Program-made: the position numbers and the translations under genes | Shown: one piece after another, positions 1-24,856 of the stretch | Position numbering within the stretch: the stretch's first letter is position 1 | Layout of the letters: each line of letters begins with the position of its first letter | Source: Planctomycetales bacterium | GTDB lineage: Bacteria > 4484-113 | DNA length: 24,856 nucleotides | NCBI GenBank assembly: GCA_037445915.1 | Contig: JBBIJQ010000027.1 | Location: forward strand, 1-24,856 | Direction of reading: 5' to 3' | The notes under the pieces: generated by a model | The model's database searches: none | What the model was told of the DNA's origin: nothing | Seen by the model: the letters and a program-made list of their open reading frames with translations, nothing else

Positions 1-951
1 TTTGCTCTGCTTCTCCTCCGCGATGCGGCTGGCGTTGCAGGCATCATCGGCGCAGCTTCCAATAACGCCACCGGCATTTCCGGCGTCGCAGGCGGCGGGA
101 AGGGCGGCCAAGGCGGAGTTAGGCTGATGATACTGCGCGTTGGCACGAACGGGAGCATCACCGTTGATGCTGAAGTCGCCGCGCTGGATTACGCTGTGCA
201 AAACGGCGCAAAGGTAATAAATATGAGCTTTGGCGGAGTGACCGGCGGCCCGCCTGAGGCAAACGCAATTACGCGCGCATGGAACGGCGGGGCAATAATT
301 CTCGCCGCTGCCGGCAATTACCCCGCCGGCAACCCAGGCGGCATTGACCTGCCGGCAGGCTTCCCCGAAGTCATCGCAGTCGGCGCGACAACCATATTCG
401 CCAGCCGCTCCGTCTTCCCGACTACTGCCATCGTCCCTGAGACCCTCGCTGATTACAGCAAGAAAGGCCCGCAGATGGGAGTAACCGCCCCAGGCACGCA
501 CATCATCACGCTCTTCGGGACTGAAGGCTACACTATTGACCCCGACACCCAGTTCCGCGGCACCAGCGCCGCCACTCCCATCGTAAGCGGATTTGCAGCC
601 CTTTTGGCGAGCTACTTCACGGCCGACAACAATGCTTCGCTGCGCAGCAGGATTGAAGCGTCAACCATTGATTTAGGCCCAGCCGGCTTTGATGAGAGCT
701 ACGGGCACGGCCGCATTGACATGGCCAAGGCATTCCGCAGCGCCCCGCCCCCGCCCCCGCCTGCGCTTGAAGGCGACGCCAACGCCGATGGCGTGGTGAA
801 CAATGCGGACGTGAATGAGCTCTCTAGCCGCTACGGCAAGCGCACAGGCGACTCCGGCTTTACGGCTGCCGCCGATACGAATACCGACGGTGTTATTGAC
901 GAGCTGGATATCTTCGCCATCGGCCTGAACTTCGGGAAGTCGGCTACTTAA
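1..951 (+). CDS. Subtilisin-family (S8) serine peptidase with Pro-rich linker and C-terminal dockerin-like domain, 5'-truncated at the window edge
   Basis: Frame is open from base 1 (GVAGIIGAASNNATGISGVA); VINMSFG, AAAGN (oxyanion Asn), VIAVGAT, GTSAATP (catalytic Ser), YGHGRID; then PPPPPPP and twin Ca-loop repeats GDANADGVVNNAD / ADTNTDGVIDELD. Confidence 0.9.
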   Translation, partial: FALLLLRDAAGVAGIIGAASNNATGISGVAGGGKGGQGGVRLMILRVGTNGSITVDAEVAALDYAVQNGAKVINMSFGGVTGGPPEANAITRAWNGGAIILAAAGNYPAGNPGGIDLPAGFPEVIAVGATTIFASRSVFPTTAIVPETLADYSKKGPQMGVTAPGTHIITLFGTEGYTIDPDTQFRGTSAATPIVSGFAALLASYFTADNNASLRSRIEASTIDLGPAGFDESYGHGRIDMAKAFRSAPPPPPPALEGDANADGVVNNADVNELSSRYGKRTGDSGFTAAADTNTDGVIDELDIFAIGLNFGKSAT

Positions 952-974
952 GCGCGGCTCAATCTAGCGCAATT

Positions 975-1472
975 CTACGACAGCTTTTTGACCTGCTGCG
1001 GAGGCGTCTGGCGCTGAAGGGCGTCAACCCAGTCGCAAGCCTTCTTGCCCTCAATCATCAGCTCGGGGTTCATCTCGCAAAGCGGTAGCATGACGAACAG
1101 GCGCATGGTCGCGCGCGGGTGCGGGATAAAGAGCGCAGGCGTTGCGAGTATGAGGTCGCCGTAAGTGATGATGTCTATGTCCAGCACGCGGTCATGGACT
1201 CCCGGTGGCTCGCCAGCGCGCTCACGCCCCATTTCCTTCTCAATCACGCGGCAATTGTCAAACAGCACGGGAGGCGGCAGGCTGGTTAGGATGCAGGCCG
1301 CGCAGTTGATGAACCAGTTAACGCTGCGGTAGCCGACTGGGCTTGTTTCGTAAAAGCTGCTTGCCGCGACGAATTGGGAATCGGGAAGGCGGGCCAGCCG
1401 TGCCATCGCGCCGCGCATGGTCTCGATCCGGTCGCCCAGGTTCGCACCCAAGGATAGGTATGCGAGCTGCAT
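975..1472 (-). CDS. folK: 2-amino-4-hydroxy-6-hydroxymethyldihydropteridine diphosphokinase (HPPK)
   Basis: AYLSLGANLGDR, SSFYETSP, FIN, RVLDIDII, IPHPRATMRLFVMLPL motifs; 165 aa. Confidence 0.95.
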   Translation of the reverse strand: MQLAYLSLGANLGDRIETMRGAMARLARLPDSQFVAASSFYETSPVGYRSVNWFINCAACILTSLPPPVLFDNCRVIEKEMGRERAGEPPGVHDRVLDIDIITYGDLILATPALFIPHPRATMRLFVMLPLCEMNPELMIEGKKACDWVDALQRQTPPQQVKKLS

Positions 1473-1479
1473 GGGGAGA

Positions 1480-1488
1480 ATGATAGCA
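1480..1488 (-). promoter_or_regulatory. Extended -10 (TGcTATCAT) 7 nt upstream of the folK ATG; predicted leaderless promoter
   Basis: Minus strand reads TGC-TATCAT-tctcccc-ATG; no SD in the spacer. Confidence 0.65.
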
Positions 1489-1541
1489 CGGACGCGCCGG
1501 GAAGGGGGTAAAGAAAGGGGTAAGGGACAAGTTATAGAGCC

Positions 1542-1647
1542 GTAGGTCGGGCTTTAGCCTGGCTCTGGGAATCGGGGTTCGGTGTTAGGGGTTCGGGGTT
1601 CGGATTCCAGAGTCCAGATTCCAGAGCGGGACTGAAGTCCCGCCTAC
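1542..1647. repeat. Inverted pair of GTAG-type REP-like hairpins separated by a heptamer tandem array
   Basis: GTAG-GTCGGGCT-TT-AGCCTGGC (1542-1563); eight in-phase heptamers 1567-1622 (gggaatc ggggttc ggtgtta ggggttc ggggttc ggattcc agagtcc agattcc); GCGGGACT-GA-AGTCCCGC-CTAC (1626-1647). Confidence 0.8.
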
Positions 1648-1666
1648 AATTGGATAAACACTCCTC

Positions 1667-1675
1667 TGGTATACT
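1667..1675 (+). promoter_or_regulatory. Extended -10 (TGgTATACT) 6 nt upstream of the uvrC GTG; predicted leaderless promoter
   Basis: TGG-TATACT-ccaaat-GTG; no SD. Confidence 0.65.
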
Positions 1676-1681
1676 CCAAAT

Positions 1682-3628
1682 GTGGAGCTTCGCTGGGAAG
1701 ACATCCTGCGGGCGGTGCCGCATGCGCCGGGCGTCTATGAGTTCAAGGACGAGCGCGGGCGGCCCATCTACATCGGCAAGGCGCTGGACCTGCACGACCG
1801 CGTGCGGCAATACTGCGCGCAGACCGACAGCCGCGCCGCGATGGTGCGCCGTTTGCTCGCCAAGGCGCAGGACCTTACCTTCATCGTCACGCCCACCGAG
1901 TTTGACGCGCTGGTGCTGGAAGCGAACCTCATCAAGCAGTTCAAGCCGCATTTCAACATCCTGCTCAAAGACGATAAGTCGTTCCCCTACGTGAAGCTCT
2001 GCAAGGAGAAATACCCGCGTATACTGCTCACGCGGCGGTGGGTGCAGGACGGCGGCAGTTACTGGGGGCCGTTCACCAACGTGCGCGCAGTGCGGTCCAC
2101 GCTCAAGTTCGTCGCGGGGCTGTTCGGAGTGCGCACCTGCGGGCTGGAGATTGACGGCAAGAAGAAATACCCGAAGCCGTGCCTTGATTACCACTTGAAG
2201 CTTTGCACCGCGCCCTGCGTGAATTACGTCACCGCGCAGGATTACCGCGCGCAGTGCGATGCGCTCGGCAAGTTTTACAGCGGGCGCTATGCCGAGGTGC
2301 AGGCGGAGCTTAAGGCGAGGATGCAGGCGGCGTCTAAGCAGCAGCGTTACGAGCAGGCGGCGCGCTACCGGGACTTGCTGCGCTCGCTGGAGAAGGTCAT
2401 CCACAAGTCGCGCGTCGTCGCCAAGCCCGGCGAGGACATTGACGCGGTGGGCTTCGCCGCAAGCGGGGACACGCTGATGATTGTCGTGCTGCAGGTGCGC
2501 GACGGGCGGCTCATCGGCGACCGTGAATTCGTGCTGGAAAACGAGCTTGGGCAGACACGGCGCGAGCTGCTCGCGGGCTTCATCAAGCTTTACTACTTCC
2601 ACCCCACGAACATCCCGCAGGAGATACTGCTGCCCTTTGCGCCGGAGGAGCACGAGCTTCTGGCGCGGTTCATCAGCGAGAAGAAGGGAAGCGTTGTGCG
2701 CACGCACGCCCCGCAGCGCGGCGCAAAGAAGGAGCTTTCGCAGCTTGCAGAGGAGAATGCGCAGGAGCGGATGCGGGCGCATCTAGTCCGCGCGCCGAAA
2801 GTCCGCGAGCCGGGGAATGCAGCGCGCATCCTCGCGGAAGTCTTGCAGCTTGAGGCGCCGCCTTCGCGCATTGAAGGCTACGACATCAGCAACATAATGG
2901 GGCGGCAGGCGTCGGGGAGCATGGTCGTGTTCACGCAGGGCCAACCCGAGCCGGCGGCATACCGGCTGTTCAACATCAAGCTCAAGCAGACGCCCGACGA
3001 CTTTGCGATGATGCGCGAAGTGCTGCGGCGGCGTTTCCTGCGCATGCTAACCGACGATGCGTGGCAGGCCGTTCCCGACGTGATACTGCTGGACGGCGGT
3101 AAGGGGCAGCTTTCAACGGTGGTGGAGCTGCAGCGCGAGCTAGCGGACGACCCCGCATTCAGCACCGAGCAGCGCGACATGCTGCTGCGCCCGCGCCTGG
3201 CATCGCTTGCTAAGCGCGAGGAGATTATTTATTTCAGCGACGACGAGGGTAAGACGCAGGAAGTGAAGCTTGAGGAGACGGACCCGGGGCTTTCGCTGCT
3301 CGTGAGCATACGCGACGAGGCGCACCGGTTCTGCCTCAAGCAGCACCGCGCGCGGCGCGAAAAGGCCACGATACATTCGGCGCTGGACGACATACCGGGC
3401 ATCGGGCCGGTGCGGCGCAAGAAGCTTATGCGCAAATTCGGGTCGCTGGAGAAGATGCGGCTGGCCGGCGCGGACGGCATCGCGGATGTGCCGGGCGTGA
3501 GCCTCGCGCTGGCGCAGCGTATTTACGCCGCGCTGCTTGAGGAGGCGTTTGTGGAAATCGCAGTGGAGGAGACCAACTTCCGCCGCCGCATGTCGCTTCG
3601 GCCGGTGCAGGCGGACGTGGAGGAGTGA
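1682..3628 (+). CDS. uvrC: Excinuclease ABC subunit C
   Basis: GIY-YIG (PGVYEF..IYIGKA), KDDKSFPY, Cys cluster, UVR coil (YEQAARYRD), RIEGYDISN, DGGKGQL, RDEAHRF, HhH LDDIPGIGP. Confidence 0.98.
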   Translation: MELRWEDILRAVPHAPGVYEFKDERGRPIYIGKALDLHDRVRQYCAQTDSRAAMVRRLLAKAQDLTFIVTPTEFDALVLEANLIKQFKPHFNILLKDDKSFPYVKLCKEKYPRILLTRRWVQDGGSYWGPFTNVRAVRSTLKFVAGLFGVRTCGLEIDGKKKYPKPCLDYHLKLCTAPCVNYVTAQDYRAQCDALGKFYSGRYAEVQAELKARMQAASKQQRYEQAARYRDLLRSLEKVIHKSRVVAKPGEDIDAVGFAASGDTLMIVVLQVRDGRLIGDREFVLENELGQTRRELLAGFIKLYYFHPTNIPQEILLPFAPEEHELLARFISEKKGSVVRTHAPQRGAKKELSQLAEENAQERMRAHLVRAPKVREPGNAARILAEVLQLEAPPSRIEGYDISNIMGRQASGSMVVFTQGQPEPAAYRLFNIKLKQTPDDFAMMREVLRRRFLRMLTDDAWQAVPDVILLDGGKGQLSTVVELQRELADDPAFSTEQRDMLLRPRLASLAKREEIIYFSDDEGKTQEVKLEETDPGLSLLVSIRDEAHRFCLKQHRARREKATIHSALDDIPGIGPVRRKKLMRKFGSLEKMRLAGADGIADVPGVSLALAQRIYAALLEEAFVEIAVEETNFRRRMSLRPVQADVEE

Positions 3629-3710
3629 GGGAAGGGGTTAGGGGAGAGGGCGACAGAAAGGGATTAGGGCCAGAATCCAGATTCCAGAGCGGCACTTAAG
3701 TTCCGCCTAC
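3629..3710. repeat. Second copy of the G-tract/heptamer/REP-like composite repeat
   Basis: gggaaggggttaggggagaggg, then cagaatccagattccaga, then GCGGCACT-TA-AGTTCCGC-CTAC (3689-3710), between convergent genes. Confidence 0.75.
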
Positions 3711-3723
3711 AAGCGGGAGGCTG

Positions 3724-4935
3724 TTACTCATACCGCAGGCTGTCCACGGGATCCAAGTTGGCGGCGCGGTAGGCGGGGAGGATGCCGAAGACAAGGCCGG
3801 TGGCAAAGCTGAAGGATAGCGCGGTGACGACTGTGCGCAGCGTGAGGTAGAACGGCCATTCCACGTTGATGCATAGCAGCCACACGCCGCCAGCGCCGAT
3901 GATGAAACCCAGCACCTGCCCCGCGAAGACTTGCAGCAGCGTTTCGGTGAGGAACTGCGCGAGGATATCGTTCTTGCGCGCGCCGCACGCGCGCCGCACG
4001 CCAATTTCGCGCGTCTGCTCCATCACACTCATGAGCATCACGGTCATTATGAGGATGCCCGCGACGATGAGCGCGACGCTGGAGACGGCGAGGAGGATGA
4101 CGGAGAAGATGCGGAAGGTTTTCTCCATCGTCGTCGTGAGCTGGCGCATGGAGAACGCCTGGAACTCGTCTTGCGTTTTGGGGTCAAGCCCCTTGGCTGC
4201 GGCAAGGTCTGCCTTCACGCGCTTGACGACTTCTTCGCTGTCCATCCCGTTGGGGTGTTTCAAGACGATGGTATGGATATAGGGGTAGTTGAAGACGCGC
4301 TGGATAGTCGACAGGGGCGAAAACACGCGGTCGTCAAAGCTCTCAAAGCCGATGCGCCCCTTTTCTTGGAACGTGCCGATAACGGTGAACTTCTCCCCTT
4401 TCATCACGACTTGCTTGCCGACAGCGCCGCCATTGGGGAACAGCTTGGCCGTCACGTCTGAGCCTAAGACCAGCACCGACGCGCCCTGCTTCGATTCTTC
4501 ATCGGTGAACATGCGCCCTTCAACAAGCTTGTAAGGACGGATTGTCACGAATGTTGGAAGTGCGCCGACGATTGTGGAGAATTTGCGCTTGTCCTGGTAA
4601 GCGACGAACGCGGGGAGGATGAGCATGGGGGAGCCTGCTTCCACGTAGGGCTTGCCGCGCAGCGTTTCCCAGTCCTTCATCTGCAGGAACGACGCCGCGC
4701 TGGACGACTGGTTGTCCATCGGGCTGCTTTCCATGTCAAAGTAAGGGGTAACGAATATCGCATTAGCGCCGAGTTCTTCAATCAGCCGCGATGCCTGGCC
4801 GCGCGCGCTTTCAGAAATGGACATTAGCGCGATGATGTTGGCCACGCCTATCGCGATACCGAGGATGGTGAGGAACGAGGTTAGCTTCCTTGCCCAGAGC
4901 CGCCTGAAGGCGTAAACAATCAGCGCGTTTAGCAC
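3724..4935 (-). CDS. MacB/FtsX-family ABC transporter permease
   Basis: SFLTILGIAIGVA TM1, large extracytoplasmic domain (EGRMFT, VLGSDV, VIGTF), then IMTVMLMSVMEQTREIGVRRACGA..ILAQFLTE and FGILPAYRAANLDPVDSLRYE. Confidence 0.93.
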   Translation of the reverse strand: MLNALIVYAFRRLWARKLTSFLTILGIAIGVANIIALMSISESARGQASRLIEELGANAIFVTPYFDMESSPMDNQSSSAASFLQMKDWETLRGKPYVEAGSPMLILPAFVAYQDKRKFSTIVGALPTFVTIRPYKLVEGRMFTDEESKQGASVLVLGSDVTAKLFPNGGAVGKQVVMKGEKFTVIGTFQEKGRIGFESFDDRVFSPLSTIQRVFNYPYIHTIVLKHPNGMDSEEVVKRVKADLAAAKGLDPKTQDEFQAFSMRQLTTTMEKTFRIFSVILLAVSSVALIVAGILIMTVMLMSVMEQTREIGVRRACGARKNDILAQFLTETLLQVFAGQVLGFIIGAGGVWLLCINVEWPFYLTLRTVVTALSFSFATGLVFGILPAYRAANLDPVDSLRYE

Positions 4936-4941
4936 CTATGT

Positions 4942-4947
4942 ATTATA
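4942..4947 (-). promoter_or_regulatory. Perfect -10 (TATAAT) 6 nt upstream of the permease GTG; predicted leaderless promoter
   Basis: Minus strand reads TATAAT-acatag-GTG. Confidence 0.65.
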
Positions 4948-4960
4948 GTGAATCGGGAAT

Positions 4961-4991
4961 TTGACTTCCGAAAAGCCGGTTGCGGTATAAT
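4961..4991 (+). promoter_or_regulatory. sigma70-like promoter for the PRC-barrel gene
   Basis: TTGACT (4961-4966), 19-nt spacer (long), TATAAT (4986-4991). Confidence 0.5.
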
Positions 4992-5029
4992 ATTATTGAC
5001 AGGAAGCGCCCAAAGCAGGGCTGCCGTGA

Positions 5030-5866
5030 ATGGAAGAGCACGGAAAAACGTTTAATACGCGGGAATTGCTCAAGGCCGACGTGGTTGAGCTGAAGAGCGG
5101 TTCGGTCGTGGGGAGGGTCGCCGAGGCCATTGTAAACACCCGCCTGGGCGCTGTTGAATTCCTCGGCATCCGCCCTGCACAGTGGCACGACCCGGGGCTG
5201 CTCCTCAGCACTGCGGACATCCTAGGCTTTGACGAAACAGTGCTGCTCATCCGCGACGGCGCCTTGCTCGTTCCGTTTGACGACAGCAAGTGCGAGGCGC
5301 AATACGCGACCTGCACCGACCTCTACAAGCTTACCCTCATTGACAACGAAGGCCGCGTACTCGGGCGGCCCGTCGGCTGCGTCTTCAGCGCATCGGGGCA
5401 CATCGTCGCGCTGGAGGCGGAAAAGGACCTGGTCGTGCATTTCGTGAGCCTCGGGCGCATCATCGCGGTTAGCCAACGCTTTGTAGTCGCAGACTTGAAA
5501 CAGCAACCCGGGCATGGCCAACGCGGCGCCGCGCCCAGGCGCGAAGGGCGCGCGGGCGAAAGCGCTGTCCGCTTAGCGCAAGAAGAAGATGTAGCGACGG
5601 ACGACAATAGCAGGCACGGCAGCATCGCGGCGAAATACCGCGAGAGGCAAGTCCAGCTTATGATGGGAAAGGTTTCACCGGTCACTCTCAACGGCAAGAA
5701 CGGCCACCCCATTGTCTCGCCGGGCGAGACAATCACCGGCCGCATAATCAACCGGCTGATAGACGAAGAACTGCTGAACGACTTGTTCATCGCGTTGACC
5801 GTGCACCACGGCAACATCCCCGACAACGAGCCGGAAGTAAAGCCGGAGTATGACGGAAGGGGTTAG
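5030..5866 (+). CDS. Tandem PRC-barrel domain protein
   Basis: Two PRC-like units (ELLKADVVELKSGSVVGRVAEAIVN..ILGFDETVLLI; DLYKLTLIDNEGRVLGRPVGCVF..IIAVSQRFVV), a disordered linker and a small C-terminal domain. Confidence 0.7.
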   Translation: MEEHGKTFNTRELLKADVVELKSGSVVGRVAEAIVNTRLGAVEFLGIRPAQWHDPGLLLSTADILGFDETVLLIRDGALLVPFDDSKCEAQYATCTDLYKLTLIDNEGRVLGRPVGCVFSASGHIVALEAEKDLVVHFVSLGRIIAVSQRFVVADLKQQPGHGQRGAAPRREGRAGESAVRLAQEEDVATDDNSRHGSIAAKYRERQVQLMMGKVSPVTLNGKNGHPIVSPGETITGRIINRLIDEELLNDLFIALTVHHGNIPDNEPEVKPEYDGRG

Positions 5867-5989
5867 GGTAAGGCTTTTAGATTCCAGATACCAGAACCAG
5901 ACGGCGGCCCACAGGTGGCCGCCCCGCCAAAGGCGGGCAAGCCTTCAGCAGATTCCAGATTCCCAGAGCGGCACTGAAGTGCCGCCTAC
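5867..5989. repeat. Third copy of the heptamer/REP-like composite repeat with two additional hairpins
   Basis: attccag ataccag aaccag; GGCGGCC-N7-GGCCGCC (5903-5923); CCCGCC-AAA-GGCGGG (5923-5937); gattccagattcccaga; GCGGCACT-GA-AGTGCCGC-CTAC (5968-5989). Confidence 0.8.
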
Positions 5990-6020
5990 CCTAACATTAA
6001 TGATAGGCTGAATCAAACGC

Positions 6021-7079
6021 CTAGCTGAATTGGCGGAGGAAGCGGAGGTCGTTTTCAAAGAACATGCGGGCGTCGGGGACTTGATAGAGAACCTGCGCCA
6101 TGCGCTCAACGCCGAAGCCGAAAGCCCATCCGCTGTAAACATCGGGGTCTATGCCGGAATCGCGCAGCACTTGCGGGTGCACCATGCCACAGCCCATGAC
6201 TTCTATCCATCCCGATTGCTTGCACACGCGGCAGCCAACGCCTGCGCAAAACGGGCAGGTCACCGCCATCTCTGCGCCAGGCTCCACGAAGGGGAAATAA
6301 TCAGGGCGCAGGCGCACTTTCGTTTCCGGGCCAAAGAACTGGCGAGCGTATTCGGAGAGTATCCAGCGCATATTCGCCATGCTTATGCCCTTGCCGATTT
6401 GCAGCCCTTCAATTTGGTGGAACGCAGGCGTATGCGTCGCATCGGGACGGTCACGGCGGAAAGTGCGCCCCGGGGAAATCATCTGCACGATGACGTCGCC
6501 CGGCTCTTCCTCGCGCTCCTTGAGCTGCTTCATGATGCGCTCCATCACGCGCACCTGCACCGGCGACGTGTGCGTGCGCAGGATGAGCCCCGGCGCGAGG
6601 AAGTATGTGTCAACGTCGTCGCGCGCGGGATGGTCGGCGGGGATATTCAACCTATCAAAGTTGTATTCCTCAAGCTCCATCTCTGGGCCTGCGTAAACGT
6701 CAAAGCCCATTGACGTGAAGATGCCGATGATACGGCGCATCGCGGACTGCACCGGATGCAGGCGGCCCACCTGCACGCGCGTGCCGGGAAGGCTGTCGTC
6801 AAAGAACGATTGCGCGGATTTGGCTTTGGATGCGAGCGCGGATTCAAGCTCAGCAAACGCCTGCTCAAGCTCCTGCTTGAGGGCGTTCACGCTCTGGCCG
6901 TAGTCTTTGCGGTCGTTTGCGGGGACGTCTTTTATCGCGGCGAGCGCGTCTTTGATGAAACCCTTGCCGCCAACAGAACGCGACTTAAGCTGCGCGAGTT
7001 CGTCGGGCGTAGATGAAGCTTTCACGGCGGCAACCGTCTCCGCGGTGAGGGAGGCCAGTTCTTCAAGCGAGCGCGGCAA
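6021..7079 (-). CDS. pheS: Phenylalanine--tRNA ligase alpha subunit
   Basis: GRLHP, NFDRLNIPADHPAR, LRTHTSPVQ, FHQIEG, RPDYFPFVEP, WIEVMGCGMVHP, FGFGVER, ENDLRFLRQF; TTG start. Confidence 0.98.
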   Translation of the reverse strand: MPRSLEELASLTAETVAAVKASSTPDELAQLKSRSVGGKGFIKDALAAIKDVPANDRKDYGQSVNALKQELEQAFAELESALASKAKSAQSFFDDSLPGTRVQVGRLHPVQSAMRRIIGIFTSMGFDVYAGPEMELEEYNFDRLNIPADHPARDDVDTYFLAPGLILRTHTSPVQVRVMERIMKQLKEREEEPGDVIVQMISPGRTFRRDRPDATHTPAFHQIEGLQIGKGISMANMRWILSEYARQFFGPETKVRLRPDYFPFVEPGAEMAVTCPFCAGVGCRVCKQSGWIEVMGCGMVHPQVLRDSGIDPDVYSGWAFGFGVERMAQVLYQVPDARMFFENDLRFLRQFS

Positions 7080-7089
7080 TGTTTAACCC

Positions 7090-7443
7090 CTAGAGGTTCT
7101 TGCGCGCCAGATCAATGAGGTTGACGAAGGCTGCGTTATCAAACATCGCCAGCTCGGCGAGCGACTTGCGGTCAAGCACAACGCCGGCCTTGTTCAAGCC
7201 GGAAATAAATGCTGAATAAGTCATCCCAGTAGCGCGGCAGGCGGCGTTGATGCGGGCAATCCAAAGCCTGCGCTGGTCGCGCTTGCGCAAACGACGGTGC
7301 TCGTAGGCATACTGGCCGGCGTGCATGACTGCTTCTTTAGCGGCGCGGTACAGGCGCTTGCGCGCTCCACGGTATCCGCTGGCGAGCTTAAGGATGCGGC
7401 GGCGGCGGGTGCGGGAAGCTACACTTCTTTTAACGCGTGTCAT
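7090..7443 (-). CDS. rplT: 50S ribosomal protein L20
   Basis: [36 protein letters not shown]; canonical position after rpmI. Confidence 0.98.
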
Positions 7444-7649
7444 TAACCCTTACCCCCCAGAAGCTCAGTGTATCTCTTGCGGTCGGGCGCGGCGACTTCA
7501 ACCGAAACGGCGAGGCTGCGCTTCTGGCGCGAGGATTTCTTGGACAGCATGTGTCGTGAGCAGGCGAGCTTCCTAAGAAGCTTCCCGCTCTTTGTTCGGC
7601 GAATCCGCTTCGCGGTCGCTTGATGTGTTTTCACTTTTTGTTTTGGCAT
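7443..7649 (-). CDS. rpmI: 50S ribosomal protein L35
   Basis: [38 protein letters not shown] upstream; TAATG coupling to rplT. Confidence 0.96.
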
Positions 7650-8217
7650 CAGTAGCGGCTCCTTGCTTAGGACCCTTTCGTTTAGAAGCGGTTATTATAA
7701 CAAAAAGCCGGTTGCCTACCAAGCCCTTGCTACGGGAATCTACAATTCCCTCTTCGGCGAGCATTGCGACGATGCGGCTAAGCAGCCCCTGCGCCAGCGT
7801 ATCGTGGTACGCTTTCTCGCGGCCGCGCAGCAGCAAGTTGAAGCGCACCTTAAACCCGCGTTCAAGGAACTTCTTGGCCTGGTTGACTTTCGTTTCCAGG
7901 TCGTGGTCGCCGATCTTCATAGAAAGCCCAAGCTCTTTCAGCTCGCCACCGCCGCTTTTCGCGACCGTACGCTTTTTCTTTTCCTGGTATTTGAGCTTGC
8001 CGTAATCCACCATCTTGCAGACTGGCGGGTTCTCGTTCGGGCTAACTTCTACGAGGTCAAGCGCCTTTTCCCACGTGCGGTTCAGCGCCTCTTCAATGGG
8101 AACGACGCCAAGGCTTGCGCCGGTTTCATCAATAAGAAGGACCTCGGGTATCCGTATCTGACGATTGACCCTCGGCCCCCTTTGCCCTTTCCCTTTTACA
8201 GATGGTTTTTGCCTCAA
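7573..8217 (-). CDS. infC: Translation initiation factor IF-3 (proposed TTG start at 8217 rather than 8289)
   Basis: RVNRQIRIPEVLLID, LDLVEVSP..PPVCKMVDYGKLKY, IGDHDLETK, FLERGFKV, RGRE. Start choice is inferred from the promoter at 8225-8253 and typical IF3 N-terminal length. Confidence 0.95.
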   Translation of the reverse strand: MRQKPSVKGKGQRGPRVNRQIRIPEVLLIDETGASLGVVPIEEALNRTWEKALDLVEVSPNENPPVCKMVDYGKLKYQEKKKRTVAKSGGGELKELGLSMKIGDHDLETKVNQAKKFLERGFKVRFNLLLRGREKAYHDTLAQGLLSRIVAMLAEEGIVDSRSKGLVGNRLFVIITASKRKGPKQGAATDAKTKSENTSSDREADSPNKEREAS

Positions 8218-8224
8218 CTCTGAA

Positions 8225-8253
8225 GTTATATCAGACGCGCTTGATTGCGTCAA
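8225..8253 (-). promoter_or_regulatory. sigma70-like promoter of the infC-rpmI-rplT-pheS operon
   Basis: TTGACG, 17 nt ending in TGa, TATAAC, then 7 nt to an in-frame TTG. Confidence 0.65.
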
Positions 8254-8342
8254 ATCCGCACTACTAGCAGGCCGCTTCATCGCTCGCAAACAGCTGCAAA
8301 TTAGCTAGACTTAAGCACAAGTGATTTAGCGCGCCATAGTTA

Positions 8343-8372
8343 ATGACAAAGCTAAGGATGTTCTGATAAAAT
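8343..8372 (+). promoter_or_regulatory. sigma70-like promoter of the rpsA operon
   Basis: ATGACA, 18 nt ending in TGa, TAAAAT. Confidence 0.55.
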
Positions 8373-8430
8373 GCAAAGTTCACAGCCGCGTTGTGGCTGG
8401 CTCGGACATATTATTTAGAGGCTGTTGTTA

Positions 8431-9825
8431 ATGGACGAATTCAAGGAACTCCTGGAAGACGATCTGGGAACCCAAGCCCTTCAGCAGGGCTCCGTTGTAA
8501 CCGGTAAAATCGTGCAAATTGGCGAGTCGGGCGTCTTTGTTGACATCGGCGCCAAGAGCGAAGGCGTTTTGCCGCTTGACCAGATACTCCCCCGCGACCT
8601 TCCCCGCCTTCAAGTCGGCGAAGACATCAAGGTCAAAGTCGTCAAGCGCGTTGAGGGAGAATACATCCTCAGCAAGCGCGCAGTAGATTACGAAGAGGCC
8701 TGGAACCGCCTGCTTGACGCGCAGCGTGACAACGCCGCGATTGAAATCACGATTGAATCGCCCGCCAAGAACGGCTACATCGCGCGCGCATACGGCGTCG
8801 CCGAGGGCTTCGTCCACCGCTCCAACTTTGACGATACGCCGGAAATCGGCAGCACTTATAAGGCGTTCATACTTGACTTGAACAAGCGCGACCGCAAGCT
8901 AGTATTCTCGCGCCGCGCTATCCTTAAAGAAGAGCAGGAAAACCGCCTTGAAGAGGAGTTCGGCCATTACCAGCCCGGTATGGTCGTTGACGGCACCGTT
9001 GACAGCCTTACCGCTTACGGCGCGTTTATCCGCATTTCGCCAAGCATAACCGGCTTGCTGCACATCTCCGAGATGGCGTGGCACCAGGTTAAGCGCCCCT
9101 CCGACGTCATCAAGAAGGGCGATAAGGTCAAGGTAAAGATTCTTGAGCTTGACCCCGACCGCAAAAAGATATCTCTGTCGCTCAAGGCCGCCACGCCCGA
9201 CCCACTGGCCTCGCTGCTTTCCGGCGAGGAGCTTGAGGGCAAAGTGGAATCCGTCGCCGACTTCGGCGTGTTCGTGCGCCTGACGAACCATGTCACTGGC
9301 CTAGTTCATACCAGCGAGCTTTCGCACAAGCGCTTCGGCCACCCTTCCGAGCTTCACAAGCAGGGCGATCGCGTGAAGGTCAAGGTCATTAACGTTGACA
9401 CCGACAGCCGCCGCGTGGGCTTGTCCATCAAGGCTTGCGAGCAGGACCCGTGGAACGAAGTGCAGCTCAAATACAGCCTTGGCCAGGTCGTTGAGGGCCA
9501 AGTCACCCAGCTTCTTGACAACGGCATGGTCGTCAAGCTTGACGATTCCTTTGAGGGCTTCGTGCCCATCGGCGAAATCAGCCTTGACCGGATTGACCAC
9601 CCCAAGCGCAAGCACCAAGTTGGCGAGACCGTTGGCGTCAAGGTCATGAATATAGACACCAATCGCCGCCGCATCCGCCTGTCGATCAAGGCGATGCTGG
9701 TTGATGGCGACGCTGTTGGGATTCCTTCCGAGCCCACAGGCTCCGCTGACATCTCACCGACCGCGGGGAAGGTAACCCTTGGCGACCTCATCGACACGAG
9801 CAAGCTTATTATTGAGGAAGAGTGA
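8431..9825 (+). CDS. rpsA: 30S ribosomal protein S1 (five S1 domains)
   Basis: VFVDIGAKSEG; repeated G.V....FG.FV.L....GL.H.SE..RI.LS.K units; C-terminal TLGDLI; AGAGG SD 9 nt before ATG 8431. Confidence 0.93.
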   Translation: MDEFKELLEDDLGTQALQQGSVVTGKIVQIGESGVFVDIGAKSEGVLPLDQILPRDLPRLQVGEDIKVKVVKRVEGEYILSKRAVDYEEAWNRLLDAQRDNAAIEITIESPAKNGYIARAYGVAEGFVHRSNFDDTPEIGSTYKAFILDLNKRDRKLVFSRRAILKEEQENRLEEEFGHYQPGMVVDGTVDSLTAYGAFIRISPSITGLLHISEMAWHQVKRPSDVIKKGDKVKVKILELDPDRKKISLSLKAATPDPLASLLSGEELEGKVESVADFGVFVRLTNHVTGLVHTSELSHKRFGHPSELHKQGDRVKVKVINVDTDSRRVGLSIKACEQDPWNEVQLKYSLGQVVEGQVTQLLDNGMVVKLDDSFEGFVPIGEISLDRIDHPKRKHQVGETVGVKVMNIDTNRRRIRLSIKAMLVDGDAVGIPSEPTGSADISPTAGKVTLGDLIDTSKLIIEEE

Positions 9826-10427
9826 TGATAATCGGCATCACCGGAGGCATTGCCTGCGGCAAGACTGAAGCAGGCAAGGTGCTGGAAGGGAAAGGAGTGC
9901 CGGTTCTGGACGCTGACGAAGTCGCGCACTATATCAGCAGATACGAGCCTGCGATTATTGACGCCGTCCGCGCGGCCTTCGGCAGCGGTGTATTCACTCC
10001 ACAAGGCAAGCTAGACCGCAAAGCGCTGGGTTCAATAGTATTTTCAAGTCCCGCCGACCGCGCTAGGCTGGAACGCATATTCCATCCCCGCATTAAGGAT
10101 GTCCTCCGTTTGAGCATTGAGCATGCGCGCAAGAGCGGCACGAGCGTGGCGTTAGTTGCCCCGCTGCTCATTGAATCGAATTATCAGGACATGGTGGACG
10201 TCATATGGGTTGTGAGCTGCGACGAAGTTTCACAGGTGAAGCGCCTGCGCGATTCTTGCGGCATCAATGAGATTGAGGCATGCAGGCGCATAAACGCCCA
10301 GCTTCCGCTCCGCGAGAAGGAGGCGTATGGGCATTATGTGCTTCGCAACAACGGCAGCCTTGATGAGTTCCGCAAACTCGTCGCTGAAACATGGGAGAAG
10401 ACGATTCAAGAATATGGCAGTAAGTAG
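9825..10427 (+). CDS. coaE: Dephospho-CoA kinase
   Basis: IIGITGGIACGKT P-loop, LDAD, LDRKALG..VF, LERIFHP, PLLIE, RINAQLP, NNGS. Confidence 0.96.
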   Translation: MIIGITGGIACGKTEAGKVLEGKGVPVLDADEVAHYISRYEPAIIDAVRAAFGSGVFTPQGKLDRKALGSIVFSSPADRARLERIFHPRIKDVLRLSIEHARKSGTSVALVAPLLIESNYQDMVDVIWVVSCDEVSQVKRLRDSCGINEIEACRRINAQLPLREKEAYGHYVLRNNGSLDEFRKLVAETWEKTIQEYGSK

Positions 10428-11541
10428 GTTTCCGCGGATTGCCCTATTGCTGTTGCTGGCTACCTATTGGCTTTCGCATACGGCTTACGCGCAGATGGGG
10501 CCGTCAGTCCAGGCAGGGCGCAAGGACCCCACCGCGCAGGATGACTTCAAGGTTTTGAAGTGGGCGTTGCCTACGCTTTCCGACGATGATGTCCTCTATC
10601 TGCTTGACGAGATTGAGTATTCGTGCTCATCTTACGATGTTGACTTCAGCTTCGGCCTGGCGGTCATAGCAGCCGAAGCTTCTTTCGGCAACAAGACTGC
10701 TTACACCCGCAAGCGTTCATGGGACTTCGTGCAGCTTATGACTAAAGCGCCAACGACCTCCTACCCGCCCGTTACGCGCGACTTGAAGATCGCACTGTCA
10801 TCACTTGCCGAGCTGATCCAGACAGAAGCCGATACTCCCAGCATCCTTCGGGCATACTGGGCTGACGACGTCCGCGGCTACAACACGGACACCGAAGAGG
10901 AGTTCGCCAAGCGCGTAAACATGAAATGGGCGTTACTCCAAGGGAAAGATGAGAAGCAGGTAACGCAACAAAACTACATTCGGGAAGTTGAAAAGTTTCC
11001 CACCAAGGGCGAAAGAGATTGGGATTTCCCAATCAACGAGATGCCCTATCTCAACAAGCTGCTTGTGAAATACGCGGTTGAGCCGCGGTACGCAGCCGTA
11101 GCGCAGCGCTACAATTCGCGGCTTTCGGAGCAGGAAGCTGCGCTCATTGCGCGCGCAGTGCTTTCATTCTCCCAACAGTCAGACGGGGTTGACCCGCGCC
11201 TCGTAATGGCCGTTATCGCCGCCGAATCAAGGTTTAACCCGCGCGCAGTCAGCCGCGCCGGCGCGATGGGATTGGCGCAGCTTATGCCTGCGACCGCGCG
11301 CAGCCACGGCATCCGTGACGCTTTTGACCCAGTGCAGAACATTTATGTATGCGTAAAGTATTTAGAGCGCGAGATGAACCGGTGGGGAAGCAGAAGCGAC
11401 TGGCTAGACCTAGTGCTTGCGAGCTATAATGCTGGCCCGGGCGCGGTAAAGAAGTACGGCGGCATCCCGCCATACTCCGAAACCCGCAACTACGTCCGCA
11501 TCGTGAAGAGGTATTACTCCGAATTCAGGAACGGCCGCTAG
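10414..11541 (+). CDS. Secreted SLT-family lytic transglycosylase
   Basis: Signal peptide (MAVSRFPRIALLLLLATYWLSHTAYA); AVIAAESRFNPRAVSRAGAMGLAQLMPATA, ASYNAGPG, IPPYSETRNYV. Start moved to the ATG at 10414. Confidence 0.92.
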   Translation: MAVSRFPRIALLLLLATYWLSHTAYAQMGPSVQAGRKDPTAQDDFKVLKWALPTLSDDDVLYLLDEIEYSCSSYDVDFSFGLAVIAAEASFGNKTAYTRKRSWDFVQLMTKAPTTSYPPVTRDLKIALSSLAELIQTEADTPSILRAYWADDVRGYNTDTEEEFAKRVNMKWALLQGKDEKQVTQQNYIREVEKFPTKGERDWDFPINEMPYLNKLLVKYAVEPRYAAVAQRYNSRLSEQEAALIARAVLSFSQQSDGVDPRLVMAVIAAESRFNPRAVSRAGAMGLAQLMPATARSHGIRDAFDPVQNIYVCVKYLEREMNRWGSRSDWLDLVLASYNAGPGAVKKYGGIPPYSETRNYVRIVKRYYSEFRNGR

Positions 11542-12651
11542 ATGGAAGCTGGTATTAAGAAAACACCTCTCTTTGAAAAACACATCGCGCTTGGCGCGAA
11601 GATGGTTGAGTTTGCCGGCTACATGATGCCGGTCTGGTATCCCGCAGGAATCGTGAAGGAACACCTCTCAGTGCGCAACGCGGCAGGCATCTTTGACTTG
11701 ACGCACATGGGCGAGTTCTTCATCAAAGGCCCGCGCGCCTTTGAGTTTATCCAGCACATCACATGCAACGATGTGCGCCGCATCGGAAACGGCGGCGTGC
11801 AGTACACGCTCTTTCCCACGCCAGAAGGCGGAGTCGTTGACGATTTGCTCGTTTACCAGATAAACCCGGACAGCTACATGATGGTGGTCAATGCCGCCAA
11901 CATAGACAAGGACTGGGCCTGGGTGAACCAGCACAACACATTTGGCGTAGAGCTAACCAACCTTTCCGACGAATATGCGCTTATAGCCGTGCAAGGCCCG
12001 CGGACAGACGAAATCCTCACCCGCGCGGGTTTTGCGAATATCGCATACGAACACCCGTTCACCTTTCGCAAGGTGAAGCGCGGCGGCGACCATATTTTCC
12101 TTTGCGTTACTGGCTATACTGGCGAGCGCGGCTTTGAGCTTATCGTCAAGAACGCAAGCGCGCCCCAGCTCTGGGACGACTTGATGGAAGCCGGCGAAGG
12201 GCTTAGCTTAGCGCCTATCGGGCTTGGCGCGCGGGATACGCTGCGGCTGGAAGCAGGCTTGTGCCTTTACGGGCACGAGCTTGAAAAGGACACGTCGGTT
12301 GTTGAAGCCAATTTGAACTGGGCGATTGGATGGAGCAAGGAATTCCTGGGCAAGGACGTGCTGGTGCGCCACCGCGACGAAGGAACCACGCGGCTTCTTT
12401 ACGGCATCGTCGTGGATAAGCAGCATGGCTCCCCCCGCCCCGGCGCGAAGGTTTACGACGGCGACAAGGAAGCCGGCATCGTAACCAGCGGCGCGCCTTC
12501 GCCGACATTGGATAAAAGCATTGCATTTTGCTACCTGCGCCCTGATTTATGCGAGCCCGGTAGCGGGCTGGCTGTGGAAGTGCGCGGCAAGCGCGCACCG
12601 GCGGTGGCGATGAAGCCTCCTTTTGTTAAGCACCGATTGTTTGAACACTAA
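11542..12651 (+). CDS. gcvT: Glycine cleavage system aminomethyltransferase T
   Basis: KKTPL, FAGYMMPVWY, EHLSVR..GIFDLTHMGE, VVNAAN, AVQGP, TGYTGERGFE, GLGARDTLRLEAG.LYGHE. Confidence 0.97.
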   Translation: MEAGIKKTPLFEKHIALGAKMVEFAGYMMPVWYPAGIVKEHLSVRNAAGIFDLTHMGEFFIKGPRAFEFIQHITCNDVRRIGNGGVQYTLFPTPEGGVVDDLLVYQINPDSYMMVVNAANIDKDWAWVNQHNTFGVELTNLSDEYALIAVQGPRTDEILTRAGFANIAYEHPFTFRKVKRGGDHIFLCVTGYTGERGFELIVKNASAPQLWDDLMEAGEGLSLAPIGLGARDTLRLEAGLCLYGHELEKDTSVVEANLNWAIGWSKEFLGKDVLVRHRDEGTTRLLYGIVVDKQHGSPRPGAKVYDGDKEAGIVTSGAPSPTLDKSIAFCYLRPDLCEPGSGLAVEVRGKRAPAVAMKPPFVKHRLFEH

Positions 12652-12666
12652 ATCCAGGAGGAAGCA

Positions 12667-13044
12667 GTGGCTGAATACAGATTCGCTAATACGCATGAGT
12701 ATATCGTTGAGGACGGAGGAGTTTACCGCGTCGGCTTGAGCGCGTTCGCCGCCGATTCCCTGGGCGACATCACATTCGTTGAATTGCCGGAAGCGGGCGC
12801 GAAGTTCGTGCAGGGCGAGTCGTTTGCGAATGTGGAGTCGCCGAAAGCAGTCTCCGAAATTTACGCGCCGGTGGACATGGAGATTGTAGAGACCAACACC
12901 GCGCTTGTGGACGCGCCTGAATTGGTAAACGCTTCGCCGCTTGGAGACGCTTGGCTCGTTAAAGTAAAGGCGACTAACCCGGCGCAGCTTGACGCGCTTA
13001 TACCGCAGGCCGATTACGACGCAATGGACAAGGAAGGGCGCTAG
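12667..13044 (+). CDS. gcvH: Glycine cleavage system H protein
   Basis: HEY, LGDITFVELP, VESPKAVSEIYAPV (lipoyl Lys), PELVN..P...AWL; AGGAGG SD before GTG. Confidence 0.96.
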   Translation: MAEYRFANTHEYIVEDGGVYRVGLSAFAADSLGDITFVELPEAGAKFVQGESFANVESPKAVSEIYAPVDMEIVETNTALVDAPELVNASPLGDAWLVKVKATNPAQLDALIPQADYDAMDKEGR

Positions 13045-13108
13045 CCCTATTCTGCCCAGCACTTCGCATCAAACATCCATGGCGGGGGGTTCCCGCCGGG
13101 AGGAAACA

Positions 13109-14473
13109 ATGCCATACATTCCAAGCACTGACGCCGACCGCGCAGCAATGCTGAATCGCATCGGCGCAAAGAACATTGAAGAGCTCTTTGACGCTATCCC
13201 AGAAAAGCTGCGGATGAAAGCCGATCTGAATATCCCGCCAGGCCTCCCTGAATCAGCGGTCATGGCTTACATGTCAGAACTCGGCGCGAAAAACCACGTA
13301 TTCCATCCCCACCGCGTGCTTGCGGGCGGGGGCGTTTACTGCCACTTCATCCCGTCAGTGGTGAAAGAACTCACCCACCGCGGCGAGTTTTACACCGCCT
13401 ACACGCCTTACCAGCCTGAAGTTTCGCAGGGAATGCTCCAGGCGATTTTTGAGTACCAGAGCTATGTCTGCATGCTCACGGGGATGGAAGTCAGCAACGC
13501 AAGCTCATACGACGGCGGGACTGCGCTCATGGACGCTGCGCTCATGGCGCGAAACGCCACTAAGCGCAGCCGCATCCTGCTGCCGCCGTATCTCAACCCG
13601 CAGTACCGCGAAGTAGTGGAAACCTACAACCTTGGGATGGCGGCTGGCATTGTGACGCTGCCTGCCGACGCCGACGGCGCGATTGACCGCAAAGTGTTGG
13701 ACAAAGAACTTGCGGCGGGCAACGTCGCAGCGCTGGTCATCCAGTTCCCCAACTACATGGGCTTCTACGAAGAAGACATCCCTGGGATGGTCAAAGCCGC
13801 GCACGATGCAGGCGCGCTGGCGGTATTCTCCGCCTACCCGTTCGCGATGGGCGTCACTTGCACGCCCGGCGAGATGGGCGCGGACATCGTAACTGGCGAA
13901 GGCCAGCCGCTGGGCCTTGCGCCAAGCTTCGGCGGGCCTTACCTCGGATACTGCGCCACGACGATGAAGCTCGTGCGCCAGCTTCCAGGCCGCATCATCG
14001 GCAAGGCTAACGCTGCCTTCGGGCGCAAGGGATACGTGATGACGCTCCAGGCGCGCGAGCAGCATATCCGCCGCGACAAGGCAGCCAGCAACATCTGCAC
14101 TAACCAAGCTCTCTGCGCGCTGCAAACGACCATTTACTTGTCTATCATAGGCAAGCATGGATTCCATCACATCGCGCGCAAGTGCGAGGAGAATGCCCAT
14201 TACGCCGCGCAGAAGATCAGCGGGATAAAGGGATTGAAGATGGCTTTCCCTAAACGCGCGTTCTTCAATGAGTTCGCTGCGCAGCTTGAAAACCCAGCGC
14301 TTCTGCCACTAGCCCGCGAAGCCCTGATGAAGAAGGGGTGGCTGCCCGGAGTTACGCTGGAAGACAAATATCCTGCGCTAAAAGGCGGCCTGCTTCTCGC
14401 ATTCACAGAACTTCAAGACAAGGCATCCATTGACGAGTTTGCCCGCGACTTTCAGGAGGCGCTCAATGTCTAA
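13109..14473 (+). CDS. gcvPA: Glycine dehydrogenase (decarboxylating) subunit 1
   Basis: MPYIP, EFYTAYTPYQPEVSQG, SNASSYDG, FGGPYLG, TLQAREQHIRRDKAASNICTNQAL; GGAGG SD before ATG 13109. Confidence 0.97.
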   Translation: MPYIPSTDADRAAMLNRIGAKNIEELFDAIPEKLRMKADLNIPPGLPESAVMAYMSELGAKNHVFHPHRVLAGGGVYCHFIPSVVKELTHRGEFYTAYTPYQPEVSQGMLQAIFEYQSYVCMLTGMEVSNASSYDGGTALMDAALMARNATKRSRILLPPYLNPQYREVVETYNLGMAAGIVTLPADADGAIDRKVLDKELAAGNVAALVIQFPNYMGFYEEDIPGMVKAAHDAGALAVFSAYPFAMGVTCTPGEMGADIVTGEGQPLGLAPSFGGPYLGYCATTMKLVRQLPGRIIGKANAAFGRKGYVMTLQAREQHIRRDKAASNICTNQALCALQTTIYLSIIGKHGFHHIARKCEENAHYAAQKISGIKGLKMAFPKRAFFNEFAAQLENPALLPLAREALMKKGWLPGVTLEDKYPALKGGLLLAFTELQDKASIDEFARDFQEALNV

Positions 14474-15914
14474 GCTTATCTTTGAAAAATCAAAGCCCGG
14501 CCGCAAGCGGCACGATATCGCCGACTTTAGCGGCATTGCCGAAACCAGCCCTTACGCGCCGGAAAGCATCCGCCGCACAGCACCAATCCCATTGCCGGAG
14601 CTGGCGGAAGTGGACACGGTGCGCCATTACATCGGGCTGTCGCGCAAGAGCTTCGGCGTGGACGTGGGCTTTTACCCACTTGGCTCTTGCACTATGAAAT
14701 ATAACCCGAAGGTTAACGAAGAAGTGTGCATGCTCCCGGAATGGGCGTGCCTGCACCCGGAGCAGCCTGCCTGCACTTCGCAAGGGGCGCTGGAATTGCT
14801 TTACGAGCTCCAATGCGACCTGGCTGAGATTGCGGGAATGGAAGCTGTAAGCCTGCAACCGGCCGCCGGCGCGCACGGCGAGCTTACGGGGATGCTTATG
14901 TTCCGCGCTTACTTCAACGGCATCGGCGAGAATCGGACGATAATGATAGTTCCCGACTCTTCGCACGGCACCAACCCCGCCAGCGCAGTCATTGCCGGAT
15001 TCACTGTGCGCGAGCTGAAGAGCAACGAGCACGGCCAGGTTTCGCTGGAAGCAGTGCAGGAGCTTTGCCGCAAGGAAGGCGAAGCGAGCATCGGCGGCAT
15101 AATGATGACCAATCCCAATACGCTGGGCTTGTTTGAGCCGCAGGTGAGGGAAATCGCCGAATATATGCACTCTATAGGCGCGCTGCTTTACTACGACGGC
15201 GCGAACCTCAATGCGAACCTGGGTTACGTGCGCCCCGGCGACATGGGCTTTGACCTTGTGCACTTCAATTTGCACAAGACGTTCTCCACACCGCACGGCG
15301 GCGGCGGCCCCGGCTCAGGGCCGGTGGGAGTGTGCTGCAAGCTCGCGCCATACCTGCCACACCCGCTCGTTGCGAAGACGGGCGATGTGTTTGAATTCGT
15401 GAAGCCGGAAAAGTCCATCGGCCGAATGAAGCTCTACTTCGGCAACTTCGGCGTCATCGTCCGCGCGATGGTTTATGTGCGCGCCCTGGGGCGAGAAGGC
15501 CTGAAGCGCGTTGCTGAAAACGCTGTGCTCAACGCCAACTACATCCAAGAGCGCCTCAAAGACGCTTACGACATTCCCTACTACCAGCGGTGCATGCACG
15601 AGTTCGTGCTCTCTGCCGACAGGCAAAAGAAGCTGGGCGCGAGCGCTATGGACATAGCCAAGAAGCTGCTCAACGACGGCTACCACGCGCCGACGGTTTA
15701 CTTCCCGCTCATCGTTCACGAGGCGATGATGATTGAGCCGACGGAGACCGAAAGCCTGGAGACGCTGGACGCGTTTTGCGATACGATGCTCGGCTACGCC
15801 AAGGCGATTGAGGAAGACGTTGAGAAGTTCAAGGAGCTTCCGAACCTCTATATCCAGCACATTGACGACGCCGCCGCCGCGCGCAGCCCCGTCGTGCGCT
15901 GGACGCCAGAGTAG
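14466..15914 (+). CDS. gcvPB: Glycine dehydrogenase (decarboxylating) subunit 2
   Basis: LIFEKS, FYPLGSCTMKYNPK, QPAAGAHGE, HGTNPAS, NLHKTFSTPHGGGGPG (PLP Lys), MIEPTETES; GGAGG SD before ATG 14466. Confidence 0.97.
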   Translation: MSKLIFEKSKPGRKRHDIADFSGIAETSPYAPESIRRTAPIPLPELAEVDTVRHYIGLSRKSFGVDVGFYPLGSCTMKYNPKVNEEVCMLPEWACLHPEQPACTSQGALELLYELQCDLAEIAGMEAVSLQPAAGAHGELTGMLMFRAYFNGIGENRTIMIVPDSSHGTNPASAVIAGFTVRELKSNEHGQVSLEAVQELCRKEGEASIGGIMMTNPNTLGLFEPQVREIAEYMHSIGALLYYDGANLNANLGYVRPGDMGFDLVHFNLHKTFSTPHGGGGPGSGPVGVCCKLAPYLPHPLVAKTGDVFEFVKPEKSIGRMKLYFGNFGVIVRAMVYVRALGREGLKRVAENAVLNANYIQERLKDAYDIPYYQRCMHEFVLSADRQKKLGASAMDIAKKLLNDGYHAPTVYFPLIVHEAMMIEPTETESLETLDAFCDTMLGYAKAIEEDVEKFKELPNLYIQHIDDAAAARSPVVRWTPE

Positions 15915-16117
15915 GCAATCAGCGACATTACACCGCCTGATGTAGGAAAGCGCTTTGGCCCCTTGCGCACATGGCAGCTACGCCTAGCTCATATACTTAA
16001 ACTGTTGCGCCCTGAAGGCGGTATCTCGTTCTTTAGCCGCAGCGCGCAGGAGCAGGCAATACACAGCAATGCTTCAGCCTAACGTTAAAGTTGAGTTCTT
16101 AGCCTTGCGGGCGCGGT

Positions 16118-16146
16118 TTGACAAACTCAGAAAGGCATAGTAGACT
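16118..16146 (+). promoter_or_regulatory. sigma70-like promoter of the PKD-repeat lipoprotein gene
   Basis: TTGACA - 17 nt - TAGACT. Confidence 0.7.
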
Positions 16147-16202
16147 GCCAGATATGCCAAAAAAGCCGGGGGCTTTATGGACATTACAGGGGAAAACGTG
16201 AA

Positions 16203-19040
16203 ATGAAAGTAATCCTAAAAGGATTCTTAATCTTTCTGGCTTTTATTTTCTTGTTATCTGCAGCATTCTCGTGTGGCGGCCGCAGGCAACTGTCTGCCCT
16301 GTCAGAATTGAAAGCTGGCATCTCGCCTGTCTTTCCTAATGCAGGGGAGCCGCGCGAAACCACGCTTGATGCCACTTTGGCTGAGCTTGAAGCCCTTTCG
16401 CCTCCTATTGGCGTAAGCGCGCCTGTCTTCAAGGAAATAAAGTCAGCGCTCGCAGATGCACTGCGCTTTAGAAGCGTTTCCAAATTCATCTCCAAGCCTC
16501 CGGCCGGTGAACAGAACCGCGTTGATGACCTTACGCCGATTGAGGATGGCGCCGGGGGCTATATCCTCATGTGGCATTACCGCAATCTTGGAGATTACAA
16601 CCAAGACGGTTCCGTTGGCGTTGCCGATATAACTCCCCTAGCCATTTTCTACAACTCCGCCGCGCCTGATCCCAATTCACTCCAAGGAGTTATAGACGGA
16701 GACAATAGCCGCGATATCAATGTAGCCGACGTCACGCCAATAGCCATGAGCTTCTCCACGGATTGTGCTGGCTATCTAGTTCAGGCGTCACCTAACATGG
16801 ATGGCCCTTGGACTTCTCTTGGAGATTTTGTCCCACTCACATCGGGAAGCGGAGAGGGTAGGCGCGTATTCCAGTTCTCCCTACCCCTCACCGCCAGCGG
16901 GTATGCCCGCGTAGTGCCGGTGGACGGGTCAAGCCAGCCGGGAATCGAGAGCAATGTAGTTGCAATTACCGCTGTAAGCGAGTTTCCTGTGATAATTGCA
17001 GTTACTCCGCAAGAGGGAGTCACAGGCGAAGATGTCACTTTCAACGTGGCCGCCACCGGCACCCCGCCTTTAGCCTATGATTGGGACTTTGGCGGCGGCG
17101 CTACGCCGGATACCAGTACAGATATCAGCCCTGCCGTTACGCTGGGCAGCGCAGGAAGCTACTTGGCCTCAGTTCAAGTAAGCAATGGCCAAGGCAGCGT
17201 AACACAGGACTTCATCTTGACCGTGACTAGCAGCGAAATGCCGCCCTTGATAGCCAGTGTTTCACCCAAGGAAGGGATAACCGGCACTTTCCTTTCCTTC
17301 GCCGCTAATCTCTCAGGTACTTCGCCAATGAGATACAGCTGGGATTTCGGCGGCGGAGCCACGCCTAACAGCAGCACCTCTGCAACCCCCATCGCCACAT
17401 TGGGCGCAGCAGGAAACTATCTTGCCTCGGTGCAAGTGAGCAACGCTTATGGCAGTGAAACTTATGAATTTGACCTCACTGTAACCGCTAACGGAAGGCC
17501 GCCGGCTATATCCGAGGTGACTCCTGTGCAGGGGGCATCCGGAACACGCGCTACTTTTGCAGCTAGAGGCAATGGAACTCCGCCTTGGAGCTATAGCTGG
17601 AATTTTGGCGGCGGCGCTACGCCAAATACCAGCAAATCAGCAAGCCCGACAGCAACACTGGGCGCGGCGGGAAGCTATCTCGCTTCACTAGTTGTTACCA
17701 ACGCTTACGGCAGCGACACTTTTGAATTCGCTCTGACTGTGACTGGTAATGGCAACCCGCCAGTGATAGGAAGTGTGTCGCCACAAGAAGGAATCACTGG
17801 CACTAATGTAACCTTCACCTCTGATGTCACCGGAGCTGCGCCATTTAGCTACAGTTGGAACTTTGGAGGCGGCGCTACGCCAAACACAAGCTCGGCAGCA
17901 AGCCCGACAGTTACGCTAGGCGCGCCGGGAAGCTATTCAGCATCGCTCACTGTGACCAACGCTGATGGCAGTGACACCTATGGCTTTCCTGTCACTGTGA
18001 CTATCAGCGGCAACCCGCCAGTGATAGGAAGTGTGTCACCAACAGAAGGAATCACAGCCACTAATGCAACCTTCACTGCTCTCGTCGCAGGGACGTCACC
18101 ATTTACCTACAGTTGGAACTTTGGTGGCGGCGCTACGCCAAATACAAGCGATGCAGCAAGCCCAACAGTTACGCTAGGCGCGCCGGGAAGCTACCTTGCC
18201 TCACTAGTAGTTACCAATGGTTACGGCAATGATACTTACGGCTTTCTTATCACCGTGACTAGCGCAGGCGTGCCGCCATTGATAGACGGGTTATCGCCTG
18301 AAGAGGGAATCACTGGGACTCTAACTACTTTCGCTGCCAGCATTTCAGGCACTCCACCATATAGCTACAGTTGGAACTTTGGCGGCGGCGCTACACCAAA
18401 TACAAGCGTTGCAGCAAGCCCGACAGTCACGATGGGCGCAGTCGGCAGCTATACCGCGTCGCTGTCCGTCACAAGCGCTTATGGCAGCGATACTTTTGAA
18501 TTTGAGCTAGTTGTGACGCAGAACGGTAACCCGCCAGTGATAGGCGGAGTGTCGCCGCCTGAAGGGATCGCCGACAGCTTTGTTACCTTTAGGGCTATGC
18601 TTTCTGGCTCTTCGCCATTTGGCTACAGCTGGAACTTTGGCGGCGGCGCTACGCCAAATACCAGCGCGGATGCAAGCCCGACAGTCACGCTAGGCGCGCC
18701 GGGAAATTACTCTGCATCATTAACTGTAACCAACGCCTTTGGCAGCGACACTTATAACTTCACTCTGACTGCAACTGAAAGCGGCAGGCCGCCGATAGTC
18801 AGCGGAGTAATACCTGCTCAAGGCGTAAGTGGAACTCGGACGACATTTTCCGCTAATGTAACCGGAACCTCTCCCCTGAGCTACATCTGGAACTTTGGAA
18901 ACGGCGCTGTTCCAAATACAAGCAAGAAGTCAAATCCAAAGGTGAAGCTGAAATCACCTAAGAGCTATTCCGCTTTTGTTACCGTGACCAATACTTTTGG
19001 CTCCGATACATTTTACTTCACGCTCTTGGTTGTCCCTTAA
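16203..19040 (+). CDS. Putative surface lipoprotein with dockerin-like module and eight PKD-like repeats
   Basis: Lipoprotein-type signal ending AFS-C24; GDYNQDGSVGVADITPLA / DGDNSRDINVADVTPIA; 8 repeats with YSWNFGGGATPNTS....PTVTLG..G.Y.ASL.VTN..G. Confidence 0.85.
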   Translation: MKVILKGFLIFLAFIFLLSAAFSCGGRRQLSALSELKAGISPVFPNAGEPRETTLDATLAELEALSPPIGVSAPVFKEIKSALADALRFRSVSKFISKPPAGEQNRVDDLTPIEDGAGGYILMWHYRNLGDYNQDGSVGVADITPLAIFYNSAAPDPNSLQGVIDGDNSRDINVADVTPIAMSFSTDCAGYLVQASPNMDGPWTSLGDFVPLTSGSGEGRRVFQFSLPLTASGYARVVPVDGSSQPGIESNVVAITAVSEFPVIIAVTPQEGVTGEDVTFNVAATGTPPLAYDWDFGGGATPDTSTDISPAVTLGSAGSYLASVQVSNGQGSVTQDFILTVTSSEMPPLIASVSPKEGITGTFLSFAANLSGTSPMRYSWDFGGGATPNSSTSATPIATLGAAGNYLASVQVSNAYGSETYEFDLTVTANGRPPAISEVTPVQGASGTRATFAARGNGTPPWSYSWNFGGGATPNTSKSASPTATLGAAGSYLASLVVTNAYGSDTFEFALTVTGNGNPPVIGSVSPQEGITGTNVTFTSDVTGAAPFSYSWNFGGGATPNTSSAASPTVTLGAPGSYSASLTVTNADGSDTYGFPVTVTISGNPPVIGSVSPTEGITATNATFTALVAGTSPFTYSWNFGGGATPNTSDAASPTVTLGAPGSYLASLVVTNGYGNDTYGFLITVTSAGVPPLIDGLSPEEGITGTLTTFAASISGTPPYSYSWNFGGGATPNTSVAASPTVTMGAVGSYTASLSVTSAYGSDTFEFELVVTQNGNPPVIGGVSPPEGIADSFVTFRAMLSGSSPFGYSWNFGGGATPNTSADASPTVTLGAPGNYSASLTVTNAFGSDTYNFTLTATESGRPPIVSGVIPAQGVSGTRTTFSANVTGTSPLSYIWNFGNGAVPNTSKKSNPKVKLKSPKSYSAFVTVTNTFGSDTFYFTLLVVP
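16983..19037 (+). repeat. Eight tandem coding repeats of about 258 nt (86 aa)
   Basis: caacccgccagtgataggaagtgtgtc occurs at 17753 and 18011 (258 nt apart); core tggaactttggcggcggcgctacgccaaa recurs with small changes. Confidence 0.92.
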
Positions 19041-19157
19041 GGTTGAGTAATGCCTTTAGAGAAGTGACTCGATGCTTATATAGCCTTGTATAGAAGTTGG
19101 CTTGGCGCTGATGTAAAGAATGACCATTGCCAAGCTAATAAGCGCAGTGAAAGAAGT

Positions 19158-20081
19158 TCACGCTGTAATCGTGGAGCGAAGCTCCATAAGGCTCGCCGCG
19201 CCGCATTCCATAACCAGCGATGGGAGTTCGGCAAGGATACGCTGCGGGAGCTGGGGGTCGTGGAACAGCATCGTACCAAGCTCTACCGCAACCGCCCCGG
19301 CGCGGATAAGCTCAATGACATCCCTGGCGCAAGACGCGCCGCCAGAAGCTATTACTGGAAGCTCGGGGACTGCTTGCGACACCTGCCAGACGTTGTAGAG
19401 CGTGATTGGCTTCAAGACGGGGCCGGAGAGACCACCCGACATGCGCGACAGCTTGCTCTTGCCAGTTCGCCAGTCAATCGCCATCCCAGGGTGCGTGTTG
19501 CTCACCGTCACGCCGTCCATTCCCGCAGCATGAGCAGCTTCGGCATAAGGGATGAGGCATCCTGCCGATGGGGAGAGCTTAGGTATGAGAGGTAGAGAGG
19601 TTTCGCTTCGCAGCAGGTTACACAGGTTCTTGAAAAGCGGTACGTTAGTGGCGAACATCAACCCATTATCAACGTTCGGGCACGACATGTTTACCTCAAA
19701 GCCGAGTAGGCCGGGTTCTTTTGCCAGCCGCTTCACGACCGATGCATAATCCCGTTCGCTATGCCCCGCCACATTCACTAGGATTGCAGCGCCTCTCTCG
19801 CGCAGCTTTGGCAGCACTTCTTTGATGAACGCTTCAACGCCGGGGTTTTGCAGGCCGATTGCATTTAGCATTCCGCCAGGCGTTTCGCAGATTCTCACCG
19901 GAGGGTTACCCGAGCGCGGCTCAACGGTAATCGCCTTAGTGACAATCGCGCCGACAATGGAAAGATCAAAGAAGTCCGTAAACGGCTCGCCGAAAGACGC
20001 GCAGCCTGAAGCCAGCAGAAGCGGGTTCTTGAACGCCAGGTTGCCGGCGGACATCTGTTGCGAAATGAACTCTGAAATCAT
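19158..20081 (-). CDS. pyrD: Dihydroorotate dehydrogenase, family 1 (1B-like catalytic subunit)
   Basis: KNPLLLASG, GNPPVRICETPGGMLNAIGLQNPG, EVNMSCPNV, KLSP, SNT, GGLSGP..KP. Confidence 0.95.
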   Translation of the reverse strand: MISEFISQQMSAGNLAFKNPLLLASGCASFGEPFTDFFDLSIVGAIVTKAITVEPRSGNPPVRICETPGGMLNAIGLQNPGVEAFIKEVLPKLRERGAAILVNVAGHSERDYASVVKRLAKEPGLLGFEVNMSCPNVDNGLMFATNVPLFKNLCNLLRSETSLPLIPKLSPSAGCLIPYAEAAHAAGMDGVTVSNTHPGMAIDWRTGKSKLSRMSGGLSGPVLKPITLYNVWQVSQAVPELPVIASGGASCARDVIELIRAGAVAVELGTMLFHDPQLPQRILAELPSLVMECGAASLMELRSTITA

Positions 20082-20089
20082 CTCAAGTT

Positions 20090-20095
20090 ATTATA
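20090..20095 (-). promoter_or_regulatory. Perfect -10 (TATAAT) 8 nt upstream of the pyrD ATG; predicted leaderless or near-leaderless promoter
   Basis: Minus strand reads TATAAT-aacttgag-ATG. Confidence 0.6.
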
Positions 20096-20139
20096 GGCTA
20101 TTCGCTGGTTTTAACTAGCACTTATGTTCGGTTACGTGT

Positions 20140-20157
20140 ATGTGAAATACGTCACTA
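20140..20157. promoter_or_regulatory. Rex/CRP-like operator (distal to gdh)
   Basis: ATGTGAA-ATAC-GTCACTA; 11 of 14 positions match TTGTGAA-N4-TTCACAA. Confidence 0.45.
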
Positions 20158-20250
20158 GCAAATACGGTCCATCTGAACAAAGCAGAAGCCGGTGGTTTGG
20201 GATATAAAAATAAGGTGTAGGATATCAGGATTATCCTGATGATTTACCCC

Positions 20251-20279
20251 TTTCAAACCGCTTGTTTCGGCGTTATAAT
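20251..20279 (+). promoter_or_regulatory. sigma70-like promoter of the first glutamate dehydrogenase gene
   Basis: TTTCAA - 17 nt - TATAAT. Confidence 0.55.
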
Positions 20280-20333
20280 GCTCAGTGGCTGAGTGGCTTG
20301 CAGCCTTTTAGTGGCAAGCGCTTAGCCGTTGTA

Positions 20334-20351
20334 TTGTGAAATCTATCACGA
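20334..20351. promoter_or_regulatory. Rex/CRP-like operator (proximal to gdh)
   Basis: TTGTGAA-ATCT-ATCACGA; 12 of 14 positions match TTGTGAA-N4-TTCACAA. Confidence 0.55.
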
Positions 20352-20383
20352 ATTACTGAACATAATAACTGGAGGACTGTCAG

Positions 20384-21634
20384 ATGGCTGAAGAGCTAAA
20401 TCCGCGGTTAGTAGCCCAACAGCAGCTAGACTTGGCTGCAAAGCTGCTTAACCTTGACCAAGGGATGCACGCGTGGTTGCGCGAGCCTGCGGTCGTGATG
20501 AAAGTATGGGTGCCCACTAAGATGGATGACGGCACCATCAAGGTTTTCCCAGCCTGGCGTTCACAGCACAACGCGATGCGCGGCCCGACGAAGGGCGGCG
20601 TGCGATTCCACCCCGATGTTTGCGAAGACGAGGTAATCGCGCTTTCAATGTGGATGACCTGGAAGTGTGCGCTAGTCAACGTCCCCTTCGGCGGCGCGAA
20701 AGGCGGTATTTGCTGCAACCCCGTTGAAATGAGTATCGGCGAGCTTGAGCGCCTCACCCGCCGGTTCACTTTCATGATCAGCCCCATCATCGGACCAGAA
20801 AAAGACATACCGGCGCCTGATGTTTACACCAACCCGCAGACTATGGCCTGGATGATGGACACTTACAGCGTCTTGAAGGGTTACACCGTCCCCGGCGTCG
20901 TCACAGGCAAGCCGATTGACATCGGAGGATCTGAAGGGCGCGTTGAGGCAACCGGTCGTGGCGCAGCGCTCACTGTGCGTGAAGCGCTGAAAACGCTGGG
21001 TATGGACCCAACAAAGTCAACCGCTGCAGTGCAGGGCTTCGGGAATGTGGGATCCAACGCCGCAAAACTCATGCACGACATGGGCATCAAAGTCACTGTC
21101 GTCAGCGACGTAAGCGGGGGGATTAAGAACCTTGACGGGCTAGATATACCAGCGCTCATCAAGCATGTGCACGACACCGGTTTCGTCAAGAACTTCCCTG
21201 GCACAAAGCCGGTCAGCAACGATGAATTGCTGGGCAGCGACGTTGATATCCTCCTCCCTGCAGCACTGGAGAACCAGATTACCAGCAGAAACGCCGCCAA
21301 CGTCAAGGCGAAAATCATCAGTGAAGGCGCAAACGGCCCAACTTCTCCGGAAGCTGACAGGATTCTCTTTGAGAAGGGAGTCTTTATGGTGCCTGACATT
21401 CTAGCGAACGCCGGCGGCGTCACAGTTTCATACTTTGAGTGGGTTCAGGACCTTTACAACTTCCGCTGGGACGAGGAGAGGGTCAACTCAGAGTTGGAGA
21501 AAGTCATCGTAAACGCGTTTGAAGACGTGATTAAAACGGCTAGCGAAAAGAAGGTCCACAACAGGACCGCTGCATACCTTCTCGCAGTCGCACGCGTCGC
21601 GCGCGCAGGAACCATGCGCGGCCTGTTCCCGTAA
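20384..21634 (+). CDS. Glutamate dehydrogenase, Glu/Leu/Phe/Val dehydrogenase family (Bacillus GudB/RocG- or Thermotoga-like type)
   Basis: GPTKGGVRFHP, MTWKCA, PFGGAKGG, DIPAPD, VVTGKP..GGSEGR.EATG, QGFGNVG, EGANGP, PDILANAGGVTVSYFEWVQ; GGAGG SD. Confidence 0.95.
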   Translation: MAEELNPRLVAQQQLDLAAKLLNLDQGMHAWLREPAVVMKVWVPTKMDDGTIKVFPAWRSQHNAMRGPTKGGVRFHPDVCEDEVIALSMWMTWKCALVNVPFGGAKGGICCNPVEMSIGELERLTRRFTFMISPIIGPEKDIPAPDVYTNPQTMAWMMDTYSVLKGYTVPGVVTGKPIDIGGSEGRVEATGRGAALTVREALKTLGMDPTKSTAAVQGFGNVGSNAAKLMHDMGIKVTVVSDVSGGIKNLDGLDIPALIKHVHDTGFVKNFPGTKPVSNDELLGSDVDILLPAALENQITSRNAANVKAKIISEGANGPTSPEADRILFEKGVFMVPDILANAGGVTVSYFEWVQDLYNFRWDEERVNSELEKVIVNAFEDVIKTASEKKVHNRTAAYLLAVARVARAGTMRGLFP

Positions 21635-21685
21635 GCAAGCGAGCGTGGGGCGAACGCCCCGGTTCGCGCAAAGGCAGCAATCACG

Positions 21686-21716
21686 AAAGAGCCGGCGGGT
21701 AACCCGCCGGCTCTTT
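21686..21716. terminator. Bidirectional intrinsic terminator between the convergent gdh genes
   Basis: Perfect 15-1-15 inverted repeat AAAGAGCCGGCGGGT-A-ACCCGCCGGCTCTTT with short U tracts in both directions. Confidence 0.8.
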
Positions 21717-21740
21717 GCTGTTCATTGCGAGGATGCGAGC

Positions 21741-23087
21741 TTAGACTACGCCCTGGTCAAGCATCGATTTGGCGACCTTAATAAAGCCGGCGATGTTCGC
21801 GCCATTGACGTAGTTGCCTGGAGTCCCGTATTCAGCAGCGGTTTCTACGCAGGTCTTGTGGATTGAAATCATAATGTTCTGGAGCTTCTTGTCCACTTCC
21901 TCGCGCGACCAGGAAGTATGCCCTGCGTTCTGCGCCATTTCAAGGCCGCTGGTAGAGACCCCGCCCGCATTGGCAGCCTTGCCCGGCCCGTAGAGAATCT
22001 TGCTCTGGATGAAGTGCTCAACCCCTTCGGGAACAGTTGGCATGTTCGCGCCTTCGCTGACGACATACACGCCGTTCTTGACTAGCGCCTTCGCGTCATC
22101 CGCGGAGACTTCGTTTTGGGTAGCGCTGGGGAATGCGCACTGCGCGCCAGTAACATTCCACACGCCAACGCCTTCATGGAATTCAACGCCCTTGAATTTC
22201 GTCGCGTAATCCCTGATGCGGCCGCGCTTGACGTTCTTGAGATCCATCACGTAATCCAGCTTGCCCGCGTCAATGCCGTCGCGGTCAACGATGAAGCCGT
22301 CGGAGTCGGACAATGTGATGCACTTGCCTCCAAGATCGTTCACCTTCTGCACAGTGAACTGTGCGACGTTGCCGGAGCCAGACACGAGGCAAACCTTATC
22401 TTTGATGCTCTCGCCACGGGTCTTCAGCATTTCATCCGCGAAGTACACTGCGCCATAGCCAGTCGCCTCCGGGCGGATGAGGCTGCCGCCCCAGTTGATG
22501 CCCTTTCCCGTCAGCACACCCTCAAAACGGTTGACGATGCGCTTGTACTGGCCAAACATGTAGCCGATTTCACGCCCGCCTACGCCGATGTCGCCGGCGG
22601 GGACGTCGGTTCGCTCGCCGATGTGGCGGTAGAGTTCGGTCATCAGGCTCTGGCAAAAGCGCATAACTTCGCCGTTAGACTTACCCTTGGGATCAAAGTC
22701 GGAGCCGCCCTTGCCACCGCCAATTGGAATGGTTGTGAGCGCGTTCTTGAAAACTTGCTCAAATCCCAGGAACTTGAGGATGCCGAGATTAACTGAGGGA
22801 TGGAAGCGCATTCCGCCCTTGTAGGGGCCGATGGCGCTGTTGAACTCAACACGAAAGCCTTTGTTGACCTGCGGCTGGCCTTTGTCGTCAACCCATGGAA
22901 TCCGGAACAAAATGACCCGCTCGGGTTCCACGATGCGGTCAATGACCTTCTCTTCCTTGTAGACGGGATGACGGTCAAGCACCAGGGCTAAGGATTCAAC
23001 AACTTCCCTAACAGCCTGGTGAAATTCTCTCTCTCCTGGATTTTTAGCTATAACGCCTTCCATGAAGGCATCAACCCACTGTGACAT
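21741..23087 (-). CDS. gdhA: Glutamate dehydrogenase, E. coli GdhA-like (usually NADP-specific) type
   Basis: EFHQAV.EV, EPERVI.FR.PW.DD, SAIGPYKGG.RFHPSVNL, GGGKGGSDFDPKGKS, DVPAGDIGVGGREIG, GGSLIRPEATGYG, SGSGNVAQ, KAANAGGV; GGAGG SD before ATG 23087. Confidence 0.96.
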   Translation of the reverse strand: MSQWVDAFMEGVIAKNPGEREFHQAVREVVESLALVLDRHPVYKEEKVIDRIVEPERVILFRIPWVDDKGQPQVNKGFRVEFNSAIGPYKGGMRFHPSVNLGILKFLGFEQVFKNALTTIPIGGGKGGSDFDPKGKSNGEVMRFCQSLMTELYRHIGERTDVPAGDIGVGGREIGYMFGQYKRIVNRFEGVLTGKGINWGGSLIRPEATGYGAVYFADEMLKTRGESIKDKVCLVSGSGNVAQFTVQKVNDLGGKCITLSDSDGFIVDRDGIDAGKLDYVMDLKNVKRGRIRDYATKFKGVEFHEGVGVWNVTGAQCAFPSATQNEVSADDAKALVKNGVYVVSEGANMPTVPEGVEHFIQSKILYGPGKAANAGGVSTSGLEMAQNAGHTSWSREEVDKKLQNIMISIHKTCVETAAEYGTPGNYVNGANIAGFIKVAKSMLDQGVV

Positions 23088-23250
23088 CAGCGTACCCTCC
23101 AATCGTTAGTGTGCTTGATTAGGATATGAAAGCCCTGTCGAAGTGCGGCGGGGCAATTTAGTCTAGCACACACTATTCCAAAACGCTATTACCTTTCCCT
23201 GATAACAGCGCATTACACAAGAAAAATGAACTGGATTGGCGCGGGAATGG

Positions 23251-24714
23251 TTAACCAACAAGTAGTATAGCTTTCTCAATGCGCCTTGCCACTTCCTCGG
23301 TTTTGAGGATAGAAAGCACAAAGTAGATGCTAACGCCTTCTTCATACCCGGTAAGGATTAAGCGCAGTGGATGCAAGAGGTCGCGCTTGGACGCGGACTG
23401 CGCCCCTTTGATAAACTCGTCTGTTAACGCTTTAGCTGAAACCTGGTTTCCTGCGATGAGTGATTCACCCTGGCCTCGCCAAAACACGGCAAAATCGCCC
23501 AACAGCTTCGCGCTTGCGCTATCCGGCACAGCCGGCGGAGCAAATGAGGCGCTAACAAATGCGAACATCTTAGGCGCAGCCGAGAAGAACGCGCCGCTGC
23601 TTTGTATCTCGCCATACAGCTTTTCACACAGGGCGTCGCCTTCCAGGCTGGACGCCGATTCATCTTGCAGCCCGCCTATAAATTGCAGGAAGCGCACGCG
23701 CACGCTTTCGTAGCTGGAACATCGCAGGTGTTCGCGGTGGAAGTATGCGAGGCGCTCAAAGTCAAACACCGACGGGCTGCGGGAGAGCCGCTGCACGCTG
23801 AACTCGTCAATGAGTTCGTGCAGAGTGAACACTTCGCGCGTACCGCTCGGATGCCAGCCCAGCATCGCGAGCGCATTGGTAATCGCCGAAGGCAATACCC
23901 CAAGCTCAACAAACTCGCGGATTGTGACGGCGCCGGCGCGCTTGCTAAGCTTATGCTTCTGCGCGTCAAGGATGAGCGGAAGGTGCGCACAGGGAATCTT
24001 GGAGTAGCCCAGCGCTTCGCGTAGAAGGACGTGGCGGGCGGTGTTCGTGATGTGCTCCGAACCGCGCACTACGAGCGAGATGCGCATCGCCTCGTCGTCC
24101 ACCACGTTAGGCAGGTCAAAGGTGAAGTCGCCAGTGCTTTTGCGAAAAATAAAGTCTTCCAGCGCGGATACCGCCATCTTAATCTCGCCGTGAAGAATGT
24201 CTTCCAGCACGATTTGGCCGCTTTCGGGCAAGCGGAAGCGCAGCACGCACTTCTCGCCATCCGCCTCGCGCTTAGCCGCACCATCTTGCGGGATGCCGCT
24301 GCACTTGCCATCATACCTGGGCGGGCGCTTCTTTTCGCGCTGCGAGCGCTTCAGCTCATCAAGGCGTTCGGTCGTGCAAAAGCAGCGGTATGCGCGGCCT
24401 TCATTAAGCAGCTTATCCGCCGCGCCGCGGTAAAGCTCGGAGCGCAGTGATTGGAAATACGGTTCGTATTTGCCGCCAACGCCAGGGCCTTCGTCCCAGA
24501 TGATATCCAGCATCGCGAGCGCCGCTTCTATTTCTTCAACGAAGGCGCGCTTGCTGCGGGCGCGGTCGGTGTCTTCAATGCGCAGGATGAACGTGCCGCC
24601 GTATTTGCGGGCAATGAGGTAATTGAACAGCGCCGTTCGCAGGTTGCCGACATGCAGCCGCCCCGAGGGGCTGGGCGCGAAGCGCAAGCGCGGCTTGGCT
24701 GGAAGTGCGAGCAC
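23251..24714 (-). CDS. gltX: Glutamate--tRNA ligase
   Basis: RFAPSPSGRLHVGN (HIGH), LRIEDTD, WDEG, AYRCFCT..YDGKC, VVDD, RGSEH, KLSKR (KMSKS), anticodon domain PLRLILTG. Confidence 0.96.
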   Translation of the reverse strand: MLALPAKPRLRFAPSPSGRLHVGNLRTALFNYLIARKYGGTFILRIEDTDRARSKRAFVEEIEAALAMLDIIWDEGPGVGGKYEPYFQSLRSELYRGAADKLLNEGRAYRCFCTTERLDELKRSQREKKRPPRYDGKCSGIPQDGAAKREADGEKCVLRFRLPESGQIVLEDILHGEIKMAVSALEDFIFRKSTGDFTFDLPNVVDDEAMRISLVVRGSEHITNTARHVLLREALGYSKIPCAHLPLILDAQKHKLSKRAGAVTIREFVELGVLPSAITNALAMLGWHPSGTREVFTLHELIDEFSVQRLSRSPSVFDFERLAYFHREHLRCSSYESVRVRFLQFIGGLQDESASSLEGDALCEKLYGEIQSSGAFFSAAPKMFAFVSASFAPPAVPDSASAKLLGDFAVFWRGQGESLIAGNQVSAKALTDEFIKGAQSASKRDLLHPLRLILTGYEEGVSIYFVLSILKTEEVARRIEKAILLVG

Positions 24715-24720
24715 GCGATG

Positions 24721-24726
24721 ATTATA
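24721..24726 (-). promoter_or_regulatory. Perfect -10 (TATAAT) 6 nt upstream of the gltX GTG; predicted leaderless promoter
   Basis: Minus strand reads TATAAT-catcgc-GTG. Confidence 0.65.
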
Positions 24727-24803
24727 GCTTGCCAGGCGAAGACTGGGCCTGCAACCTGTGAAACATGTGAAACACCGAATAAGTTCATAGATAGTGTCGC
24801 AGG

Positions 24804-24855
24804 GGGGAGTCCATCAGGATAGGGATGACAACAACCATCCTAAGGAGGACTCCCC
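24804..24855. other. Long imperfect hairpin at the window end
   Basis: GGGGAGTCC (24804-24812) pairs with GGACTCCCC (24847-24855); inner TAGGGATG pairs with CATCCTA with one bulge. Confidence 0.55.
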
Positions 24856-24856
24856 A

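Follow-up and report, generated by a model that had tools for sequence, protein, structure and literature searches.

Autoregulation of infC, the gene for initiation factor IF3, is taught as an AUU/AUC rule. In E. coli, infC is autoregulated via an SD-led AUU, AUC or AUA start codon (Butler et al. 1987 and Sacerdot et al. 1996, cited in PMC5499595 and PMC2830850), and a promoter for rpmI also lies inside infC in that species (PMC10931766). PMC5499595 describes UUG on SD-led mRNA as canonical to IF3 and as barely affected by added IF3.

IF3 is also an antagonist of leaderless initiation. PMC11775629 reports that in a reconstituted E. coli system an excess of IF3 is inhibitory to leaderless mRNAs and spares SD-led ones, and that leaderless GUG, UUG and CUG are very poor starts, which its authors ascribe to IF3 proofreading. 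In vivo, PMC9031893 reports that raised infC expression inhibits model leaderless mRNAs, that low IF3 stimulates them, and that some leaderless initiation depends on IF3 when tRNA levels are normal; it describes the IF3 effect on leaderless mRNA as global, as are all the mechanisms proposed there, and states the regulation of single leaderless mRNAs as an open question. Leaderless UUG was ineffective in M. smegmatis reporters (PMC4633059), and in Caulobacter each leader base roughly halves leaderless output, with non-AUG codons lowering it too (bioRxiv 2020.05.06.081141). In D. deserti, GUG is found mostly at 0 nt, AUG tolerates short leaders and the three TTG cases reported all have leaders of 1-5 nt (PMC4007540). 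Here we analyze an infC gene for which an earlier note had proposed a leaderless, UUG-initiated mRNA as an alternative circuit of IF3 autoregulation.

The infC operon and its promoter

The window is the whole stretch of DNA that was analyzed, 24,856 nt of contig JBBIJQ010000027.1 (assembly GCA_037445915.1). On its minus strand, infC (7573..8217; IF3 of 214 aa, with a match to TIGR00168) heads the series infC-rpmI-rplT-pheS, in which rpmI (L35; 7443..7649) begins 77 nt before infC ends and has its own SD, AAGGAG, at 7664-7659, and rplT (L20; 7090..7443) was assigned based on a profile match. Upstream of infC lies the divergent gene rpsA (plus strand; promoter at 8343..8372, ATG at 8431), and there is no same-strand gene that could read through. 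A second promoter, TTGGTA-17-TG-TATAAT (7694..7722, minus), is predicted inside infC for rpmI-rplT-pheS; its TG-TATAAT is identical, 44-48 nt before rpmI, in all 10 of the family f1 sequences examined, and no such TATAAT site was found before rpmI in seven f2 sequences. There were no Rfam matches in the window. Elsewhere in it, two glutamate dehydrogenase genes converge (20384-21634, plus; 21741-23102, minus); they belong to different subfamilies, and one best matches an archaeal-type model. ORFs of 945 aa (16203-19040, plus) and 416 aa (1532-2782, minus) gave no convincing NCBIfam family.

The predicted promoter of infC, of the sigma-70 type, consists of a -35 element TTGACG (8253-8248, minus), a spacer of 17 nt ending in TGa, and the extended -10 TG-a-TATAAC (8225..8233, hexamer 8230-8225, minus), which is separated by the 7 nt TTCAGAG from the in-frame TTG at 8217-8215 (minus). 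The earlier note had described this arrangement, including the C at the conserved last position of the -10, and each element was found as it had stated. It also holds that no SD is present: we found no SD word before the infC start, the 16S gene of the assembly being cut at a contig end and having no readable anti-SD. The pattern TTGAC-13..15-TGnTATAA occurs once in the genome, at infC, versus 0.24 occurrences expected by composition; this single occurrence alone is not beyond chance, and the case for the promoter therefore rests on conservation.

To that end the infC loci of six genomes of family f1 were compared with those of seven metagenome contigs, 13 loci in all. Two of them are exact duplicates, and L003 and L031 agree at every readable position; the 10 distinct copies represent about five lineages and are not independent. 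Both the TG-extended -10 and the -35, TTGAC(G/T), are kept in all 10, whereas the sequence of the spacer diverges (in one genome copy the -35 is masked by Ns and is visible in its metagenome twin). The spacer is 17-18 nt long, the -10 reads TG(A/C)TATAA(C/G/A), and the distance from promoter to start is 7, 8 or 9 nt in 10/10 copies, so that the alignment of relatives' upstream regions proposed in the earlier note did reveal a retained -10/NTG spacing. Within the minus-strand interval 8150-8470, no extended -10 other than the infC element scores >3 bits.

The last base of the -10 is never T in the clade copies, being C, G or A, and the genome's model of leaderless promoters has T there in 97%; a strict promoter scanner missed the infC site because it requires that T. 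The -35 at infC is near-consensus, a feature shared by only 3 of 226 other leaderless-like promoters, and it could compensate for the T-less -10. CarD rescues such promoters in some bacteria. No stand-alone CarD was found among the 24 genomes of the phylum; 23 of them have one match each, all in frames of >=700 aa that are Mfd-like by length. A -10 register two bases downstream (TAACTT) was rejected, with a score of -7 on the genome model and with its last T absent in L033, L034, L005, L035 and L036.

A purine stands directly 5' of the start codon in 10/10 clade copies. Since the sharp peak of GTG starts in this genome (see below) implies initiation at the seventh base after the -10, transcription of infC is predicted to start at G8218 (minus), and the mRNA probably carries about one leader base. 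The leaderless architecture and the UUG codon proposed in the earlier note are thus backed by conservation, but its zero-length leader is probably 1 nt too short. No mRNA structure is conserved at the infC 5' end, where the MFE ranges from -2.7 to -12.5 kcal/mol versus a class mean of -7.9.

Start codon and N-terminal segment of IF3

Translation from TTG 8217, the sole in-frame near-cognate codon from the -10 to N18, gives an IF3 with the N-terminal sequence MRQKPSVKGKGQRGPRVN. Its N18 aligns with N16 of a solved IF3 of 180 aa (8jsg), which bears out the normal N-terminal length claimed in the earlier note. The start codon is TTG in seven of the distinct clade copies, GTG in three, all of these in genus g5 or near it, and ATG in none; no other Leu or Val codon ever occupies the position. 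The distance from the -10 to the start varies by single bases, and N18 always follows the start by 51 or 60 nt.

The 17-codon basic segment from the start codon onward, MRQKPSVKGKGQRGPRV (8167..8217, minus), has an in-frame coding signature. The ratio of synonymous to non-synonymous codon differences over 21 pairs, a count that includes the identical L003/L031 rows, was 116:109 in frame versus 17:208 and 23:197 in the shifted frames; for g5 alone it was 20:10 versus 2:23 and 6:22. The 17-20 codons after the start therefore evolve as protein, and a self-trained coding model also picks 8217 as the infC start. Earlier starts are excluded by in-frame stops a short way upstream in four copies. In L034 the stop abuts the TTG; in L005 and L036 it precedes the GTG by two codons; and in G001 (L002), which belongs to the same genus as the source genome, it precedes the TTG by four codons. 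The alternatives named in the earlier note, ATG 8280, TTG 8289 and an ATA that it placed at 8230 and that is actually at 8229, lie inside or upstream of the promoter, in a frame that is broken by stops in relatives including G001. Internal CTG and ATC starts behind purine-rich words in genus g2 were likewise dismissed, being absent from the other copies. Taken together, the comparison leads us to state with high confidence that infC starts at UUG 8217 in a leaderless-type architecture.

The leaderless-like gene class of the genome

In order to place infC among other genes, a simple self-trained gene finder (1625 predicted genes) was combined with a model of the extended -10 whose training sites lay 6 nt upstream of ATG or GTG. 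This training favours distance 6, but the peak at that distance was already present with plain motifs before the model was trained. At scores >=6, the numbers of in-frame starts at distances of 6/7/8/9 nt were 52/39/35/29 for ATG, 58/15/8/5 for GTG and 1/6/4/9 for TTG, with an out-of-frame TTG control of 4/3/3/6 from 2.3 times more triplets. ATG and GTG are thus strongly enriched 6-9 nt behind a -10, and the TTG excess is slight. D. deserti displays the same asymmetry among start codons (PMC4007540). At scores >=7, 240 of the 1625 genes are leaderless-like (147 ATG, 79 GTG and 14 TTG), which puts the leaderless-like ATG/GTG genes, as judged by motif, at about 226. Ten of the 13 TTG cases besides infC have a better downstream start, and for the seven with a homologue in the compared DNA no matching TTG start was seen by eye. 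One case, on C21, had no homologue to compare and may be a second real one; infC is the only TTG case seen to be conserved.

A frame-blind count of TGnTAnAAT-N6-RTG versus -YTG gave 43 versus 4 in the source genome, and 343 versus 66, 188 versus 62, 218 versus 41 and 4 versus 1 in families f1, f2, f3 and f4, respectively; by this motif the leaderless-type promoter class is phylum-wide. Strict-pattern promoters of this type number about 12-26 per Mb in f1, 17-25 in f3, 3-9 in f2 and 2 in f4, and leaderless use therefore varies several-fold within a small phylum.

Orthologues that stay leaderless-like have swapped ATG and GTG in 13 of 49 pairs with G005 and 19 of 50 with G002, in a comparison that covered 697 kb of G005 (about 2.3 Mb) and 865 kb of G002 (about 2.2 Mb). 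A further 23 (G005) and 20 (G002) orthologues have no qualifying promoter, and the G005 infC is among them, with a TATAAA that scores 5.0. It is suggestive that start codons appear to drift within the leaderless class, with ATG the commonest, yet infC is without ATG in about five lineages, an argument that is not a formal test and that draws on related, non-independent copies.

None of 14 other translation genes checked, several of them operon-internal, has a start 6-9 nt behind a -10. Apparent TTG starts were noted for infA (C17, about 30467, plus), rpsF (C20, about 13198, plus) and pheS (window 7077-7079, minus); a candidate promoter of rpsF includes a -35, and its -10 ends in G. The ATG of rpsL (C17, about 14866, plus) is 18 nt behind a strong -10, with no SD word.

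History of the infC 5' end

Of the 24 genomes in the four families of the phylum, 22 gave an infC match, one of which is a 3' fragment. Among the 14 genomes of f2-f4 with a readable 5' end, infC has an SD with ATA or ATC in 12 and an SD with ATG in two. The latter form genus g8 (L013 = G013, L017 = G015), in which infC has its own basic N-terminal extension; here the phylum has lost the ATA start a second time, independently.

A tree of IF3+L35+L20 (28 rows with one distant outgroup; three distant rows in which the anchor motif could not be located were left out) unites the leaderless copies with a support of 94, with G004 as their sister at 100. As G004 and all of f2-f4 are leadered, leaderless infC appears to have been derived once, in a clade of at least three genera. 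In G004 (L006) a 14-codon ATG-led uORF starts 11 nt behind a TATAAT, about 60 nt upstream of the conserved Asn, and its TGA overlaps an in-frame CTG of infC. The infC of G004 may start at an ATT whose SD is only 1 nt away or at the CTG by reinitiation, or an assembly frameshift may be present.

The f2 infC promoter reads TTGAC-17-TGnTATATT, the f2-f4 copies have TTGAC(A/T), and wherever a promoter was found in the phylum its -10 is 47-69 nt from the conserved Asn. The infC promoter is the same element throughout the phylum, so that the former 5' UTR was probably turned into N-terminal codons with the promoter left in place. The non-T -10 is confined to the leaderless clade.

Beyond the phylum, 148 further infC loci were collected, biased to Proteobacteria-like and Gemmatimonadota hits; after five were skipped and 11 duplicates removed, the remaining 132 comprised 120 with SD+ATH, three with SD+ACG, five with SD+ATG/GTG and four without an SD call. 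No -10 directly before a TTG was seen by eye among the 12 that are not SD+ATH. In three metagenome loci (L066, L086 and L088) the SD is placed for an ACG start. An unrelated infC, L089, has an ATG 6 nt behind TAGAAC with no well-placed SD, and is possibly an independent leaderless case.

The IF3 protein

The infC product matches the IF3 profile TIGR00168 over its full length (141 bits against a cut-off of 60; E 3e-41) and IF3 entries of the PDB (E 3e-29), and no other IF3 gene was found in the assembly, which is 90% complete. In the start-codon-reading RFRGR motif the RGR core is intact (LLRGRE), with the equivalents of R131 and R133 (E. coli numbering) kept; that of R66 is Lys in the source genome. 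The equivalent of Arg25, which PMC9723500 calls invariant, is Leu in the source genome (G000), G001 and most of f2, and Arg in g2 and g5. Given this Leu, proofreading by the protein may differ from that of E. coli.

The last 77 nt of infC (7573-7649, minus) lie within rpmI, read in a different frame, and give IF3 a C-terminal tail. The overlap measures 71-143 nt in 11 measurable leaderless-clade sequences, 4 nt in G004 and 23-119 nt in f3, and is absent in f2 and f4; the corresponding rpmI frame of f2 is untranslated but likewise stays open, for 23-200 nt or more. Terminal extensions of mitochondrial IF3 are described as easing leaderless translation (PMC11775629). The tail observed here may be a by-product rather than a mitochondrial-like adaptation.

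Discussion

We propose that the near-leaderless UUG start acts as an IF3 sensor that replaces the SD-led AUA/AUC start found in most of the phylum, a reading of the aligned sequences that we rate at an even chance. In its favour, the start that was replaced is of the kind known to be IF3-sensitive, and the new one is poor by the standards of this genome, where ATG and GTG are strongly enriched behind the -10 and TTG barely is. RNA polymerase would initiate on the purine before the start codon, to give a pppG-UUG message on which, without an SD anchor, the initiation complex would depend on weak UUG-anticodon pairing. Free IF3 splits 70S ribosomes and destabilizes weak complexes, so that the infC message would be inhibited before the AUG and GUG leaderless messages of the genome: within the class, pppG-UUG, or a GUG 1-3 nt in, would be weakest and would give way first to rising IF3. 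High IF3 would then lead to less IF3 being made, and low IF3 to more. The internal rpmI-rplT promoter, which is family-wide, likely freed the infC 5' end for IF3 alone. The clade would in this way have rewired its IF3 homeostasis, with the message letting IF3 read out its own anti-leaderless activity, a wider claim that we regard as equally balanced between right and wrong.

Several observations shape or weigh against this proposal. Because leaderless UUG is ineffective in M. smegmatis, the infC message has to be translated with an efficiency unusual for its class. Because IF3 treats UUG as canonical on SD-led mRNA, any IF3 sensing must come from the leaderless context; the antagonism of non-AUG initiation invoked in the earlier note accordingly fails for UUG as such (PMC5499595). 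The weak UUG that the note saw as part of the design is present in seven of the 10 copies and is not essential, since genus g5 mostly has GUG at a longer distance, and the use of GUG in three copies counts against feedback. So do family f3 and Deinococcus, which are equally leaderless-rich, yet keep ATA/ATC. In addition, the need for IF3 in leaderless initiation could blunt or reverse the feedback at low IF3.

A simpler explanation, which we consider a serious possibility but somewhat doubtful, is that the near-leaderless UUG is a fixed dampener that keeps IF3 low, codon-level autoregulation having been lost in the clade; infC would then respond to IF3 no more than other leaderless mRNAs do. 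The canonical standing of UUG on SD-led mRNA (PMC5499595) and the cost of extra leader bases and non-AUG codons in Caulobacter (bioRxiv 2020.05.06.081141) both suit this explanation, as do the apparent TTG starts of infA, rpsF and pheS and the loss of the conserved T from the -10 in the same clade, which looks like general down-tuning. Genus g8, with its SD and ATG, indicates that start-codon feedback can be lost and is thus dispensable. However, damping could be reached via promoter changes alone, and the promoter does vary, yet a non-AUG start is held in 10/10 copies; moreover, with rpmI-rplT under their own promoter there is less need to set IF3 below the co-transcribed ribosomal proteins.

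It is improbable, in our view, that the weak leaderless start senses the supply of fMet-tRNA or IF2, ppGpp or the free 70S pool instead of IF3, with IF3 synthesis rising as 70S ribosomes accumulate. Leaderless translation is reported to increase with initiator tRNA, IF2 and (p)ppGpp (PMC9031893), and non-AUG mRNAs to respond to nutritional state (PMC5499595), but nothing in the sequence points to any of these inputs, and the free 70S pool is itself set by IF3, so that this explanation partly merges into the proposed IF3 feedback. Least likely, and very improbable, is that the site is not a working promoter and start, infC being translated from a longer or processed transcript or from ATG 8280, TTG 8289, ATA 8229 or a core Ile codon: the T-less -10, the failure to find a stand-alone CarD in 24 genomes and a source-genome frame that stays open for 29 codons further upstream would allow it, but that frame is broken in same-genus G001 and others, rpsA is divergent with no other minus-strand -10 in the interval, the near-consensus -35 could compensate, the candidate rpsF promoter likewise ends in a non-T, and with a downstream start the conserved R-x-N would be lost and the coding signature would have no explanation.

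Comparison with known systems

Searches of the main texts in a full-text collection with few subscription papers found neither a leaderless infC nor a use of the anti-leaderless effect of IF3 as feedback on infC itself. With the classical E. coli system the locus shares the gene, the operon infC-rpmI-rplT-pheS, a conserved non-AUG start and a promoter for rpmI inside infC. It differs in that the start is TTG or GTG rather than AUU, AUC or AUA, with no in-frame ATH from the -10 to N18, and in that the classical SD-led 5' UTR is replaced by an arrangement with no leader and no SD. Sensing here would rest on the leaderless context, whereas in the classical case it rests on a third-position mismatch. 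As read from its 5' end, this infC resembles one under start-codon control, yet lacks two of the features by which the classical form is defined. The L20-responsive infC leader of B. subtilis (PMC10931766) has in common control at the 5' end of the operon, but this transcription attenuation needs a long structured leader, for which there is no room here, in keeping with the lack of Rfam matches.

The locus shares with bacterial leaderless and short-leader mRNAs a start codon directly behind an extended -10, here at 7-9 nt and with no SD. Such mRNAs usually start with AUG or GUG, and infC here has TTG. Leaderless-rich Deinococcus keeps ATA at infC by alignment (PMC2830850). Unlike the cases in D. 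deserti, mycobacteria and Caulobacter, the rare UUG is conserved here on an essential initiation factor that antagonizes leaderless initiation, and it is this antagonism, as described for E. coli IF3, that supplies the activity needed by the proposed feedback. If true, the proposal would provide gene-specific feedback on a leaderless mRNA, and would protect the genes that are apparently translated without a leader, about one in seven in these genomes. Even without feedback, an essential protein is apparently made from a near-leaderless UUG that, according to reporters in model organisms, should barely work, and within the phylum the change from SD-led to leaderless initiation can be traced, the promoter having stayed in place. 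The infC 5' end described here would thus form a natural, conserved link between infC autoregulation and the regulation of leaderless mRNAs.
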